Position numbers and translations under genes: made by a program
Part shown: one piece after another, positions 1-64,000 of the stretch
Position numbering within the stretch: position 1 is the stretch's first letter
How the letters are laid out: each line of letters opens with the position of its first letter
NCBI GenBank assembly: GCA_023954155.1
Contig: JAMLIO010000002.1
Coordinates: 130,221 to 194,220, forward strand
DNA length: 64,000 nucleotides
Source of the DNA: Pseudobdellovibrionaceae bacterium
GTDB taxonomy: Bacteria; Bdellovibrionota; Bdellovibrionia; Bdellovibrionales; UBA1609
Direction of reading: 5' to 3'
Notes under the pieces: generated by a model
Told to the model about the DNA's origin: nothing
What the model saw: the letters and a program-made list of their open reading frames with translations, nothing else
Databases searched by the model: none

Positions 1-1
1 A

Positions 2-163
2 ACCCATAACGGAAAATATATTTTATCTTTAAATGGAAGTGGTCCCTTATTTTATGAATTCCAAAGCGACTACCAAGACGTACTGTTAGAATCTGAATTT
101 TATACCGCTCACTCGCGTGTGGAATGTTTTATTCACCCTAATATTGACCAATACATCAGGTAA
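2..163 (+). CDS. 3' end of a CDS entering from the left edge (partial, unknown function)
   Basis: Frame 2 is open from the window edge to TAA at 161-163 (...ECFIHPNIDQYIR*). No recognisable motif. Confidence 0.35.
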   Translation, partial: THNGKYILSLNGSGPLFYEFQSDYQDVLLESEFYTAHSRVECFIHPNIDQYIR

Positions 164-190
164 TACACCCGTAAATAAAGGAGAAAGAGT

Positions 191-1099
191 ATGAAAACCT
201 CATATATGCAATGGATCTTGATATCTGGACTGTTGGTTTTTGCAAACGTGGCCTGTGTGACCACAACTCCCATCGGTGATGTCGTTGTGGACGGGTCAGT
301 CAGTGTAGAGCCGCAAGTGGTGTATCGCAGCAGTTCGCGGGTGACCATTGGTATTGGTCCAAGTTATACCCTTGATGATGCTTTTTATTTAGCAAATGAC
401 CATTGCCGAGGTTACGGTTATTACGCCGTGCCTTCTTCATCAAGATGGGATTACACTTACGATAGTTACAGAAACTTAGTGTATTACTGCCGTCGTCGCC
501 CCGTGGTCATTACACATCCTGTAGTTGTGCATCCTTCACGTCCTCGTTATCATCACCCAGCACCCCAACCTCCTGTGCCTCATGATAATGGATGGTGGTC
601 AAGAAACCGTCCTTCGCCGCCACCAGTAGTGGGAACACCTCCGCCAGCTCATAGACCCATCCCAGCTCCTCCAGCGCGTCGCTATGAACGGGATACACGT
701 TCGACCACACCTCAATCCCCATGGTCTTACAACCCTCGTAAAAATGAAAAACGTAGTACTATTCCCACGCCTCCTCCTGTTGTGACGACGCCCACACCTC
801 CGCCTGCGCCTCCTGCAACACGCTATGAGCGAGACACGCGTTCAACCACCACGCCATCTCCATGGTCTTACAATTCAAGAAAGAATGACGAGCCCACTCG
901 TAACACTTATACTCCGCCATCTACCAGCTCAAGTTCTTCTAGTAGTGGTGGATTCTGGGGTAAAAACTCTCCATCATCGAAGTCGTCTTCTTCAAGTTCG
1001 GACTCTTCGTATTCATCAGGTAGAGGGGCGTCAAGCTCAAGCCCATCTTCGAGTGCGTCGTCAAGTTCACCAGGTTGGTGGGGCAAAAACAAAAAGTAA
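191..1099 (+). CDS. secreted Pro/Ser-rich repeat protein (unknown function)
   Basis: ATG at 191 with AAGGAG SD 7 nt upstream. N-terminal signal peptide (ILISGLLVFANVAC). Two internal ~50-aa repeats (RYERDTRSTT.PSPWSYN.RKN). Three WW/FW-x-(K/R)-N motifs. Poly-Ser tail. Followed by a terminator hairpin. Confidence 0.75.
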   Translation: MKTSYMQWILISGLLVFANVACVTTTPIGDVVVDGSVSVEPQVVYRSSSRVTIGIGPSYTLDDAFYLANDHCRGYGYYAVPSSSRWDYTYDSYRNLVYYCRRRPVVITHPVVVHPSRPRYHHPAPQPPVPHDNGWWSRNRPSPPPVVGTPPPAHRPIPAPPARRYERDTRSTTPQSPWSYNPRKNEKRSTIPTPPPVVTTPTPPPAPPATRYERDTRSTTTPSPWSYNSRKNDEPTRNTYTPPSTSSSSSSSGGFWGKNSPSSKSSSSSSDSSYSSGRGASSSSPSSSASSSSPGWWGKNKK

Positions 1100-1124
1100 T
1101 GGCCAGCAAGTTAAAGATTTGCTA

Positions 1125-1154
1125 AAAAGGGACTTGGAAGAGGTCCCTTTTTTT
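1125..1154 (+). terminator. Rho-independent terminator after the Pro/Ser-rich protein gene
   Basis: 9-bp stem aaaagggac / gtccctttt with a 9-nt loop, running into a T-tract at 1148-1154. Confidence 0.7.
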
Positions 1155-1679
1155 ATGAGTGACAAACAAGTGCAAAACTCATTTTTACCCCGATTTATTG
1201 TGTCTGAGTTTAAAGACAGATCGGAGGTTGCAAATAAGGCAGCAACAGATAAAGCGGCCACGGATGAAGGGACCCAAGTTCTTCTTACCTCTGAGATGCT
1301 TCACTCTTTTAAAGATAATTTAATGTCAGCACCTCAAGTTGAATTGGGTGTGATCTGCTTTGAGAACGTTTCTGAAGAACCAGCTCTTGCAGAGATGCTA
1401 GATAAGTTAGTGATGGCAGTCAAACAGAACGATTATCAGATGTACCAATTTCCCAAAGAAGTTCAAAATAAAATCTCAGTAGACATGTTAGAGACCGCAC
1501 TGTCTGAAGTAGAGTCTTTGCCACATAATAAAATTTTAATCTTTGATTCCAAATCACAGAAAACCCAAAATAAAGACCTTGGAAACTGTAAACTGATCAC
1601 CACTTATGGACTGACAGATCTAAGCCAAAGTGTGCAGTATAAAAAAGACCTTTGGACCTTTTTGCAAAAGCATTTTTAA
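1155..1679 (+). CDS. hypothetical protein (174 aa)
   Basis: First ATG of the non-overlapping part of ORF 825..1679 (MSDKQVQNSF...). It begins immediately after the terminator T-tract and has no SD, so the start and even the coding status are uncertain. Confidence 0.45.
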   Translation: MSDKQVQNSFLPRFIVSEFKDRSEVANKAATDKAATDEGTQVLLTSEMLHSFKDNLMSAPQVELGVICFENVSEEPALAEMLDKLVMAVKQNDYQMYQFPKEVQNKISVDMLETALSEVESLPHNKILIFDSKSQKTQNKDLGNCKLITTYGLTDLSQSVQYKKDLWTFLQKHF

Positions 1680-1834
1680 AAAAATCTTTCTTACACACAA
1701 GCATAGTCATTGTCTCATCTGCAATAGGACTTGGAACTTTACTATATTCTGATTGGCGACTTTGGGCCAACGAATGAACGAGAAGTAAGCAAGCCTAAGC
1801 GAGTTTGTTTGAAAGGCTTATGGGATCGTCTGTA

Positions 1835-3307
1835 TTATTGTGCTCGACAGCTTTCCACACACTTTTCACCTGTGAGTGCCACTTTAAAAGTACTCATACA
1901 CTCAGAAGTCTTTTTGTGTCTGACGACTGACACCTCTGAGACATTAGGCTCAGAAATGCTTTTGAAGCGAGATTCACACAGAAACTTGGCATACTTTTCC
2001 ATTCCTGTTTTCATAGTGGGACTGGTGGGAAGGTAATAACTGGCTGTCATCATGTTTATCCCAATGGCATTATTTGTAGGACTGCTTTGAGCCAATTCAA
2101 AATCAAAATTGGCGGAAGTGATTTTGCTGCACTCACTTAAAGATTTGGCTTTGCGGATTCCTAGAGGGTCTTGCCCCGTTTTTGTAACTATAAAGATATG
2201 TCCTGAAGAGGCGACGACGTCACCGACAGCTAGATCTTCAGTTTTAGCTACAGCGATTTTTCTAAAGCAGGTTGTTCCACCACTACTAGGATTTTTAAAT
2301 CTTGCCGAATTGTAACTAAGAACATCACGGGCTTTAAGATTTACACTAGGGTTGAGTTTTAAGCCTGCTGTAGCTAGTGCTGTGAAAATAAATCCCGAAC
2401 AGTCAGTACCTAGAGCCGCAGATCCAGTCCCATGATTTTTAAAGAAGTTAAGTTCAGCATTGGCAGCCGCCGCCGAATAAGGTTTCCCGCCGTAATCATA
2501 AATCAGAGGGGAGTTGTAAGTAGAAAAGCAACTGGAGTCAGGTGTTCTTTGACTTAAATAGGGGTGAGTTCTTTGTACAGAGCTTAAACTAGAAATCACA
2601 CGCACATTTCCGCCCCCAGAAGAGTGGCGTCCTGTAACTTTGATTCCCTCTAAAGAGCTTTTTGAATTTTGAATTGTGGGTACATTTAAAGCCTCACAAT
2701 TTTGGTAAGCGGTGGCAAAGGTCTTATAGGTGCCAAAGATTTCTGGAGGATATTTATTTTGCAGTTGTTCAAATAAGGACCCTGCAATGGGCTCTTCGTC
2801 TGGTGTGCTGTCGTCTTGATCATTGGGAGTATCGTTACTGCAATTTTGTTGTAAGTTTTTTGATAACACTTGCAGTTCATTTAAGTGACTGCGAAAGGTG
2901 TCCTGAATGCTCTTTGTGGTTTTTGTCATTTGATCGCGAGTTTCAATGTGTGATAAAAGTTTTTTGATCTCTTCAATGTTTTCAGCGCCCAGTTTTTTTG
3001 GGAATTCAACAACAAGAGCTGTGTAAAACTCTTCAAATTTTACGATGATCTTTTGAATGTCTTCCTTGTGCTCTTCGTAGTTGTCTAGGGTGGTAAAGTC
3101 TTTTTGAAGTTGCTTCATCACCGCACTGACTTCGGGAAGCTTTTGATTTTCTTCTAAAGAGAGGTGAAGGATGTCAAACATCTGGGATTCAAACTGCTCA
3201 CAACTCATTTGGTTGGCTGCAATGCTGCTGAGTTGTTGAGTGTGCATGTCGTTCTGACAGGCTGCCAAAAAAAGTAAAAAAGTAGAATATCCGATGAGCT
3301 TTTTCAT
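1835..3307 (-). CDS. NlpC/P60-family cell-wall hydrolase lipoprotein
   Basis: Lipobox LFLAAC after the signal peptide. C-terminal domain has the NlpC/P60 catalytic Cys motif (GTDCSGFIF) and a downstream His (GDVVASSGHIFIV). Long helical N-terminal region of unknown function. Confidence 0.85.
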   Translation of the reverse strand: MKKLIGYSTFLLFLAACQNDMHTQQLSSIAANQMSCEQFESQMFDILHLSLEENQKLPEVSAVMKQLQKDFTTLDNYEEHKEDIQKIIVKFEEFYTALVVEFPKKLGAENIEEIKKLLSHIETRDQMTKTTKSIQDTFRSHLNELQVLSKNLQQNCSNDTPNDQDDSTPDEEPIAGSLFEQLQNKYPPEIFGTYKTFATAYQNCEALNVPTIQNSKSSLEGIKVTGRHSSGGGNVRVISSLSSVQRTHPYLSQRTPDSSCFSTYNSPLIYDYGGKPYSAAAANAELNFFKNHGTGSAALGTDCSGFIFTALATAGLKLNPSVNLKARDVLSYNSARFKNPSSGGTTCFRKIAVAKTEDLAVGDVVASSGHIFIVTKTGQDPLGIRKAKSLSECSKITSANFDFELAQSSPTNNAIGINMMTASYYLPTSPTMKTGMEKYAKFLCESRFKSISEPNVSEVSVVRHKKTSECMSTFKVALTGEKCVESCRAQ

Positions 3308-3557
3308 ATATATCCCATCGTGTAAGCCCGACTAACGCCTGAGCTTAAAAAATCTGTAATGCCCACAGTCTGGACTATAGTTGAGGGTATAAAGGACTAT
3401 AGGTTTGAATCTCAAGGTTTTTTGACCAACTCCTAAACAAATCACAACAGCAGTTTAGACTCATATTACGTCTCAAACTGATACAACTGTCGTCATCATG
3501 TTTTTCACAATACATACTCTCCTCTGTACTTCCATCCTTCCTCTTTCTTTTGGAGAC

Positions 3558-3693
3558 GGCGCGGGGTTGGCCGTTTGGTTTTATATGTTCGAAATGCGAG
3601 TTCGGCTTGGCGTAGTTTTGCGAACGCAAAGCTATGCCAAACGTTATGTCTGAGCATTTTGAACATATAAAACCAAACGGCCAACCCCGCGCC
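3558..3693 (+). repeat. long hairpin repeat element, copy A (conserved ~72-nt core inside a 33-bp perfect outer stem)
   Basis: 3558-3590 is the exact reverse complement of 3661-3693. The core 3589-3662 is near-identical to 56565-56639. Nested inner 15-bp stem 3607-3621 / 3626-3640 with a GAAC loop. Confidence 0.85.
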
Positions 3694-3761
3694 TGTTGGT
3701 CTTTTTAAGGAGTGTCTACAAATTGGACGGTTTTTTGAGGCTGTCTAAAAAAATATGATAG

Positions 3762-3777
3762 ATTTACATCTGTAAAT
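3762..3777. promoter_or_regulatory. 7-2-7 palindrome ATTTACA-tc-TGTAAAT upstream of the 3858 lipoprotein gene (candidate operator)
   Basis: Perfect inverted repeat about 80 nt upstream of the ATG at 3858. No known regulator assigned. Confidence 0.25.
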
Positions 3778-3857
3778 TCAAGGGTTTAAGACTTTGTGCT
3801 TTTGGTATGCTCTTCGCATAGATAAAGACAAATAAATTGTAACTCGATGGGGGAGTT

Positions 3858-4670
3858 ATGCTTAAATCGATCAAATTTTATCTGAGCCTAGTGATGCTAC
3901 TAAGTGTGGCCTATGTCTCTGTAGGTTGCGGTGGCTTTTCAGCAAGCAATTCTGAGAGCCCACTGGGATCGTATTTACCAGGAGATCTTGATCTGCCACC
4001 TACAGGTGAAGACCCAGATGATATGGAGTATGAGGGTGATGGTGTATATCTGACCAACTTACACCCTGACATTTCAAGTTTATATGCCAAAGCCTACTTT
4101 CATGCTGACATTGGTGAACTTGCAGGAAGCCCTGGAACAAGTTCGGCTCGTCAAGGTGGAAGTGTGGTCTTAACTTTTGAAGACAGTTCTGGAAATACAT
4201 CCAAACGTTATTTTTCAACAGGTGGAAGCACGCTTTCAAGTATGGAAAAGAACTATTGGACTAAGAAGACTAACGGAGACGTCATGTGGAGAGGAATCTT
4301 CCAAGGTCAACGTGGTGCTTTTGTGGTGATCATTGATGGTGTATTTATGTATGGTGACGGAGCGGGACCTTTAGATACTATGTCGGGTTCGGTTTGGTTT
4401 AGACCATGGCAAGTTTTAGAAAATAGAGTTTTACCAACACATGAGTGTGTGCTCAATGCGTATGGTTTATGGGATTGTAAAAACCAAACAGCACCGATTC
4501 GTCAATGTTGGTACATCTCAAAAGGCCCTTATGATTGCCGCTTTAACATTTCTGGTGATGCTTCAACAGTCACTCGTGGGTCAGGTAATGAAAAGAACGA
4601 CACCAACTGGGTGAAGTTAGGTCGATTCTCAAACCTTAATAAATCCAAAGTCTTTCACGAGACCTACTAA
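3858..4670 (+). CDS. Cys-containing lipoprotein (unknown function)
   Basis: ATG with GGGGGAG SD. Signal peptide ending in lipobox SVGC. No recognisable catalytic motif. Confidence 0.75.
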   Translation: MLKSIKFYLSLVMLLSVAYVSVGCGGFSASNSESPLGSYLPGDLDLPPTGEDPDDMEYEGDGVYLTNLHPDISSLYAKAYFHADIGELAGSPGTSSARQGGSVVLTFEDSSGNTSKRYFSTGGSTLSSMEKNYWTKKTNGDVMWRGIFQGQRGAFVVIIDGVFMYGDGAGPLDTMSGSVWFRPWQVLENRVLPTHECVLNAYGLWDCKNQTAPIRQCWYISKGPYDCRFNISGDASTVTRGSGNEKNDTNWVKLGRFSNLNKSKVFHETY

Positions 4671-4797
4671 GATATTTAAAAAACTAGAAACATAAAGTTT
4701 CTTAAGAGCTGTCATGGATGAACCGAGACAGCTCATTTTTTTTGGAGTCTTTAATGAAGGGCCAGATATGTAGTTTCTATTTGCATCCTTAAAATTC

Positions 4798-5688
4798 ATG
4801 TTACATAATATTTCTATGCTTGCATTTTGGTCTGAATTTTTTGAAGAGTTGGAGTTTGTAAGAGGGCGATCGAAAAATACGATTCAATCTTACCGTAGGG
4901 ATTTAGAACTTTACGAGTCTTTTTTAAAAAAGCATAAAGACATTCATTACTTTTATGCTTTTATGAAGGGTCAAGGCCTCAGTGATAGATCACAAGCTAG
5001 AGTGATCAGCAGTTTAAGAACCTATTTTAAGTTTTGTGAGTCTAAGGGTAAGGACTCCCCAGAACTTCGTTCCTTAAAGTTACCTAAAGTCAAAAAGACC
5101 ATACCCAAAACTATCACGCCAGCACAGTTTGAGATGCTCTTTCAAGCGGCTGCCGTCCCACAAGAGACACTTAAGACTGAACGTAATCAATTGGTCTTAC
5201 TTTTACTTTTTGGCCTAGGCTGTAGGGTGACAGAGTTAATTCAGATCGAACTTAATGATGTGGATTTACAAGAAGGTTATGTCAAAATTTTAGGTAAGGG
5301 AAATAAGGAGCGGCTTGTCCCTTTAACAGAGAGTTTACTTACCAAAGTGAAAGTCTATCTTGAGGAAGCAAGACCAAGTTTGGTTAAAAACAAAACCGTG
5401 AAGACTCTTTTGGTGAATGAAAGAGGGAAGGCCTTATCTCGCATAGACATTTGGAGATGGTTGGCGGCATGGTCTCAACGTGCAGGCTTTAAAGAAGTGA
5501 TACATCCCCATCAATTGCGCCATGCCTGTGCTACAACCCTGTTGGAGCAAGGAGCAGACCTTAGAAGTATTCAAATTTTGTTGGGACACACTTCTATCCA
5601 GACCACTCAAGTGTACACTCAGGTCACTACCAGGAAGCTAAATAAAGAAGTGGATGCTAAGCATCCACTTTCTCACTATAAAGACTAG
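4798..5688 (+). CDS. xerD: tyrosine site-specific recombinase, XerD/XerC family
   Basis: N-terminal SAM-like domain (RSKNTIQSYRRDLELY). C-terminal catalytic motifs (GCRVTEL, HQLRHACATTLLEQGADLRSIQILLGHTSIQTTQVYTQV). Alternative ATG at 4816. Confidence 0.88.
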   Translation: MLHNISMLAFWSEFFEELEFVRGRSKNTIQSYRRDLELYESFLKKHKDIHYFYAFMKGQGLSDRSQARVISSLRTYFKFCESKGKDSPELRSLKLPKVKKTIPKTITPAQFEMLFQAAAVPQETLKTERNQLVLLLLFGLGCRVTELIQIELNDVDLQEGYVKILGKGNKERLVPLTESLLTKVKVYLEEARPSLVKNKTVKTLLVNERGKALSRIDIWRWLAAWSQRAGFKEVIHPHQLRHACATTLLEQGADLRSIQILLGHTSIQTTQVYTQVTTRKLNKEVDAKHPLSHYKD

Positions 5689-5715
5689 CGTTAGGTTCTC
5701 TTTTTATTGCGCTTA

Positions 5716-5985
5716 CTATGCGCGAATAGATTTACGGATTTCTGCTTCTGATTGATCTAACAAAATAGTCAACAGCTTAGCTTTTGGAATCTTAGTAAGC
5801 TTAATGATTTTGCCTACATGATCCATTCTTGGGCTGCACAGACCGCGCTCCCAGTTGCTGATGAGTTGCTTGTTTACTCCAAGTGCATTCGCAAGTTCGC
5901 TTTGGCTTAAGCCTGCTTTGATGCGATGGTCTTGGAAGAAGCGTCCGATTTTTCTTGAGTATGGTAATGCTATTTTTGTTTTCAT
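5716..5985 (-). CDS. XRE-family helix-turn-helix transcriptional regulator
   Basis: HTH_XRE signature LSQSELANALGVNKQLISNWERG. Start taken at the internal ATG (MKTKIALPY); the ORF extends to 6021. Confidence 0.85.
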   Translation of the reverse strand: MKTKIALPYSRKIGRFFQDHRIKAGLSQSELANALGVNKQLISNWERGLCSPRMDHVGKIIKLTKIPKAKLLTILLDQSEAEIRKSIRA

Positions 5986-6203
5986 ACGTATCAAGGTAAC
6001 GTCGTAAAAAATAAATGTCACGTAAATTTGTATAAAAAATCTTACTTGAGAATGAAATCACAAAATATGAAGAAATTTAGATAAAATGTTGTCAAAGATA
6101 AAACAATTAGAGACGCGCTTTATTTACTGAGATCAAAAATCGGACCGTTCTCCGCGAGAGGATAGATTTACGATAACATAATAAGCATAAAGTTTGCTTT
6201 CCA

Positions 6204-7649
6204 GTGTTCATGAAAATTTTTGCGTTAAATACTTCTGCATACGGTGACTCTTGGGTCGAAATTGAAATCAATCTCATTCCTGGTCTTCCGCGTTTTTCCA
6301 TTATAGGACTGCCTGACACGGCTTTGAAGGAGGGTGTACTGCGAATCAAGTCGGCTCTTTTGGCGCATGGTTTTGAGTGGCCAAAAAATAAAGAAGTGAT
6401 CATCAATCTTAAACCTATCAATAGTAAAAAGTGGAATCAGAATATTGAACTCGCAATTTTAATTTGTTTTTTGCATGTGACACAGCAAATTAAACTCAAG
6501 TCCAGCTTTAATGATGATGATTCTCTATTAGTGTTGGGCGATCTGAATTTAATGGGACAAACCACTTTGTCTAAAGATATTTGTGCACGCACGTTCACAA
6601 ATTGGAAAGGTAAAATTCTAACTGGTTGCGTTCTGGAACCAGTGTTGTTCGATCACTATGTGATTGAACATATCGGGCAATTAAAAAATGCAGCTTTGTC
6701 TTTTCATAAAAAAGCATCCTTGCAAGAGATCATCAGACGCCCTCCATCCGATCGTTTTTTATGGACGCAAGAAGAAGCTAGGCTCATCAGTCTTTTGGCT
6801 TTGGGATCTTTTTCGGCTTTGCTTGCAGGAGTAAAAGGTGCTGGCAAAACAACTCTTGTTAAGGAAGTGTGGCGACTTTTACCTGCGCCGAACGAACATG
6901 AGTTTGAAGAGATCGGGATGCAGTCCAAGCAGTGCCCTGAGTGGCGCCCTTTGGTTTTTCCTCATCACACCATGCCTAGGGTGTCGTTGATTGGCGGAGG
7001 TGTTCCTCTCAAGATGGGTGAAGTGGGGCGCGCGCATGGGGGCATTATGGTGTTAGATGAATTTCTGGAGTTTAAAAAAGAAAGCATAGAGGTTTTACGT
7101 GAGGCCATGCAATCAGAAGAGGTGGAAGTTTCTAGGTTAGGGCAGACCCATAAATTTAAGACAAGGTTTCAAGCTTTGGCGACAACTAATCTTTGTCCTT
7201 GTGGGAAGTGGTCAGGACAAGAAGGGCATTTTGTAAATTGCTCTAGAAGCCTTATGACTTGTAAGTCCTATATCAATCGGATGATTGGCCCCGTGATGGA
7301 TCGGTTTCATATTTTATGGTTAAAGCCGTATCGGATTAAAGGAGATGCTCAAACAATATGCAGCGATGATATTTTAAGAGGGCTCGAAGAGGCTAGAGCG
7401 TGGAGGGCTAAGAGACCTTGGGGAGATCGGGCGTGCAATAAACTTTTGGTTTCTGAGGTTCAGGGTATGTTGACCAAAAGGTGGTTAAAAGACGTTTACG
7501 TTTTTGAGGGCCAATCGGAGCGACGCCAACAGGCGTTTTGGCAGGTGGCCAGAGCTTTAGCCGATTTGGATATGGTGGAGCGTATCGGGGAAAAGCACAT
7601 ACGTGAGGCTTACAAATGGACCTGTTTGGACTTTGGAACCTTGCTGTAA
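6204..7649 (+). CDS. comM: YifB/ComM-family Mg-chelatase-like AAA+ ATPase
   Basis: N-terminal Lon-like ChlI domain (IPGLPRFSIIGLPDTALKEGVLRIKSAL). Walker A GVKGAGKTT. Walker B GGIMVLDEFLEF. The ATG at 6210 is an equally good start. Confidence 0.85.
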   Translation: MFMKIFALNTSAYGDSWVEIEINLIPGLPRFSIIGLPDTALKEGVLRIKSALLAHGFEWPKNKEVIINLKPINSKKWNQNIELAILICFLHVTQQIKLKSSFNDDDSLLVLGDLNLMGQTTLSKDICARTFTNWKGKILTGCVLEPVLFDHYVIEHIGQLKNAALSFHKKASLQEIIRRPPSDRFLWTQEEARLISLLALGSFSALLAGVKGAGKTTLVKEVWRLLPAPNEHEFEEIGMQSKQCPEWRPLVFPHHTMPRVSLIGGGVPLKMGEVGRAHGGIMVLDEFLEFKKESIEVLREAMQSEEVEVSRLGQTHKFKTRFQALATTNLCPCGKWSGQEGHFVNCSRSLMTCKSYINRMIGPVMDRFHILWLKPYRIKGDAQTICSDDILRGLEEARAWRAKRPWGDRACNKLLVSEVQGMLTKRWLKDVYVFEGQSERRQQAFWQVARALADLDMVERIGEKHIREAYKWTCLDFGTLL

Positions 7650-7718
7650 TTTACCTTGATACAAGGCGGGGGACCTGATAGTTTCATGAGACCATTCGGT
7701 GCAAAAAAAGTTCCTAAG

Positions 7719-7792
7719 GGTGGCGTAGCCAAGTGGTTAGGCAGCGGCCTGCAAAGCCGTCTACGCCGGTTCGAGTCCGGCCGCCACCTCCA
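7719..7792 (+). tRNA. tRNA-Cys (anticodon GCA), CCA encoded
   Basis: Acceptor stem GGTGGCG/CGCCACC. Anticodon stem-loop GCGGC-CTGCAAA-GCCGT. T-arm GCCGG-TTCGAGT-CCGGC. Discriminator T followed by CCA. 74 nt. Confidence 0.95.
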
Positions 7793-7943
7793 AAAATTCC
7801 TCGTTAAAATAAATAATCGGTACAATACCAATAGGACGATCCCAGAGTTCATCTGGGGGTCTTCGATGAAGGAGAGATAAAAATTGACCATCCTTCAGTG
7901 GATTCTATGGGGAAATAAATGTTTGGCTTTAGAATTATGTCTT

Positions 7944-10900
7944 TCATACATTGATCTTCTTATCATTAGGCTGATACTTTAAGATCAGCCTTTCGAGCGT
8001 TAAATACAACGTAGGGAGAATCAGAAGTGTTAAAATCATCGAGGACAATATCCCTCCAATGATCACGGTGGCCAGTGGTTTTTGTACTTCAGCTCCCATT
8101 CCTGTGGCCAGCATCATGGGCAGAAACCCAAACACATCCACAAGAGAGGTCATCAGTACTGGTCTTAAACGAAGGCTTGCTCCAGTAAGGACTAACTGCT
8201 GACCTTTAATTCCTCGTGTTCTAAGTTCATTAAAATAATTTACAAGCACAACACCATTAAGGATAGCAATTCCTGACAGAGCCATAAAACCCACTCCTGC
8301 AGAAACGCTGAAGGGGATCCCTGCAATCATAAGGGCCAGCACTCCCCCTATTAAGGCAAAAGGAACGCATAAAAATATCAAAACAGTTTCAACGATATTT
8401 TTGAATGCCGCATACACCATAAGTAAAACTAAAAGCAGTGTAATGGGTCCTAGTATGGAAAGTCGAACTTTCGCTTCGGTTAAGTTTTTAAAGTTTCCGC
8501 CCCATTCCATGTAATAACCTGCTGGGAGTTCTAATTGAGTATGGATTTGATTTTTGGCATCAGCCACAAAAGATTCAGTGTCTCGTCCTCGTGGATTGAT
8601 CAGAACAGCTATGCGTCTTTTGGTTTGTTCACGGCTAAAGGAGCTATAGGTCTCTATAAACTCAATATGGGCAAGATCTTGTAGTGGGACGGTGGTAGCA
8701 CCTGCAATTCCAACGGGTAAATGTTTGATCTGTTCAATACTGTTTCTGACCTCATCAGAGGTTCTTATCACAATAGGGAATCTTCTAAGACCCTCATAAA
8801 AAGTTCCCACCTCTTGGCCACCAAGAGCAAAGTGAATGGTCTCTAAGACTTTTTGCGATGAGACACCCATAAGTTTTAATTTTTCTTGGTCGGGTTTTAT
8901 ATCTAAAATAGAAACCATACCTTTGGCTTCTAATTCCACATCACCTGCTCCAGGTACATCGTGAATGATGGACATGGCCTGTTCTGCAAGTTCGGTGATA
9001 GTAGCTTGATCTTCTCCAAAAATTTTAAGAGACACATCGGCGCGCGTTCCTTCCATCAGCTCATTAAATCGCAATTGAATAGGTTGACTGGCTAAAATGC
9101 GTTGCCCAGGTGTGGTCTCTTCAAGTCTTTGAATAATGGCGCTGACGAGTTCATCTTTAGTTCTTCGCTTGCCATTGATTTTTGGCCATTCTTTTCGAGG
9201 CTTAAGCATGAGAAACGTATCAGAAATATTGGGTCCCATGGGGTCGGTGGCTATCTCTGCCGAGCCTATACGTGAAAATACGTCTTTGATTTCTGTAAAC
9301 TCTGTGATGATGTTTTGCGAAACTTCTTCGAGAGACACAGAGTGTGAGAGTCCCACGCTTACGGGTCTTATAAATTGTAAAGCAATAGACCCTTCGTTAA
9401 GCTGAGGCAAAAATTCTCCACCTAAACGTGTAAATAAAATTCCTCCAATCAAAACAGCGCCGACTCCTAGAGACAATATAACTTTTCTGGTGTTTAATCC
9501 CCAGTGAAGTAGTGGGATATAAAGGCTGTGTAGTGTTCTCATGATCCATGGTTCTTGATCTTTTACATTTCCTTTTAAGATCAAGCTTGCCAACGCTGGT
9601 ACAAAAGTAAAAGACAGAATTAAAGCACCTAAGATTGCAAAGATAAATGTCGCGGCCATGGGAATAAACATTTTGCCCTCAATACCAACAAAAGCAAAAA
9701 CAGGAAGGAAGGCGACAATGACCACAAGCTCACCAAACCCCGCAGAGGTTCGGATTTCAACAGCAGCTTCATGAATGGTGCTTTGTAGTTCGGCATTAGT
9801 GAGTGTGCGTTTGAGCCTCTGTGTTTTGTCATGAACATGTCTGACACAGTTATCAAGCACAATAACAGCGCCATCTACAATGATGCCAAAATCTAAAGCA
9901 CCTAGGCTGACTAAATTTCCAGAAATATTAAACTTCCGCATAAGGATAAAAGTAATAAGCAAAGATATAGGTATAACTATAGCAGTGATCAGGGCGGCTC
10001 GTAGATTTCCAATCAACAAGAAGAGCACTAAGATCACTAGAATGGCTCCATAAAGTAAATTGTGTTCTACAGTACTTAGAGTAGCATTTACCAGTTCAGA
10101 TCTATCATAAACAGTTTTAATAATATAATCTTTGGGAAGCGAAGAGCGAATCTCTTCTATGGCTGCATCAATCTTTAAAGATACGGCCCTTGAGTTTTCA
10201 CCTAAGAGCATAAGCACGGTACCCAGAACCACCTCTTCGCCGTTATGGAGTGCTGCGCCTAATCTCAGTTCATGTCCCATTTCCACTGTGGCGATATCTG
10301 CAATAGTGATGGGCTTTGCATTTTCGAGCATCTTAATAGGAACGTTTCTTATGTCTTCCAAGTTTTGAAATAATCCAGAGCCTTGCACCAAGAACTGATC
10401 GGCAGTCTGTTCGACATATCCGCCACCTGCATTTTTATTCACTGAACGAATGGCTTGATCAATATCGCTAAAATGAATTCCGAAGTCCGCCATTTTGCTG
10501 GGATGGGGTTGAATCAAATACTGTCTTTCGTGCCCGCCAATAGTGTTGACTTCGGCTACTCCTTGGACAGCTAAAAGTCTTGGTTTGATATACCAATCTT
10601 GTAAAGTGCGAATTTCAGAAAGTTGTTTCTGTCGACCTTCTCCCGTAATGGGTTCTTTGGCTTCAATGACGTAGTGATAGACTTCTCCAAGACCAGAGGT
10701 GACAGGTCCAAGTTGAGGTGTCACTCCTTCAGGGAGATCTTTGGTTACACCCTGTAGCCGTTCTGTGACTAGCTGCCGAGCATGGTAGATGTCCGTGTTA
10801 TCCTCAAAAGAAACAGTGACCTGAGACACCCCGAAACGTGTGATAGATCTGATTTGGTCAACACCTGGGATTCCATTTAAAACAAGCTCAATCGGTATGG

Positions 10901-11096
10901 TTACCGCCCTTTCTATCTCTTCAGGGCTGAGAGCTTGTACTGGAGTGTTGATTTGGACTTGTACATTTGTAATATCAGGAACTGCATCAATGGGTAGATT
11001 TAAAAAAGCCATCCCACCTGCTATGGAAATAAGAGTTGTGGCTAAGATCACCAGCCATCTGTAGTGAATAGAATATTTTATTAAATTTGAGATCAT
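7944..11096 (-). CDS. czcA: CzcA-type heavy-metal efflux RND transporter
   Basis: 1050 aa. The N-terminus RWLVILATTL...LPIDAVPDITNVQVQINT matches the HME-RND signature. 12-TM RND architecture. Confidence 0.95.
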   Translation of the reverse strand: MISNLIKYSIHYRWLVILATTLISIAGGMAFLNLPIDAVPDITNVQVQINTPVQALSPEEIERAVTIPIELVLNGIPGVDQIRSITRFGVSQVTVSFEDNTDIYHARQLVTERLQGVTKDLPEGVTPQLGPVTSGLGEVYHYVIEAKEPITGEGRQKQLSEIRTLQDWYIKPRLLAVQGVAEVNTIGGHERQYLIQPHPSKMADFGIHFSDIDQAIRSVNKNAGGGYVEQTADQFLVQGSGLFQNLEDIRNVPIKMLENAKPITIADIATVEMGHELRLGAALHNGEEVVLGTVLMLLGENSRAVSLKIDAAIEEIRSSLPKDYIIKTVYDRSELVNATLSTVEHNLLYGAILVILVLFLLIGNLRAALITAIVIPISLLITFILMRKFNISGNLVSLGALDFGIIVDGAVIVLDNCVRHVHDKTQRLKRTLTNAELQSTIHEAAVEIRTSAGFGELVVIVAFLPVFAFVGIEGKMFIPMAATFIFAILGALILSFTFVPALASLILKGNVKDQEPWIMRTLHSLYIPLLHWGLNTRKVILSLGVGAVLIGGILFTRLGGEFLPQLNEGSIALQFIRPVSVGLSHSVSLEEVSQNIITEFTEIKDVFSRIGSAEIATDPMGPNISDTFLMLKPRKEWPKINGKRRTKDELVSAIIQRLEETTPGQRILASQPIQLRFNELMEGTRADVSLKIFGEDQATITELAEQAMSIIHDVPGAGDVELEAKGMVSILDIKPDQEKLKLMGVSSQKVLETIHFALGGQEVGTFYEGLRRFPIVIRTSDEVRNSIEQIKHLPVGIAGATTVPLQDLAHIEFIETYSSFSREQTKRRIAVLINPRGRDTESFVADAKNQIHTQLELPAGYYMEWGGNFKNLTEAKVRLSILGPITLLLVLLMVYAAFKNIVETVLIFLCVPFALIGGVLALMIAGIPFSVSAGVGFMALSGIAILNGVVLVNYFNELRTRGIKGQQLVLTGASLRLRPVLMTSLVDVFGFLPMMLATGMGAEVQKPLATVIIGGILSSMILTLLILPTLYLTLERLILKYQPNDKKINV

Positions 11097-11110
11097 AAAT
11101 ATGTTCCTCG

Positions 11111-11701
11111 TTAATGGGCGTGAGAGTCTGTCGTATTGCTGTTTAAGTCGGCATCCGTCATACGTAAGAAGGAGGCACCAGACATGGCCACTTCATCGTT
11201 AGGTTGCAAGTCTGTGGTATGAATAGAAACATGAGTGTCATTGATGTGTTGTGTGTTTACCCAAACCAAAGAGATCCAATCGTCATGCTTTCGGTACACT
11301 CCTACACGATGTTTGATATAAACTAGAGCCTGTTTAGAAATCACCCAAGGTCCTTTTTGATTTAAACGGGTAAAGTTCACCTTCATGTTTTGCATAGCTT
11401 TAGAAGAAAGTTTAAAACCGAGGTGCTCATCAAAATCTTCAACAGCTTTACCGCGCCCGAATCTATCAGAGGAAGAAGTCTCTTTATCCTGATCCTCGTG
11501 GTCATGTTGATGCTCGTGCTCGTGCCCCTGATCCTGATCCTGATCCTGTGCATTTATGTTACTGTGTTTGTGGGGGGATGTAGTTTTTGCTGTATCTTGG
11601 CTGGCATGAGTCGTCTTAAGGGCATGGGACTCATCGTGGGCCCAAGTTTGGGTTTGTATGAATACGCTAAGAAATAAAGTGAATTTTAAAATGTATATCA
11701 T
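11111..11701 (-). CDS. short His/Asp-rich periplasmic adaptor-like protein (C-terminal barrel part of an RND membrane fusion protein only)
   Basis: Start ATG at 11701 in a 4-nt ATGA overlap with the upstream OMF gene. Signal peptide. HEHEHQHDHEDQD tract. The C-terminal ~110 aa resembles the MFP barrel/membrane-proximal region (WVISKQALVYIKHRVGVYRK...VSIHTTDLQPNDEVAMSGASFL). Only 196 aa. Confidence 0.7.
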   Translation of the reverse strand: MIYILKFTLFLSVFIQTQTWAHDESHALKTTHASQDTAKTTSPHKHSNINAQDQDQDQGHEHEHQHDHEDQDKETSSSDRFGRGKAVEDFDEHLGFKLSSKAMQNMKVNFTRLNQKGPWVISKQALVYIKHRVGVYRKHDDWISLVWVNTQHINDTHVSIHTTDLQPNDEVAMSGASFLRMTDADLNSNTTDSHAH

Positions 11702-12993
11702 AAGGTCTCCAAAAATATACGACCGTCGTAGTGATAGATGAGCCAAAGGGCTTCAAGTGCTTTCAATTCGCGTTGGTTACGACTTTGTGTCAACTCTGCT
11801 CTTTGGCGATGAAATTCAATAAGTAATGGACCAGATACAAGTCCTCTTTGTGCAAGGGACTCGTTCTTTTTAAAGTCTTTTTCGACGGTAGACATATCAG
11901 GAACATCCTTAAGTATGGAAACGGCTCTTCTATAAACTTTAAGTTGTTCTGTGCGCTCATGGCTTTCAACACTTTGAAGTAAACTCATATCTTTTTCGTT
12001 TTTGCTTATACCTGCTTGAGCAAAAGTTCGTGCTGGTGCATTTTGATTTAATAAGGGTAAATCCATCATCACCTTTAATCCCCAAAGAGACTGTGTTCCT
12101 CCATTAGTATTGGACTGTGCGTTCCACATGGGACCAACTTTTAAGCGCGGCCAAGTGTCTGATTGGGCTTGAGCCCATAAGGCGTTAAATTCGGCTTCTT
12201 CCGCGAGTGTTTTTAATTGGGCTGGTGACAGCCGTTTTTGAGAAGGTGTTTCAGAAATAGTGGGCCAAGTTAAAGGAGGTCGTGGTAGCACCTCTTTAAG
12301 CTCATCTAAAGAATGCCCTGTAGACACGTGGAAGTAATGTTCTAAAGCGCGTTCTTCGTCAAAAAGAATGGCGCTTTTTATTTTGGCATCCATAAGTGCC
12401 ATGCGATATACCGACTGTGTGACCTGCTGTTCGGGGCTCAGTTGGGGTAAGGATTTTTGTTGTTGAATCAGTGTCTCTAAAGTTTTGATTGTAGTTTTAA
12501 AAATTCGCCTTTCTTGTTCAAGTTGTCTTAATCTATGTAGATGAAGTACAGTTTGGCGAATCACATCAGCCTGCAATTCTTTAAGATCAGAGTCCATAAC
12601 TGCATTTTTAGCTTTTGCAGCTTGAACCCTTGCTTTTCTTTTTCCACCCCACTCAATAGATTGCACAATAGCAATCATAGAGTCTGAAGTGTTTTTAGCC
12701 CCTTTAGTGAATTCTACTTCCAACTCTGGATTGGGAAGCTGTCGGGCTGTATCAACGGAGAAGGCTTGGTATTCCAGTTCATGTTTTTTTCTTAACACAT
12801 CGGGGTGATTTTCTTTCGCGCATTCCACGACTTCTTGCGTTTTTTTAGGTAGGGCACATTCAAAATGCAGACCATGTTCGTGGTGAATCTCTACTGCATA
12901 AACCCAGTGAGAGCGGAAAACAAAAAAACCAGAAATCCAAAATGAAATTTTTAAAACTTTATAGCCAAAATAAAGTGCGTTCCTCATAGTCAT
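11698..12993 (-). CDS. TolC/CzcC-family outer membrane efflux protein
   Basis: 431 aa with a signal peptide and heptad-rich two-repeat architecture. Operon position is directly upstream of the adaptor and RND pump. An alternative ATG at 12987 has better SD spacing. Confidence 0.82.
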   Translation of the reverse strand: MTMRNALYFGYKVLKISFWISGFFVFRSHWVYAVEIHHEHGLHFECALPKKTQEVVECAKENHPDVLRKKHELEYQAFSVDTARQLPNPELEVEFTKGAKNTSDSMIAIVQSIEWGGKRKARVQAAKAKNAVMDSDLKELQADVIRQTVLHLHRLRQLEQERRIFKTTIKTLETLIQQQKSLPQLSPEQQVTQSVYRMALMDAKIKSAILFDEERALEHYFHVSTGHSLDELKEVLPRPPLTWPTISETPSQKRLSPAQLKTLAEEAEFNALWAQAQSDTWPRLKVGPMWNAQSNTNGGTQSLWGLKVMMDLPLLNQNAPARTFAQAGISKNEKDMSLLQSVESHERTEQLKVYRRAVSILKDVPDMSTVEKDFKKNESLAQRGLVSGPLLIEFHRQRAELTQSRNQRELKALEALWLIYHYDGRIFLETL

Positions 12994-13070
12994 TCCTTAA
13001 GAGAGCAACGTAAAAACCTAACGTTACGTTATTAAATGTAAGTTCAATATAATTTTAGGAATTTAGAGTT

Positions 13071-13412
13071 TTAGACTTTGGGAGGACGTTTGAGTCTCTT
13101 GGGATGAGGCGTATTCAAAGAAAAAAAATAGGGGATGGGTTCTTTGGTATGGATATGGTCACGGTTTAAGACATTGTTGATCAAAGGCAAAGAAAAAGTA
13201 TGTGCAAAGTGACAGTGCAGACAGGAGTCTGTATGGGGAGACTGCTGGGTATTCGGAGTGCTTTCTGAAGAGCAACAGTCTGTGTCTGCCTCAGGAGCTT
13301 GTTCCCACGTAAGTATGGAAGTTTGGGTTATACCAGTCGGGCTGACCTCTTCGGCAATACAAGGGTCAAAACTAAAGTTGATAAAAAGTAGGGCCAACAA
13401 AAATAATTTCAT
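13071..13412 (-). CDS. small secreted Cys/His-rich protein (possible metal-binding, unknown family)
   Basis: Signal peptide MKLFLLALLFINFSF. Motifs DTDCCSSES and HTDSCLHCHFAH. Immediately upstream of the efflux operon on the same strand. Confidence 0.6.
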   Translation of the reverse strand: MKLFLLALLFINFSFDPCIAEEVSPTGITQTSILTWEQAPEADTDCCSSESTPNTQQSPHTDSCLHCHFAHTFSLPLINNVLNRDHIHTKEPIPYFFSLNTPHPKRLKRPPKV

Positions 13413-13525
13413 ATAGACTCGGGTAAAATAAGCAGCCCTCATTCTAGAAGATCAAACAGTAGGATGTAAGAGAATTGTCGTGATTGACGCAACTGGCTTA
13501 AAACCTATCATTGAGGTCGAACATC

Positions 13526-14029
13526 TCAAGGGCGCTTCTTGTTCATATACACAAAGCAGTCGTCTTTAGTGATGGGGTGAAAGTAGTCGCATTCATCAAT
13601 CAAAATTTGCGCTGTAGTTTCTTTCACTGCACAGATTTCAACTCTTACACCCTCAGCCTTAAGATGCCTTACTGTTTCAATATAATCCGAGTCTCCAGAC
13701 ATGATGACAATGGTGTCTACTTTGCTGGCGAGCTGTGTGGCTTTGATAGACAGAGGGATATCTGCGGATTTATGACAAGGTCTTACAGAACCATAAAAGT
13801 TTTCATGGAGTCGTTCGGCTAATTTTGATGAAATGTTTTTCCCTTCGCGAAAGTAGATCAAACGATTGAGCCCTCGATCTTCAATCAAGCGAGGAATAAG
13901 AGTGTCAAAGTTTAGCATAGCTGATTTCTTTTTATAAATTTCGTGGAGACTGCGTTCGATGTTGTTACCATCAACCAAAATAGCCACGTTTTGTGAAATT
14001 TTAATTTTATCCATATTTTTAACACTCAT
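13526..14029 (-). CDS. NYN-domain (LabA-like) protein
   Basis: VAILVDGNNIE ... TIVIMSGDSDYIETVRHLKAEGVRVEICA is typical of NYN/LabA ribonuclease-like domains. Confidence 0.85.
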   Translation of the reverse strand: MSVKNMDKIKISQNVAILVDGNNIERSLHEIYKKKSAMLNFDTLIPRLIEDRGLNRLIYFREGKNISSKLAERLHENFYGSVRPCHKSADIPLSIKATQLASKVDTIVIMSGDSDYIETVRHLKAEGVRVEICAVKETTAQILIDECDYFHPITKDDCFVYMNKKRP

Positions 14030-14254
14030 CTATGAGGGCAAATAAAGCAAGGGTTTAGTCAAACCTCGAAGTAAAACCTTCAGCCCATATCGAAGGTGAG
14101 GGACTTGATCATATTTTAAGCTTTTTATGTAAATAGCAGTATCTTTCGTGGGATAAGTGTGGTTATTTGCAGGTCTAACTATTGTCATTTTCGTAATTCA
14201 TTAGATGTCCTACTGTCTTCTGTAAATGGCCCCAATAACCTACAGGAGGCACAA

Positions 14255-14560
14255 ATGGGTAAAAAAATATATATCGGTAACCTTTCTTATAGCGTAGATA
14301 ATCAAGCTTTGGCGGAGCTATTTGCTCAGTTCGGAGATGTGGAGTCTTCGCATATTGTTATGGACCGTGATTCTGGTCGCAGTAAGGGTTTTGGCTTTGT
14401 AGAAATGTCTACAGATGACGAAGCTTCAACAGCTATTGAAAAGTTAAATAACTATGACTTTTCTGGTCGTAACCTGAATGTGAGCGAAGCTAAACCCATG
14501 GCTCCACGTGAAAATCGTGGCGGTGGTCGAGGTAACTTCGGCAGTCGTTCGCGCTACTAG
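14255..14560 (+). CDS. RRM-type RNA-binding protein with RGG tail
   Basis: ATG at 14255 preceded by AGGAGG. RNP2 KIYIGNL, RNP1 KGFGFVEM, C-terminal RGGGRGNFGSRSRY. Confidence 0.92.
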   Translation: MGKKIYIGNLSYSVDNQALAELFAQFGDVESSHIVMDRDSGRSKGFGFVEMSTDDEASTAIEKLNNYDFSGRNLNVSEAKPMAPRENRGGGRGNFGSRSRY

Positions 14561-14613
14561 ATAGCAACATCTGGTTTAAGTTTTAAAAAACTTAAAAATA
14601 TAAAATTTAAAGA

Positions 14614-14643
14614 GCCTGATCGAAAGCGGTCGGGCTTTTTTTA
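14614..14643 (+). terminator. Rho-independent terminator of the RRM protein gene
   Basis: 9-bp stem (14614-14622 / 14627-14635, two G-U pairs), tetraloop AAAG, T-tract 14636-14642. Confidence 0.75.
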
Positions 14644-14679
14644 TTTTGATTTGAGTCTGAATTTGACACGTTCATTGAG

Positions 14680-14895
14680 ATGATGTGCTTTGTTGCGGGA
14701 GGTGATGGGCCAAGACCATGTGGAGAAGTGTATTGCGGCTCAAGGTGTGAGATGGCGATCTGTGATGAACTTTGTTGCGGCTCAAGATGTGAGACTGCTG
14801 CAATATGTGATGAGTTTTGTTGCGGGTGCTGATGATGAGACAGAGTTTTGTGGTGAACTTTGTTGCAGTCGATGAGAGTGAGATGGTGACTTTTT
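14680..14895 (+). repeat. degenerate tandem repeat array, about 5 x 40-45 nt
   Basis: The TTGCGG/TTGCAG anchor recurs at 14693, 14733, 14775, 14820 and 14863. Unit consensus is roughly tGTGaTGAacTTTGTTGCGGctcaaGATGtGAGA. Confidence 0.7.
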
Positions 14896-14943
14896 GTGAC
14901 TTAATTTATTCACGGCCGCATATAATAAGTGACCTATGGTGTG

Positions 14944-14959
14944 TATGATTTAAATCATA
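14944..14959. promoter_or_regulatory. FNR/Dnr-type box TATGAT-TTAA-ATCATA upstream of nirK
   Basis: Perfect 16-bp palindrome matching the TTGAT-N4-ATCAA family core. The centre lies about 41.5 nt upstream of a TSS predicted from a TAAAGT -10-like hexamer at 14981-14986. Confidence 0.6.
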
Positions 14960-15026
14960 TTATTGGGTATTTATATAAGGTAAAGTGTAGGGGAACAAAT
15001 GAATTGATCATCCATAGGAGGTAGTA

Positions 15027-16457
15027 GTGGTACGGTATTTAGTTGTAATGGCGTCTATTGTGTTTATATCGGGGTGTTTTGGAAGCAAAAAGTTTGACCC
15101 CGCAAAATCTGTCATCAAAGGCGAGGAAGAAGCCGTCTTGACGTCTCCTCCTAACGTACCACCACCTATTACCAGAAAGCACAACACCAAACTGGTTGTG
15201 AAACTGGATGTGATTGAACAAAAAATGAATATCTCTGAGGGTGTGGAATACACCTTCTGGACTTTTGGCGGAACTGTTCCTGGAAGCTTCATTCGTGTTA
15301 AAGAAGGGGACTTGATCGAATTTCACTTAAGAAACCACCCGACTTCAAAAATGCCTCACAACATTGACTTGCATGCTGTGACTGGGCCTGGAGGGGGCGC
15401 GAGTGCGTCTTTCACTCTACCTGGTCAGGAGACGGTCTTTTCTTTCAAAGCCATTAACCAAGGGCTTTATGTGTATCACTGTGCGACTGCTCCAGTGGGA
15501 ATGCACATTGCAAACGGAATGTATGGTTTGATCTTGGTGGAACCTAAGGACGGTCTACCCAAAGTGGATCGTGAATACTATGTGATGCAAGGGGATTTTT
15601 ACACCAAGGGTAAGTACGGAACTCAAGGGTATCAGCCGTTTGATATGGAAAAAGCTGTGGATGAACATCCTACTTACGTTGTTTTTAACGGAGCCACTAA
15701 CGCTTTAACTGGAGATAATGCTTTAAAGGCCAACGTAGGTGAAACTGTCAGATTGTTTGTGGGTAACGGTGGTCCTAACCTGATCTCTTCTTTCCACGTG
15801 ATTGGGGAAATCTTTGATAACGTCCACAGAGAAGGTGGAACCTTGGTGGATCACAATATTCAGACTACTATGGTCCCTGCAGGTGGAGCTTCAATCGTAG
15901 ATTTCAAAGTGGATGTACCAGGAAGCTTAGTACTGGTGGATCACTCGATCTTTAGAGCTTTTAACAAAGGAGCTTTAGGTTTAATTAAAGTTGAAGGTGA
16001 TGAGAACAAAGACATTTTCACAGGTCAAACTGAAGTGAAAGTCTATATGCCTGAAGGTGGAGCAATCCAAAAGATCAACGAAAAAGAACAAGTGACAAAG
16101 GCCGTGACACTTGCTGATCAAATGAATTTAGGAAAGAACGTCTACACACAAAACTGTGCGGCCTGTCACCAAGCAGATGGTTCAGGAATCAAAGGTGCCT
16201 TTCCTCCACTGGCTAAATCAGATTGGTTAAACCAAGATGTGAAGCGTTCTATCAGTGCAGTTAAAAATGGTTTGAGTGGTGAAATCAGAGTGAATGGGGA
16301 TGTGTACAACGGTGTGATGCCCTCCCTTGGATTATCCAGTGAGGACATTGCTAACGTCTTAACTTATGTTTACAACTCATGGGGTAATAATAAGAAAGTG
16401 GTGAGTCCTAAAGATGTGGACGCTGTTCCTTCTAAACCTATGAGTTTGGATCACTAA
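15027..16457 (+). CDS. nirK: copper-containing nitrite reductase NirK, lipoprotein form with C-terminal cytochrome c domain
   Basis: GTG start with AGGAGG SD. Lipobox ISGC. Cu ligand motifs [10 protein letters not shown] and [21 protein letters not shown]-terminal haem c motif CAACH with a downstream Met (GVMPS). Confidence 0.93.
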
Positions 16458-17236
16458 TGCTAAGAGCCTGTGTCCTAGGATTGATACTTTTATCATATAT
16501 ACCGTCTTATGGAAAAAAACCTGAGACGGTACGAATCCCTGGGGGAGAATTGCGGGCGGTCTGGATGGCTCCGATGGCTACAGGTAAAGACAAAGCCAAG
16601 GTTGCCGTTCCTACTTTTGCAGTTTCAAGTTTTGAAATGATGACTCGTCCTGTGACTCGGCAAGAGTATCAGAACTTTATAAACAAAAATAAGGAATGGT
16701 CCAAAGGGCAAGTGTCTCAACTTTTTGCTGATGAAATGTATATGAACGGCTGGTCCACTAAAGATTCACCTAAAATGCCAGCCACCTTTGTATCGTGGTT
16801 TGCGGCTAAGGCTTTTTGTGAATCTTTGTCTATGCGCCTGCCTACGGTCAATGAGTGGGAGTATGTAGCCGCAGCATCCGAAACATCTAAGGATGCCAAT
16901 AGAGACTCTGCTTTTTTGGCTAGAATCTTAGAGTGGTATGGTGAGCCTCGCACTCATAAAATTAAAAATGCAGGCAGTATTTATAAAAACATTTATGGTG
17001 TCTGGGACATGCACGGGCTGATCTGGGAATGGGTGGATGACTTCAACTCTAGTTTTGTAACTGGTGAAAGCCGTGAAGACAGCTCTATGGATAAAAATAT
17101 GTTTTGTGGTGCGGGTGCGGTCTCTTCTGGAGATAAAGAAAACTACGCGGCCTTTATGCGCTTTGCTTTTCGTTCAGGGTTAAAAGGCAATTCCACAATT
17201 TGGAATCTGGGTTTTCGATGTGTGAGGGATATATGA
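16457..17236 (+). CDS. nirV: NirV-like formylglycine-generating-enzyme/SUMF1-family protein
   Basis: TAATG 1-nt overlap with nirK. FGE-sulfatase-type motifs (WEYVAAA, GLIWEWVDDF, GFRCV). Position directly downstream of nirK, as for nirV. Confidence 0.8.
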   Translation: MLRACVLGLILLSYIPSYGKKPETVRIPGGELRAVWMAPMATGKDKAKVAVPTFAVSSFEMMTRPVTRQEYQNFINKNKEWSKGQVSQLFADEMYMNGWSTKDSPKMPATFVSWFAAKAFCESLSMRLPTVNEWEYVAAASETSKDANRDSAFLARILEWYGEPRTHKIKNAGSIYKNIYGVWDMHGLIWEWVDDFNSSFVTGESREDSSMDKNMFCGAGAVSSGDKENYAAFMRFAFRSGLKGNSTIWNLGFRCVRDI

Positions 17237-17901
17237 AATCGATTTTATTGAGCATGTTATTTCTATTTTCAAGTATTACTTTTATAAGTGACTCCTGTTT
17301 GTTGTTTTCAAATAGTATTTTTGCAAAGGTCTCTTTGTCTTCAGGTAGTCCAGCAAATCGCTCTTTATTTTTATTTGCAAACAGGGCTTACGCCAATGTC
17401 TCTTTATTTGAGTTGAGTACGGTTTGGAAAAATCAAAATAATGAAGATGTAGTTCTAAGTGATCTTAAGGGTAGCCCTACGCTCATCACTATGATGTACA
17501 CCAGTTGTGTGCACACCTGTCCTATGATTGTGTCTAAGTTAGAAGAGATCAATAAGCAGTTAAAAAAGGCCAAACTTCCTCCTGTAAAGGTCGTTATGGC
17601 GTCCTTTGATGAAAAGGCCGACACTCCAGAGGCGCTGAAGGCCTATATGAAAAAACGCAAGCTTTCCGAAAAGGATTGGACACTGTTGTCGCCCAGTTCA
17701 ACCAGTACGGCCAGAGAGTTGTCAGTGCTTTTGGGGATCAGTTTTAAAAAGTTAGATGACAAAGATTTTTCCCATTCTAATATTATCACTTTATTGGATA
17801 AAGACGGTGTGGCTATTGCTAAGATTGAAAGTCTTGCGGCAGATACAAAGGTGTTTGTTGAAGCTTTAAAAAAACAAATTCAACCTAAGAAAAAGAAATA
17901 A
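17233..17901 (+). CDS. SCO1/SenC-family copper chaperone
   Basis: ATGA overlap with nirV. Thioredoxin-like CxxxC motif (YTSCVHTCP) and downstream His (FSHSNI). Confidence 0.85.
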   Translation: MKSILLSMLFLFSSITFISDSCLLFSNSIFAKVSLSSGSPANRSLFLFANRAYANVSLFELSTVWKNQNNEDVVLSDLKGSPTLITMMYTSCVHTCPMIVSKLEEINKQLKKAKLPPVKVVMASFDEKADTPEALKAYMKKRKLSEKDWTLLSPSSTSTARELSVLLGISFKKLDDKDFSHSNIITLLDKDGVAIAKIESLAADTKVFVEALKKQIQPKKKK

Positions 17902-18029
17902 ACTTAAGTTCAATAATAAGTGGCCCAAGCCAAAGTAAACTTAAAACCTAAGAAATAAAATGATTTCTCGGGGGGGCAAGTATAGGGTCACGGAGTTTAA
18001 GAAACAGTGCGTGGAGTGTAAGCTACAGC

Positions 18030-18737
18030 CTATTGTTCCGCTTTCATGATCTCAATGATTTTTGCGGTGTTGGCAATAGTAATGGTCTGTTCATTCGTGG
18101 AAATATAACCTTTTTTGGACCATTCACTCATGATTCTGATGATAGACTCCACAGATGATCCCACTGAATCTGCAATCTCTTTACGAGTCAGAGGAATAGG
18201 AATCTGGATGTTGTCATGAATCGCAGTCTGCTTGTCGATAAGGTTAATAAGCAAAGATGCAATTTTAGATGAAAGAGGGGCTTTAGTTAAAGCTCTTTGG
18301 CTTTGTATGGTTGTCATTCTTTCGGTAAGTAGCCTTTGAACATGTAAAATCAAATCAATGTTTTGTGTCCAGTGCTTTAAATAGGTTTTTTGTGGAATTC
18401 GTAACGCCCGCGACGGACCGATAGCCGTGGAAGTGAGAGGATAAATAGGAGAATCTTTAGACATCATAAAAGCTGCCATAAGGTCACCAGGAGGGCAGAA
18501 GTGTAAAATGATGATCTCCCCTGAGGGTGAAGATTTACTGAGCTTATAGGCTCCGCTGAGGACAATATAAAAGTACTCGGCTTTAGTGTCCGCAGCAAAC
18601 AGTGTGTCTCGGTGGCTGGAAAGAATAACGTCAGACAAAGAGCATAAATCTTCTAAAGTCTTTTGATCTATATTTTTAAATAGGGGAAAAGCCTTAAGCT
18701 CTTGAATGATGCCAGTGTTTATGGGTGTGCTTTTCAT
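18030..18737 (-). CDS. Crp/Fnr-family transcriptional regulator (Dnr/NnrR-like, no N-terminal Cys cluster)
   Basis: cNMP-binding-like N-domain. C-terminal HTH RKEIADSVGSSVESIIRIMSEW carries the E..R recognition residues of the FNR class. ATG at 18737 with AGGA SD; the ORF track starts at the TTG at 18740. Confidence 0.88.
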   Translation of the reverse strand: MKSTPINTGIIQELKAFPLFKNIDQKTLEDLCSLSDVILSSHRDTLFAADTKAEYFYIVLSGAYKLSKSSPSGEIIILHFCPPGDLMAAFMMSKDSPIYPLTSTAIGPSRALRIPQKTYLKHWTQNIDLILHVQRLLTERMTTIQSQRALTKAPLSSKIASLLINLIDKQTAIHDNIQIPIPLTRKEIADSVGSSVESIIRIMSEWSKKGYISTNEQTITIANTAKIIEIMKAEQ

Positions 18738-18786
18738 CAAGTGATCCTAACAATATCTTTAAATTTTTACAATTTTTAACGGGAAG

Positions 18787-18802
18787 TATGATGGGGATCA
18801 TA
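18787..18802. promoter_or_regulatory. FNR/Dnr-type box TATGAT-GGGG-ATCATA in the divergent crp/fnr - OMP intergenic region
   Basis: Half-sites identical to the nirK box. TATAAT at 18825-18830 puts the box centre near -42 of a promoter for the 18841 gene. Confidence 0.6.
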
Positions 18803-18840
18803 AACTTGTATTTAGAAAATTCGTTATAATAATAGACATT

Positions 18841-20013
18841 ATGAGAACTCTTTTCATTTCCGCTCTTCTTTTAGTTTGTCACATATCCTACGCATACGAA
18901 TTTACAGTGAATCCGATGGCTCGCGTAAGGTATGAGTCTTTTAATAGCTATGATTTAGAAGGTGCGCATCGTGCCTTCATCGGTTCAAGGTTTTGGTTGC
19001 TGGGAACGGTCAAGCATGAAGGATATGCTTTTGTATTTCAACCACAGTTTGCAAGAACATGGGGACAAGAGGTTGATGGTCTGACCGCAAGCGGTGGGGT
19101 TGTCGACCCCGAAGCGCATGTCCACCAAGCATATATGCTAGCTCCTCTGTACTCTCATTTTAATATTAAACTTGGGCGCCAAGAGTTGGCCTATGGGGAT
19201 GAACTGATTTTAGGAGCCGTAGGGTGGAGCAATATTGGTCGAAGTTTTGATGCCTTAAAAGTGGAGTTTGAAATTTCAAACCTTCAGTTAGATATGTTTG
19301 TCAGTAAACTTGTAGATCGAAATGCAGTGGGCCCTTCTGTGGGTGATACGGATCTTTATGGTATGTATTTTAAAATGCAAAACCCATTCGAGATTTTAAA
19401 AGAGACCGACCTCTATGTTTTTGGTTTGAATGATAAGAGCCTTTCGCCAAGACAAGATATTTTAACTGCTGGTGCGCGATTTACAGGAAAGCTGCACAGC
19501 TTTGATCACCGCTTGGAAACCATATACCAAAAGATCGCTAGCTCCAATGAAGGACAAGTTGATGCTGAGGTGGGCTTTACCCATGAGCTTTTGGGCCGCC
19601 TAGCTTTGAATTACTTTATGGCCACAGAACACTACAACCAGATGTTTCCTACGGCCCACAAATGGCTAGGGATCGGAGACATGGTAGCTAGAAGAAATAT
19701 CCAAGGGTATCAAGTTAAATTTCAAAAAAATTGGAATGCAAAATTTAAAACTGAACTGACTTACCACAATATGTTTCGATACTCTACTTCAGAGACGGCC
19801 TATCGTATGAATGGAACCACTGCTTTAGGAGACACAGGTTTATCTAGCAAAAATATTGCACAAGAGTATGATCTGATCTTTAATTATGTCTACGATAAAA
19901 ATCTAAGTTACCAGATTGGTGGAGCTGTGTTCGTACCAGAAAACTATTTAAAAGAAAGCGGAAAGGACAAAACCTACACCTTTGGTTATCTACAAGTGAT
20001 GCTCAAGCTTTAG
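18841..20013 (+). CDS. outer-membrane beta-barrel protein (alginate-export/porin-like)
   Basis: Signal peptide (LLVCHISYA). Alternating beta-strand pattern throughout. Family assignment is by overall resemblance only. Confidence 0.72.
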   Translation: MRTLFISALLLVCHISYAYEFTVNPMARVRYESFNSYDLEGAHRAFIGSRFWLLGTVKHEGYAFVFQPQFARTWGQEVDGLTASGGVVDPEAHVHQAYMLAPLYSHFNIKLGRQELAYGDELILGAVGWSNIGRSFDALKVEFEISNLQLDMFVSKLVDRNAVGPSVGDTDLYGMYFKMQNPFEILKETDLYVFGLNDKSLSPRQDILTAGARFTGKLHSFDHRLETIYQKIASSNEGQVDAEVGFTHELLGRLALNYFMATEHYNQMFPTAHKWLGIGDMVARRNIQGYQVKFQKNWNAKFKTELTYHNMFRYSTSETAYRMNGTTALGDTGLSSKNIAQEYDLIFNYVYDKNLSYQIGGAVFVPENYLKESGKDKTYTFGYLQVMLKL

Positions 20014-20019
20014 TAAAAG

Positions 20020-20056
20020 CGTGAGAGTGGGGACTTAAGGTTTGGCTCTCACGTTT
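20020..20056 (+). terminator. weak terminator-like hairpin after the OMP gene
   Basis: 8-bp stem cgtgagag / ctctcacg with a large 18-nt loop, followed by TTT. Confidence 0.35.
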
Positions 20057-20145
20057 CATAAATCTTATTATTGTTTTACGTCATACAGCTTCAGGCCATA
20101 GGACTTAGTTTGGTGGACTTAAGTATTTCGTTTGGATTTCAAAAT

Positions 20146-21243
20146 TTACTTGGTGAATTTTTTAAGCTCTTTGATTCGTGCTCTTTCAAATTCAGGAACG
20201 TGCATCCCTGAGCTTCCAGAATAACCTAAGATGATCTTGTCTTCATACTTTTTAAAGCATTCACTGGCCAACTCTGTTTTAGGATGCGTTCTTACACATA
20301 AAGCATAATAATTCTCTGGAACCATAAAGATAGAGATTTCAGGGAAGTGGGCATAAATGTCGCCAAGAGCGGCATAGGCTGAGGCTCTTTCTTCATTGGT
20401 TTTTAAATCCTTTAATTTTTCGTGAAGAAGATTTTTAATTTTTAAAGAGGTGTAGAGTGATTTTTCAAAAGTCATAAAGTCGCTTTGATAAGACTGTAGC
20501 TCTGTCAAAGCCTCTTGAACACTTTTGATCTCTTGGGGCTTACTGACGTTGGATCTTAGATTTTTAAGATCATTTAACGTGCCCTTATTGGTGGCTTTAT
20601 CTTGGATATTTTTTAAATCCACCAAAATTTTATCTTTGTCGTAATCCGCAAGCAGCGCAGAGTTGATGTAGTGGACTAAGGCGCGGTGGGTCTGAAAGTA
20701 ATCGCTGGGAGTAGCAGATGTAAGTAAAATCGTCTTAAAGATTTCAGCAGAGGCTTGATAGTCTCGCATAGCTAGTGCTAAGTGCCCTTTTTCTGTTTCT
20801 GGAATTTTATTGTCTTTAAAAAGATCAAAAAGATGGGTGGACTTGCCTCCTTTAGAATGGCAAGCAGCACACTGACCAATAGCGTGTCGAGTATAAAAGA
20901 CACTCTGTTTGGGATCAAGGGGCATCAACTTTTCTGCCATATCCAGACTGTGTTTAAACTGATCGTATTCAGCTTTAATGGCAGGGTCTTTTTTAGAGAA
21001 AAAATTGATCACAGAAAACTTTAAACCATGAGAGACATTATTAAGATCTTGGATCGCAGAACTTAAAGTGGCACGCTCCTGTTCTGTGAACGTACTTTTA
21101 TTCAAATCTACAGAGTAAATTTTAGCAACAGGCCCAACGAACCCCAGCATCTTTCGTGTCCATTCTTCAGACTGGGCTAGTGCAGTCAGGGTGATCAAAA
21201 GGGCAGGTAAAACATAAATCAAGGAACGTAAAAGTGCTTTCAT
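20146..21243 (-). CDS. secreted c-type cytochrome domain protein
   Basis: Start at the internal ATG (MKALLRSLIYVLPALL, signal peptide) with AAGGAG SD. Single haem-binding motif CAACH. The rest is helical and uncharacterised. Confidence 0.7.
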   Translation of the reverse strand: MKALLRSLIYVLPALLITLTALAQSEEWTRKMLGFVGPVAKIYSVDLNKSTFTEQERATLSSAIQDLNNVSHGLKFSVINFFSKKDPAIKAEYDQFKHSLDMAEKLMPLDPKQSVFYTRHAIGQCAACHSKGGKSTHLFDLFKDNKIPETEKGHLALAMRDYQASAEIFKTILLTSATPSDYFQTHRALVHYINSALLADYDKDKILVDLKNIQDKATNKGTLNDLKNLRSNVSKPQEIKSVQEALTELQSYQSDFMTFEKSLYTSLKIKNLLHEKLKDLKTNEERASAYAALGDIYAHFPEISIFMVPENYYALCVRTHPKTELASECFKKYEDKIILGYSGSSGMHVPEFERARIKELKKFTK

Positions 21244-21392
21244 GTGGTGCGATCTCCTTAAAGGCATTTGCCACGCTGTTTGATGAACGGGTGGACTCTT
21301 CACAAGACGTCGAGCTTGAATGTAGCGCTTGAGATCATGTCAAGAGTCACACCTAGGCCTGTTTAAGCATGTGGGAAAACTCAACATTTGAG

Positions 21393-21408
21393 TATGATAA
21401 ATGTCATA
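21393..21408. promoter_or_regulatory. third, imperfect FNR/Dnr-type box TATGAT-AAAT-GTCATA
   Basis: One mismatch to the palindrome at 14944 and 18787. Lies in the divergent region between the cytochrome gene (start 21243) and the 21719 gene. Confidence 0.35.
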
Positions 21409-21718
21409 AAAAGAGGAGTCTCATAATTTTTGACTCTTCCAAAGAAGAAACACCAGTATGATGGTCTTGTGTCCTGAGGTTCTACGTCTCAAAATATTTG
21501 ATTCTTTCAAAGAAAAAAACGCAATACAGACTTAGTTCTGCCTTGATATGTGGATAAGAATTTATGTCATAAAAAGTAAGAGGACTGGATTTTTGGATGT
21601 CAAAAAACTGTACAGAAAAGTGGGGAGAGCCCAAGATGGTCGCATGCCTGGCTGTTAAATACGTCCTTATCGTGCATAACTTTTGCAATCTTAGCTTCTG
21701 CTTATGAGGGAGTGTGAA

Positions 21719-22270
21719 ATGCACAAAAAGATTTTGTTATGTTTAATGACATTATGTTGTTATGTCACTTCTGCCAGTGCAGGCACATATTTTGATCAAA
21801 GACAGCACAATTCGTTTTTCTTTTTTGGCAACTGGGGTGGACATGTCACAAGCGAGTGCTTCTTGTATAATGACCTTCCCCAAGACGAAGCTATAATTCC
21901 AGAGCAAACAGGGTATTGTTATTTTGATATTCAACGCGCAAAACAGCCTCGACATTTAGTGCAAGTTCGATATGAAGATTTAAAGGTGATTCATCCTAAG
22001 TTAGTGACAGAGATTGAGGCCTATGTACAGGACCTTATCGAAAATCATCCACCTAATGTTTTTCAGAAGATATTTGCATTTAAAGATCATGATTATGAAC
22101 TCTTAGAAAATTTTGCAGGACGCTTTAAGTATGAGTCCTTGCCTTACCAGGTCTTACTTCGAAGAGATTTCCAAACCTACGAAAAGACCCCTCAGTTTTT
22201 TAACAAAGGGATCGTTGAAGAACTTTTAAAAATCTTTGAAAGTAATTTAGAGCCTTACCGTATCAACTAG
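21719..22270 (+). CDS. hypothetical secreted protein
   Basis: ATG at 21719 with GAGGGAG SD. Signal peptide MHKKILLCLMTLCCYVTSASA. Confidence 0.65.
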   Translation: MHKKILLCLMTLCCYVTSASAGTYFDQRQHNSFFFFGNWGGHVTSECFLYNDLPQDEAIIPEQTGYCYFDIQRAKQPRHLVQVRYEDLKVIHPKLVTEIEAYVQDLIENHPPNVFQKIFAFKDHDYELLENFAGRFKYESLPYQVLLRRDFQTYEKTPQFFNKGIVEELLKIFESNLEPYRIN

Positions 22271-22295
22271 TTGCTCGTAGATAATTCCTTAAGAC

Positions 22296-22799
22296 CTATT
22301 TTTTCTTAGCTTTGGTCTTCTTGCCTTTGTCTTTGGATACATTGTTGACCTTGCGATCTTTAGAGTGCTTATAGCACTTTGCCCAAAGTTCTTTATATGT
22401 GTCAGCATTTGTTTTTTTAGTCACACTAAGTTCAATAAGATCTTTAGTTTTTCTCAGTTCTGCCTCTTCAGCATCAGAAGATTCCTGGCAAAGAGGGAGT
22501 TCAGAGATATCTGGTCGGAAGACTCTTAAGAACACAGAAGATGCTCCTGCTACCCATGTTGTTAAAAAATATTCAGTGTCATCAAAAGTGTACTTTTTAA
22601 TTTCTGCTAAAGCATAAGGTTCCACACTGGGTTTAAAGACCACAGTTTCTCCAGTGCTGGATTTAAACTGCACAGAAGAGAGGGTATAAGTAAGGTGCTG
22701 TGTGCCTTCGACTGGAACTTCTTGTGTAAGTTCTTTGGCTTCCCAAGCGTAAGCGATTTGACTGATTAGAAGAATGGATATTGCAATAATATTTTTCAT
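22296..22799 (-). CDS. hypothetical secreted protein with Lys-rich C-terminus
   Basis: Signal peptide MKNIIAISILLISQIAYA. Tail KDKGKKTKAKKK. Confidence 0.7.
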   Translation of the reverse strand: MKNIIAISILLISQIAYAWEAKELTQEVPVEGTQHLTYTLSSVQFKSSTGETVVFKPSVEPYALAEIKKYTFDDTEYFLTTWVAGASSVFLRVFRPDISELPLCQESSDAEEAELRKTKDLIELSVTKKTNADTYKELWAKCYKHSKDRKVNNVSKDKGKKTKAKKK

Positions 22800-22811
22800 A
22801 TGCGTCTACCT

Positions 22812-23486
22812 TTATTTTACCTTATTCAAACATGATTCTGTTAAGCCATTTTTGTCAACACAGTTCTTACAAGCCATAATTTTATCAGCGTAGGTCTTGT
22901 TGATAGCCGCAGAGGCTCCTCTGTATCTTTGTAATATTGTGTGCAGATTTGTGCTTCCCGATTCGGCTCGCTTAAGATGAAATGTAGAAACAATTAAATT
23001 AAGCTGTTCTACAATAGACTTAGCTGACCTTTTTCTATAATTGTCAGCGGTAAGGTCTTTATTGAAGCCTGGCATTAAAGGCTGAAACCAACGCTTTTTT
23101 AAGAGTTCTTTAAGAGTCGTATTTGTAACCTGACCAAGACCACTTGCAGTGGATCTTGAATCAGTTGTGCGACGATTAGGAATGTATTCGGACTCTTTGT
23201 TGATCAAACAGACAATAACGTTAGATTTGATATAAGAGTAATCGCTACCTTTGTGTTTAATGATGTCATCAAGCACCCCTTTGGCATATTCAGCTTTTTT
23301 TGTAAGACTTAGAGCATTCCATTTGGGATCGGCGTAGGATATGGCTGTGTTTCTGTTTGTTGCAAACTCAGCCTTTGTAGGAACGTACTTTTCTACAAAG
23401 CTTGGGCTTGATTTAAAACTCTGTTGACGGCCTTGGCCCTGCCCCTGACCTGTTTCTCCATAAGACAGGCTTGGCTGAAGCATCAA
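22812..23486 (-). CDS. SLT-domain lytic transglycosylase
   Basis: Catalytic region INKESEY...ASGLGQVT (ES ... GLxQ motifs). The ORF-track start is TTG/ATG at 23486/23483. A signal peptide is encoded in frame upstream, which implies an ATT start at 23519 (see findings). Confidence 0.75.
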   Translation of the reverse strand: MMLQPSLSYGETGQGQGQGRQQSFKSSPSFVEKYVPTKAEFATNRNTAISYADPKWNALSLTKKAEYAKGVLDDIIKHKGSDYSYIKSNVIVCLINKESEYIPNRRTTDSRSTASGLGQVTNTTLKELLKKRWFQPLMPGFNKDLTADNYRKRSAKSIVEQLNLIVSTFHLKRAESGSTNLHTILQRYRGASAAINKTYADKIMACKNCVDKNGLTESCLNKVK

Positions 23487-23920
23487 AAATAATAAACTGA
23501 GAATATATAAGTGTTTAATAAGACCCCCTTAGACTTCAGAGACAAAACATCACTCTTCTCTTAAGTTCTCAATTCGGTATATTTGGGTCTAGATTTAAGT
23601 GTAAAGTTACATTTTAAGACAGAATTTATGGGGGCCCAAGGATTCAAATCAAATATAAAGTCTTTAAGAATGGACCTGCTATAAAAGCCATAAAATGAAT
23701 CTGAGGGCTCATATAGTCATATTCAAAACTGTGCAAATGTGTCTAGTAGCGTACGTCGACCTAGCCGCTATGGGCTATTTCGTCACACTCTAAGCCATGA
23801 AAATTTGCACATTATTAAACATTGAGCGGTGCTGTAAGTGTGTATTTCTAGTTGCTTTGTGGGAAGTCCAAAAGTATGTGGTAAGGGTTATTCATAACAT
23901 AAAATAAAGGAGAATAAAGC

Positions 23921-24865
23921 ATGAGAAAGGTTTTGATGGCCTTGGCCACAACACTATTTGTGACATGGGGAGCACAAGCTCAAACTGTAAATATTAACAC
24001 TCTAAATACGATCGTAAAGGGGATTCTTGATCCAATCGTAGCTCAGGATACTTTTTTTGAAGACTTGAGTTTGGTTTTTGACCCAAGCACAGATTTAGAT
24101 AATAACTATGTTGGTGTCGAGATATCGGCAGCATCTAGAAGCTTAGCTTGGACACAATCTTTAACGTCATTGAATGTAGGGATCACTTTTGACATGCAAG
24201 AAGTGGCTCGTGGTGAGAGCTTAGCTAGAGGGAACTTAACTTTATCCCTAAACACAGATATATATAGTTTTTCACAATATGTAGCAGCTACATTGCAATC
24301 TATAAATCCATGTCCTGCAGCTTATGATATGTATGCAGATGTGTACAATATGGATTTTCTATTATGTGACAATCTACTTCAGACTTTTGTAGCTGGAGAC
24401 TTCCAAGAGCTTAAGTCTAATTTTGCAAATGTCCTTTTAAATGTCGAAACACAACTAAATGCTCTTCGTGCAACACTTCAAGCAGAGATCGGAACACAAA
24501 CAGATTCAGACATCCTTGATAATTTACGCATGAGCTTACAAAACGTGGATGATTATTTACAAAGCGTAGGTGCACTTTCTGTAGTTGAAACTGCGGATGA
24601 AGTTGTGTTCACAGTAGACGAACAAGCTTTAAACCCTTCAGGCAGTAAAGACCAATGGAGTCTTAGCCTTATGCTTTCTGAAACATCTCTTTTAGTGTCT
24701 TTGGGTTATGATCACTACCATCCTACAGGTAGCTATGATTCCTATGTTCAAATGGTTAAAAATGAGTTAGTTCTTTTAGAGCAAAATGATCCTGACACAG
24801 TAAATTATATCAGCAGTGCAGCTCAAAGTTATTTAGACTTTGCTAAGATGTTCTTAACTTTCTAA
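23921..24865 (+). CDS. hypothetical secreted protein
   Basis: AAGGAG SD. Signal peptide MRKVLMALATTLFVTWGAQA. Confidence 0.75.
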   Translation: MRKVLMALATTLFVTWGAQAQTVNINTLNTIVKGILDPIVAQDTFFEDLSLVFDPSTDLDNNYVGVEISAASRSLAWTQSLTSLNVGITFDMQEVARGESLARGNLTLSLNTDIYSFSQYVAATLQSINPCPAAYDMYADVYNMDFLLCDNLLQTFVAGDFQELKSNFANVLLNVETQLNALRATLQAEIGTQTDSDILDNLRMSLQNVDDYLQSVGALSVVETADEVVFTVDEQALNPSGSKDQWSLSLMLSETSLLVSLGYDHYHPTGSYDSYVQMVKNELVLLEQNDPDTVNYISSAAQSYLDFAKMFLTF

Positions 24866-24997
24866 GCAGTTTGAGTTTAGAATAAAAATTGAAGCCTAGA
24901 TTTCTCCGAATCCATCACACTAAAGTGTTTGTCGGGGCTGATCTAGGCTGATTTTTTTAATTGAGTGTATAACACTCTTGCTGCTTAAGAGGGTCTG

Positions 24998-25699
24998 ATG
25001 CAAAAGTTCTTAGGAATATTATGTCTTGTGGGACTGATATGTCTATTGGGTTATAATAAATTGGGTTTTTTATCCCATCCAACCTCCACGATCCAAGAGC
25101 CACAACCCAAGTCTGATGTGGTGATCATCAAAAACGTAAGGATATTTCCAAGTTCTGATGGTGAAGTGCTCGAAGATGTCTTTTTGGTGTTTGAAAAGAA
25201 TAAGATTCTAAAAATTACTAAAAGCCTTACTGAAGTTGCAGATTTTGAAAATGCCCTAGTGGTAGATGGTGAAGATAAAACGATCATTCCTCAATTTTTA
25301 ACCGACACGATCCCCCAAGATGTTCTGCAAAAGTCTTTAGAAAGATTAAACGAAATTTCTAGTGATGAAATTATGAGTCTTATGGCGGCGAGGGCCGAAG
25401 CTTTGAATGAAGAAGATAAAGTGATCACCATCAGTGACGAGTTGATCTATTTGGTCAATCATGGTGTGACTCCCAAAGAGGCTTTGCGAATTGCCACTAT
25501 AGAAGTGGCAAAATCTATGGAGCAAGAGCCCAAAGGCTTTTTATCAGAAGGGAATGAGGCGAACTTTATTGTGTTTAGTGGTAATCCACTTATAAATATC
25601 AATAGAATTCACTTCATTTATGAAATATGGGAAGAGGGGAAACTCATCCTTCACGATGAGGCGCAAAAAAGCAGCGCCCCAACCATGCAAGATCTATAA
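24998..25699 (+). CDS. amidohydrolase-like protein lacking the catalytic barrel core
   Basis: The N-terminus (VVIIKNVRIFPSSDGEVLEDVFLVFEKNKILKI) and C-terminus (EGNEANFIVFSGNPLINI...IWEEGKLI) resemble the composite beta-sandwich ends of metal-dependent amidohydrolases. It is only 233 aa and has no HxH motif. Confidence 0.6.
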   Translation: MQKFLGILCLVGLICLLGYNKLGFLSHPTSTIQEPQPKSDVVIIKNVRIFPSSDGEVLEDVFLVFEKNKILKITKSLTEVADFENALVVDGEDKTIIPQFLTDTIPQDVLQKSLERLNEISSDEIMSLMAARAEALNEEDKVITISDELIYLVNHGVTPKEALRIATIEVAKSMEQEPKGFLSEGNEANFIVFSGNPLININRIHFIYEIWEEGKLILHDEAQKSSAPTMQDL

Positions 25700-25721
25700 G
25701 CTCTACCCCTTCAATGAAAAA

Positions 25722-26561
25722 TTATTTTTTGTCTTTTTGGGCTTCCGCTGCCGCTTTGGCTGCGGCCTCTTCTTCAGCCTTTAGGGTTTTGTAAGCCTCG
25801 ACTAATTTTTTTGCAAGACTATGTCCTGACTGAGGATTTTGTCCTGTGATTAAACGTCCTGAAACCACGACATGATCTTCCCACGGAAGAGCGGAATCAA
25901 ATTCTGCATCTTTTAAGCGGAGTTGTGTCTCAAGCATATTAGGTACAACCATGTGAAGATCGACCTCGTACTCTTCGGCGTCTGTGAACGCAGTGAGTTT
26001 TTTGCCTGCCACAAGATAGGAGCCATCAGTGAGTTTGGTGTTCACAAGAGCCGCAGGACCATGACAAATGGCAGAAACAATGCCGCCTCCCTCGTAAATA
26101 TCACGAGTGAGGATTTGAATATCTGGAGAATCAGGAAAGTCCCACATGGTTCCATGTCCACCAGCGAAATGAATGATCTTATAGTCGCTGGCTTTAGTGT
26201 CTCTTACTTTTTTGGTCTCTTTTATGGCCTGCATGAGAGACGCATCATCTAAAAATTTTTTATTTAATGGATCTTCAGGCTTGTTACTGGTCGGGTCCAT
26301 GGGGGCTTCGCCACCTTTGGGGGAGGCAAAATCAATTTCAAAACCTGCTTCTTTTAATGGATAGTAGATGTGAGACACTTCTGATAAGTACCAACCCGTG
26401 GGTTTTCCTGTGTCACCAAGTTGCCCATGATTAGTCACTACGATGAGAGCTTTGGGGGCTGGTGGTGGAACTGCTTTTTTCTTAAAGCATCCTGTTTGTG
26501 TCAAAATCAAAGCCAAGGTTAAACCGATGGTATACAGAGTTTTGAATAAGTGATTTGGCAT
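25722..26561 (-). CDS. DJ-1/PfpI-family (type 1 glutamine amidotransferase-like) lipoprotein
   Basis: ATG at 26561 with GGAGGG SD. Lipobox LTQTGC. Nucleophile elbow AICHGPAAL. Confidence 0.88.
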   Translation of the reverse strand: MPNHLFKTLYTIGLTLALILTQTGCFKKKAVPPPAPKALIVVTNHGQLGDTGKPTGWYLSEVSHIYYPLKEAGFEIDFASPKGGEAPMDPTSNKPEDPLNKKFLDDASLMQAIKETKKVRDTKASDYKIIHFAGGHGTMWDFPDSPDIQILTRDIYEGGGIVSAICHGPAALVNTKLTDGSYLVAGKKLTAFTDAEEYEVDLHMVVPNMLETQLRLKDAEFDSALPWEDHVVVSGRLITGQNPQSGHSLAKKLVEAYKTLKAEEEAAAKAAAEAQKDKK

Positions 26562-26792
26562 AAACATCCCTCCTTGATATGTTATTTGCAACGTATAATT
26601 CTATTATAGGTTGTATCTTCAAGACCTAAAGTCTTTAGATTTTTGCTTTATACAGTACATTATTCTACTGATGATCTAAGTGAATGCAAAGTGAAAAAAG
26701 CCAGACGAAATCTTGGCTTTTGTTTGGGGTTGTGCCAAAAGAGAGTCTCTAGAAATAAAATTCCTAAATATAAAATCCTTGGGGGAGGAGAT

Positions 26793-27137
26793 ATGAATTT
26801 TTTAATTAAATCTATAATCGCAACAGGTCTAGTATGTAGCGCCAAAGTCAGTTTTGCAGCTCCGAATGATCACTGTGCACCCTATGCTCATGATTCAGAG
26901 GTGATCAGTGTTATTGAGATTCTGGCACCCATGTTATCCTACGAGTACCATGAGCTGTGTGAATCAGAACGAGTGATGGCGATTTACCCTACACGAGTCA
27001 ACGTGTACAACCAAGAGAAAGACGAATACCAAGAGCACATCTCGATCACACTTCATTACAACGAGTACTCTTGCGAGTATCGGTACAATATGGTGGAACT
27101 GCGTTGGGGTAAAAAGCAGTGCTATAACACTTGGTAG
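26793..27137 (+). CDS. small secreted Cys-containing protein
   Basis: ATG at 26793 with GGAGGAG SD. Signal peptide MNFLIKSIIATGLVCSAKVSFA. Confidence 0.65.
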   Translation: MNFLIKSIIATGLVCSAKVSFAAPNDHCAPYAHDSEVISVIEILAPMLSYEYHELCESERVMAIYPTRVNVYNQEKDEYQEHISITLHYNEYSCEYRYNMVELRWGKKQCYNTW

Positions 27138-27280
27138 GAAAGTTTAACTGACAAAAATTAAAGAAGCGCCGTCATTAGCAAAAAAAAACATGCTATAAAC
27201 TTGGTGGTTTAAGTGCGTTATGTTTGGCTGTGTAAGGGTAGAGGCGGGCATTTCGTCTTTGAATGATTGCTGTGGGCCTT

Positions 27281-27310
27281 AAAAAAAGAGCACCAAATCA
27301 TTTGGTGCTC
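27281..27310 (-). terminator. Rho-independent terminator of the ferritin-like gene
   Basis: 9-bp stem gagcaccaa / ttggtgctc. The A-run 27281-27287 on the + strand is a T-tract on the - strand. Confidence 0.75.
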
Positions 27311-27352
27311 TAGGATTGTGTGAAATCAAAGATGTATTGGGGGTCTAAAAAC

Positions 27353-27802
27353 TTATTCAGGTTTGCGCATCATTTTGCGGACTTCGTCAGCGTGCTCTAC
27401 TTCTTCTTGTACAAAGCCTCTGGCTAACTCTTCCAAAGCGATATCGCCAAGGTCAGCTGCCAAAGTGGAAAGCTCTTTATACATTCTAATAGCATCAGTT
27501 TCGAACTTCAGGCTCTCTTCAAGTAACTGTAAAACGGAATGCAAGTTAGACTCTTCCACTTTTCCAGAGACAATCGGCGGGTGACCGCCTAATGAAGTGA
27601 GTTTTTCGCCAATGATGGTGGCATGGTTAAGAGCCTCTAAGGCATTGTCTCTGAACCACTTCTGGATAGGAATACGGTTATAACCCATGATCATAAATGA
27701 GTAGTGCAGGTAACGATTGATGCCTGCGGCTTCAAGTTGATAAATTTCACCTAATAACTTTAAAACTTTGTCGTTTTGGTAGGTCTTTTCGTTGACGCTC
27801 AT
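27353..27802 (-). CDS. bacterioferritin-family (ferritin-like di-iron) protein
   Basis: ATG at 27802 with GGAGG SD. Four-helix ferritin-like pattern with E...Y, E..H and EE..H ligand spacing. Confidence 0.82.
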   Translation of the reverse strand: MSVNEKTYQNDKVLKLLGEIYQLEAAGINRYLHYSFMIMGYNRIPIQKWFRDNALEALNHATIIGEKLTSLGGHPPIVSGKVEESNLHSVLQLLEESLKFETDAIRMYKELSTLAADLGDIALEELARGFVQEEVEHADEVRKMMRKPE

Positions 27803-27822
27803 GGGGCCTCCTAGGCTTTGCG

Positions 27823-27855
27823 TTATCATTTAGCTATCAATTACATTATCAATTA
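27823..27855. promoter_or_regulatory. candidate Fur-box-like array upstream of the ferritin-like gene
   Basis: The - strand reads TTGATAATgtAATTGATAgctAAATGATAA, three TGATA(A/G)-type hexamers resembling the GATAAT repeats of Fur boxes. Lies 21-53 nt upstream of the ATG. Confidence 0.3.
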
Positions 27856-28184
27856 ACTTGCAAATAGACTGATGTGCAAGTCTGGAACTGTAAAAAGAAA
27901 TACAAAAAAGTACTTTGGGTATTTTTAAATCCTATAAAATCAAGCAAATTCAATAGGTTATATTGTTCTTGCGGATTTATAAAGAGCCATTTCATTAAAA
28001 GAGAATGATTGTCGATCCTCCGCAGGTGTCCAGCAAGTTATCCATGCGTATGAAGGAGTTATCAAAAATGAAACATAATACTTCAGGAGTGAAGCCCGAC
28101 CAAAACATAGGAACAGGAATCAGAGGAAGACAGAATGTAAAGTATAAAGCAGGGTAAAAGATAGGGAGAGTGAAAAGTTAAAAG

Positions 28185-29279
28185 ATGAGGCTATTTCAAC
28201 CATTAAGTATCTCGTTGCTTCTATATATATGTGTGATGGGATTCAGCATTACAACTTCGACGGCACAAGCTTCTGATGCCAGCCCCGTTGTAACTTCTAA
28301 AGAGGCCCCCTTAGCGACGCAAGCCTTAGATGCAGACTCTGGGACGCGCTTAAGTTCTTCTGCTTCAAACCCCAATGATGGAAATTCAGAAGCAGATGTA
28401 GAGCCAACGCCTGTGAACAAGTTGCCGTTTCATTCAGAAGTAAAATCTCAAGAAGGACTTTCGCAGGAGTTAGAGACTCCAATTTCAAAAGAGCCAAAGG
28501 CCGACACACAAACGTTGCCAGGGTCCATTGATCCTCTTGCGGCTACCTTATCTGAACAAGAAGAGATGCAGATGCTTGAAGAGCCTTTTCGTATGCAAGA
28601 GTATCGGCCGAATTATATCATCAGTGGAAAGCCTGATACTAAGGTGCAGTTTAGTTTTTTGTTTCGGATGCTAAAGAGCTACAGTCTGTATCTGGGATTC
28701 ACACAAACGATGTTTTGGGAACTGGGAAAGCAAGACTCTAACCCTTTTTCTGATATCAATTTTAATCCAGAACTGTTTTATAAATTTAAGTTTAAAGAAG
28801 CATGGTTAAAACAGGTCGACTTGGGTTATGCTCACATGTCCAATGGGCTTCCAGGTGTAGAATCTAGAGCCATGGATGAAGTGTTTGTGTTGCTCAGTAG
28901 TGGTGGAAAAACTAAAATTGGTATTGCCAATGTAGAGCTAAGATTAAGATACATTCTGCCTGGCTCGATCTCTGATAATAAAGATCTTAGGGATTATTAT
29001 GGACCAGCTGTTTTGAGGTTTAATTTGACCCGTTTAGGTCGAAGGCTTTTTTATTCTGAACAACTTTATATCGACTACTATAATGGGGGCAAATGGTCTG
29101 AGGACTTTTCCAAAAACTCAGTACGTGTCAGTTTTCGTTTCAAACTTTTTGAATCCGCAAGTGCGCCTAAGTTTTTCATTCAATACTTTAATGGTTATGG
29201 CGAAAACTTAAGAAACTATAACTTAAAAGATGAATCTTTTAGAGTAGGATTATCAATTGGTGGGGGATACCCCCTATAG
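28185..29279 (+). CDS. pldA: outer-membrane phospholipase A (OMPLA) with long low-complexity N-terminal extension
   Basis: YRPNYIISG entry motif and catalytic GYAHMSNG (H-x-S-N-G). About 110 aa of acidic, Ser/Pro-rich sequence lies between the signal peptide and the barrel. Confidence 0.88.
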   Translation: MRLFQPLSISLLLYICVMGFSITTSTAQASDASPVVTSKEAPLATQALDADSGTRLSSSASNPNDGNSEADVEPTPVNKLPFHSEVKSQEGLSQELETPISKEPKADTQTLPGSIDPLAATLSEQEEMQMLEEPFRMQEYRPNYIISGKPDTKVQFSFLFRMLKSYSLYLGFTQTMFWELGKQDSNPFSDINFNPELFYKFKFKEAWLKQVDLGYAHMSNGLPGVESRAMDEVFVLLSSGGKTKIGIANVELRLRYILPGSISDNKDLRDYYGPAVLRFNLTRLGRRLFYSEQLYIDYYNGGKWSEDFSKNSVRVSFRFKLFESASAPKFFIQYFNGYGENLRNYNLKDESFRVGLSIGGGYPL

Positions 29280-29414
29280 TTAAAAATATTGGCCTTATAA
29301 AGGATGATTTAGATTTTCTTATAGTTGTTGAGATTAAAGATAATTTAAAAATCCTTGGTGTTAAAAATTTTGAACTTTATTTTGATCTTCAGTGTGTGGT
29401 CGGCAAAAATAAAT

Positions 29415-30341
29415 TTAGAAGCTGTCCACTTTTGAAAGCTTTAAAATCGACATCAATTCATTTTCAAGATTGGATAAAGAGTTACTGACCTCATCAGAAT
29501 TTTTAAAACTATTTCGCAGTTCACTTAAAACAGTATTTAAGAATTCTTTTTCATACATCATCTCTTCATTATTTTTGACATTCAGATCAATAAAACGAAT
29601 TAAGAACTCTTGAACTTGTCGCTCAATAGAGTTGGTGGTTTGCCATGAAGAGACAAAATCTCTAGCTCCATATTTTACGTTGTCTTGGCGTGAAAAAATA
29701 ATATTAAAGTTAATCTCCAAGGCTTCGCTCTGGACGCTATTTTGATTTAAAAGATAACTGCTTGTGGACCTGACATGCTCAATGGTGCTTAAGATCAGTC
29801 GGTACAGCTTGGGTACTACAAAAGTAGTGTGATGAGTGGGGGCAAAACTAGTCATGATCTTTTGGTATTCAGTGCTAGCCTCTTTGGCAAAGGCGTCTTT
29901 CACATAAGCCAGCTGCTCAGCTCTTGGGGTAAAGCCCATCAGAATATAACTTTCTTGCTGCGCACTTATAATAAACCGAGGGCCAAGTTCTTGCCATTTG
30001 GAAAAGTTGGCACTGCTAAAAATGGGGTTAAAGTCAGTGATAGATTTAGGAGCAAAAGCCATGATGGGAGCTTGATGAGGATTAAAGACTTCGTTACCAA
30101 AAGAGTACAATCGAAAGAAGTCTTTGGGAGAAATATATTCTGATCTATAAGAGTCAATTTGAACAATATCGGCACTTCGTAGTCCTGGAGTTGTTCTTGT
30201 TGATGACGAAGACAGATACATGCGACAGAGCCCCTTATTTCCTCTTTTTTTAGGAAAGCTGATGATCTCTGCGGCTGTTACTGGTTTATAAAATATCAAA
30301 AGTGAAAGTAATAGTAAGGCGCCCCCTCTTAAGCCCTGCAT
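29415..30341 (-). CDS. hypothetical secreted protein (308 aa), third gene of a 3-gene operon
   Basis: Signal peptide. 13-nt overlap with the upstream gene. Motif CRMYLSSSSTRTTP shared with the upstream protein. Confidence 0.7.
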   Translation of the reverse strand: MQGLRGGALLLLSLLIFYKPVTAAEIISFPKKRGNKGLCRMYLSSSSTRTTPGLRSADIVQIDSYRSEYISPKDFFRLYSFGNEVFNPHQAPIMAFAPKSITDFNPIFSSANFSKWQELGPRFIISAQQESYILMGFTPRAEQLAYVKDAFAKEASTEYQKIMTSFAPTHHTTFVVPKLYRLILSTIEHVRSTSSYLLNQNSVQSEALEINFNIIFSRQDNVKYGARDFVSSWQTTNSIERQVQEFLIRFIDLNVKNNEEMMYEKEFLNTVLSELRNSFKNSDEVSNSLSNLENELMSILKLSKVDSF

Positions 30342-30991
30342 TTTCTAAACTCCTTCGTAGAAAAGTATCTGCGCACTTGTTTTTCAAAAGCATAAAGATA
30401 AAGTTTAATATCCCCAGTTAAAGCTTCATCTCTGGACACTTTTAACAAAGTAGTCATCTTTGAAAAGTCAAAATGCTTATTATTTTTGGTTTCAAGAAAA
30501 ACGATAAAGTGGGCTGTGGCAAAGTATACTGGGAGTTCCATTTTACTTTTCCATGCCTTTTGCTCTTGCGGAGTGAGTTTTTTAAAATCGTGGATCTTTC
30601 CCTCAAGTTCTGTAATAAAAATAGACCACTGCCCCAGGATGTCTTTAAAAGTCGGGTGGTCTTCCTTAAAGTTTCTTTCCGTTTTAAGTTCTTCAAGATC
30701 GTGTCGTAGGTGTCGAGCTTCGGGCTTATTTAATAGTTTTGTTTCTAAAGCCAGATCAATGATTCTTTCAACTGCGGGGATCACCTCTGTGCTTTCCACA
30801 TTTTTGGCAAAACCACTGACAGGTTTTTTTGTTTCTTTTTGAGAGTCTTTTAAGAATTCTGTAGTATCGTTTAGGGGTGTGGAAGTGCGACTCTCTGATA
30901 AGTACTGACGGCACATGTTTGCGTATGTGACAGAAGACAGAGTGACAGTAAGACACATCCCTAGGACTACATAGAGTAGATGGATTCGCAT
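30329..30991 (-). CDS. hypothetical secreted protein (220 aa)
   Basis: Signal peptide MRIHLLYVVLGMCLTVTLSSVTYA followed by CRQYLSESRTSTP. 25-nt overlap with the upstream gene. Confidence 0.7.
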   Translation of the reverse strand: MRIHLLYVVLGMCLTVTLSSVTYANMCRQYLSESRTSTPLNDTTEFLKDSQKETKKPVSGFAKNVESTEVIPAVERIIDLALETKLLNKPEARHLRHDLEELKTERNFKEDHPTFKDILGQWSIFITELEGKIHDFKKLTPQEQKAWKSKMELPVYFATAHFIVFLETKNNKHFDFSKMTTLLKVSRDEALTGDIKLYLYAFEKQVRRYFSTKEFRKCRA

Positions 30992-32916
30992 ATCACCCCT
31001 CCATTTGATCCTGGTACAGACAAGTGATCTAAAAACTCAGGTACAGGTCTGTGTAAAAAGTCTTCCCAAAATTTATCTTGTAAGACTTTAAATCCATAAT
31101 CCAACTGTGTGGCCCCTTTACCAAAAACGCTTCCGATTCTTCTGATAAATTCAGGAAACAGATGAGGGGCTCGTGCTTTTTCTAGCCAGAATCTTTCTTC
31201 GTTGAGGACTCGATTTTGTTCCAGCAAATAATCGGCGGCTTTTTTTATGTCTTCAGTACTATGAATTTCACTGAACTGAGAAAATCCAGAATAGGCTTCT
31301 AAAACTTTCAGAGCATAATCTCTAATATTGTACTTCATTGTGGGATCAGCGTTACGTTTGTCAAAAGCACTAAAGCGTACGAAATCCACAAATATATTTG
31401 TAAAATAAGTCATGCGACCAGCACGCCACTGTAGCCTAGAGATCTCTCTAAAAGATCTTTCAGACTTAGGCATATCAGCAATAGAGCGTTCGATGATCAC
31501 ATCTACAATTTTAGGCAATGTACTTCCAAAGAAGGCTTCTAAAAAAGTAGCCTGTAAGTATCTTTGGGTCATGTTCCCACTCTTATCACCAATTTTATCT
31601 AAGGTATTAAAAATATGGGCTACAAGTTCTTTCGCTCTCTCGCTTTCAATCTGATCCAATTGGTACTTAGTAATGGAGTCAATATTGATCTCTTTAAGGG
31701 AACTGACAAAGTCTCTTTCAAGTGCACGATGTTCTTTTTCTGCCTCAGTGATGACATGGGGTTCGAAGATTTCATTTTTCAGTTCAAAAAACCAAAAATT
31801 AGTTCCTTTAAAAAGTTCAGACGTACTAGGCGCAAAAGAATGTAGGGTTCTTGGGTTGTTACGTTTTTTTAATAACAAGAACCTTTTATATCTGTAACCA
31901 TCAAAGACTTTCTTTTTAATGGAAAGAGTGGTGTGAAGGCCCTCAAGTTCAGCTTTCAGAAGTTGCTCTTGCTGGCGTTTGCTGAGGTTATCAGGATTGC
32001 TTTTAAGGTTTTCAATTCTTGCACGACGTTTTTCTAAATCCACCTCAAGTTTTTGCAGAAAGGCTTCAGCGCGGTGGCGTCCAGTAATGCGGTAGGTGAG
32101 TTTTCGTTCGCTGTTTTCTTCTTTGAAGTCTTTTAAAAGCTCAGGGTCAATCCTAAACTCTGGGACTTCTACTTCCATGCGTTTTAAGGCTCTACGAATG
32201 TAGTAGGAAGTTACACTTAGTCTTACTAAATTAGAGACAGCATTTCTATTAAAGTACTTGGCATAAAGTAAGGACCTAGCAGTGGTTAAAGCGGCTCCCG
32301 AATAGTAGGCGATCACAAAGGTGATGGCCTCACATAGAAAATGGGCTCCAGGCATTCTAAACACATAAAGCATAGCCTCTTCGACAAGCTCGCCTGCGAC
32401 CTTGGCGATACCAGAAGCGGTACCGTACTTAGCCCCTAGTCCAATAAACTCACCTGCATAACGATAGGCTACGGCATCTTTGATGGCTAGGGCTTTCAAC
32501 GTCAGCCAGCCTTTAGCGATCAGATTTTGGGCTTCAGCACGGATGGATTCAATACTGGGCATCACACATTCTGCACAAGCCTGTTTGATCTCTTGGATAT
32601 AAAGGCGCGAGAGTTCATCGGCCAAATCCCAAAAGGCGTTGTCTATGTAAACTTTACTGCCACCAACATTAAAGAAAGGCAGAGGAGAGATTTTAACGTT
32701 GGCACGTAGAGTTTGTGTTTCTGTGGAGCTTTCAATATTCAGATGACCAATTTTTTCGAGAATACTCGCATAGTGTTCAATGCTCACACCATCATTACTG
32801 ACTTCACTATGAGCCCAAGCGTTTTTGTGAGGTAAAACGGGGATAAGGAGTAAAGAAAATAACAGTATAAAAGTTACACGGTTAAATATGATTTTTAAAT
32901 CTCTATACGGTTTCAT
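30967..32916 (-). CDS. hypothetical large secreted protein (649 aa)
   Basis: Long uninterrupted ORF with an N-terminal signal/anchor (VTFILLFSLLLIPVLPHKNAWA). No recognisable domain. Confidence 0.75.
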   Translation of the reverse strand: MKPYRDLKIIFNRVTFILLFSLLLIPVLPHKNAWAHSEVSNDGVSIEHYASILEKIGHLNIESSTETQTLRANVKISPLPFFNVGGSKVYIDNAFWDLADELSRLYIQEIKQACAECVMPSIESIRAEAQNLIAKGWLTLKALAIKDAVAYRYAGEFIGLGAKYGTASGIAKVAGELVEEAMLYVFRMPGAHFLCEAITFVIAYYSGAALTTARSLLYAKYFNRNAVSNLVRLSVTSYYIRRALKRMEVEVPEFRIDPELLKDFKEENSERKLTYRITGRHRAEAFLQKLEVDLEKRRARIENLKSNPDNLSKRQQEQLLKAELEGLHTTLSIKKKVFDGYRYKRFLLLKKRNNPRTLHSFAPSTSELFKGTNFWFFELKNEIFEPHVITEAEKEHRALERDFVSSLKEINIDSITKYQLDQIESERAKELVAHIFNTLDKIGDKSGNMTQRYLQATFLEAFFGSTLPKIVDVIIERSIADMPKSERSFREISRLQWRAGRMTYFTNIFVDFVRFSAFDKRNADPTMKYNIRDYALKVLEAYSGFSQFSEIHSTEDIKKAADYLLEQNRVLNEERFWLEKARAPHLFPEFIRRIGSVFGKGATQLDYGFKVLQDKFWEDFLHRPVPEFLDHLSVPGSNGGVICESIYSM

Positions 32917-33075
32917 TCGGAGACTTATAATGCTGTTGTTGTAGAACTCAAAGATTTTTCTTTTTGATTATCAAGTCGCTTTCATCGCAATTTGAAACAA
33001 GCATAATTCTCGATTTTCCCTCTAAAGTATTTTATGTACTGATCCCAGTCTAACAAAGCCAATTAGGAAGAGACC

Positions 33076-34317
33076 ATGAAAAAACTGTTTTCTATTTATT
33101 TTATGATGTTGACCCTGTCAGTGTTCAACTTTGCGTGTTCAGATTCAGACTCAGCATATTTAGAGAACTCAGAAGAGTATCATCAGTATAACGAAGAAGA
33201 AAAGGCCTTGTATGCTCCTACTTTGTTGTTCAAAGCCGTGTATTTGAATGACAAAAAACTTTTTGAAGAGCAAGAGCCCAATGCCTACATTGATTTTAGG
33301 AAGAAAAATATTGATGGTGATACAGCACTGGCCGTGGCCATTAAAAAACAACGTTTAGATTTTGTATTAAAACTTATTTCTATTGCCACCTTTGATGATT
33401 TAAAAGTTCCAAATAAAGACAACAGAAGTTTTGTGTCTCTTTTAGCAGAATATGACTACAAAGAGGCCTTTGATATTGTGGGCGATAAATATTTAAAGCA
33501 AGCGGGACCATTACAGTCCGTATGGGCTAATTTTCCTGATATAGATTTCGCTGATGATTCAGGAAAAATTTCTGCTCATTATGTTCGTAGTGCAAGTTTT
33601 TTAGATCAACTTGAAACATATTGGTTTTATGGTGTTGCAGATATTCAACATCCTTGGAACTCTTTTTATTTTTCTTATGATGACCATGGCGACACTTTTT
33701 TGATGAAAGCAGCAGAGTACAACAAGGTAGAGGTCTTAGCTTGGTTCTTGAATAAATACTGTGGAGGCTGGGGAACTGAAGAGAACGACTGGTGGGGTAT
33801 CTTTGGATGGGCCATTAGAAATGGAACCTTCCTAGCTCGTAAAGGTGTGGAGTACGCCCAAGACTTTGACTATTTGTGGTTTGAAAGATCTTATATCAAT
33901 ATTTCCAATCATGATGGCAACACTTCTTTGCATCTGGCAGCACAAAATGGAAATGCCAGAGCCGTTGAGCTGATCATGCAATGTGAGCAACGTGATCCTG
34001 CGATGATCAACAATGATGGGCAATATCCGATCACATTCATGTTAAGTAAAATTGATCCCGAACTTACTTATGTAGATCAGAACTACAAAGATATTTTTGA
34101 TATGCTCTTAGATCAGGTGGACCCTCTATGGTCAGCAGTTCCCATGAACTCTTTTTCTGGTCTTGTAAACGGTAAAGACAACTTTAACCTGTCTGCGGTT
34201 CACTATGCGGCTCGAATCAGAGACCCTTATTTTTATAATGCACTTAGAAAATATGTTCAGCCTAATTCAGACGAAGATGGAATCTTGGCAAAGGATAGAC
34301 AAAGACATGCGCAATAG
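33076..34317 (+). CDS. ankyrin-repeat lipoprotein
   Basis: Lipobox VFNFAC. Ankyrin consensus stretches (DGDTALAVAIKKQRLDFVLKLI, GNTSLHLAAQNGNARAVELIM, SAVHYAAR). Confidence 0.85.
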   Translation: MKKLFSIYFMMLTLSVFNFACSDSDSAYLENSEEYHQYNEEEKALYAPTLLFKAVYLNDKKLFEEQEPNAYIDFRKKNIDGDTALAVAIKKQRLDFVLKLISIATFDDLKVPNKDNRSFVSLLAEYDYKEAFDIVGDKYLKQAGPLQSVWANFPDIDFADDSGKISAHYVRSASFLDQLETYWFYGVADIQHPWNSFYFSYDDHGDTFLMKAAEYNKVEVLAWFLNKYCGGWGTEENDWWGIFGWAIRNGTFLARKGVEYAQDFDYLWFERSYINISNHDGNTSLHLAAQNGNARAVELIMQCEQRDPAMINNDGQYPITFMLSKIDPELTYVDQNYKDIFDMLLDQVDPLWSAVPMNSFSGLVNGKDNFNLSAVHYAARIRDPYFYNALRKYVQPNSDEDGILAKDRQRHAQ

Positions 34318-34969
34318 CCAAATAGGAGCCTTTCTTTTATGTCTTTGTCTACAAGCTTGCGGTGATGTGCAAAAACAGCGCACACCTGAGCAATTGACAC
34401 TCGTAGATCGTTCGAGTCGTTCTGCACAAGTTTATGACAAAGACTTTAGTGGTATCAGTTTGCAGGCCAACACACGCCTAAAAGCCAGCTCTTTGCTTTT
34501 AAATTATAAAGATCCACTGACTTTTAATGTGAAAGCTCAATTTTTATCTGAAGAGTCAAAGCTAGCTGTGAATGCCTACACAACAAGCCTTACGACAAAT
34601 GATGGAACACGTATGGTGTTCTCTCCGAATGCTCAAAATGGCATAGAAGTGCATTTGTACACCAGAGACTATCCACTTTATCACTTTTGCACCATTGAGT
34701 ACGCTGTTTCCAAAAATGGAATTATAGATTTAAGTGTTCAACTGTCTTATCAGGACAATCGAGGACCGATCATTGCCATCTGGAATATGTATTATGATGG
34801 CAAAAATAAACGCAAAAAGAACTATTCCTTCTTAAGTGCTAAAAGTGCAGATTGTAATTCTGATGGACAAATCTTTATCGAACACTTTGGCAGTGGGCGT
34901 TTGTGGGGATTTGAAATTCAACAGACTCGAATTCAACAGGTCATGAGGTCAGAATCTTATGATTTATAA
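34307..34969 (+). CDS. hypothetical lipoprotein (220 aa)
   Basis: The ATG at 34307 overlaps the ankyrin gene by 11 nt. Lipobox CLQAC. Confidence 0.7.
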   Translation: MRNSQIGAFLLCLCLQACGDVQKQRTPEQLTLVDRSSRSAQVYDKDFSGISLQANTRLKASSLLLNYKDPLTFNVKAQFLSEESKLAVNAYTTSLTTNDGTRMVFSPNAQNGIEVHLYTRDYPLYHFCTIEYAVSKNGIIDLSVQLSYQDNRGPIIAIWNMYYDGKNKRKKNYSFLSAKSADCNSDGQIFIEHFGSGRLWGFEIQQTRIQQVMRSESYDL

Positions 34970-35990
34970 TTTCATAAAGCTGTTTATGACTTTGTGTTTA
35001 TCCTCACAAGCTACAGAGGGAGTTTCTGGCGAAAGCACGTATTCACTTAAAAAGTATGTGTCTTTAGATACAGAGCTTTCTTTAGAATACAGAAGTGATC
35101 GTTTACGAACCATGCAGAACACAGAGACCACCAATATCAGAAATCTTTCTCTTATGGTCAGTCTGTTTGAAGAGCAAAGCTCAGGATTTGTATTTGAAAT
35201 TTTGGGCGAAGAAGATCAAGTGGGCAATTTGAACGTGAATATTGGTGAACTTTATTATCACACGAAGTTGTCTTTGTTTAGGCAAGAGGACTCTCAGTTT
35301 CAAGTGGGGATTTTGAAACTGGGTTATGGGATATTAAACGAACTAGATGGACTATTTTCTGTGATGCCCTCTTACTATAGTTATTTGTATGACCTACCTA
35401 GAGGGCTAGACACAGGTGTGCAGTTTTCTACTCAAGTGATTATTCCCGAGGTCACAGTCAGTGCCAGTGTCTTTGCAGGTAAAAACTTAAGACAAACAGA
35501 CAGTAAGAATAGAGACATAGATGTTTTGCCCCATCATTTAAAATTGCAATGGACGCCGACAAAAACTAATGCCTTGGGACTGAATTACTTTTCTAGAAAG
35601 TATGAAGCCCAACCTTTGGTGCGCGGAATAGGTTTAGAGTACCAACATGTGAACTTATTAAATATCGGAAAAGTGAACTTGGATGTGGATCTAGAGCTAT
35701 GGTCTATTGTTGCTAGTATTAACTCCATCCAAAATACAGGGATTGCGGCCCTGATTGCCCCTAAACTCAGCTATAAAAAAATCTTTTTCCAACCGTATAT
35801 CTCTGTAGAGCGATGGGGACAAGACGGTACGGAAGATTCTCAAGAAGTGTTTTTTACAGGGAAACTGGGTTACGACTTTAACAAGCACTTCCAGTTTGTG
35901 TTAGAACAGACTCAGATCAAAAATTCTACGATTGATATGGACAAAGAAAATTCACTACAAGCAAGGGTGGTTTCAAGGTGGAGCTTTTAA
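34959..35990 (+). CDS. outer-membrane beta-barrel protein (unknown family)
   Basis: Signal peptide, amphipathic beta-strand pattern, terminal aromatic residue (...RVVSRWSF). 11-nt overlap with the upstream gene. Confidence 0.7.
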   Translation: MIYNFIKLFMTLCLSSQATEGVSGESTYSLKKYVSLDTELSLEYRSDRLRTMQNTETTNIRNLSLMVSLFEEQSSGFVFEILGEEDQVGNLNVNIGELYYHTKLSLFRQEDSQFQVGILKLGYGILNELDGLFSVMPSYYSYLYDLPRGLDTGVQFSTQVIIPEVTVSASVFAGKNLRQTDSKNRDIDVLPHHLKLQWTPTKTNALGLNYFSRKYEAQPLVRGIGLEYQHVNLLNIGKVNLDVDLELWSIVASINSIQNTGIAALIAPKLSYKKIFFQPYISVERWGQDGTEDSQEVFFTGKLGYDFNKHFQFVLEQTQIKNSTIDMDKENSLQARVVSRWSF

Positions 35991-36769
35991 AGGGTGCAGT
36001 ACTAGTACTGGGGATCGTATTTGGGGGACATCATATCGCGAGGGCTTCTGGGACTTGTGTTCCACATCTGTCTGAAAAGACCAGTGACAAGTTGATTCTT
36101 GCCATTGAACAGCTCAATCCTGAAATTTTATCGGGAAATAAAAACCCAGAACAATTGTATATAGATTTAAAAACTGAAGAAGCAGGTTGGGTAAGGCAGA
36201 CGGGGTATATAGACTACAACAGCCATAAGTTATCTGAGGCTCAAAAACAAAGAATCTTAGCCAATTATAAAATCAAAGATAACAGATTAGAAACAGATTA
36301 TGATTTTGCTCTTTTTTATATGAATCAAGTGCGCTTGCTTTATGTTCGAGTTTCAAATTTTATCTACAGTAGGATTTTAAGTGCTTCACTTGGAAGTGTA
36401 GTCACTCCTAGAAACAATGAATACGCGAAACATATCATCAACAGTCTTTTTGGCCATGAACTTACGTCAGTAGAAATGACTACAGAACGCTTTAAAGAAA
36501 CCATGAAGAGTGCGCCATGGCTGATGTTCCCTTGGTCAGAGGCCATTGCGATTTTTACGGCGTGGGAGGCTCAACCTGTTAAAGGCCCCAGAGAACTTGA
36601 TCAATTTTCTTATCAGATCAAAGAACAGTATGAAGGTAAAATTGCTCCAGAACATTTGGAGTTGATATTCCAAAGCCTGCGAGCCAGAGATGCCACTAAA
36701 GCCATCTGTTGCAAATCAGGAATTGGCTGCCAAAACTGTCCTCTTAATCGTCGGTTTCTACTGCCTTGA
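35978..36769 (+). CDS. hypothetical secreted protein with Cys-rich C-terminus
   Basis: GTG start with AGGGTGG SD and a 13-nt overlap. Tail AICCKSGIGCQNCPLNRR. Confidence 0.62.
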   Translation: MELLKGAVLVLGIVFGGHHIARASGTCVPHLSEKTSDKLILAIEQLNPEILSGNKNPEQLYIDLKTEEAGWVRQTGYIDYNSHKLSEAQKQRILANYKIKDNRLETDYDFALFYMNQVRLLYVRVSNFIYSRILSASLGSVVTPRNNEYAKHIINSLFGHELTSVEMTTERFKETMKSAPWLMFPWSEAIAIFTAWEAQPVKGPRELDQFSYQIKEQYEGKIAPEHLELIFQSLRARDATKAICCKSGIGCQNCPLNRRFLLP

Positions 36770-37162
36770 AGTTTCAATAGTGACGTTGCTAAAGCCGTAT
36801 TTTTTAACAAGGTCTAACACTTTGATGGTTTGACTTAAAGGGGTGTCTCTATCGCCTTTGATCACTAAAGCGGGTGGATGGGCTTCTAGAGAGACAAACT
36901 CCAGTTCGCGATCCAATTCTTTTAGACTGAGTTGGCGGTTGTGCAGATGGATCTTGTTGTCGTTAGTCAGTTCAATGGTGATCAGCTCAGGTTCATATAA
37001 AGGTTTTGCGGCTTGAGATATGGGAAGACTTAAGTTGAGCCCCTCTCTTTTGGCTACGTTTAAAAGCATAAACATAAACACAAAGATCAGCACAAAAATA
37101 CAATCTAAAATAGGGATAAGGTTGATGGAGGGGGAAGTGAGCTGTTCTTCTGGAAACTTCAT
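36758..37162 (-). CDS. exbD: ExbD/TolR-family biopolymer transport protein
   Basis: Single N-terminal TM helix (INLIPILDCIFVLIFVFMFM) plus a periplasmic domain (ITIELTNDNKIHLHN...LVIKGDRDTPLSQTIKVLD). Confidence 0.85.
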   Translation of the reverse strand: MKFPEEQLTSPSINLIPILDCIFVLIFVFMFMLLNVAKREGLNLSLPISQAAKPLYEPELITIELTNDNKIHLHNRQLSLKELDRELEFVSLEAHPPALVIKGDRDTPLSQTIKVLDLVKKYGFSNVTIETSRQ

Positions 37163-37177
37163 GGCTATATCCTTCAG

Positions 37178-37786
37178 TTAAGAGATCAAACTCTCAAGTG
37201 CTGAGAGGTCTCGTTCCAGTTTGGATTTCAGCTTTTCATAAGCACTGATATAATGATTGTAAAATAATAAAAAGGTGATGGAGAGTACAAGCCCCACAGC
37301 TGTGGTGATCAGAGCTTGCGACAGTCCTGCCATCATCAGCTGGCTATCAGGGACGGCGGCATCAGGTTGACTGCTAAGGCTTCCAATAGAAAGGATGATG
37401 CCTACCACCGTTCCTAAGATTCCTAAAAGAGGGCTGACAGTGATGAGGGTTTCAAGCAGTCGAAAGTTCTTTTTGGACTGATCCAAAAGCTGTTGTCCTA
37501 GAGATTGTAAAATCTGGGTGTGAATTCGCCCTTTACTAGCAAGGCAATGTCTTAAACACTTCAGGGACGGGTCATCCGAGCTAGAGTACACCTCTTTGGC
37601 TAAATCGTGCTGCTTGTGGGTCAGGTAGGTGTAAACCAGCTCTACATCTTGGGTGGAGTAGGTGCTTTTAAGCTTTTTCCAGTAGGCAGATCGCTCTATG
37701 ATGACAAAAACCCCGATGACAAACACCAAGGTCAGTGGCCACATGAGAATACCACCAGCGATAAAAAATCCTAAAACCTCTTTCAT
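37178..37786 (-). CDS. exbB: MotA/TolQ/ExbB-family proton channel protein
   Basis: Three TM segments with the conserved C-terminal region (SPLLGILGTVVGII ... GLSQALITTAVGLV). Confidence 0.88.
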   Translation of the reverse strand: MKEVLGFFIAGGILMWPLTLVFVIGVFVIIERSAYWKKLKSTYSTQDVELVYTYLTHKQHDLAKEVYSSSDDPSLKCLRHCLASKGRIHTQILQSLGQQLLDQSKKNFRLLETLITVSPLLGILGTVVGIILSIGSLSSQPDAAVPDSQLMMAGLSQALITTAVGLVLSITFLLFYNHYISAYEKLKSKLERDLSALESLIS

Positions 37787-37830
37787 AGCGAAAAAGGATA
37801 GTGGAAAATACAGGGGGTGGCTATAGGAAA

Positions 37831-38013
37831 TTACTTAATTTCTTTATGGATAGTGTGTCTTTTAAGAGCTGGATTGTATTTCTTTTTTTCCAGTCTTTCA
37901 GGGTGAGTCTGAGTGTTCTTTTTAGTGGTATAGCGAGAAGGGGATTTGCCTTCTTTTCGGGCTTCTGTGCACTCTAATGTGATAATACGGATTTTGCCTT
38001 TTTTCTTTGCCAT
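37831..38013 (-). CDS. rpmG: 50S ribosomal protein L33
   Basis: [33 protein letters not shown]...[20 protein letters not shown]. Start at the internal ATG of ORF 37831..38064. Confidence 0.93.
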
Positions 38014-38233
38014 TATCTCACTCCTAAAGTGTAGATTTGTATTGTAACGCAACGGGCTTGTCAACAGGGTTTTCGCTAAGGGAAGGAGAGAGTGGAGTGC
38101 TGCTTTTTTGTGCTGTACTCCAAAGATATGGCGTTTGAGAGGCCCACGGGCAAAGCGTTGTCTTTTATGCCTCTATCCCATCATATTGCCAAGATGTCAG
38201 CTGTTGTGAGTGGAGGGTTAAGGGGTGAGTTCT

Positions 38234-38965
38234 TTACGCTCTTAAAATGTAGAGGTAGTTTTTGATGGTGGTCTCAAGTCCATCATAAAGAGCCTCGCTG
38301 ATCAGCGCGTGCCCTATGGACACCTCGCTGACGTGGGGGAAGTTCTCGCAAAAACAGGCTAGGTTTCTTTGGCTTAAGTCATGCCCTGCATTGAGGTCTA
38401 AGCCAGCGTCTAAAGCATCGTTGTAAAGTCTTTTATAGCGCTCTAGAGCTGCATTTATGGTTTTATGGTCAGCCGTTTCAAAGGCTTTGGCAAAGTCTTC
38501 GGTGTACATTTCTACGCGAGCGATTCCCACACTCTTAAGGAATTTGAGGTCTTCTAAAGAACAGGTTTCGGGCTCGACAAATACAGAGGCGCGGAAGTTT
38601 CTAAGTTGATCGGCGGTCTGTTCTAATAGGGCTTTGTTTGAGTTTACAATCCAACCTGCATTTGACGTTAAAACTTCTGGAGGGTCAGGGACCAAGGTCA
38701 CCTGCTGGGGCTCTACCTTGAGAATCAGTTCTAGAAAGTCTTTGGAGGGGTAGCCTTCAATATTAAATTCTGTGTGCACAACAGGGCGTAAATCAAAAAC
38801 ATCCTTACGGGTGATATGGCGTTCGTCAGGGCGAGGATGAACAGTGATCCCATGGGCGCCAAATTTTTGAATGCTTTTGGCGGCATCTACCACATTAGGG
38901 ACGTCCCCACCGCGTGCGTTTCGAAGTGTTGCGATTTTATTGATGTTTACACTGAGCTTTGTCAT
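38234..38965 (-). CDS. pdxJ: pyridoxine 5'-phosphate synthase
   Basis: LSVNINKIATLRNARGG, GITVHPRPDERHI, LNAGHDL and VSIGHALISEAL match PdxJ throughout. Confidence 0.95.
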   Translation of the reverse strand: MTKLSVNINKIATLRNARGGDVPNVVDAAKSIQKFGAHGITVHPRPDERHITRKDVFDLRPVVHTEFNIEGYPSKDFLELILKVEPQQVTLVPDPPEVLTSNAGWIVNSNKALLEQTADQLRNFRASVFVEPETCSLEDLKFLKSVGIARVEMYTEDFAKAFETADHKTINAALERYKRLYNDALDAGLDLNAGHDLSQRNLACFCENFPHVSEVSIGHALISEALYDGLETTIKNYLYILRA

Positions 38966-39091
38966 GACTGTGCTCTAACGAAAGGGCGAGTTTGCGTCAA
39001 GTTCTTGTCAAAAACGGAAAAGTTTTTATTTAGAACTTGGGTCTTGGTCGTTTATTGAATATATTCCTAGTAGGTTTCCAAGGAGCGTAAT

Positions 39092-39835
39092 GTGAATTCT
39101 CGATTGCTTTTTGTAGAAGATGAAGAAAATTTAGCGAAATTAGTTTCCTTACAACTTAGGGTTTATGGTTTTGATGTCGACTTGGCTTTTGATGGCGAAG
39201 AGGCCAGACACAAAATCTCTTCGGAACGCTATCGATTGATTTTGCTAGACAGAATGTTCCCAGAGGGGTCAGGCCTTTCACTTCTTAAAGAGATCAAAGA
39301 CAATACGGACACGCCCATTATTTTTGTAACGGCATTAAGTGCACCAGAGCACATCATTGAAGGTTTAGAAGCAGGTGCTGATGATTACGTGACAAAGCCT
39401 TTTGATGAACGTGTACTGGTTTCAAGAATTAGAGCCGTGCTCAGACGTTATGATCAGAAGCACATCCACCTAGCAGGGGCTGCGGGTATGGGAACGGTTG
39501 AGCCCTCTGCGAGCAGCAGTGGTGGTGCTACTGCGACATGGGTGAGTGTGGGACCTATTTCTGTAAACTCTCAAGCTTTTGAAGCGAGATTGTACGAACA
39601 GAAACTTCCTTTAACACGTTCGGAATTTTTACTTTTAGAAGCCTTGATCATGCAAAAGGGATGTGTTTTGACGCGTCAACAGCTGATCAAAACTGTACAG
39701 GGTGACGGAGTGAATGTCACTGGTCGTACGGTGGACACCCATATTTTTGGTTTAAGAAAAAAACTAGAAGACGCTGCGGATTTAATAGAGACTATTCGTG
39801 GTGTAGGGTATAGAATGCACTTTGATGAAGTTTAA
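39092..39835 (+). CDS. OmpR/PhoB-family response regulator
   Basis: Receiver domain (LLFVEDEE, ILLDRMFPEGSG, KPF). Winged-helix C-terminus (TVDTHIFGLRKKL, IETIRGVGYRM). About 30 aa of Ala/Gly/Ser-rich linker insertion. Confidence 0.92.
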   Translation: MNSRLLFVEDEENLAKLVSLQLRVYGFDVDLAFDGEEARHKISSERYRLILLDRMFPEGSGLSLLKEIKDNTDTPIIFVTALSAPEHIIEGLEAGADDYVTKPFDERVLVSRIRAVLRRYDQKHIHLAGAAGMGTVEPSASSSGGATATWVSVGPISVNSQAFEARLYEQKLPLTRSEFLLLEALIMQKGCVLTRQQLIKTVQGDGVNVTGRTVDTHIFGLRKKLEDAADLIETIRGVGYRMHFDEV

Positions 39836-41249
39836 GTTTCCGCAACGACTTTTTTTACGCGCTCTTATTGTGCAGATCATTGTGTTTACCGTAGGGTACA
39901 TCGCCTTTAGATTATTTTTACCTGAAGGAGCCCTAACTCAAAGTAGTAAGATCTATAGCTATGTGTTTTTCGCCTTTATTTCTGTCATCAATCTGATCAT
40001 CATTTTGGCCTATGTCTTGCGTCCCTTAATGCAGATCGTTCATCATCTTACACAAATGGTAGAGGATCAGGTCTTTAACGAGTTGTACCTGTCGCAACTG
40101 TCTGCCTACGATAAAACCCCTGGTGAGTGGCAAGAACTAGAAAAAGTGATCAAACGTTTGGTTAAGATCATTCGTAAAAACTTTAAAGCTTTATCTCGAG
40201 AAAAAATTGAATTGCAAGCTGTGATGAATTCTGTTGAGGAACCGATCTTTGCTATCGACCAAAATGAACGCGTGGTTTTTTATAACCCTGCCTTCGGAAT
40301 GGTCTTTGGTTTAGAGTCAGGTTCTTTAGAAGAACTTTATGCCCATCAAGTAGTGGCTGATGCTAATCTTTTACAGGTTTTAAGAAACAGTCTTAAAAAG
40401 GGAATTGCTGAAGAGCAATTTGTAAACATTTTGGTGGGCGGACAGGTGCATGTGTACATCGTGTCTGTGGCTCCGTTAAAACGTGAGACCGACATGTCCA
40501 CCTATGGTGTAGTGGCAGTACTGCGAGACCGTACCCATCAGATGGAGATCAATAAAAAACGCCTAGACTTTGTGGCCAATGCCTCGCATGAATTAAGAAC
40601 TCCTATTGCTATGATTTCAAGTTCGGTGAGTCTGATAGAAAGAAGCGTGTCTGATCCTCAGATATTTTCGGAAGTTCTATCAACCCTTAAAGAAAACACC
40701 TCTAGGTTGGTGGGTTTAACAGACAGTCTTCTAGATCTCTCCACCTTAGAAAACTCTGAGCAGATTGATATTGAACTGATCAACTGCAAAGAGTTCACTC
40801 ATACGGCATTTCGACTCAACCAGTTTGCAAACCAAAATATTGAGGTTCTGGCTGATGAAGACCTTTATGTGTACGCAGACCGTAAGCGACTTTTGCAGGT
40901 GATCACAAACTTAGTGACTAATGCCTTAAGATATTCTCCGAGTGGTGGAAAGATCTCTGTCATTTGGGAGAAAGACTCTAAAGGGATTATTCTCAGAGTA
41001 AGAGATCAGGGTCCTGGGATACCTCAAGACTTACAACGACGTATTTTTGAGCGATTTTATCGCGTGGATCAATCTCGAAGTCGTAAAGTTGGCGGGTTTG
41101 GTATTGGTCTTGCCATCGTCAACCACATTATGAAACTGCACAAAGGGGAAGTGTTTGTGAGCCCTGAATATAAAGCAGGTGCAGAGTTCACATGTGTTTT
41201 TCCTCTAGAAATTCAAGAGCAAGTTTTAAGTAGTGGCTTGGAGCAATAG
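39825..41249 (+). CDS. sensor histidine kinase
   Basis: Overlaps the response-regulator gene. Two TM segments, PAS-like region, H-box NASHELRTP, N/G boxes (NALRYSP, DQGPGIP, GGFGIGLAIV). Confidence 0.92.
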   Translation: MKFKFPQRLFLRALIVQIIVFTVGYIAFRLFLPEGALTQSSKIYSYVFFAFISVINLIIILAYVLRPLMQIVHHLTQMVEDQVFNELYLSQLSAYDKTPGEWQELEKVIKRLVKIIRKNFKALSREKIELQAVMNSVEEPIFAIDQNERVVFYNPAFGMVFGLESGSLEELYAHQVVADANLLQVLRNSLKKGIAEEQFVNILVGGQVHVYIVSVAPLKRETDMSTYGVVAVLRDRTHQMEINKKRLDFVANASHELRTPIAMISSSVSLIERSVSDPQIFSEVLSTLKENTSRLVGLTDSLLDLSTLENSEQIDIELINCKEFTHTAFRLNQFANQNIEVLADEDLYVYADRKRLLQVITNLVTNALRYSPSGGKISVIWEKDSKGIILRVRDQGPGIPQDLQRRIFERFYRVDQSRSRKVGGFGIGLAIVNHIMKLHKGEVFVSPEYKAGAEFTCVFPLEIQEQVLSSGLEQ

Positions 41250-42212
41250 GCCTGCTTCTTGGTTAAGCTGGGACTTTAAATCCTTTAAATCTGTAGTGAC
41301 CGTGGCTCCAGACGCGTGAGCGTGTCCACCACCGTTGAACTTTTCTGCAATGCCAAGCACTTTGATGTCGCCTTTGGATCGAAAACTGATTCTGTATGTG
41401 CCTTGTCGTTCTTCGCGAATCAAAATGGCAAGAACACATTGTCCCACACTCATAATCTGATCTAAAATATCATGGGTCTCTTCAATGCCAGCTTGGTGCT
41501 CTTGCATCTCTTGGGCAGAGATATAACAAATGGCGGATCTGTTGTTATTGCCAAATTCAATACGGCTTAAAATATGGCCCATAAATCGAAGCTTCTCAAT
41601 AGTGCCATTGGCAAAAAGCATCTGATGAATATAGGTGCTATCAATATTAAAACTTAAAAGCTTAGAGGCAATTTCGTAAGAGCGTTTGGAGCTTCTGATA
41701 AATTTAAAAACATGGGTGTCAAAAGCAATGCTTGTGTAAAGAGCAAAGGCAATGTCATCGTCTAATTCTAAATTTAACATTTCAATCAACTTAAAGGCGA
41801 TCTCACCTGTAGATGCACTGTTGACATCAATGATTGAACCCTCTGTGGGTTGAGGTCCTGACTGTAGGATTTGATGATGGTCTAAAAATATAAAAGGGCA
41901 GGTGTGGGCAAAGGCTTTATAAAGGGGTTCAACTAGTCGCTGGTCATTGGTGTCAAAGGCTAACACCAGATCAGGCTTCATTTTGGCAACCTCTTCAGAG
42001 AAGACTTTCACCACATGGTCCTTATTTATAAAATGATAGCGCGGATGTACGGGTTCATAGTGAACCACGTGCACGTCTTTGCCTGCTTTTTTTAAGGCAT
42101 AGTACATGGCCAGTTCTGAGCCAAACCCATCTGCATCGCAGTTTTTATGTGTAGTGAGTAAAATACATTTAGATTTAAGAATCTTTTCCGCAAGAGCTTT
42201 ATACGTATCCAT
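41226..42212 (-). CDS. DHH/DHHA1-family phosphoesterase (NrnA-like)
   Basis: DADGFGS, DTND, FLDHHQ and GGGHAHASG motifs. Confidence 0.88.
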   Translation of the reverse strand: MDTYKALAEKILKSKCILLTTHKNCDADGFGSELAMYYALKKAGKDVHVVHYEPVHPRYHFINKDHVVKVFSEEVAKMKPDLVLAFDTNDQRLVEPLYKAFAHTCPFIFLDHHQILQSGPQPTEGSIIDVNSASTGEIAFKLIEMLNLELDDDIAFALYTSIAFDTHVFKFIRSSKRSYEIASKLLSFNIDSTYIHQMLFANGTIEKLRFMGHILSRIEFGNNNRSAICYISAQEMQEHQAGIEETHDILDQIMSVGQCVLAILIREERQGTYRISFRSKGDIKVLGIAEKFNGGGHAHASGATVTTDLKDLKSQLNQEAGLLLQATT

Positions 42213-42257
42213 TAGTATAAGAGTGTACCTTTAAGGTCTTTTGGTAAAGACCTCGAC

Positions 42258-43595
42258 CTAAGAAATATACGAAAGGCCAAAAGTGGCGATGGTCAAAAAG
42301 ATCAAATAGCCGCCGATATCTGTACCCATCGTGACAAGCACACCGCTTCCCACCGCAGGGTCTTTACCCAAAGACTTAAGGATAATAGGAACCAAAGAGC
42401 CCATAGTGGCTGCAATGATGGAGTTGAGAAACATGGAGAGCCACAGTATGAGTCCAATAGTAAGGTCTTGCTTCCATCCATAAACCACTAAACAGGCTAC
42501 GGCTCCTGTACAAAAGCCCAGTGTGACACCCACGGTGATCTCTTTGATCAGAGCCTTTTTATAGGTTGTAAAATGAAACTCTCCGATGGCTAATCCTCGA
42601 GTGACCACGGTTAAAGTTTGTATGGCCGTATTGCCCCCTGTAGCTGCGCAGATGTTCATCAGACTGGCAAGGATTAACACTTCTGAGATGGTGCTTTCAA
42701 ATTGATGGATCACTAAACTGGCAAACCAAGCTAAAAACATATTTAAGACAAGCCAAGGGATACGATTTAAAAAAGAGAGATACGCCTTCATGGTCACAGA
42801 GTCCATCTGTTGCAGACCTGCTTGAGCGTAGATGTCGGCTGTGGCCTGCTCTTGGATTTCGTCTACCACATCATCAATAGTGATAAGGCCCACCATGCGG
42901 TGGTTTTCATTGAGCACGGGAATGGCCACTAGGTCATGCTGCTGAACCATATTGATCGCCACTTCGATGTCATCATGGGTACGACACGCAATCACATCGC
43001 GATTGATGATGTCATCTAAAGCCGATTGAGGTTCTGCCATGGCCAATTGCCTTAACGACGCCACACCAATGAGTTTGAGAGTGCTAGTGACACAATAGAT
43101 GTAATAAATGTAGTCGGTATTTTTGGCATGTTTGCGGATATAATCCAAACTTTCTTCGGCCGTAAGTTCTATGGGAATAGAAAAAAAATCCGTCTGCATC
43201 TGTCGACCGCAAGAATCCCTAGGGTATTCTAAATAACGTCGTAATTTTTGATGTTGAGGAAGCTGAGGTAAAAGCTCTTCGAGGCGGTCTTCTGTCAAAT
43301 AGCCTAAGAAAAATACCGAGTCATCAATGTCCGCCTTGCCAATCAGCTTTGTCCAGTCGGTGACTTCCAGAAGATCAATGATCTCAACAAGACGGGCTTC
43401 AGGAAGCTCCAGAAAGGCATCGACAATCTGCGTTAATTCCATGATCTCGTCTTTACGATTGAGGAAGTCGGCTTTGCTTAAGTTATTGATCCATCTGGAT
43501 AAATCCATATGCCTAAGAGCTGAGAGCTGTTTGCTGCTGATCAGACTTGGGTTTTTATTCAGCTGGGTTTGACCTTTTTTCCAGAAAGCAAACAT
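42258..43595 (-). CDS. mgtE: magnesium transporter MgtE
   Basis: MgtE N-domain, tandem CBS pair and C-terminal 5-TM domain (GNTAIQTLTVVTRGLA, DPAVGSGVLVTMGTDIGGY). Confidence 0.93.
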   Translation of the reverse strand: MFAFWKKGQTQLNKNPSLISSKQLSALRHMDLSRWINNLSKADFLNRKDEIMELTQIVDAFLELPEARLVEIIDLLEVTDWTKLIGKADIDDSVFFLGYLTEDRLEELLPQLPQHQKLRRYLEYPRDSCGRQMQTDFFSIPIELTAEESLDYIRKHAKNTDYIYYIYCVTSTLKLIGVASLRQLAMAEPQSALDDIINRDVIACRTHDDIEVAINMVQQHDLVAIPVLNENHRMVGLITIDDVVDEIQEQATADIYAQAGLQQMDSVTMKAYLSFLNRIPWLVLNMFLAWFASLVIHQFESTISEVLILASLMNICAATGGNTAIQTLTVVTRGLAIGEFHFTTYKKALIKEITVGVTLGFCTGAVACLVVYGWKQDLTIGLILWLSMFLNSIIAATMGSLVPIILKSLGKDPAVGSGVLVTMGTDIGGYLIFLTIATFGLSYIS

Positions 43596-43698
43596 GAAGA
43601 CGTCCCATCTCGTAAATTAAGATTGAAAATTAAGCTAAACATACTATATATTAGTCGCTTTAAGTTTAACAGCAATTTTCCATTTAAGGGAGGCTTAA

Positions 43699-44178
43699 GT
43701 GAGTAGTGATAAACAGCCCATGACAGTAAGAGGGCGTGATCTGCTTAATAAAGAGCTAAAAAATCTACTTCAGGTTGAAAGACCCAAGGCCATTAAAGCT
43801 ATTGAAGAGGCTCGAGGCCACGGCGACTTGAGTGAAAATGCTGACTATGATGCGGCCAAGGAACGTCAAGGTTTTATTGAATCCCGTATTAGTGAAATTC
43901 AAGCCAAATTGGCAAGTGCTGAAGTGATCAATCCTGCTGAAGTTCGTTCAGATAAAGTGGTCTTTGGGGCCACAGTGACTATTGTAGATTTAGACACAGA
44001 TAAAGAATCCACATATCAGCTTGTGGGTATTGATGAAGCCGACATTAAACAAGGTCTGCTCTCTGTATTTTCACCTTTAGGACGTGCTTTAATTGGCAAA
44101 AGAGGTGGGGACACTGTTGAAGTGCAATCTCCTCGTGGTGATAAAGAATACGAGATCGTAGACTTTGAATTTAAGTAA
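43699..44178 (+). CDS. greA: transcription elongation factor GreA
   Basis: GTG start with GGAGG SD. GDLSENADYDAAKERQGFIESRI and the C-terminal FKBP-like domain. Confidence 0.95.
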   Translation: MSSDKQPMTVRGRDLLNKELKNLLQVERPKAIKAIEEARGHGDLSENADYDAAKERQGFIESRISEIQAKLASAEVINPAEVRSDKVVFGATVTIVDLDTDKESTYQLVGIDEADIKQGLLSVFSPLGRALIGKRGGDTVEVQSPRGDKEYEIVDFEFK

Positions 44179-44199
44179 GAAGTATGTTCTTATAAACCT

Positions 44200-46242
44200 A
44201 TGAAACAGCCCGAACGCTCTAAGCGACTTTTCCAACTGTTTATCGTTACGTTTTTTATAGTCATGGCGGTCAGCGGTGGTACGCAGTTGTTTCTGTCACC
44301 CCAAAGAGTTGCGGGTTGGATTAAGACGGGGATTCCTGATTACGAACATTTGGATATAGAATTTAAAAAGGCTCAAGTGAGCTTTTCAGGAAGTTTTTTT
44401 CCTTTATTTGGGATCAAAGCTAAAGGAGTGATGATCAGATATCATGGTTGCTCAAATAGCTTCCAAATGAATGCTCCCTATATTTTGGTTCCCTTCTCTT
44501 TGATTGAAGCTTTTAGAGGTAAACTTCGTTTTGGCTATTTAAAAATAGGCGACGTGGATTTGCAGGTTCTTAAGAAAGACAATATTTGTATCGAACAAGA
44601 GCAGCAGTCTGCAAGTGAACCCGTAGAACCTACTCATAATGTCACGCAAGCCTTAGAGGGAAAAGATTACGATCAACTCTTTACAGCGCTCTTAAAACCC
44701 TTCCGTGGAGTAAAGGGATTAAAGATTCAAAAAGTAAATGTTTATGAACCAGTGACGGCACTTTGGGATGACCCCAAGGTGGCGTTGAGTGAAGCCAAAG
44801 AAAAAGTAAAACAGTTAGAAGCCGATAAAGAGACGGAAGCTTCGGAACTGCTTGCAGCCCAAGAAGATCTTGCGCAAATTCAAAATGCAAAACATGCCGA
44901 AGTGCAAAGGCTCAGGCTTACGTATGATAAGAGCAATGAGTCCATTCTACTTTTAGGGGGTATTAAAATCCTCTTACCAAGATTTGAAACCCTTAAACGA
45001 CTTCCAGTTTATTGGATCAACTTAGAGTTTAACAAAGCCAAGGGTCTTAAGATGAATGCTAAGGCCCGCTATAACGAAGGTCGTTTTTCTTTGAACTCTG
45101 ATTATCAAAAAGATTTGGATGATTTGAAGTTACATTGGAAGGCCAGCGATTTTCCGTTTTCATTTTTAGTGAAAACTTTTGATACCAAACAAACTCTGTC
45201 ACAGCTTAACACTCATCTTTTATGGTTAAATGGTGAAGGTGCGCTGCTAGCTAGCTATCACAAAAAACTGAGTTTAAATGTCCTAGCCCGCGTGCTACGT
45301 TTGCGCGGAGAAATGGTGGATGCTATTGCTGGGGATGTTGAGATTGCTGTTTATCCTAAGCTTGACGTGCAAAAGCCCTTTGAGTGGCGAATTGAAAAAT
45401 TAGACCTCGAACAGGCATCAGACTTTTTGGATCATAAAGGTTTGAGAGGTGTTTTACGACGTGCAGGACATATTCGTGGGTCGGGTATTGTCAATGGATT
45501 CCAAGATATTGTTTTTGAAGGCAGTGTTGAGGGGCTTGAGTTTTTCTTTTCCAGTTCTGGCCAAAGAGCATTCCAAAAAGTGGAAAAAGCGGAAATGAGT
45601 TTAGAGTACTACAAAGACAAATTCAGAATTGATCTGGAACGAATCACCTTTGGAGAGGGTGAAGTTGAAGGACAAATTGGTTTTGAACTTAAGCCTATTA
45701 AAAGCGACGAGTATCAGTGGAAGTTTCAGGCCAATGGCCAAAGCTTAAAGTTCAACAATCAAGTGTACGCGCTCTTTATGCTTGAGCCGTTTTCTTTTGA
45801 TAAGTTTGACATTACAGTGCAAGGACAGGAAAAGTACGCCAATCATATTCTGGTGAATGCAAAGATTGAAGAGTGCAAAACCTTATGGGGTGAGTTTGAA
45901 GGGATGAACCTACAGATCAAAGCCCAAGACCATAAAAAAATGTTTTTGCAAATGCAGTCTAAAAAGTTTGAAGTCAATTCAAAGTATGTGCAGACTGCGG
46001 ACTTGATCCCTAATCATCTTGAGAATGCCGTTGTGAAAATGGATCTTTTGTTAGATCAAGATTTAGGAAGCTTAGAGTTTATCGCACAAGCTCCAAAGGT
46101 GGGGCCACTGAAATTGACGGCAAAAGAGATACCGTACAAAACAAAATCTTTGTCTTTTAATGGCCACCTCACAAGAGCAGGAAAGTCTTATGAGGTTCAT
46201 GGGGACTTAGAGGGCGGATACAAATTTAAACTTGCTGAATAA
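44200..46242 (+). CDS. large membrane-anchored hypothetical protein
   Basis: 680-aa ORF with an N-terminal TM anchor (LFQLFIVTFFIVMAVSGG). No motif recognised. AsmA-like architecture is only a guess. Confidence 0.7.
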   Translation: MKQPERSKRLFQLFIVTFFIVMAVSGGTQLFLSPQRVAGWIKTGIPDYEHLDIEFKKAQVSFSGSFFPLFGIKAKGVMIRYHGCSNSFQMNAPYILVPFSLIEAFRGKLRFGYLKIGDVDLQVLKKDNICIEQEQQSASEPVEPTHNVTQALEGKDYDQLFTALLKPFRGVKGLKIQKVNVYEPVTALWDDPKVALSEAKEKVKQLEADKETEASELLAAQEDLAQIQNAKHAEVQRLRLTYDKSNESILLLGGIKILLPRFETLKRLPVYWINLEFNKAKGLKMNAKARYNEGRFSLNSDYQKDLDDLKLHWKASDFPFSFLVKTFDTKQTLSQLNTHLLWLNGEGALLASYHKKLSLNVLARVLRLRGEMVDAIAGDVEIAVYPKLDVQKPFEWRIEKLDLEQASDFLDHKGLRGVLRRAGHIRGSGIVNGFQDIVFEGSVEGLEFFFSSSGQRAFQKVEKAEMSLEYYKDKFRIDLERITFGEGEVEGQIGFELKPIKSDEYQWKFQANGQSLKFNNQVYALFMLEPFSFDKFDITVQGQEKYANHILVNAKIEECKTLWGEFEGMNLQIKAQDHKKMFLQMQSKKFEVNSKYVQTADLIPNHLENAVVKMDLLLDQDLGSLEFIAQAPKVGPLKLTAKEIPYKTKSLSFNGHLTRAGKSYEVHGDLEGGYKFKLAE

Positions 46243-46268
46243 AGAATACCCTTTGGCTTTTATAGATT

Positions 46269-47285
46269 TTAAAAGCCCTTCCACATCAAAAGTTGTTCTA
46301 GCTTTTCATTTACAATTTTACTGACAGGCTCAGAGATCATGTCCACCAATGATTTTTTCTTGCGGGTGCGGATTTCAAAGATGTCGAAGTCTTTATGTTT
46401 TGAAAAAACAAAATCTTCGCTGGTGCTGATTCCGTCGGCTAACTTTAGGTCTACGCATTGATTTCCAAACCAATATTCACCTGTAGCCACTTGATCAATA
46501 TCCACTTGCGGGCGGTTTTGTGTCACAAAGTTTTTAAAAAGCTGATGGATGTCCTCGAGTTGATCTACAAACTTGGCTCGTCCTTTGTCAGTATTTTCTC
46601 CAAATACAGTCAGAGTTCTTTTGTAATTTCCTGCTGTGAGCACTTCATAATCAATGTCATTTTTTTTCAGGAGCTTATGAAAGTTAGGAAGTTGAGCGAC
46701 AACGCCAATAGAACCTAAAATAGCAAAAGGGGCCGTAAGAATTTCATCAGCCACACAGGCCATCATATAGCCTCCGCTGGCAGCCACTTTATCGACACAC
46801 ACAGTAAGTTTCAGCCCTGCATTTTTAATTCTTAAAAGCTCAGAGGCAGCTAGACCATATCCGCTCACCATACCGCCAGGGCTTTCAAGTTTAAGCATGA
46901 CTTGGTCTTGTGGGCGTGCGGCCTGAAGTAGGTAAGTGATTTCAGATTTTAAATCTTCGGTTTGGGAGGCCTTAATGTCACCCTCAAAGCTTAAAACAAA
47001 TAAACGTTTTTTTTCTTCAGAAGTGGCCTGTTTTTTATTTTTCTTCTTTTGTTTTTTGACTTCTTTTTTAAGAGCCTTGGCCTGTTTGGGGTCGGCAAAC
47101 TTAACTTGCAGTTCTTTTTCGCGCTCTTTAAGTTTTTTAGATGTGTTGGTCATTTGCAAAGTGCTTTTGTCTCCAGCCTTAGCCTTAAGTGAAGCACTGA
47201 GGATGTAAGATAGGGCAATAATGAATGCAAAAAGGATGACAGCTGTTTTTAAGAAAAAAACTCCAAATTCAATGACATGTTCCAT
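46269..47285 (-). CDS. sohB: S49-family peptidase (SohB/SppA-like)
   Basis: N-terminal TM helix, Lys-rich linker, then the ClpP/crotonase-fold region (LFVLSFEGDIKAS, SPGGMVSGYG, VAASGGYMMA). Confidence 0.85.
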   Translation of the reverse strand: MEHVIEFGVFFLKTAVILFAFIIALSYILSASLKAKAGDKSTLQMTNTSKKLKEREKELQVKFADPKQAKALKKEVKKQKKKNKKQATSEEKKRLFVLSFEGDIKASQTEDLKSEITYLLQAARPQDQVMLKLESPGGMVSGYGLAASELLRIKNAGLKLTVCVDKVAASGGYMMACVADEILTAPFAILGSIGVVAQLPNFHKLLKKNDIDYEVLTAGNYKRTLTVFGENTDKGRAKFVDQLEDIHQLFKNFVTQNRPQVDIDQVATGEYWFGNQCVDLKLADGISTSEDFVFSKHKDFDIFEIRTRKKKSLVDMISEPVSKIVNEKLEQLLMWKGF

Positions 47286-47371
47286 GAGTATCTCCTAGTC
47301 CTTTTACAGATATCTGCTTTTCTAGGCCCAATTGTCTATGTTAAACTCGAAGTGACACGGAGGGCTGATCT

Positions 47372-47887
47372 ATGTGCTTTTTAACTAGAGTATGTTTTGT
47401 GATGGGCCTAGGTCTGTTGGTGGGGCTAAGTACGGCATTTTCTGCTGTGACTCCTGAGAAGACCACAAAGGCCAAATACGATGATTTTTATTCACGACAA
47501 AAAAAACTAAAGCAATTCGATAAGGACAGAACCAGCAACACTGATGCCTTTAAACAAAAGCGTCAAAATGCAGATAAAAAATACGAAGAGGCCCGCCAGC
47601 AGTATGTGAAAAAGAGAAAGTCTGATCGTGCAGAAGAAAAAGAACGTAAGGCTGAGCAGTGGATGCAAGACCAACAAAAGCGACATGAAGCTCAAAGAGA
47701 AAAAGCGCGCGCCAACTATTTAGCAGGTAAAAAGCAAAAATTGAAATATGCTATTCCAGAAAAAGAGGAGTTTGATCTTCATCCTCCACCGCTACAGAAA
47801 AAAGAAGTAAAAGAAGAGCCACGTCGACCAAGAGCTTCTAGGTTTGAGGGGCGAGATCTTCGAGGGTCAGGCCGCTTAAGATTTTAA
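47372..47887 (+). CDS. hypothetical secreted Lys/Glu-rich protein
   Basis: Signal peptide then a highly charged sequence. The 3' end overlaps the convergent gene by 50 nt, so the true stop or reading frame is uncertain. Confidence 0.5.
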   Translation: MCFLTRVCFVMGLGLLVGLSTAFSAVTPEKTTKAKYDDFYSRQKKLKQFDKDRTSNTDAFKQKRQNADKKYEEARQQYVKKRKSDRAEEKERKAEQWMQDQQKRHEAQREKARANYLAGKKQKLKYAIPEKEEFDLHPPPLQKKEVKEEPRRPRASRFEGRDLRGSGRLRF

Positions 47888-48563
47888 TCTGTCTGAAAAA
47901 ATCCCAGAGAATGAATCCCAGAAAAAACATTAAAGGTAAGCTGATCACCAGCATCCCCATCCAGTTCATTTGGGCAATCTGAGTGTTGAGCACATCTTTT
48001 TGCTGTTCCAATGTCTGTGTTGTATCTAAAGGTTGGAAGATATAAAGTCCTAAAAAATAGTTCAGCACACTGCTGATAAAAAATGAAATGGAAAGCAAGT
48101 AGGTGGAGCGATTGAGTTGCTTTTCAAATTGCGTCTGGTGCCCTTGCTCTTCAATTTTTTGTTTTAAGAGATCAGAGTTTAAAACCCCAGATTTCAGAAT
48201 TAAAAAAGACATAAATGGTTTTTTCATACGAATAGAGGCCAAAACCCCAAGTCCTAAGATCAAGGGCACAGCGGCCTCTTTGATCGCAAACCAGTGACCT
48301 TGAAGGGTTGCCAGCGCAAATCCCCCAGTGACCAGTGTATTGATGAAACCAATGATGGACAGAAGGTTTTTGTTGTCTCGACGAATGTAATCTAGAAGCC
48401 CATAGAATAGGGGAAAGCAGAGAGCCACAATAAGGGAAAGAGTGGCCGCTCCGTCAAAACCACCGAGTAGTTTCCCCCCTTTTTGCAAAATGAGAACAGG
48501 GATGATGAGATTGAATGCTAAACTGAGGAATACGTTTTCCTGTTGTGGTTTTTTGCTAGCCAT
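47838..48563 (-). CDS. multi-pass inner-membrane protein (unknown function)
   Basis: Start at the internal ATG (MASKKPQQENVFLSLAFNLIIPVLIL). About 6 hydrophobic segments. Confidence 0.7.
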   Translation of the reverse strand: MASKKPQQENVFLSLAFNLIIPVLILQKGGKLLGGFDGAATLSLIVALCFPLFYGLLDYIRRDNKNLLSIIGFINTLVTGGFALATLQGHWFAIKEAAVPLILGLGVLASIRMKKPFMSFLILKSGVLNSDLLKQKIEEQGHQTQFEKQLNRSTYLLSISFFISSVLNYFLGLYIFQPLDTTQTLEQQKDVLNTQIAQMNWMGMLVISLPLMFFLGFILWDFFRQIKILSGLTLEDLAPQT

Positions 48564-48592
48564 TGTTTGTCCTTCCATAGTAAGAATTTGGC

Positions 48593-49810
48593 ATGAACAC
48601 AGTTGATATCCCATCCCCAAAGCAAAGCGTCACAGTCTCTTCGGCCATTTTTTGGGGTCCAGTTTTATTGGCCTTCTTCAGTCTGATCACATTAGGGTGG
48701 CTCGACAATGCTAGAGGTCCACTTTATCCCCAAATTCTAGAGGGATTAAGCTTAAGTCATGTGCAAGGGGGAGCTTTTTTTGCTGTGGCTTCCTTTATGG
48801 CAGTGATTGCTAATTTTTTAGTGCCCACATTGCTGAAATACTTTTCTTCGGTGAGCACTTTACTTATTGGACTGGTGTGCACGATGATCTTTGTGGTGGG
48901 ACTGTCATTTTCCACGTGCTTTGAAATTTTAATAGGCGCAGCTGTCTTTTTTGGTTTAGCTTTGGGGATCATTATGGTCACCATCAATATTGTGATTGAA
49001 GAGTTTGTGCCTAAGTCCAAGCAAAGGTCATTCTTATCTGTGATGCACTCTTTGTATGGACTGGCGGCCTTTCTATCGCCTCTGCTGATTGGGTATATCC
49101 TTGCATGGCCCATCAAGTGGTCCAATGCCTTTTTGCCCATACTCTTTGTAAGTGTTCCGTTATTTATCTTTGGTGTGTGGCAGTGTTTACGAGTGAAAAA
49201 AGGTCAGGTGCCCTCTGCTGGAGTGGTGTCAGAAGTGGGTCTAAGTGCAGATTTGATGGTGACTCACAAAAAAGAGGTGTTGATCTTTTGGAGTTTATTT
49301 CTTGCATGTTATGTGTCTAGTGAACTCTACTTTTCCACACGATTGACTATTCTATATCAGGAAGGGTTGGGACAGAATTTGGAGCTATCCAGAAAGTTTC
49401 TGTCTTTTTTCTTTTTAGGGCTTTTTGTTGGTCGAGTGATCAATAGTGTTTTGCCTGTCAAAGTCAGTGGGAAAAGCATTATCATGCTGTCGCTTCTTAC
49501 GTCTTTGATCTGGTTGATATTTTGTATTGTATTTGAACCCACATGGATATGGTTTATGGGATTTCTAATGGCTCCTGTTTACCCCGTGACTGTCTCTGAA
49601 ATTGCTAAACAGGCAGGACATGAATTTAAAAAGATTTCAGCGATGGCCATTGCTGTCAGTTCTTTTGTGGTGGTGATCATGCACATGCTTGCGGGGGTGA
49701 TCGCAGATGAGTGGGGTTTAAAAAACTCCATGTATATTCCTGTCTGTTTTTTGATCTTAGGTTTGGGGCTTGTTGTCACAAACTGGCCTCGATTAGATTT
49801 CTCTAAGTGA
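48593..49810 (+). CDS. MFS transporter
   Basis: 405 aa, 12 predicted TM segments, typical MFS loop motifs. Confidence 0.85.
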   Translation: MNTVDIPSPKQSVTVSSAIFWGPVLLAFFSLITLGWLDNARGPLYPQILEGLSLSHVQGGAFFAVASFMAVIANFLVPTLLKYFSSVSTLLIGLVCTMIFVVGLSFSTCFEILIGAAVFFGLALGIIMVTINIVIEEFVPKSKQRSFLSVMHSLYGLAAFLSPLLIGYILAWPIKWSNAFLPILFVSVPLFIFGVWQCLRVKKGQVPSAGVVSEVGLSADLMVTHKKEVLIFWSLFLACYVSSELYFSTRLTILYQEGLGQNLELSRKFLSFFFLGLFVGRVINSVLPVKVSGKSIIMLSLLTSLIWLIFCIVFEPTWIWFMGFLMAPVYPVTVSEIAKQAGHEFKKISAMAIAVSSFVVVIMHMLAGVIADEWGLKNSMYIPVCFLILGLGLVVTNWPRLDFSK

Positions 49811-49900
49811 TGCGCTGCAAGTTATTGGTCAGCCCATTTCGCACTATGATGTATATGCAAAAATACAGTTTTTTAGCAAAAAACAACATTGAGGTGAAAG

Positions 49901-51202
49901 ATGAGGATGTTTATAGCTGTAGCATTTCTGGTGTTTGGAATGGCTCAGGCGTCAGCCCAGGAACTGAAGTTAAACGTAGAAAAGTATAAACTCAAAAATG
50001 GAATGACGGTCTTACTTCATAAAGACAATCGTGTGCCTATGGTGACGGTCAACCAATGGTATCATGTAGGGTCTTACGATGAAGAACCTCACCGTACAGG
50101 CTTAGCCCATTTCTTTGAGCACTTGATGTTTAAAGGAACAAAAAAATATGCTTCAGGATCTTTTGATGCGATGTTGACAGAGCTGGGGGCTTCTAACAAC
50201 GCCTTCACCTCTTCAGATTATACGGGCTACTACGAGATGCTTCCTGCTGCGGGACTTGAAAAGGTGTTAGAGCTAGAGGCCGATCGTATGGTGAATCTGA
50301 CCCTAGACATGGATGAAATCCAAAAAGAAAGAGAAGTGGTCAAAGAAGAACGCCGTATGCGTGTGGATAACTCTCCCTCGGGTTTAGCTTTTGAAACATT
50401 GATGGGTATGACCTTTGAGGGGCATCCTTATGGTTGGTCTGTGATTGGTTCTATGGATCACTTAAACGCCACCTCTATGGATGACTTTAAGGCTTTTTAT
50501 AAAAAATATTATGCCCCTAATAATTCAGTCTTAGTGATTGTGGGGGATTTTAATGTCGAGCAGGTGAAAAATTGGATTGATAAATACTATGCTGCTATTC
50601 CTGCTTCTGAAATTCAAAAAAAACAACCACCAGCGTTTAAACCTCAAACCGCAAGAAGATATAAACGCATCGAGAAGTTTGATACTCGTATGCAAGGAAT
50701 CTTTTTTAGAGTGCCTGGCATTGGTCAAAAGGATGCCTATGTTTTAGATATTCTGGCTGAGGCTTTGGGTGGTGGTGAAGACAGTCGTTTGCATAAATCT
50801 TTAGTAGATCAAATGCGACTAGCTTCTAACGTGAGTGCGTGGAACTATTCTCTCAATCACAGTGGGGTGCTGGGGCTTAACATCAATATGATTGGCAAAA
50901 GTCGCTTTGATCTTGTTGAGAGTGAAATTTTACGTGAGCTTGAAAGAATCAAACAAAAAGGTCTGTCAGAGACAGAGCTAAAGCGAACTAAAGATCGCAT
51001 CATGCTTGACTTCACCACGGCACTGGCGACTGGAAGTGGTAAAGGGCGAGTTCTTGCGGCCACAGAGTTGATCCGTGGAGACTATAAAGAGTTCTTTAAT
51101 GATTTAAAGGTTTATGAGTCTGTGACAAATGATGAAATCAAACAAGCGGCAAAGAAGTACCTCTCCAGAAATCAAGCCAATGTATTGAGCTTAGGAAAGT
51201 AA
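49901..51202 (+). CDS. M16-family zinc peptidase (active subunit)
   Basis: Signal peptide. Inverted zinc motif HFFEHLMFKGT with a downstream Glu. Confidence 0.9.
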   Translation: MRMFIAVAFLVFGMAQASAQELKLNVEKYKLKNGMTVLLHKDNRVPMVTVNQWYHVGSYDEEPHRTGLAHFFEHLMFKGTKKYASGSFDAMLTELGASNNAFTSSDYTGYYEMLPAAGLEKVLELEADRMVNLTLDMDEIQKEREVVKEERRMRVDNSPSGLAFETLMGMTFEGHPYGWSVIGSMDHLNATSMDDFKAFYKKYYAPNNSVLVIVGDFNVEQVKNWIDKYYAAIPASEIQKKQPPAFKPQTARRYKRIEKFDTRMQGIFFRVPGIGQKDAYVLDILAEALGGGEDSRLHKSLVDQMRLASNVSAWNYSLNHSGVLGLNINMIGKSRFDLVESEILRELERIKQKGLSETELKRTKDRIMLDFTTALATGSGKGRVLAATELIRGDYKEFFNDLKVYESVTNDEIKQAAKKYLSRNQANVLSLGK

Positions 51203-51232
51203 TTCTTGGACATGGAATTTTAGGAAGTGAAT

Positions 51233-52711
51233 ATGAAACAATTTAATAATGAGAAAAATAATACGAGTGATCAAATGCAAAAGACAGGATCGTGGATAAC
51301 ATCTTTATGTTCTTTCGTTCTAGGAATTTTACTGATAGCGGGTCTGGGTGGATGTTCTTCAACCTCCTCTACTGCGACCACAAAATTTCATTTTCCCCAG
51401 TTTGAAACTGTGGTTTTAGAAAATGGTGTGACTCTCTATTTTGTTAAAGATTCTAGCTTACCCTACATGAGCTTACAGGCTTTGTTTGATGTAGGTTCAT
51501 CCTTAGACCCTGCGGGCAAAGAGGGCTCAGCAGTACTTATGTTTGAAATGTTAAAAGAAGGTTCAAAAAACCGTCCTGGCTCTAAACTTAAAGAGGCCTA
51601 CTCTAACTTAGGAACCTCGTTGTCTGTCAGTGTAGAGCGTGATTTTGCGTCCTTAAGAACCAAAGCTTTATCCAAATACAGTGATCAGGCGACCAGTCTA
51701 TTTGTTGAGACCATCACCTCACCTGAATTTGGTAAAAAAGAATTTGAAAGACGCAGAAACTCCCAAGTGGCTGAACTGGAACGCTTCATGGAAAGTCCTC
51801 AGGTTTTTGTCAGCATGTTATTTTACTTTAATCTTTTTGGAAAAGATCATGCTTATGGAATGCCTGTTCCAGGAACCTTATCTGCGGTCAAAGGTATGAA
51901 TGTCGCCGATATCGAAAACTTCTATAAAAGCTACATGAATCCTTCACGTATGCACATTGCCATATCTGGGCTTTACTCTGAATCTTCTAAGCAGATTTTA
52001 ATGCAGAAGTTAGGAGCCTTAAAGGCCCATGAGGGTTCGAACTTAAAGGCCAAGACCTTTGCGCAAGTGAAAGAGGTGCCTACAAAGATCATCTTTGTGG
52101 ATAAACCTAATATGGCTCAAGCAGAAGTGCGTATTGGTTACCAGAGTATGAAGCGTAACAATCCTGAATTTGTTAAATTTCAGGTTGCAAATGGAGTTGT
52201 TGCGGGAGGTGATTTTTCATCTCGCTTGATGCAAGAGGCGCGTGTGAAGCGTGGACTTGTGTATGGCATTCACGGTTCCCCACAAGGTTTAAAAGAAGAG
52301 GGCCCAATTATATTTGCGGCTTCTACTCGTCATGAAAAGATCTCAGAACTTTTACAAGTGGTCTTACAACAGGTTGAAAGCGCTCGTTTAGATGGCGTCA
52401 CAGCTAAAGAGTTAAAAGATCAAAAAGCGACCATCTTAGGACAGCTTCCTAGAAGTTTTGAAACCACAGAGTCCTACATTGCCAGAGTCATGCAGTATAA
52501 ACTTTATGGTTTTGATGAAGACTATTTAAATACTTATGTCAAAGATGTGGCGTCAGTTTCAGTCAAAGATGCAAGTGCTATATTGGCTAAATACTACAGA
52601 AACACAAATTTACAAATCACAATCCTAGGTTCAAAAGCCAGTTTGACTCCAGACTTTGAAGAGCTGGGCATTCCTATTGAATACAAAAACTACAAGTCTT
52701 TGGGGCTTTAG
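51233..52711 (+). CDS. M16-family peptidase-like lipoprotein (no HxxEH motif, probably non-catalytic partner)
   Basis: ATG at 51233 with AGGAAG SD. Lipobox LGGC. M16 fold-type sequence but lacking the zinc motif. Confidence 0.85.
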   Translation: MKQFNNEKNNTSDQMQKTGSWITSLCSFVLGILLIAGLGGCSSTSSTATTKFHFPQFETVVLENGVTLYFVKDSSLPYMSLQALFDVGSSLDPAGKEGSAVLMFEMLKEGSKNRPGSKLKEAYSNLGTSLSVSVERDFASLRTKALSKYSDQATSLFVETITSPEFGKKEFERRRNSQVAELERFMESPQVFVSMLFYFNLFGKDHAYGMPVPGTLSAVKGMNVADIENFYKSYMNPSRMHIAISGLYSESSKQILMQKLGALKAHEGSNLKAKTFAQVKEVPTKIIFVDKPNMAQAEVRIGYQSMKRNNPEFVKFQVANGVVAGGDFSSRLMQEARVKRGLVYGIHGSPQGLKEEGPIIFAASTRHEKISELLQVVLQQVESARLDGVTAKELKDQKATILGQLPRSFETTESYIARVMQYKLYGFDEDYLNTYVKDVASVSVKDASAILAKYYRNTNLQITILGSKASLTPDFEELGIPIEYKNYKSLGL

Positions 52712-52774
52712 AAATAAAAAAAACTCAGATGCCTGTTTGGGTCACCTGAGTGGGGAAACATTTTAGAAGTAGAG

Positions 52775-52804
52775 GCCAATTTAGACATCTAAATTGGCTT
52801 TTTT
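52775..52804 (+). terminator. Rho-independent terminator after the M16 pair
   Basis: 10-bp stem gccaatttag / ctaaattggc, 4-nt loop, T-tract 52799-52804. Confidence 0.8.
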
Positions 52805-52805
52805 A

Positions 52806-53564
52806 TTAACCACGTTTTTTAAATTTATCTTTTTGTAGCATATAGAAACCCGCACCACCTGCGGCCACAAGAAGAAGCCCGATGAGGATGCGTGTTGCGG
52901 TTTGGTTGTCACCACCAGATTCTGCATACATGTTTTCATCACCCAATTCGCTTTCGTCTAAAGTGGCGCCTATGGGTAGTGCATACAGATCGTCTTCTCT
53001 TTTGCGTAGGGCTCCACCTGATCCTGCTAAGATGTCATCAGAGGCTACGATTCTTAAAGACTGAATGGCTTTCATAAAGTCTTGGGCATATTTGGCGTAA
53101 TGATCCTTGTGGGCACTAAAGGTCACAAGAACTGCAATCTGTCCTTTTACTGTAGCAAGATAGCGAGTGTAGTACTCTTGCACCTCACTGCCTAAATGAA
53201 TCCCATCCATCCAGTCTTGCATAGAAATTTTACGAGGCCGTACTTGTTTGATTTGTGATTTGTACTTTTGACCTTTGGCATTTACGAGGTTGCGCTCTGT
53301 TTTTAAGTGTCCCTCATACAAAGTTAAAGAGTCACTTGGCCCTTTTTCTTTAGCCGTTAGGATGATGATCGCTTCACGCTTTTCGTTATTTTTCTTTACA
53401 AATTTATTGATACAAACCCATTCAGTACCTTCAAGCTCACAGTCCCAATTTGCAGGAAGCTCAAACTGTACGTAAGAGTTTTTAAATAATTTAGCATGTA
53501 CACTTGGGGCGACAAATAGAAGTCCAAAGATGCAAAGACCAGTAAGTATGATGTGTGTTCTCAT
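52806..53564 (-). CDS. hypothetical secreted protein with C-terminal membrane anchor
   Basis: ATG at 53564 with GGAG SD (MRTHIILTGLCIFGLLFVAPSVHA). C-terminal TM helix (ILIGLLLVAAGGAGFYML). Confidence 0.7.
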   Translation of the reverse strand: MRTHIILTGLCIFGLLFVAPSVHAKLFKNSYVQFELPANWDCELEGTEWVCINKFVKKNNEKREAIIILTAKEKGPSDSLTLYEGHLKTERNLVNAKGQKYKSQIKQVRPRKISMQDWMDGIHLGSEVQEYYTRYLATVKGQIAVLVTFSAHKDHYAKYAQDFMKAIQSLRIVASDDILAGSGGALRKREDDLYALPIGATLDESELGDENMYAESGGDNQTATRILIGLLLVAAGGAGFYMLQKDKFKKRG

Positions 53565-53631
53565 GTTGTTCTCCATAATGTGATTTTACACATTATGGAG
53601 AAGATTCAAAACGCTTATCAAGGGAACAGGT

Positions 53632-55431
53632 CTAAGGTTGGCTTGCTAGATTTGTAGATGTTGGAGTAGGTACTGGAGCTAGATCAAGGGCTGAGTTTGC
53701 GGTTAAGACTTTTCCAGATAAAATTTTACCTTCAAGAGCACTGGCCTTATGTCCTGCTTGTTTAAGGATTTGGCTGACTTCAGGCGCGGTCAAAGAAGAA
53801 TTATAAGAAAACACAAGAGCGGCAATTCCCACAGCAATGGGTGTGGACATGGAAGTTCCTTGCGAAGGAAAGAATAAAAGTCCATCGGGGTTAGGGATGT
53901 AAGTGGAATACAGCATTCCATCGTAGGGTCTGCGATTTGCAAAATCAAAATCTTCTCCACCATAAGTGGCGATGTGTACGCTCTTAGAGCCGAAATTAGA
54001 GTAGTAAGACAGGCGATCAAACTCATTGACGGCGGCCACACTGAGAAGATTAGGAGAAGTGAGCCCTGAAGGCATGTGCAGAATTCTATCTGTGTCGATG
54101 CCTAAGCCCGAGTTAGGATCGCCATTTCCAGCAGCAGCGACAAGAAGCACATCTGCGTGTTCAGCAAGTTTTAAGATTCGATTTTCAATGGCAGCTGGTG
54201 GACGGTAGCTCCCAAAGGACATGTTGATGACCTTGGCTCCCATTTCAATGGCGTAAGTTAAACCTTGTAGTGTCGTTCCTAGGTCTGACATGGCCTCGGC
54301 ATTAGATACTTTTACGGGTAAAATTTTAGCATCAGGGGCTACACCCAAAAGTTTTCCTGCAGCAAGACCAGCGATATGGCTTCCGTGTCCATTGTCATCA
54401 AAAGGGTAGGGGTCATTGTTGACGAAATCCCAACCATGGATGTCCCCGCGATAGCCATTGCCATCTTGATCTGAATTATAATCGGTTTCTTTAGTATTGA
54501 TAAAGATATTGTCTACAAGGTGGGGGTGGTTATAGTTCACACCACTGTCAACCACAGCGATTAAAACACCTTGGCCCGTAGATTTTTTATGAGCTTGTCC
54601 AAGTTCTAGCTTGTGTAAAAACTTTTGCACTGAAACACGGGCATCCATAGCTACTACAGAAGGCTTAAACTCTTCATTTCCTGTAACTAAAAGTTTAGCG
54701 GTTTCAACATGGCACACACTTTTGATGTCTTGAGCAACAACAAGGATGCGGTAAACACCCATGGTGTCCAAAGTTAATCTTAAAGTTTGATCCGCATAGA
54801 TGTCTTTGGCATGAGAGCCTAGTGGAGATTCAATAACAAAGGACAGTTTTAAGTCTCCACCCGTGAAGGCATGAGGTTGGCTTTGAGACGCATCTAAGAT
54901 CACAGTCTCGCCGATCTCCAGAGGGGCTCGTCGCTTTAAATTGTCTGAAACAGGTAGAATTTTGATGACAGGTTTTAGGCCGTTGCTTTTGCAAGTTTGA
55001 AAGTTAATCTCTTCGCCGATCACTTTTAAGCCGTGGTATTGAGTGTTATCAATTAAGTCTTGAGCCGCAGAGAAATTTTGGGCCGCAAAAAGCCCCGTCA
55101 ATGTGTCAGCATCACTGGTGCTTTGTTTTTTGATATAAAATTCATTCTTTTGAATCAGAGCGGAAGGAAAATGTTTAGCAAGCTCTTCGTGGCTGTCTTC
55201 GGAAAGGACTTCATAAAATCCATGCTGTTCGGAAAGAATGCGTATTTGTGCAGCAGGCTTTGCTGATAAATACTTTTCTTTTTCGCTAGGTTCTGCTCCT
55301 AAAATAAGCTGACCTAACTCACTTTCGCTTTGTGGTGCGCCATATCTGACTTGATCTGCACCGCCACAAGCGATAAGAAGGTGAGTCATTGATACTAGAA
55401 AAATTCCTTTAGTGACGAAAAAAGACTTCAT
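53632..55431 (-). CDS. S8-family (subtilisin-like) serine protease lipoprotein
   Basis: Lipobox LLIACGG. Catalytic triad motifs VAVVDSGV (Asp), GHGSHIAG (His), GTSMSTP (Ser). Confidence 0.92.
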   Translation of the reverse strand: MKSFFVTKGIFLVSMTHLLIACGGADQVRYGAPQSESELGQLILGAEPSEKEKYLSAKPAAQIRILSEQHGFYEVLSEDSHEELAKHFPSALIQKNEFYIKKQSTSDADTLTGLFAAQNFSAAQDLIDNTQYHGLKVIGEEINFQTCKSNGLKPVIKILPVSDNLKRRAPLEIGETVILDASQSQPHAFTGGDLKLSFVIESPLGSHAKDIYADQTLRLTLDTMGVYRILVVAQDIKSVCHVETAKLLVTGNEEFKPSVVAMDARVSVQKFLHKLELGQAHKKSTGQGVLIAVVDSGVNYNHPHLVDNIFINTKETDYNSDQDGNGYRGDIHGWDFVNNDPYPFDDNGHGSHIAGLAAGKLLGVAPDAKILPVKVSNAEAMSDLGTTLQGLTYAIEMGAKVINMSFGSYRPPAAIENRILKLAEHADVLLVAAAGNGDPNSGLGIDTDRILHMPSGLTSPNLLSVAAVNEFDRLSYYSNFGSKSVHIATYGGEDFDFANRRPYDGMLYSTYIPNPDGLLFFPSQGTSMSTPIAVGIAALVFSYNSSLTAPEVSQILKQAGHKASALEGKILSGKVLTANSALDLAPVPTPTSTNLASQP

Positions 55432-55513
55432 GTCTTATACCCCCATCTGTTCCCACAATTATTCTGGCCTAAGGTCCTGAATAAAGTCATCTAAAGAAAA
55501 ATTTACACTGCTG

Positions 55514-55528
55514 ATAAGTTATGCTTAT
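55514..55528. promoter_or_regulatory. candidate LysR-type (T-N11-A) box ATAAG-TTATG-CTTAT
   Basis: Palindrome in the divergent S8 protease / LysR intergenic region, about 80 nt from each start codon. Confidence 0.3.
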
Positions 55529-55606
55529 ACTTTGTTGCCATCCTGCACTAATATAAGGATTTGAGGATGATGCGTATTACAAAAACGCATAATGGAGGCT
55601 AAAATC

Positions 55607-56509
55607 ATGAATATTCAGCAATTAGCAACGTTTTGTACGGTCGTCAGCGAAGGAAGTATGACTGCTGCGGCTGAAAAACTGTTTTTGACTCAGCCCGCAG
55701 TGAGCCAACAGATCCGAAACTTAGAGGATGAAGTCAATTGTGAGCTTTTGGTTAGGGGTGTGCGTAGCGTTAAACCGACCCTGCAAGGGCAGCTTTTATA
55801 TGATTACGCTAAGCGCATTTTGCATCTGACAGAGCAAGCCGAAGTGGCTTTGCAGGCCATGTCCAACGAACTTTCAGGTGAAATCCGCATTGGGACCTTA
55901 AACTCTTTGGGACTTTACCTTATCAGCCCTGTCATTGGTCTGTTTATGAAGCACAATACAAAACTTAAGATCAAATTGATTTATGGCTCGATCCATAACC
56001 TAGTGAAAGACTTAGATGAGGATCAGTTAGATGTTCTTATTTTGCCAGAGCCTACTTTTGAAGTTTCAGATAAATTTAAAAGCTTAGGTAAAAAGTTTTT
56101 AATGACAGATGAAATGTGGCTGGTAGGTTCAGGTCGTGACTCGTCTTTACCACAAAGAGTGGCTTTAAAAGATTACGTTGCCAATCAAGTGATCTATTTC
56201 ACCGACAAGTACGTCGGATTCCAAGCCCAACTTGATGAACATCTCAAAGCTCAAGGTTTAAAATTAAACCCCATTTTTGAATCCGATAACGTAGGTACAT
56301 TAAAACGAGTGATCGAAACTGGCCTAGGCTGGGGCTTCTTACCCGCTCACAGCATTAAAAAACAAGTACGCACAGGCCGCCTAAGTAAAATCATGGTGGA
56401 AGACGTCCGCTTTAGCACATCTGTAAACATGTATTATAAAAACACAAAAGAAGTGAACGATATTGTTGAGGTGCTTTTCCGCGCCGTCCGCCAACAAGCC
56501 CTAAACTAA
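55607..56509 (+). CDS. LysR-family transcriptional regulator
   Basis: ATG at 55607 with GGAGG SD. HTH MTAAAEKLFLTQPAVSQQIRNLE. LysR substrate-binding domain. Confidence 0.9.
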   Translation: MNIQQLATFCTVVSEGSMTAAAEKLFLTQPAVSQQIRNLEDEVNCELLVRGVRSVKPTLQGQLLYDYAKRILHLTEQAEVALQAMSNELSGEIRIGTLNSLGLYLISPVIGLFMKHNTKLKIKLIYGSIHNLVKDLDEDQLDVLILPEPTFEVSDKFKSLGKKFLMTDEMWLVGSGRDSSLPQRVALKDYVANQVIYFTDKYVGFQAQLDEHLKAQGLKLNPIFESDNVGTLKRVIETGLGWGFLPAHSIKKQVRTGRLSKIMVEDVRFSTSVNMYYKNTKEVNDIVEVLFRAVRQQALN

Positions 56510-56521
56510 AACACCAACTGA

Positions 56522-56682
56522 GCCTCTTGCGCTTGGTCTTTGGGTTGTATTTTTTTATATATGGTCGAAATGCGAGTTCGGCTTGGCGTGCTTTTGCGAA
56601 CGCAAAGGCATGCCAAACGTCACTGTCTGAGCATTTTGAGTATATATAAAAAAATACAACCCAAAGACCAAGCGCAAGAGGC
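56522..56682 (+). repeat. long hairpin repeat element, copy B (same core, 41-bp perfect outer stem)
   Basis: 56522-56562 is the exact reverse complement of 56642-56682. The core 56565-56639 matches 3589-3662. Fills the gap between the convergent LysR and ppsR stop codons. Confidence 0.85.
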
Positions 56683-56685
56683 GGC

Positions 56686-57528
56686 TTAGAATAGAGGATC
56701 CATGCTTTTGCCGAGACGGGCGGCGACGATGCGGGCGACTTCTGCGGCTGTTTCTTCTAAGGCGCGGTCGGTGACGTTGACGATCGGCCAGCGTCTGTTT
56801 TTTTTGAAGATGTCGTTGGCGTAATCTAATTCTTTTTGGATATGATCTAGATTTGCGTATTCGCCGCCTGGGTCTTGGCCGAAGTTTTCTAGGCGTTTGC
56901 GGCGGATCAGGTGAAGTTTGTCTTCGTTAATGGTGAGGCCCACAATCTTTCGTTGATCGACTTCAAAGAGTTCATCTGGCAGTGATGTTCCTAAAACCAG
57001 AGGGATATTTGCAACCTTCCAGCCTTTATGACTTAAAAATATAGAAAGTGGAGTTTTGCTGGTGCGGCTGATACCCACCAAAATGATATCGGCTTTGTCT
57101 AGTTGAGATAAAGTTTTGCCATCATCATGCCTTACAGTAAACTCAATGGCTTCGATGCGTTTAAAATACTTATCATCAACAGTACGTAAAAGTCCTGCTT
57201 GCAAATGTTCGCGTTTTTGCAGATCAAAAAATAAGTCCAATTGCTCTAAGACAGGGCCTAAGAGGTCTACACTGGGTACATTCAAGGATTGAGATAAATT
57301 TTGGATGAGTTCTCGCATGCTTTTGCTCACAAGCGTGTAAACCACAAAACCGTTTTCTTCCTTCACCTCTTCCATCGTGCGTTCGATTTGAGAGGGGCTT
57401 CTGACGTTTTTGACACGAATGATCTTAATGTCTGAGTTATGGTACTGCACAAGAGCGGCCTGTAACATACTCATGGCCGTTTCACCTGTTCCGTCAGAAA
57501 GCACATAGATTTTTTTATTTTGTATCAT
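56686..57528 (-). CDS. ppsR: pyruvate,phosphate dikinase / PEP synthase regulatory protein (kinase-pyrophosphorylase, DUF299)
   Basis: YVLSDGTGETA, RHDDG and ILVGISRTSKTPLSIFLS (P-loop) match the PpsR/YdiA family. Confidence 0.9.
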   Translation of the reverse strand: MIQNKKIYVLSDGTGETAMSMLQAALVQYHNSDIKIIRVKNVRSPSQIERTMEEVKEENGFVVYTLVSKSMRELIQNLSQSLNVPSVDLLGPVLEQLDLFFDLQKREHLQAGLLRTVDDKYFKRIEAIEFTVRHDDGKTLSQLDKADIILVGISRTSKTPLSIFLSHKGWKVANIPLVLGTSLPDELFEVDQRKIVGLTINEDKLHLIRRKRLENFGQDPGGEYANLDHIQKELDYANDIFKKNRRWPIVNVTDRALEETAAEVARIVAARLGKSMDPLF

Positions 57529-58004
57529 AGAGGATCGGGCTCGCAGGTGACGACTTCAAGTTGGAAGTTTTCAAATCGACTTTGTTCAGCCATAAGACCT
57601 TTTAAAAAATCTTCGATCTGATTCGACCCCCAAAATATACGAATAGTATTTAAATTTAACTCTGTGGCCTTTTTATGAAGTTCAACCAACCAGTTTTGTA
57701 ATCCCACATCGACATTCAGAGCTAATATTCCTTTATTGGGGAAAATATTTTGCGTGTACACCAGAACATTGTTTTCAGGTAAAGTCTTCTGATCCGAAAA
57801 TGGCATCTGTTCGTCTTTGATGACTTTTTTTAAAGTGTCAGAGAATGTGGGTTGTTTCTTGTAAACCCAAAGTGTCATTTGGGAAGAGGTGTACCAGTTG
57901 AGTTTTTTAAACCAAGTGCTATGGGGACTAAAAGGAACGGCCCATAGATCTGCTCCTGGTACAAATGTAGAAGCTAGTTGTGAAATCTCATTCAGTTGCC
58001 CCAT
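57525..58004 (-). CDS. hypothetical protein (159 aa)
   Basis: ATGA overlap with ppsR downstream. Its 5' end overlaps the nusB 3' end by 17 nt. No motif recognised. Confidence 0.6.
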   Translation of the reverse strand: MGQLNEISQLASTFVPGADLWAVPFSPHSTWFKKLNWYTSSQMTLWVYKKQPTFSDTLKKVIKDEQMPFSDQKTLPENNVLVYTQNIFPNKGILALNVDVGLQNWLVELHKKATELNLNTIRIFWGSNQIEDFLKGLMAEQSRFENFQLEVVTCEPDPL

Positions 58005-58392
58005 GTTCCTTCCCCCATTGATCAAGCACCCCATTGATGAAGCCTACGGAGTCTTTAGAGCTGTACACTTTTGCCACCTCTAGGTTCTCGTTTATGGCCA
58101 CTTTAAAAGGCGTTAGATTTAGTTTAATCTCTGCGATGGCAATTCTCAACAGAAGAAGATCCACTAGTGCAAGACGTTCAAGTTTCCAGTTATTGGCAAG
58201 GGACGCAATTTGTTGATCAAGATCCTCGCGGTGAGCATGAACATAAGAGGTGACCGCCTGAATGAACTCCCAATTGACGGGTTCGTCTTTAATGAAGTAC
58301 TCGCGAAAGTGCTTTAAGCTTTCATCAAGGGGATTTTGGGTGAACTCTTGTTGAAACAAAATTTTAAGCGTGTTTTCACGCGTGGCACGCAT
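57988..58392 (-). CDS. nusB: transcription antitermination factor NusB
   Basis: MRATRENTLKILFQ..., LERLALVDLLLLRIAIAE. The ATG at 58392 forms a TAATG overlap with the nrdR stop; the ORF track starts at the GTG at 58401. Confidence 0.9.
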   Translation of the reverse strand: MRATRENTLKILFQQEFTQNPLDESLKHFREYFIKDEPVNWEFIQAVTSYVHAHREDLDQQIASLANNWKLERLALVDLLLLRIAIAEIKLNLTPFKVAINENLEVAKVYSSKDSVGFINGVLDQWGKEHGATE

Positions 58393-58847
58393 TAGACCCA
58401 CTTTGGATCTCCACCTAAGGTTTCTACGAATTCGTTCACTTCACGGAAGGTCATATACACGCTAGCAAAACGCACGTAAGCCACTTCGTCGATCTTTTTA
58501 AGTTCAGTCATCACGTAACGACCGACCAAATCGGCGGCGACTTCTTTTTCTCCACGTTGAAGAATTTTATGACTGATCTTTTCAACAATAGTTTCAAGTT
58601 GGGATTGAGCAATAGGACGCTTTTGACAAGCGGCTTGTAAGCCCGCCAAAAGTTTAGTTTTTGAAAAGGCTTCGCGCCGTCCATCTTTTTTGACAATCAT
58701 GGGATAGTTCAGTTCCACAACTTCGTGAGTGGTGACTCTGGATTTGCACTTTTGGCATTCGCGCCGTCTCTTAATGCTATTGCCAGATTTGCTTAATCTT
58801 GTTTCGAGAACTCTTGTATCTTGGTGACCGCAGTAGGGGCAATTCAT
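58392..58847 (-). CDS. nrdR: transcriptional repressor NrdR
   Basis: Zn-ribbon MNCPYCGHQDTRVLETR...CQKC plus an ATP-cone domain. Confidence 0.95.
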   Translation of the reverse strand: MNCPYCGHQDTRVLETRLSKSGNSIKRRRECQKCKSRVTTHEVVELNYPMIVKKDGRREAFSKTKLLAGLQAACQKRPIAQSQLETIVEKISHKILQRGEKEVAADLVGRYVMTELKKIDEVAYVRFASVYMTFREVNEFVETLGGDPKWV

Positions 58848-58938
58848 CTTTCCTGACTCTCCTTAGGTATGGAAAGGTAAAAAGATATTGGCCTGACGTC
58901 AAGGTGACGCTAAGTGCCTTTGGACATAAAATAAAAAT

Positions 58939-59670
58939 ATGCAACACCGATGCTGCAGAACACTTTTAATGACATCTGTTTTTCTGTTGACTTCTGTAGC
59001 AGCGGCCAACGACCCGCATTTTGCAGAAGCACAAAAGTTTTTTTATGAAAGTAAGCAGCTGCAACAAAAAGGCGTTAAGGCGGCACCACCTGCCACAAAA
59101 TATAACATTCCTCCGTCTGCACAAGCTCGATATGCAACTCCAACAAGAGAAGTGGCTCAGCATGAGGCCGCTCCATCACAGATTACCGCTACGGTAGCCC
59201 CACAGCCTCCGCGTAGAACTGCTATCTATTTAAGCTTTATCAATGAAAAGTACGGCGGCACAGATGGAAGCCCCAGTTTAAGAACTAGCCTTGGTTTAGC
59301 CATTCCCATTGTGAATGCTAGTGGGGGGCGAACCAAAGGGGAGTTTGTGCTTTTAAGTGATATTCGAGGGGCCAGTGACTGGGGGCGGGTGCGCTTTTAC
59401 CACCGTGAATCTATAAACATCATTCGTTGGAACTTCACACAACTTGAAGCCTTTGTTGGGGCAGGTTTGGGATATGGCTATGGAGACATGGTAGGGCCCA
59501 GTCAAAAGCTTTTTGCCCCTTGGATGGCGGGGGTGTTCTTTAACCAAATTCATAAAGAGCAACCTGTGTTTTATCGGTTTGAAATAGGTCTTACGGGGGA
59601 CCTCTCTTTTGGCCAAAATGCACATAGTTCTGGCTTTTTTGGAAACATTAGCTTAGGTTACAAACTTTAA
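58939..59670 (+). CDS. hypothetical secreted protein (possible small beta-barrel)
   Basis: Signal peptide (LLMTSVFLLTSVAAAND). The C-terminal half is Gly/aromatic-rich with a beta pattern. Confidence 0.62.
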   Translation: MQHRCCRTLLMTSVFLLTSVAAANDPHFAEAQKFFYESKQLQQKGVKAAPPATKYNIPPSAQARYATPTREVAQHEAAPSQITATVAPQPPRRTAIYLSFINEKYGGTDGSPSLRTSLGLAIPIVNASGGRTKGEFVLLSDIRGASDWGRVRFYHRESINIIRWNFTQLEAFVGAGLGYGYGDMVGPSQKLFAPWMAGVFFNQIHKEQPVFYRFEIGLTGDLSFGQNAHSSGFFGNISLGYKL

Positions 59671-59729
59671 AAATCTGTGAAAATGAAACCCACAAAAGTG
59701 TTTTCGTAAAGTGTTCAAAAGAAGTCAAA

Positions 59730-61181
59730 ATGTCTAAAAAAGTAAAGTCCTCATCACCCAATTCCTCACGCTCCTCGCGATATTCAGGCTCGAAGTCCGC
59801 AAGCTCTTCACGTTCTACTAAGTATTCGAGTTCTAAACCCTCAAACCCTGCGCGTTCCTCTGAACGTTCGGGTTCTAAGTTTGCAAGCACTTCACGATAT
59901 GCGGAGTCTAAACCTTCAGGTCCTTCTCGAGACTTCGGTTCTAAATCCTCAGCGCGTCCTTCGGGGGCAACTAAAACTACTAATGTGGGGTCTGCTAAAA
60001 AGTTTCATCGGCCTTTATTAAAAGAGCTGATTCCTAGTTTGGTACTGGTCTTTGAAGAGAAGAAGCCTGCTTCAAAAGTTTTAGATAATGTTTTTCGTCA
60101 TAATTTAAGATGGGGCAGTCGCGATCGTAAAGTGTTTGCGGAAGTGTTTTATGAGATCATTCGCAAGCGTTATGCTTTAAGTTACGAGGCCCAAGAAAAC
60201 ATCAATGCGTCTTCAGATATTTTGGCCCACTATTATTTGAAAAAAAATGACTACCATGTTCTAGAAGCTCCTGACTTACGAGGACTGGGGCGTGGGGATG
60301 TGAAAAGAGCGCCTCTGTGGATTCGTTACTCGTATTCAGAACGTTTTCACGAAGTGTGTCAGAGCCAGATGACGACTCAACTCAAAGAGTACTATCAGGC
60401 CTCAGAAGAGGTGGCTCCTGTGTTTTTACGTGCTAACACACACCTTACAAGTGTGCAGGAGTTAAAGCGGACTTTAGAAGAAGAGGGCATTGCCACAGAT
60501 AAGGTGCCTGCCTCGACGTCGGCATTAAGGCTGCGAGAAAGACAAAATATATTTAAAAGCCCAGCGTTTAAAAAAGGACTTTTTGAAGTGCAAGATGGGG
60601 GCTCGCAGCTGATTGCGCCTTTTTTACAAGCAGAACCAGGGCAGCGAGTGATAGATGCGTGCGCGGGATCAGGTGGTAAGACACTGCACTTAGCCACCTT
60701 ACTGGGGAACACAGGGAAGGTGTTAGCCTTAGACATTTATGAGTGGAAGCTTGGGGAACTTAAAAAACGCGCCAAAAGAAATTCACTGCAAAATATTGAA
60801 ACACGACTCATTGAGGGGCAAAAGACCATCAAACGTTTAGCAGATTCGGCAGATCGTTTGCTTTTAGATGTGCCGTGCACGGGCTCGGGTGTCTTTAGAC
60901 GTAATCCTGATTCAAAATACCGATGGGAAGCCGAAGACTTTGAGCGGATTTATAATTTGCAAAAAGAAATTTTAAACTCCTATTCTAAAATGTTAAAAGT
61001 GGGCGGCAAGATGGTTTATTCTACGTGCAGTGTTTTTCATTCTGAAAACCAAAAGCAAGTGGAGGCATTTTTAGCTGAAAATCCTGGTTGGGAACTGGAA
61101 GAGACTCGCAGTATTTTTGTGGGTGAGAATGACTTCGATGGCTTTTTTATGGCCAGATTGAAACGAGTGGCCGCTCACTAG
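59730..61181 (+). CDS. RsmB/NOL1/NOP2/Sun-family RNA m5C methyltransferase with Ser/Lys-rich N-terminal extension
   Basis: SAM motif DACAGSGGKT. Catalytic LLDVPCTGSGVFRRNPD and YSTCS. NusB-like domain. The first ~90 aa are a degenerate S/K/R repeat. Confidence 0.88.
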   Translation: MSKKVKSSSPNSSRSSRYSGSKSASSSRSTKYSSSKPSNPARSSERSGSKFASTSRYAESKPSGPSRDFGSKSSARPSGATKTTNVGSAKKFHRPLLKELIPSLVLVFEEKKPASKVLDNVFRHNLRWGSRDRKVFAEVFYEIIRKRYALSYEAQENINASSDILAHYYLKKNDYHVLEAPDLRGLGRGDVKRAPLWIRYSYSERFHEVCQSQMTTQLKEYYQASEEVAPVFLRANTHLTSVQELKRTLEEEGIATDKVPASTSALRLRERQNIFKSPAFKKGLFEVQDGGSQLIAPFLQAEPGQRVIDACAGSGGKTLHLATLLGNTGKVLALDIYEWKLGELKKRAKRNSLQNIETRLIEGQKTIKRLADSADRLLLDVPCTGSGVFRRNPDSKYRWEAEDFERIYNLQKEILNSYSKMLKVGGKMVYSTCSVFHSENQKQVEAFLAENPGWELEETRSIFVGENDFDGFFMARLKRVAAH

Positions 61182-61237
61182 AACAGAGAGACTGCTCACT
61201 AGAATCCAGTATGGCTTAGGTTTCAGAGATCAATGCA

Positions 61238-61283
61238 ACAGCAATTTACAAAAGCAAAAACCCATACGGGTTTTTTAATTGCT
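61238..61283 (+). terminator. compound Rho-independent terminator after the methyltransferase gene
   Basis: Inner stem aaaaaccc / gggttttt (loop ATAC) nested in an outer stem cagcaatt / aattgctg. Confidence 0.7.
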
Positions 61284-61373
61284 GTGCCTTGAGTTTAGAG
61301 ATAGGGGCAGGGTGACACAGCCAGTGACAAGCTCAAAGCAGAGGCGTAAAGTGAGACCCAATAGGAGCCTTAT

Positions 61374-62693
61374 ATGAGTTATGATTTGGTTTTGGAAAAT
61401 GCCGAAGTGTTTTATCAAGGAAAGCTACAAAAGCTTAATATGGGCATTGAGTCGGGGAAGATCAAGACTCTGACTGAAGATGCACTTACGGGAAAAACAA
61501 AACTGAATCTGCAAGGCAAATGGATTTTACCAGGCTTAATTGACAGTCAAGTTCACTTTCGTGAACCAGGTGCCACACATAAAGAAGACTTGCAAACTGG
61601 AACGCTGTCTGCATTAGCGGGTGGAATCACAGCGGTACTTGAGATGCCTAATACCAATCCTTTGACGGTAACTAAAGAAACTTTACAAGAAAAGGTAAAT
61701 CTTGCCAGTCAAAAAGCATGGGTAGATTTTGGGTTTTTTGTGGGTGCTACTCATAACAACATCGACGAGTTACCTCAACTTGAAAAGCTTGAGGGGTGCT
61801 GTGGGGTGAAGATCTTTATGGGCAGTTCTACAGGCTCATTGTTGATGGATGACGATGCCGATCTGGAAAAGGTATTTGCAACGGCTAAGGGCCCTATTGC
61901 GGTTCATTGCGAAGATGAAAAAAGACTTTTGGAAAGAAAACCCATTGCCGAGGTTGCGGGTAATCCCTTAGCGCACCCTGATTGGCGAGATGAAGAGTCT
62001 GCGTTTATTGCGACAGAAAAAGTCGTGAGATTATCAAAAAAATATAATCACCCTGTGCATGTGCTGCATATTTCTTCCAAAAAAGAAATTCTATTTTTGG
62101 CAGAAAATAAAGACGCCAATATCACCGTGGAGTGTACGCCTCAATTTCTGACTTTTGCGGCTCCTGAATGTTATGAAAAGTTAGGAACCTTAGCGCAAAT
62201 GAATCCTCCTGTAAGAGGGGCAGAGCATCGAGAAGCCTTGATTGAGGGCCTAGTGAATGGAACTGTGGATGTGATGGGGTCTGATCATGCTCCTCATACG
62301 CGCGAGGAAAAAGCCAAGCCCTACCCTCAAAGCCCTTCGGGGATGACGGGCGTGCAAACCATTGCCACGGTCATGTTTGGATTTGTGAAGAAAGGGCTAA
62401 TCACTCTGGAAAGATACGTGGACCTTTTATCGACCAAACCTGCACAGATTTATAAACTTCATCAAAGAGGGAGTATCGAGTTAGGGTGGGAAGCCAACCT
62501 TACCGTGATAGACCCCAATGCTGAGATCGAATTTAAACACGAACAGATGCACTCCAAATGTGGTTGGACACCTTTTGATGGGATGACCTTTACGGGTACA
62601 CCAACTGAGGTGATTTTAAGAGGGGAACTGGTCATGGAAAATGGCCAGGTTTTAGGCGGCTCTCGGGGTAAAATGCTGCATTATGACCGATAA
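61374..62693 (+). CDS. pyrC: dihydroorotase
   Basis: AGGAG SD. DSQVHFREPG metal motif, a later GSDHAPH, 439 aa cyclic amidohydrolase. Confidence 0.92.
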   Translation: MSYDLVLENAEVFYQGKLQKLNMGIESGKIKTLTEDALTGKTKLNLQGKWILPGLIDSQVHFREPGATHKEDLQTGTLSALAGGITAVLEMPNTNPLTVTKETLQEKVNLASQKAWVDFGFFVGATHNNIDELPQLEKLEGCCGVKIFMGSSTGSLLMDDDADLEKVFATAKGPIAVHCEDEKRLLERKPIAEVAGNPLAHPDWRDEESAFIATEKVVRLSKKYNHPVHVLHISSKKEILFLAENKDANITVECTPQFLTFAAPECYEKLGTLAQMNPPVRGAEHREALIEGLVNGTVDVMGSDHAPHTREEKAKPYPQSPSGMTGVQTIATVMFGFVKKGLITLERYVDLLSTKPAQIYKLHQRGSIELGWEANLTVIDPNAEIEFKHEQMHSKCGWTPFDGMTFTGTPTEVILRGELVMENGQVLGGSRGKMLHYDR

Positions 62694-62734
62694 ACTCTTG
62701 TGAAACGGTCCATCTGGCGTCACACTATAAGGGT

Positions 62735-63370
62735 ATGAACTTCTGGAATTTACTGCTTGAAAACAACGCCTATCTACTTATTTTTAGTGCCACGGGTTTT
62801 ATCCTGTCGCTGATCTGGTACATCGTATCTGAACGACGCAGAAGAGACCATGTCGAGTCTAAACAGGCCCTCACCGATGAGGCCTCCTTCTTCAGTCAAT
62901 TTGAAGATTTAGAAAATCCAGCGCTGAAAATCCCTGAGTTTCATAACCCCATTCGCTCGTCGCTTCCTCATAGTGTCAGAACGAAAAAGACAGAAGAACG
63001 TATTCAAGATGAAGAGCCCACTCAGGAACCAGAACGCACTCAGGAATCAGAACACACTCATGATGAAGCTTCTGACAAGGCTCACGATGAGCGAGTGCGA
63101 GATGCCATTCTGCGAGCAGAAGCTTTAAAGTTTAAACCTAATGAAATTCCACACGTTGAAGAAGAGGCGGAAGAGGATGTGGACTATCCAGAGCCGTCGC
63201 AAGAGTCTCAAGCGGTAGATGCCAAACCCGCTGTTATTTCAGAGGAGCAAAAGATCAATGCCGCAAGCTCTGAGATGGACCCTCATTATGATGAAGACGA
63301 ACAAAAAGTAAAAGAGTTACTTGAACAAATTAAGAAAGACATGCGTGAGCAGGGAGAGCAAACATCATGA
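62735..63370 (+). CDS. membrane-anchored acidic hypothetical protein
   Basis: N-terminal TM helix (AYLLIFSATGFILSLIWYIV), then a Glu/Asp-rich sequence with TQE(P/S)E(R/H) repeats. Confidence 0.65.
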   Translation: MNFWNLLLENNAYLLIFSATGFILSLIWYIVSERRRRDHVESKQALTDEASFFSQFEDLENPALKIPEFHNPIRSSLPHSVRTKKTEERIQDEEPTQEPERTQESEHTHDEASDKAHDERVRDAILRAEALKFKPNEIPHVEEEAEEDVDYPEPSQESQAVDAKPAVISEEQKINAASSEMDPHYDEDEQKVKELLEQIKKDMREQGEQTS

Positions 63371-64000
63371 CATCATTTAATATTTTGTTGGCATTGTTAG
63401 TCACAATGGTCAGCCCGTTAAGTGCGTGGGCCAGCGTCCAAAGTGTAGAAGAGAAGTATCAGGAATTAGTTTCTGATCCTGAAAGATTGAAGTCTATTGT
63501 TTCTGATAATATTGAAGCCGAAGAACTCCCTCTGGAAGCCTTAACTTATAAAGACTTATATCGTGATATCTCTATTCAACAAAAATGGAACATCCTTGCT
63601 GATTTAGCAACTAAATCTCCTGAGTTTGCAAAAGGCATTTATCTGTCCTGTATTGAATCTACAGATTGGTTGTTAAGAGTCGGGGGCCTTAAGTTTTTAG
63701 CGACTATGGATGCGCAGCTTGCTATTGAACGTGCACAGAAACTTCTTGAGTCAGACAATGCCTTACTGGTTCGTTCTGCAGCAATGGATGTGCTTTTAGA
63801 ATTAGGTGGTGTCACCAGAGTGAAAGACACCCTATGGGCCGCTTTAACTGATAAAAAGAACTTTCATCGTGGAAACAGTTTATGGATTCGTCAAAATATC
63901 GCTAATGCACTTCTGGCGTTTACAGATATGACAGACAACTCTCAGTGGGCCAACTTCCTTGAAGACAAAGATGTCATCGTACAAACTGCAGCGATCAATG
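63367..64000 (+). CDS. secreted HEAT-repeat-like protein (3' truncated by the window edge)
   Basis: ATGA overlap with the previous gene. Signal peptide MTSFNILLALLVTMVSPLSAWA. Open to the window end. HEAT-like LLVRSAAMDVLLELG. Confidence 0.6.
   Translation, partial: MTSFNILLALLVTMVSPLSAWASVQSVEEKYQELVSDPERLKSIVSDNIEAEELPLEALTYKDLYRDISIQQKWNILADLATKSPEFAKGIYLSCIESTDWLLRVGGLKFLATMDAQLAIERAQKLLESDNALLVRSAAMDVLLELGGVTRVKDTLWAALTDKKNFHRGNSLWIRQNIANALLAFTDMTDNSQWANFLEDKDVIVQTAAIN

Follow-up and report, generated by a model that had tools for sequence, protein, structure and literature searches.

A dispersed long-hairpin DNA repeat of Bdellovibrio-like bacteria with a conserved asymmetric core and copy-specific, mirrored arms

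How do two long hairpins with the same core come to carry outer arms that differ between the copies and are, within each copy, almost perfectly complementary? The question is raised by a 64,000-nucleotide stretch of DNA (the window) from a Pseudobdellovibrionaceae bacterium, for which the initial annotation had described two long hairpins that share a core in the same orientation. An inverted-repeat scan combined with folding bears out this description. Copy A (3558–3693, + strand, 136 nt; inverted repeat, fold and a covariance model score of 96.5 bits) has arms of 40 nt (3558–3597/3654–3693) that are 98% complementary and 56 nt apart, and copy B (56522–56682, + strand, 161 nt; inverted repeat and 82.8 bits) has arms of 52 nt (56522–56573/56631–56682) that are 94% complementary and 57 nt apart. 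No other close-range hairpin of the window comes near them in length. The minimum free energy (MFE) fold of copy A reproduces the architecture first proposed for it, with a 40-bp outer stem, an internal loop of 9 nt versus 13 nt, and a 15-bp inner stem capped by GAAC. The folding energies are −99.6 kcal/mol for copy A (z = −15.1) and −90.9 kcal/mol for a 145-nt version of copy B (z = −15.5); in neither case was any of 200 shuffled sequences equally stable. An arm-like 17-nt inverted repeat at 42236–42375 was rejected, as it lies inside coding sequence and has no core.

Read from the 5′ end of the + strand, copy A begins with a G/T-rich, copy-specific outer arm (3558–3597), which forms 37 Watson–Crick pairs and one G·T pair with the 3′ arm and whose final bases are the A-tract GAAAT. 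The 5′ core block CGAGTTCGGCTTGGC (3597–3611), invariant in alignments, leads into the inner stem-loop (3607–3640 in the MFE fold; 15 bp, GAAC loop), the base of which (TTGGC/GCCAA) is conserved while the remainder covaries. The likewise invariant 3′ core block GCCAAACGTTATGTCTGAGC (3636–3655) is followed by the 3′ outer arm (3654–3693), which opens with the T-tract ATTTTG. Copy B has the same order on the same strand: CGAGTTCGGCTTGGC at 56573–56587, an inner stem-loop with GAAC loop at 56583–56616, in which two pairs are compensatorily exchanged relative to copy A, and the 3′ core block GCCAAACGTCACTGTCTGAGC at 56612–56632. Over the common core (3574–3644 versus 56550–56620) the copies are 89% identical in the same orientation. 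Re-reading the sequence confirmed exactly the three short differences noted at the outset, namely AG..CT to GC..GC (the compensatory change of the inner stem) and TAT to CACT. The outer arms can indeed be aligned (33 matches, 2 mismatches and 22 gap columns), and the claim that every difference between them is mirrored in the partner arm holds except for two G·T and one G·G in copy B and one G·T in copy A, all of which lie within 10 bp of the core.

Neither the genome nor the metagenome nor the viral collections contained the exact 20-mer ATGCGAGTTCGGCTTGGCGT, a query that was too strict for further copies because the bases preceding CGAG vary. The joined six-frame translations of both copies, used as a pseudo-protein, had no match among 5.8 billion proteins. 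A relaxed pattern restricted to the unpaired blocks, GAGTTCGGC-N-AAACGT-N-GTCTGAGC, found matches in three GTDB metagenome-assembled genomes (MAGs): CAYMBJ01 and CAYMKD01 (uncultured Pseudobdellovibrionaceae) and H41-bin001_1, JBBTCO01 (Bdellovibrionota). A pattern with wider gaps added the Hainich H41 groundwater metagenome, which holds the same genome as H41-bin001_1, and contig Ga0075163. One pattern match (L022) was discarded as a chance hit without a hairpin. From 14 copies we built a covariance model, which retrieved each of them at 83–131 bits on a single strand and contributed two more that adjoin known ones. The family now comprises 16 distinct copies at non-homologous loci in five genomes or assemblies (the H41 genome alone has at least 11), and the 14 copies beyond A and B come from three other Bdellovibrionota/Pseudobdellovibrionaceae MAGs and one metagenome contig. 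The repeat family with conserved core and mirrored, copy-specific stems that had been proposed from two copies thus extends to 14 more with complementary arms.

Plasmid, phage and viral collections contained no match to the family, and a literature search for 14-mers of the core returned none. In the ∼ 300 kb of loci searched, the 3′ core block GCCAAACGTTATGTCTGAGC does not occur outside family members, and isolated core halves, which might have marked a longer autonomous element, were sought there and not found. Scanned with Rfam 15 at the gathering threshold, the whole window yields tRNA only; permissive scans of copy A and of one H41 pair of elements gave generic long-hairpin matches (plant miRNA precursors) far below threshold. 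TwoAYGGAY reached 38.9 bits, short of its threshold of 43; the match is on the opposite strand and lacks the AYGGAY motif. We judged 6S RNA, SRP, k-turn/box C/D, hammerhead and T-loop motifs by eye and rejected each, either because its defining motif is absent or because the family is multi-copy and dispensable. The hairpins form a dispersed DNA repeat of predatory Bdellovibrio-like bacteria that has not been described before.

All 16 copies share one core plan: an A-tract, CGAGTTCGGCTTGGC, a variable inner stem-loop, GCCAAACGT(n)ATGTCTGAGC and a T-tract, where n is 0–2 nt and the A-rich run is 4–6 nt. The base of the inner stem-loop (TTGGC/GCCAA) is fixed, and sequence outside the conserved parts is copy-specific. 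The centre of the element is asymmetric and ∼ 60 bases long, and it is conserved between genera and across genomes that differ in G+C content; whole elements measure ∼ 105–250 nt, most of them 130–206 nt. CGAGTTCGGCTTGGC is invariant in the alignment of 14 copies and nearly so in that of 16, an invariance that is partly due to ascertainment since 14 of the 16 were found through the exact core, and the two found by the model alone have one or two core substitutions. The conserved core of ∼ 72 nt first described is thus correct for copies A and B, but family-wide it shrinks to blocks of 15 nt and ∼ 20 nt with the A/T tracts. Similarly, the outer stem continues into the core in copy A as described, whereas the G-C pair concerned is present in only 4 of the 16 members.

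RNAalifold pairs the conserved blocks with each other in a helix, P2 (GUUCGGC with G(U)CUGAGC, including two G·U pairs), which leaves an 8-nt bulge on the 3′ side; being invariant, P2 lies outside the reach of a covariation test. In the ‘+’ form, P2 is followed after 0–1 nt by a run of 4–6 U, while 9 nt separate the stem from the U-tract in the ‘−’ form. In this predicted fold the ‘+’ orientation of the core looks like an intrinsic terminator; a consensus terminator scanner did not flag the elements in the window. No CGTC/GTAG tag is found at the feet of the hairpins. CGTC occurs only in the 3′ bulge, on the wrong side, in about half of the copies (the others have CGTT).

Pairing of the outer arms is nearly perfect throughout the family. 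The arms are 22–68 bp long, without a single mismatch at lengths of 67, 59, 52, 51, 50, 49, 47 and 45 bp, and together they form 778 Watson–Crick pairs against 24 others (13 G·T, 5 A·C, 6 of other kinds). Standard pairs account for 97.7% of cells in the alignment of all 16 copies, and both partners have changed in 31 of 47 pairs (193 cells); in the inner-stem helix this applies to 8 of 14 pairs. The covariance scan and covariation test suggested with the initial description gave both additional copies and covariation far above two controls: none of 500 shuffles reaches it, and slid structures pair in 31–51% of cells. Where arms are cleanly defined, there are ∼ 6 G·T pairs and one A·C in ∼ 600 pairs (∼ 1% G·T). 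RNA helices under selection carry far more G·U than this.

Homologous arms at different loci (A/B, L018a/c, L018b/d, L014a/b and L025/L016m) allow their evolution to be followed. Such paralogous arms are 41–76% identical and differ mostly by indels, one of them of ∼ 19 nt (L018d versus L018b), and the core and inner region of the same pairs are 77–99% identical. Each arm difference is present in both arms of the copy concerned. Mirrored indels of several nucleotides are beyond the reach of independent compensatory mutation, from which we infer that one arm has been copied from the other. Non-Watson–Crick pairs are concentrated in the 10 bp next to the core (positions 6, 9 and 10), and the G·T at position 6 recurs in four copies from three genomes. 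L016m and L014b combine a perfect proximal stem with a decayed distal inverted repeat (∼ 90% identity) that contains both G·T and A·C mismatches, which suggests that correction is centred on the core or occurs only when a copy is made. The cause had been left between selection for pairing and templating; the mirrored indels, the scarcity of G·U and the decay of distal arms speak better for templating. Template switching in quasi-palindromes is an established process, reported to homogenize and expand inverted-repeat arms (PMC7202029, PMC8604942, PMC13100816); it can invert the spacer between them (PMC8604942) and can expand inverted repeats (PMC13100816).

Comparison of orthologous intergenic regions, also proposed initially, revealed that both window copies are absent from close relatives. 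At site B the stop codons of the flanking genes overlap by 4 nt in L003/L004 (kinase 98% identical), are separated by 41 unrelated nucleotides in L005/L006 (96%) and by 9 nt in L031 (76%), in each case without an element; the insertion leaves the C-termini of both flanking proteins unchanged. Copy B is present in the same-strain contig L001. Copy A is missing from the orthologous intergenic region of L026–L028, and in the site A relatives (85% and 78% identity of the neighbouring protein) this region is shorter by 160–200 nt. L026 reads TTTTGAGAC-ATAAAAGCG-CTGTTGG where the window reads TTTTGGAGAC-hairpin-TGTTGG, so that 9 nt separate the conserved flanks TTTTGAGAC and CTGTTGG in L026. No arm sequence is present at the empty sites A and B, and growth of the arms in place from local flanking DNA was rejected for both copies on this ground. 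It was also rejected for L018b and L018d, since the open reading frames of two unrelated genes extend into their homologous arms, which shows that the arms arrive with the element. Scanning with the covariance model found no family copy in L003, L005, L009 and L026–L030, all close relatives of the window strain. Relative to these relatives, copies A and B are insertions of the whole hairpin, arms included. The initial reading had implied that a mobile repeat could be set aside; that part does not stand, as the element behaves as an insertion that is present or absent among relatives.

Copy B occupies the 176-nt gap between the convergent stop codons of a LysR-family regulator (55592–56509, + strand), which ends 12 nt ahead of the hairpin, and a PEP-synthase regulatory kinase/phosphorylase (PF03618; 56686–57528, − strand), whose stop lies 3 nt past it; the element is antisense to the kinase gene. 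Named homologues of this kinase are from Bdellovibrio, Pseudobdellovibrionaceae or Bdellovibrionales, and the LysR-family protein of the window has no database record with its exact sequence. Copy A lies between divergent genes: one on the − strand (1835–3307, 490 aa, no Pfam match), the start of which faces the element, and one on the + strand (3858–4670, 270 aa, lipoprotein-like, no Pfam match), which served as query for the empty sites. The annotated location of copy A in a divergent promoter region is therefore right but exceptional, as the family normally sits at gene 3′ ends. A promoter scan of the window found no sigma-70-like sites near copies A and B. Most family copies sit between convergent stop codons, and the start of the hairpin ranges from 24 nt inside to 57 nt past the nearest one (≤ 12 nt in most copies). 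The flanking genes are ordinary housekeeping genes (MFS transporter, TrmO, YbeY, PanD, peptidases). Four intergenic regions between convergent genes of the H41 genome each contain two elements head to head (−,+) with spacers down to 24 nt; we rejected the idea that such a pair is a single composite element, as the spacers are not conserved.

In all 11 copies with an unambiguous nearest gene end (seven members of pairs plus L014a, L025, L020 and L013) the element is antisense to the nearest gene, with a two-sided chance of ∼ 5 × 10⁻⁴, or ∼ 4 × 10⁻³ if each pair is counted once. Copy B conforms to this rule with respect to its nearest stop codon, and copy A, in its promoter region, is the exception. 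As the ‘+’ form is the terminator-like one, the observed orientation would aim it into the 3′ end of the adjacent gene; it also avoids placing the terminator-like form in the sense direction between tandem genes. The bias may reflect either selection or insertion specificity.

The two strands of the element are not equivalent. In the ‘+’ orientation the variable helices contain ∼ 16 G·U pairs against 3 A·C, a statistic that is soft because several of the G·U pairs are common by descent. Alignment position 45–82 is G·U in five copies from four genomes, all three one-sided changes in P2 give G·U, and the ‘+’ strand of the core folds more stably in 15 of the 16 copies. These observations point to independent folding of the ‘+’ strand, either in RNA or in single-stranded DNA. 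Such asymmetry is not expected of a DNA palindrome that is purely double-stranded, and it forms the chief argument for a function at the RNA level.

Long hairpins with other cores were also seen in relatives. L031 has one at 20330–20571 (81-bp perfect arms) and one at 14650–14814 (57-bp perfect arms), both with a different core, and L034 has one at 10861–10997, with 63-bp arms and a loop of only 11 nt, at the kinase stop codon equivalent to that beside copy B. Three further inverted-repeat elements are found in L034 (2575–2908, 6230–6358 and 18846–18947). The L031 hairpin at 14650–14814 has inserted into the apical loop of another copy of its core, which is in inverted orientation: when its flanks are joined and reverse-complemented, 43 of 47 core bases are restored. 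With the hairpins of L031 and L034, long perfect stems at the ends of genes emerge as characteristic of this lineage, and the nested case indicates that hairpin loops can be insertion targets.

We consider the best explanation, at a probability of roughly 0.55, to be a foldback repeat of the Pseudobdellovibrionaceae that is mobile but non-autonomous, has a conserved core resembling a terminator, and keeps its arms complementary by templating at the DNA level. The unit that comes and goes between relatives is the whole hairpin, which lands at or within the last codons of genes, and one arm would be copied from the other. The most economical route for this copying would be template switching during replication within the quasi-palindrome; alternatively, one arm may be regenerated by snap-back synthesis at each move. 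The core would persist as the part needed for propagation, through a role as terminator or insulator, or both. The analysis turned up neither a transposase nor a terminal inverted-repeat motif nor a target-site duplication for the family, so that mobility is argued only from presence/absence among relatives and from dispersal. Some paralogous pairs fit less easily, with inner regions 97–99% identical and arms only 41–59% identical, and would require faster turnover of arms or gene conversion of cores. The orientation bias (11 of 11), the excess of G·U over A·C and the more stable folding of the ‘+’ strand also count against the mobile foldback repeat.

A bolder variant, which we regard as unlikely, is a transposon whose ends are set by structure rather than by sequence and which moves as a folded single strand. 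Its ends would lie where the strand ceases to pair with itself, its targets would be exposed single-stranded loops or hairpins at gene ends (compare the nested L031 case), and snap-back synthesis, primed from the T-tract after the terminator-like core, would restore its second arm. Ends of this kind would explain why terminal motifs and target-site duplications are absent and why each copy has its own perfect arms, and also the clustering of non-Watson–Crick pairs in the core-proximal 10 bp and the conservation of the A/T tracts. If true, this would be a mechanism not described in bacteria and a new way of moving DNA.

Other readings have to be weighed against the mobile foldback repeat. The elements could be structured RNAs, either cis-acting 3′-UTR/terminator elements or small RNAs, with stems selected for pairing, a conserved internal loop or P2 helix that would bind a conserved factor, and dispersal as a secondary matter. 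The strand asymmetry described above favours such RNAs (∼ 16 G·U to 3 A·C, the recurrent G·U at position 45–82, G·U retained in all three one-sided P2 changes, better folding of ‘+’ in 15 of 16 copies), as do conservation of the core across genomes of differing G+C content, the non-random orientation relative to genes and the U-tract after the ‘+’ hairpin. The very strong covariation would fit as well, though a DNA palindrome gives covarying pairs equally. However, mirrored indels of up to ∼ 19 nt are impossible by independent compensatory mutations, and duplexes of 45–67 bp without mismatch and with ∼ 1% G·U are unlike selected RNA helices; long perfect RNA duplexes are RNase III substrates. 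Moreover, wherever the case is clear, the better-folding strand runs antisense to the neighbouring gene, the spacers of pairs go down to 24 nt, no promoter-like sites lie near copies A and B, close relatives lack both of these copies, and the Rfam matches are only of the generic long-hairpin kind. We therefore think it doubtful that structured RNA is the explanation of the family, and add that a function at the RNA level could coexist with mobility.

Three further accounts fare worse. An invertible terminator switch, in which the asymmetric core flips between perfect arms by template-switch inversion of the spacer or by a recombinase and so toggles a one-directional terminator at gene ends, agrees with the perfect inverted repeats around a core that is terminator-like in one orientation only, and template switching between arms is reported to invert spacers (PMC8604942). 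Independent assemblies of the same strain yield contigs that end inside cores (L010 and L011 at the identical base), which 2–3× coverage explains as well, and a gene for an XerC/D-type recombinase lies 1.1 kb from copy A. This enzyme looks like a housekeeping Xer recombinase and is not associated with other copies, and no flipped core was seen at the same site, L001, L010 and L011 all being in the window orientation. The spacers of 56–70 bp found here are very short for recombinase-mediated inversion, and we hold the switch to be decidedly improbable. Even less credit is due to immobile bidirectional terminators grown in place by template switching, with a core that stems from convergence or local duplication. 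Most copies do sit between convergent stop codons, A/T tracts flank the core, a core-less hairpin of 63 bp stands at the same PPPase site in L034, and template switching is reported to be able to expand inverted repeats (PMC13100816). The common core largely refutes this account, as convergence cannot produce ∼ 35 identical nucleotides of an asymmetric core at 16 non-homologous sites in five genomes; in addition, empty sites lack arm sequence, arms are homologous between loci and copy A is not at a gene end. That the family is chance similarity or an assembly artefact, for example fold-back chimeras, is scarcely credible. Short-read contigs do break within elements, but the same sequences occur in independent assemblies (ENA, NCBI, Logan, JGI, GTDB), the elements lie well within long contigs, flanked on either side by unique sequence and real genes, z is ∼ −15, and the isolated 3′ core block never occurs outside elements.

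For genome work, the covariance model built here is directly usable to annotate these hairpins, which break short-read assemblies of Bdellovibrionota. They also lie on the stop codons of housekeeping genes, in a strict orientation that points to an influence on read-through from one convergent gene into the other. REP, REPIN, ERIC and Correia elements are known to shape transcription termination, mRNA stability and genome plasticity.

The hairpin family shares traits with several known systems. Bacterial miniature inverted-repeat elements, or MITEs (Correia/CREE of Neisseria, ERIC/IRU of enterobacteria, RUP, Nezha), are non-autonomous intergenic repeats of 100–200 nt whose transcripts fold into long hairpins; terminator or promoter activity is known for some of them, and they show insertion polymorphism. 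Presence/absence polymorphism between related genomes is likewise found here. MITEs, however, have terminal inverted repeats conserved across the family and target-site duplications, whereas the outermost arms of the 16 copies share no motif and similarity falls outward from the core. No direct repeats were found in the flanks of 13 copies, nor at site A when empty and filled sites were compared; a possible TTYTAR repeat at site B is confounded by duplicated stop codons. Eukaryotic foldback (FB) elements have kilobase arms of tandem subrepeats around a middle segment. They resemble the family in having long inverted arms of variable length and sequence; the host kingdom differs and no relationship is implied. 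IS1397 and ISKpn1 insert into REP loops, and class C group II introns after terminators. The related L031 hairpin in an apical loop, and the concentration of the family where terminator hairpins are expected, recall these elements, which differ in being protein-coding or ribozyme-based. Bidirectional intrinsic terminators are also hairpins with A-tract and T-tract between convergent genes, but their stems are typically 5–15 bp and site-specific, whereas here a core of ∼ 35 nt recurs and the stem extends 22–68 bp beyond the tracts. Quasi-palindrome template-switch mutagenesis (the Ripley model and Lovett assays) makes imperfect inverted repeats perfect, mirrors changes of several nucleotides in a single event and expands arms (PMC7202029, PMC8604942, PMC13100816). 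The arms of this family have evolved in exactly this manner, and we infer that it acts on them; it is, however, a mutational process rather than an element family and explains neither conservation of the core nor dispersal.

REP/REPIN sequences, mobilized by RAYT (TnpA-REP) transposases, are similar in being abundant, short, non-coding extragenic palindromes that occur at gene 3′ ends and as inverted doublets, with hairpins predicted in single-stranded DNA or RNA, compensatory changes and presence/absence between relatives. REPINs show compensatory changes and are defined by two invariant 16-mers at their ends and a variable central spacer (PMC3116915). The arrangement is reversed in the Bdellovibrio-like family, where the centre is invariant and asymmetric and the ends are variable; its arms of 22–68 bp are nearly perfect, and there is no GTAG/CGTC tag at the hairpin foot. 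Integron attC sites have conserved R''/L'' and L'/R' boxes at the base of the hairpin, a variable centre and a neighbouring cassette array with an integrase, in contrast to the variable base and conserved centre of the present elements, which lie between housekeeping genes. All small palindromic repeat families described to date have, to our knowledge, constant ends and a drifting middle. The family is the opposite, and its mirrored arm changes are a natural read-out of intramolecular templating in a wild lineage. It lacks the defining features of MITEs, REP/REPINs, attC sites and every Rfam family, and it resembles MITEs and REPINs in life-style, not in construction.

Both long hairpins of the window, copy A (3558-3693) and copy B (56522-56682), coincide with assembly breaks. 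The short-read contigs of the window strain (L001, L010, L011 and L012, from three metagenomes), at a coverage of only 2-3x, all terminate within one or other hairpin, and two of them from separate assemblies (L010 and L011) begin at the identical base, window 3634. The cause could still be systematic: for example, sequencing may drop out at the hairpin, or the orientation may be heterogeneous. The window strain (L001, L010; sample ERZ4567617) is also present, thinly covered, in metagenome assemblies of the human gut, which belong to a Hadza/Nepal study and include a contig name that mentions a MoBio kit, whereas groundwater is the source of other members of the hairpin family. This raises the question of whether the gut-sample reads are of environmental or reagent origin.

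The lipoprotein-like 270-aa gene that flanks copy A is followed by a XerC/D-type tyrosine recombinase (4798-5688), an HTH_3 protein on the minus strand (5716-6021), a ComM/Mg-chelatase-like ATPase (6204-7649) and tRNA-Cys (7719-7792). Two relatives instead carry a very large ORF after the 270-aa gene; in L026 it exceeds 2300 aa, and in L027 it runs for at least 910 aa until the contig stops. Synteny is thus broken here (window 4798-7792), at a distance of 1.1 kb from copy A, and an integrated element may have its edge at this point.

Other repeats and hairpins occur in the window. A perfect 14-bp hairpin with a 6-nt loop, TTCTCCATAATGTG / CACATTATGGAGAA, lies just downstream of the subtilase gene stop codon (53569-53602); it is kept identically in a relative (L003, 13744-13777) and is probably a terminator or operator. 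The 86-nt repeat at 662-888 (141 nt spacing, within a Pro/Ser-rich ORF, 191-1099) and the cluster of ∼ 27-34-nt repeats (TGATG..TTGTTGCGG) around 14.7 kb (14681-14866) are internal coding repeats with no relation to the hairpins.

The outer arms of the hairpin family are biased in composition. In 14 of the 16 copies the 5' arm is rich in T or in G and T (26-57% T), with a correspondingly A-rich 3' arm (e.g. window 3558-3590 and 56522-56565). Since the arms are palindromic, the bias holds on both strands, and every flanking gene is therefore followed by a U-rich stretch.

Copy B lies 3 nt from the stop codon of the gene for the PEP-synthase regulatory kinase/phosphorylase (PPPase; 56686-57528, minus strand). 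Another strain (ERZ27276804; L002:1370-1518, orthologous to the window from ∼ 56686 downstream) encodes an identical PPPase protein by a synonymously different gene. Because its downstream DNA is nevertheless wholly unlike that of the window and its contig ends in hairpin-like sequence (GCGTTTTGCCCGAAGGGCAAATGC), the 3' flank of the PPPase gene is a hot spot of variation. At this same site, directly after the PPPase stop codon, the relative L034 has a hairpin with 63-bp arms and an 11-nt loop (10861-10997).

Additional long perfect hairpins with unrelated cores are found at gene ends in L034 and a further relative, L031. L034 has others at 2575-2908, 6230-6358 and 18846-18947, and two of its elements have a different repeat, GGAGGCGTACTTTTTT...GCAACGAAGCCTAT, in common. 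One in L031 (20330-20571) has 81-bp arms and an 80-nt core. At L031:14600-14865, a hairpin with 57-bp arms, whose core family differs from that of copies A and B, has inserted precisely into the apical loop of another copy with the same core, which lies in inverted orientation. Joining and reverse-complementing the flanks recovers 43 of 47 core bases, and the outer copy has arms of its own (∼ 18 bp).

What the first reader, a model, noticed from the sequence alone, without database searches (positions are those of the whole stretch)
56522..56682. Hairpin element copy B: compensatory base-pair changes and strand-specific G-T wobbles point to a plus-strand structured RNA
Compared with copy A, the inner stem shows a double compensatory change. 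Pairs a3614-t3633 and g3615-c3632 become g56590-c56609 and c56591-g56608, while 25, 16, 11 and 15 nt of flanking core are identical. The only unpaired variable spot is in the 3' side of the internal loop (tat versus cact).

All non-Watson-Crick positions in both copies are G-T on the + strand (for example g3591/t3660, g3612/t3635, t3616/g3631; g56567/t56637, g56588/t56611, t56592/g56607). They would be C-A mismatches on the other strand. This favours a functional + strand RNA over a symmetric DNA element.

The 41-bp outer stem here is perfect yet differs from the 33-bp stem of copy A. This copy fills the space between the convergent LysR and ppsR stop codons but has no 3' U-tract, so it is not a canonical intrinsic terminator.
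Basis: seen in the sequence. Interest (0 to 1): 0.65.

Follow-up and report, generated by a model that had tools for sequence, protein, structure and literature searches.

The report
Mobile hairpin repeat with copy-specific arms
The 161-base hairpin between the LysR and ppsR genes is one copy of an undescribed, many-copy, probably mobile repeat of Bdellovibrio-like bacteria, with a conserved folded centre of about 75 bases and long perfect inverted-repeat arms that differ in every copy.

Summary
Window 56522-56682 folds into a 161-nt hairpin (-110.6 kcal/mol, z -16) and shares a ~75-nt core with copy A (3558-3693), but the two have different perfect arms.

More copies confirm a strand-specific fold. 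Three helices covary, and a 4-bp helix that nobody had noted (TCGG/YYGA) varies only between G-C and G-U. The + strand of the core folds better than the - strand.

It is not a single-copy RNA gene. In four metagenomes 55, 10, 105 and 1 contigs carry the core, at 40 to several hundred times the summed depth of the flanks, and almost all have other arms. Relatives lack the element at both window loci: in one the ppsR and LysR stop codons overlap. Rfam, phage, plasmid and viral collections give no match.

Best reading (0.55): a non-autonomous mobile palindromic element whose core is recognised as a folded single strand. Its arms, perfect Watson-Crick and free of wobbles unlike the core, are made or kept identical by DNA copying such as fold-back or template switching.

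RNA or single-stranded DNA as the active form is unresolved. Some variant cores occur in wastewater metatranscriptome contigs. There are no conserved terminal repeats and no direct target duplication, so it fits neither MITE nor REP definitions. It is a new variant of a known kind.

The parts
56522..56682 (+). Copy B, the whole 161-nt hairpin element
   Evidence: Sequence; fold -110.6 kcal/mol, z -16; inverted repeat I1; absent from the same site in L015-L018.
56522..56549 (+). Distal 5' arm, copy-specific, G+T-rich; pairs perfectly with 56655-56682
   Evidence: Other copies diverge from B at or inside 56550/56654; summed contig depth falls from ~270 (X1) or ~2000 (X5) in the core to 8.9 (X1) and 11.8 (X5) at 56549-56552; the whole 5' arm is 76% G+T, top 0.4% of windows.
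56550..56564 (+). Proximal 5' arm (TTTTTTTATATATGG), shared with some other copies; pairs with 56640-56654
   Evidence: The X2 copy and the X6/X7/X8 copy match B up to 56551/56653 and 56550/56654 and then have unrelated arms that are exact reverse complements of each other over the 18 and 30 letters shown.
56565..56639 (+). Conserved 75-nt core: P1 (56565-56573 with 56631-56639), bulge GAGT, P2, 3' internal loop, P3 hairpin
   Evidence: Alignments A1, A4, A5; covariation; 55, 10, 105 and 1 contigs in X1, X2, X5 and X6.
56578..56581 (+).
   Evidence: Paired in 6 of 6 sequences; three of four pairs vary only G-C to G-U or C-G to U-G; predicted independently by RNAalifold.
56583..56616 (+). P3 inner hairpin (15 bp, loop 56598-56601)
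   Evidence: different stem sequences with kept pairing in L001 and L003a.
56588..56592 (+). Variable patch, 5' side (partners 56607-56611): the only core positions that vary among more than 100 contigs
   Evidence: T>C at 56589 with A>G at 56610; G>A at 56590 with C>T at 56609; C>A or C>G at 56591 with G>T or G>C at 56608; G>A at 56588 and 56607 turn wobbles into A-T; the major type has T56590 opposite C56609.
56617..56626 (+). 3' side of the internal loop (ACGTCACTGT); holds the only unpaired difference from copy A
56655..56682 (+). Distal 3' arm, copy-specific, perfect complement of 56522-56549
56509..56518 (-). GTTGGTGTTT flank motif just outside hairpin B
   Evidence: The pattern GTTGGTSTTT occurs only twice in the window, each time within 4 nt of a hairpin end, but on opposite sides relative to the core. 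At locus A the first six bases, with the preceding T, TGTTGG, are also present in the empty site of L141.
3558..3693 (+). Copy A, whole hairpin (arms 40 nt, 98% complementary)
   Evidence: absent from L141 and L142.
3695..3704 (+). GTTGGTCTTT flank motif just 3' of hairpin A
55592..56509 (+). LysR-family regulator gene, ends 12 nt before the hairpin
   Evidence: Pfam HTH_1 and LysR_substrate on the orthologue.
56686..57528 (-). ppsR (PEP synthase regulatory kinase/phosphorylase), stop 3 nt from the hairpin
   Evidence: Pfam Kinase-PPPase; homologues.

Best explanation
Copy B is one insertion of a small non-coding, non-autonomous mobile element family of Bdellovibrio-like bacteria.

The conserved ~75-nt core, plus a variable length of proximal stem, is the part that is copied and recognised. 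It is recognised as a folded single strand of + polarity. Its conserved bulge and loop nucleotides and three helices are probably the binding site of a trans-acting enzyme that was not identified.

The long outer arms are not a conserved part of the element. They are produced, or kept identical, at the DNA level by copying one arm from the other. This could happen through fold-back priming at insertion, or through replication template switching that extends and homogenises a palindrome. That would explain why every copy has its own perfect arms.

When an insertion lands at a gene end it is co-transcribed. The resulting RNA would carry a ~40-bp perfect duplex, a likely RNase III substrate or transcription roadblock. 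That is a side effect, not the reason for conservation.

Shown: repeat family, many copies, absence from orthologous sites, strand-specific covarying core, copy-specific perfect arms, no direct target duplication.

Inferred: mobility mechanism, single-strand recognition by a protein, origin of the arms.
For: 1. Copy number. The core alone has summed contig depth ~200-300 in X1, where the flanks have 3-7. In X5 it has ~1,600-3,000 against ~4. It is carried by 55, 10, 105 and 1 contigs in X1, X2, X5 and X6.

2. Spread. Further copies lie in two other Bdellovibrionota MAGs, L001 and L003 (two copies in L003).

3. Presence/absence.
- L015 and L016 (PpsR 98% identical) have overlapping ppsR and LysR stops.
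- L017 and L018 (96%) have an unrelated 41-nt spacer.
- Locus A is empty in L141 and L142.

4. Arms.
- They are unique per copy and perfect: 41/41 in B, 40 nt at 98% in A, 46 nt at 98% in L001, 45 nt at 93% (perfect over ~37 bp) in L003a.
- Two more copies are seen as exact reverse-complement loose ends.
- The arms have no wobbles, while the core stems have 2-3 each.

5. Decay. L003b has a short mismatched stem and a ~70-nt insertion.

6. Core fold. Covariation and strand asymmetry.

7. Damage at a gene end. In L001 the 3' arm replaces the conserved C-terminus (GREIPxWLSARRF) of the neighbouring oxidoreductase with 7 arm-encoded residues.

8. Orientation. The core is flipped relative to the GTTGGTSTTT flank motif in A versus B.

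9. Precedent. Template switching between inverted repeats is known to homogenise arms, extend them and invert the spacer (PMC8604942, PMC3820800, PMC7202029).

10. Polarity. The + strand has GC skew +0.08 across the window, so the foldable strand is probably the lagging-strand template.
Against: - No transposase, RAYT, reverse transcriptase or HUH gene was seen, but only 64 kb and short contigs could be examined.
- There is no direct target-site duplication (p 0.46-0.94 in 4 copies) and no conserved terminal repeat, so the chemistry is unlike that of known bacterial transposons.
- The relatives with empty sites are about 19% divergent in ppsR DNA. Precise loss, or another history of the site, cannot be excluded, and the origin of the arms could not be traced. 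Similarities of the arms to the empty-site sequences are not significant (p 0.1-0.2).
- The 5' arms of A and B are unusually G+T-rich. Neither random flank copying nor neutral drift predicts this.
- Depth ratios mix strains and species, so copies per genome are only an estimate.
Confidence: 0.55

Rival explanations
1. A family of functional structured + strand RNAs. Each copy would be transcribed, alone or in a 3' UTR. The conserved core would bind a protein or RNA. The long perfect duplex would be processed by RNase III, or would stabilise or terminate the upstream mRNA. Conservation would be due to this RNA function.
For: - Covariation and + strand-only wobbles.
- B, L001 and L003a abut gene 3' ends.
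- Variant cores occur in metatranscriptome contigs at depth 10-26 in X13, a run with no contig on the adjacent mutS2.
- One RNA contig runs into adapter sequence 7 nt into the 3' arm, which may mark a defined RNA end.
- Transcripts of Correia elements are cut by RNase III at their inverted repeats (PMC10969869).
Against: - Selection on RNA pairing would tolerate G-U in the arms, yet the arms have none.
- Selection does not explain unique arms next to near-identical cores in more than 100 contigs, with both paired and unpaired core positions invariant apart from one 5-bp patch.
- Copy A lies between divergent genes, with no promoter-like site nearby.
- There is no U-tract and no Rfam match.
- The RNA contigs carry no strand information and may include DNA carry-over.
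- Insertions are absent from close relatives and damage a gene end in L001.
Confidence: 0.2
2. An ordinary cut-and-paste MITE. A transposase of an undetected insertion sequence would bind the double-stranded inverted ends. The arms would simply be fast-diverging terminal repeats of many old sublineages.
For: - Small, non-coding, intergenic, many copies, insertion polymorphism.
- A short proximal stem (T-run plus ATATATGG) is shared by a subset of copies.
Against: - The outermost 20-30 bp, where a transposase would bind and cut, are unrelated between copies.
- There is no direct target duplication.
- Copies diverge from B at many different symmetric distances from the core, so there is no fixed end.
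- The conserved part is the asymmetric centre, which has strand-specific pairing.
Confidence: 0.1
3. Host recombination or replication sites rather than selfish DNA. The hairpins would be single-stranded-DNA sites, analogous to attC or REP, that are used by a domesticated recombinase or serve chromosome functions. New copies would arise rarely.
For: - The same structural evidence as for the best explanation.
- The foldable strand is probably the lagging-strand template.
- A XerC/D-type tyrosine recombinase gene lies 1.1 kb from copy A.
Against: - The recombinase has the ordinary Xer domain pair and sits in a housekeeping neighbourhood.
- Copies are absent from orthologous sites in relatives, and one disrupts a gene end.
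- No attC-type R/L boxes are present.
Confidence: 0.1
4. An invertible switch. The arms would serve as inverted repeats for flipping a promoter-bearing core.
For: The core has opposite orientation relative to the flank motif in A and B.
Against: No promoter-like site in or near either copy. The arms are not conserved, as an invertase would require. The ~80-bp invertible segment is very short. No strand-switching joints were seen, although contigs are uninformative here.
Confidence: 0.03

Closest known systems
REP / REPIN elements mobilised by RAYT transposases (PMC3116915, PMC3337134)
   Same: Short non-coding intergenic repeats in tens to hundreds of copies. They form hairpins, are thought to be recognised as folded single-stranded DNA, and are non-autonomous.
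   Different: REPs have conserved stem sequences with a GTAG or CGTC tag (PMC3733652) and a variable spacer between two inverted REPs. Here the centre is conserved and the arms are copy-specific. No RAYT gene was found in the DNA available.
Prokaryotic MITEs such as Correia, ERIC, RUP and BOX (review PMC10969869)
   Same: Size of 100-200 bp, long hairpin when transcribed, insertion next to genes, strain-to-strain presence/absence, possible RNase III processing, reported inversion of Correia elements.
   Different: MITEs are defined by conserved terminal inverted repeats and direct target-site duplications. Neither is present here.
Integron attC sites
   Same: Structure rather than stem sequence is conserved. 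One strand folds. Unpaired or extrahelical bases are the recognition features.
   Different: attC sites are conserved at the base (R and L boxes) and variable at the apex, which is the opposite layout. They sit at cassette boundaries next to an integron integrase. Their stems are imperfect.
Quasipalindrome template-switch mutagenesis (PMC7202029, PMC3820800, PMC8604942)
   Same: A known DNA-level process that makes imperfect inverted repeats perfect, extends identity between arms and inverts the spacer. These match the features seen here: perfect arms, and the core flipped relative to the flank motif.
   Different: It is a mutational process, not an element family. Systematic 20-45-bp extension around a mobile core has not been described, to my knowledge.
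Intrinsic (rho-independent) terminators
   Same: A hairpin placed at the 3' ends of convergent genes.
   Different: The stem is 50+ bp rather than 5-15 bp, the centre is a structured 75 nt, and no U-tract follows the stem on either strand.

Membership tests
Prokaryotic MITE | Small, non-coding, many copies, mostly intergenic | tested here: met
   161 and 136 nt. The open reading frame through the core changes frame between copies. There are 55-105 core-bearing contigs per metagenome. All 5 located copies are intergenic or at gene ends.
Prokaryotic MITE | Terminal inverted repeats whose sequence is shared by the copies | tested here: not met
   Arms of A, B, L001 and L003a are unrelated (arm A versus arm B p 0.11). 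Depth of shared sequence decays to about 3% (X1) and below 1% (X5) of the core value by 56549-56552.
Prokaryotic MITE | Direct target-site duplication | tested here: not met
   The best 8-mer direct matches between 16-nt flanks are no better than in shuffles in 4 copies (p 0.46-0.94).
Prokaryotic MITE | Presence/absence polymorphism at orthologous sites | tested here: met
   B is absent in L015-L018. A is absent in L141 and L142. The relatives are about 19% divergent in ppsR DNA.
Prokaryotic MITE | A parent insertion sequence with the same ends | not testable with these tools
   The source genome is not available beyond 64 kb. No transposase was found among the ORFs checked.
REP/REPIN-RAYT | Conserved 20-40-nt palindrome with a GTAG or CGTC tag at one end | tested here: not met
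   No conserved tag is seen by inspection of alignments A4 and A5. GTAG occurs only in copy A, inside the variable patch.
REP/REPIN-RAYT | Two inverted REPs around a variable spacer | tested here: not met
   The layout is reversed: conserved centre, variable arms.
REP/REPIN-RAYT | A single-copy RAYT (Y1 HUH) gene flanked by the repeats | not testable with these tools
   This needs the whole genome. None was seen among the ORFs and neighbouring genes checked with Pfam in the window and loci.
Integron attC | R''/L'' and L'/R' boxes (RYYYAAC ... GTTRRRY) at the base of the hairpin | tested here: not met
   The flank motif GTTGGTC/G matches GTTRRRY at 6 of 7 positions on one side only. There is no RYYYAAC partner on the other side.
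Integron attC | Location at cassette boundaries next to an IntI integrase | tested here: not met
   The neighbours are housekeeping genes. The nearby recombinase shows the ordinary Phage_int_SAM_1 plus Phage_integrase pair. An IntI-specific insertion was not examined.
Intrinsic terminator | Short G+C-rich stem followed at once by a U-tract | tested here: not met
   No terminator-like site ends at the hairpin. The tails are GGCTTAG on the + strand and TCAGTTGG on the - strand.
Any Rfam family | Covariance-model match | tested here: not met
   The only gathering-score hit in the window is a tRNA. At E up to 10 only a weak CRISPR-DR55 hit (E 7.1) lies beside the element. Nothing was found in L001 or L003.
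Structured RNA or single-strand element (generic) | Base pairs kept by compensatory change, with strand-specific wobbles | tested here: met
   15 pairs change on both sides (0 of 500 shuffles reach this). P2 is 100% paired with only one-sided changes to or from wobble pairs. The + strand is more stable than the - strand.
Structured RNA (generic) | Transcription from the + strand | tested here: inconclusive
   No RNA run holds the window organism. Variant cores occur in RNA-library contigs without strand information.

The most novel reading that the evidence does not exclude
The element spreads by a chemistry not described for bacterial mobile DNA. Only the core, with a ragged piece of proximal stem, would be transferred as a single strand. 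Its own terminal helix would then prime fold-back synthesis. Each insertion would thereby create a 20-45-bp inverted, not direct, duplication or a newly synthesised G+T-rich tract, giving every copy a private perfect palindrome.

The GTTTGG/CCAAAC motif shared by the core and some arms would then hint at templating from the core itself.
Probability: 0.15. Interest if true: 0.85.

Novelty: new variant of a known kind. Interest (0 to 1): 0.55.

Why it matters
Small palindromic repeats such as REPs and MITEs are among the least understood components of bacterial genomes. All described families are defined by conserved ends.

This family turns that layout inside out: a conserved asymmetric centre that folds on one strand, and private perfect arms.

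If the arms are made at insertion, this would be a new way of integrating DNA. If they are made afterwards, it is a natural system in which palindrome extension and homogenisation by template switching can be watched at dozens of loci.

It also matters in practice:
- These elements break short-read assemblies of Bdellovibrio-like genomes at every copy. Most short contigs fetched for the two loci ended in or next to the hairpin.
- They place ~40-bp perfect duplexes into the 3' ends of mRNAs.
- In at least one case the element has rewritten the end of a gene.

Tried and rejected
1. Known RNA family: rejected. Rfam gave nothing relevant at gathering score or at E up to 10.

2. Collection scans.
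- The exact 19-mer scan of genome contigs gave 3 real copies and 2 chance hits in coding DNA.
- The gapped-pattern scan of metagenome contigs gave only 2 chance hits.
- Viral contigs gave 119+ chance hits of a 15-mer, none with the 3' half, and 0 hits of a gapped pattern.
- My patterns were too strict. RNA contigs later showed variant loops (GAGTTTTGGA, CAGCTCGGC) that they would miss.

3. Small protein: rejected. ATG CGA GTT ... opens a reading frame, but the indel shifts the frame between A and B, and the variation is compensatory in stems.

4. Arms as captured foreign DNA (spacer-like): no phage match for four arms. The core has no match in phage or plasmid collections.

5. Arms copied from the local target. 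By eye, the L017 spacer and 10 nt of L141 resembled one arm, and arm A resembled arm B. Shuffles give p 0.15, 0.23 and 0.11, so nothing can be claimed.

6. L141 as a deletion remnant versus an empty site: two alignments are about equally good. Left open.

7. Direct target duplications seen by eye: not significant.

8. L008 (identical PpsR protein) as a second element type downstream of ppsR: the region is neither LysR nor a recognisable copy, and the contig ends there. Dropped.

9. More copies in relatives' longer contigs: nhmmer with a core profile found none in L012-L021 or L141-L149, and no long inverted repeats in L012, L015, L017, L018 or L021. Contigs that hold copies probably break there, so this says little.

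10. Closer empty site for L001: the flanking oxidoreductase has no relative above 42% identity.

11. Promoter or inverton reading: no promoter-like sites.

Full report
**1. What is there**

Window 56522-56682 is a 161-nt hairpin.
- A perfect 41-bp outer stem (56522-56562 with 56642-56682) leads through a G-T and a G-G position into a 9-bp helix, P1 (TCGAAATGC with GCATTTTGA).
- P1 leads to an asymmetric internal region and a 15-bp apical hairpin, P3.
- Folding energy is -110.6 kcal/mol against -40 +/- 4 for shuffles (z -16). The complementary strand reaches -96.4.

Copy A (3558-3693) shares the central ~75 nt almost exactly, with identical runs of 25, 16, 11 and 16 nt.
- Its arms are different and equally good.

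These two are the only long inverted repeats in 64 kb.

**2. It is a repeat family, not a pair**

A 19-mer from the core found three more copies in two Bdellovibrionota MAGs: L001 (Pseudobdellovibrionaceae) and L003 (Bdellovibrionaceae, two copies). It also found two chance hits in coding DNA.
- L001 and L003a again have long inverted-repeat arms, perfect or nearly so, that are unrelated in sequence: 46 nt at 98% and 45 nt at 93%, the latter perfect over ~37 bp.
- L003b is a decayed copy with a short mismatched stem and a ~70-nt insertion in the 3' half.

Laying metagenome contigs on the locus shows the copy number.
- In run X1 the flanking genes have depth 3-7, while the core sums to 200-300 from 55 contigs.
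- In X5 the flanks have ~4 and the core 1,600-3,000 from 105 contigs.
- Shared sequence falls away symmetrically outside 56565-56640. By 56549 and 56653 it is down to about 3% (X1) and below 1% (X5) of the core depth, so nearly all copies have other arms.
- Two further copies can be read from loose ends. TGGGTCTTGGGGTGGGGA before 56551 pairs with its exact reverse complement behind 56653. TTAAACTTTAAGAGTTTTGAATTTAAGTCT before 56550 pairs with its exact reverse complement behind 56654.
- Copies leave B's sequence at many different but symmetric distances from the core (56568/56638 out to 56550/56654). There is no single fixed end.

**3. It is absent from the same sites in relatives**

Contigs that encode PpsR proteins 98% and 96% identical to the window's show the ppsR-LysR junction without the element.
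- In L015 and L016 the two stop codons overlap.
- In L017 and L018 there are 41 unrelated bases.
- The window has 176 nt there, 161 of them the hairpin.

Locus A is likewise empty in L141 (neighbouring protein 85% identical) and L142 (78%).

These relatives are not very close: ppsR DNA is ~81% identical. This dates the insertions only loosely. It also prevented me from deciding whether either arm existed before insertion. The resemblances I saw by eye are not significant.

Contigs of the same strain all end inside the hairpin, which is a practical consequence for assembly.

In L001 the 3' arm supplies the last 7 codons and the stop of the convergent FAD oxidoreductase. That protein lacks the C-terminal GREIPxWLSARRF that all its homologues keep. 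The element, or the growth of its arms, has overwritten a gene end.

**4. The core is a strand-specific fold**

On six sequences (A, B, L001, L003a and two variants read from RNA-library contigs) the structure P1-P2-P3 is 85% paired.
- 15 pairs change on both sides, against 6.7 +/- 1.8 in shuffles (0 of 500 shuffles reach this).
- It clearly beats versions of the structure slid by 1-3 columns.
- RNAalifold finds the same helices on its own.

- It is paired in all six sequences.
- It varies only between G-C and G-U or between C-G and U-G. Those are exactly the changes allowed on the + strand and forbidden on the - strand.

The + core is more stable than the - core by 4.5-10.4 kcal/mol in five of six sequences with RNA parameters, and in six of six with DNA parameters.

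Among more than 100 contigs, positions varying in at least 3% of depth are confined to 56588-56591 and 56607-56610 in the middle of P3, and to 56598 and 56601 at its loop.
- Two-sided changes occur at matching frequencies: T>C with A>G, G>A with C>T, C>A with G>T, and C>G with G>C.
- One-sided changes turn wobbles into A-T pairs.
- The commonest type nevertheless carries T opposite C at 56590/56609. L001 and L003a have an internal loop or tandem G-A at the same place. This spot is a tolerated irregularity rather than a strictly paired position.

**5. Why I read it as mobile DNA rather than an RNA gene**

The core stems contain wobbles. The arms, 33-46 bp long, contain none. Selection on a folded RNA would not distinguish the two, whereas templated DNA synthesis would.

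Near-identity of cores, in loops and stems alike, across 100+ contigs next to unrelated arms is what recent copying of the core gives. It is not what long purifying selection at fixed loci gives.

Together with the presence/absence data, a decayed copy and a damaged gene end, this points to a non-autonomous mobile element.

The element fits no described family.
- It has no conserved terminal repeats and no direct target duplication.
- It has no REP-type tag, no attC boxes and no Rfam match.
- It has no match in phage, plasmid or viral collections.

A known process could make and maintain the arms. Replication template switching at inverted repeats homogenises arms, extends identity between them and inverts the spacer (PMC8604942, PMC3820800, PMC7202029).

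Spacer inversion would also explain an oddity. The motif GTTGGTSTTT occurs only twice in the window, each time within 4 nt of a hairpin, but on opposite sides relative to the core. At locus A the first six bases, with the preceding T, TGTTGG, are also present in the empty site of L141, so the motif may mark a preferred target.

**6. RNA or DNA as the active single strand remains open**

- No RNA library holds the window organism.
- For L003's relatives, wastewater RNA-library contigs carry variant cores with their own short complementary flanks, at depth 6 (X9) and 10-26 (X13). In X13 the adjacent mutS2 region has no contig.
- One of these contigs runs into adapter sequence 7 nt into the 3' arm, a possible defined end.
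- Contigs have no strand, and DNA carry-over cannot be excluded.
- The + strand of the window has GC skew +0.08 throughout. The foldable strand is therefore probably the lagging-strand template, as for elements that move as single-stranded DNA. Two copies prove nothing.
- If transcribed, a 41-bp perfect duplex is an obvious RNase III substrate, as shown for Correia elements (PMC10969869). I regard that as a consequence of the element, not its cause.

**7. Unexplained**

- The 5' arms of A, B and the X2 copy are strongly G+T-rich (0.81, 0.76, 0.89). A and B are in the top 0.3-0.4% of windows of the same length.
- Because the arms are palindromic, the G+T-rich strand runs towards the core on both strands.
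- The arms of A and L003a contain GTTTGG, the complement of the CCAAAC in the core.
- Neither random flank copying nor drift predicts any of this. It is the main reason to keep open a more unusual mechanism in which the arms are synthesised de novo or templated by the core.

**8. Verdict**

- The element is best described as a new kind of small palindromic mobile repeat in uncultured Bdellovibrio-like bacteria.
- Interest is moderate to high for people who work on bacterial repeats and palindrome dynamics.
- The decisive data are closed genomes of close strains and strand-specific RNA. Both are obtainable.

Noticed in passing
window 4798-7789: About 1.1 kb downstream of copy A lie a XerC/D-type tyrosine recombinase (4798-5688), an HTH_3 regulator (5716-6021, - strand), a ComM/Mg-chelatase-like ATPase (6204-7649) and a tRNA gene (7719-7789). 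In the relative L141 the gene after the 270-aa lipoprotein is instead a 2,328-aa protein, so synteny breaks here. This may be an island border at the tRNA.
   Followed up: partly
L003 371-551: The 245-nt stretch between the two inverted copies L003b and L003a is covered by a metatranscriptome contig (X13, depth 10, a related strain), while in the same run the neighbouring mutS2 is not. It has no Rfam match. It may be an unannotated small RNA bracketed by two elements.
   Followed up: partly
L003 150-345 (- strand): Degenerate copy L003b: intact 5' half and P3, then a ~70-nt insertion that contains its own 10-bp hairpin (CTCAAATCGC/GCGATTTGAG) before the 3' core motif. Its outer stem is only ~18 bp with mismatches.
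   Followed up: partly
L001 5303-5348 and gene 5325-6440 (- strand): The convergent FAD-dependent oxidoreductase ends in 7 residues (SNSELFD) encoded by the element's 3' arm. It lacks the C-terminal GREIPxWLSARRF conserved in homologues of 36-42% identity.
   Followed up: yes
L008 1370-1518: This contig encodes a PpsR protein identical to the window's (DNA 89% identical). After the stop it has neither LysR nor the element, but an unrelated AT-rich stretch followed by a GC-rich hairpin-like sequence. The contig ends there.
   Followed up: partly
window 3558-3588 and 56522-56563: The 5' arms are G+T-rich (81% and 76%, top 0.3-0.4% of windows of the same length). The arms of A and L003a contain GTTTGG, the complement of CCAAAC in the core.
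   Followed up: partly
window 1-64000: GC skew is positive (+0.07 to +0.10) in every 8-kb block and G+C is 41%. The whole window probably lies on one replichore with the + strand as leading strand.
   Followed up: no
window 3375-3629 (- strand); also L003: Mechanical ORFs run through the element (84 aa across copy A; 67-97 aa across the L003 copies). Gene callers are likely to annotate such ORFs as hypothetical proteins.
   Followed up: no
L007, L009, L010, L011, L013, L014: Short-read contigs fetched for the two loci are short. L007, L009, L010 and L011, from the same strain, stop inside the hairpin, and L013 and L014 stop within ppsR just before it. The repeat systematically fragments assemblies, which probably hides it from MAG-based surveys.
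   Followed up: partly
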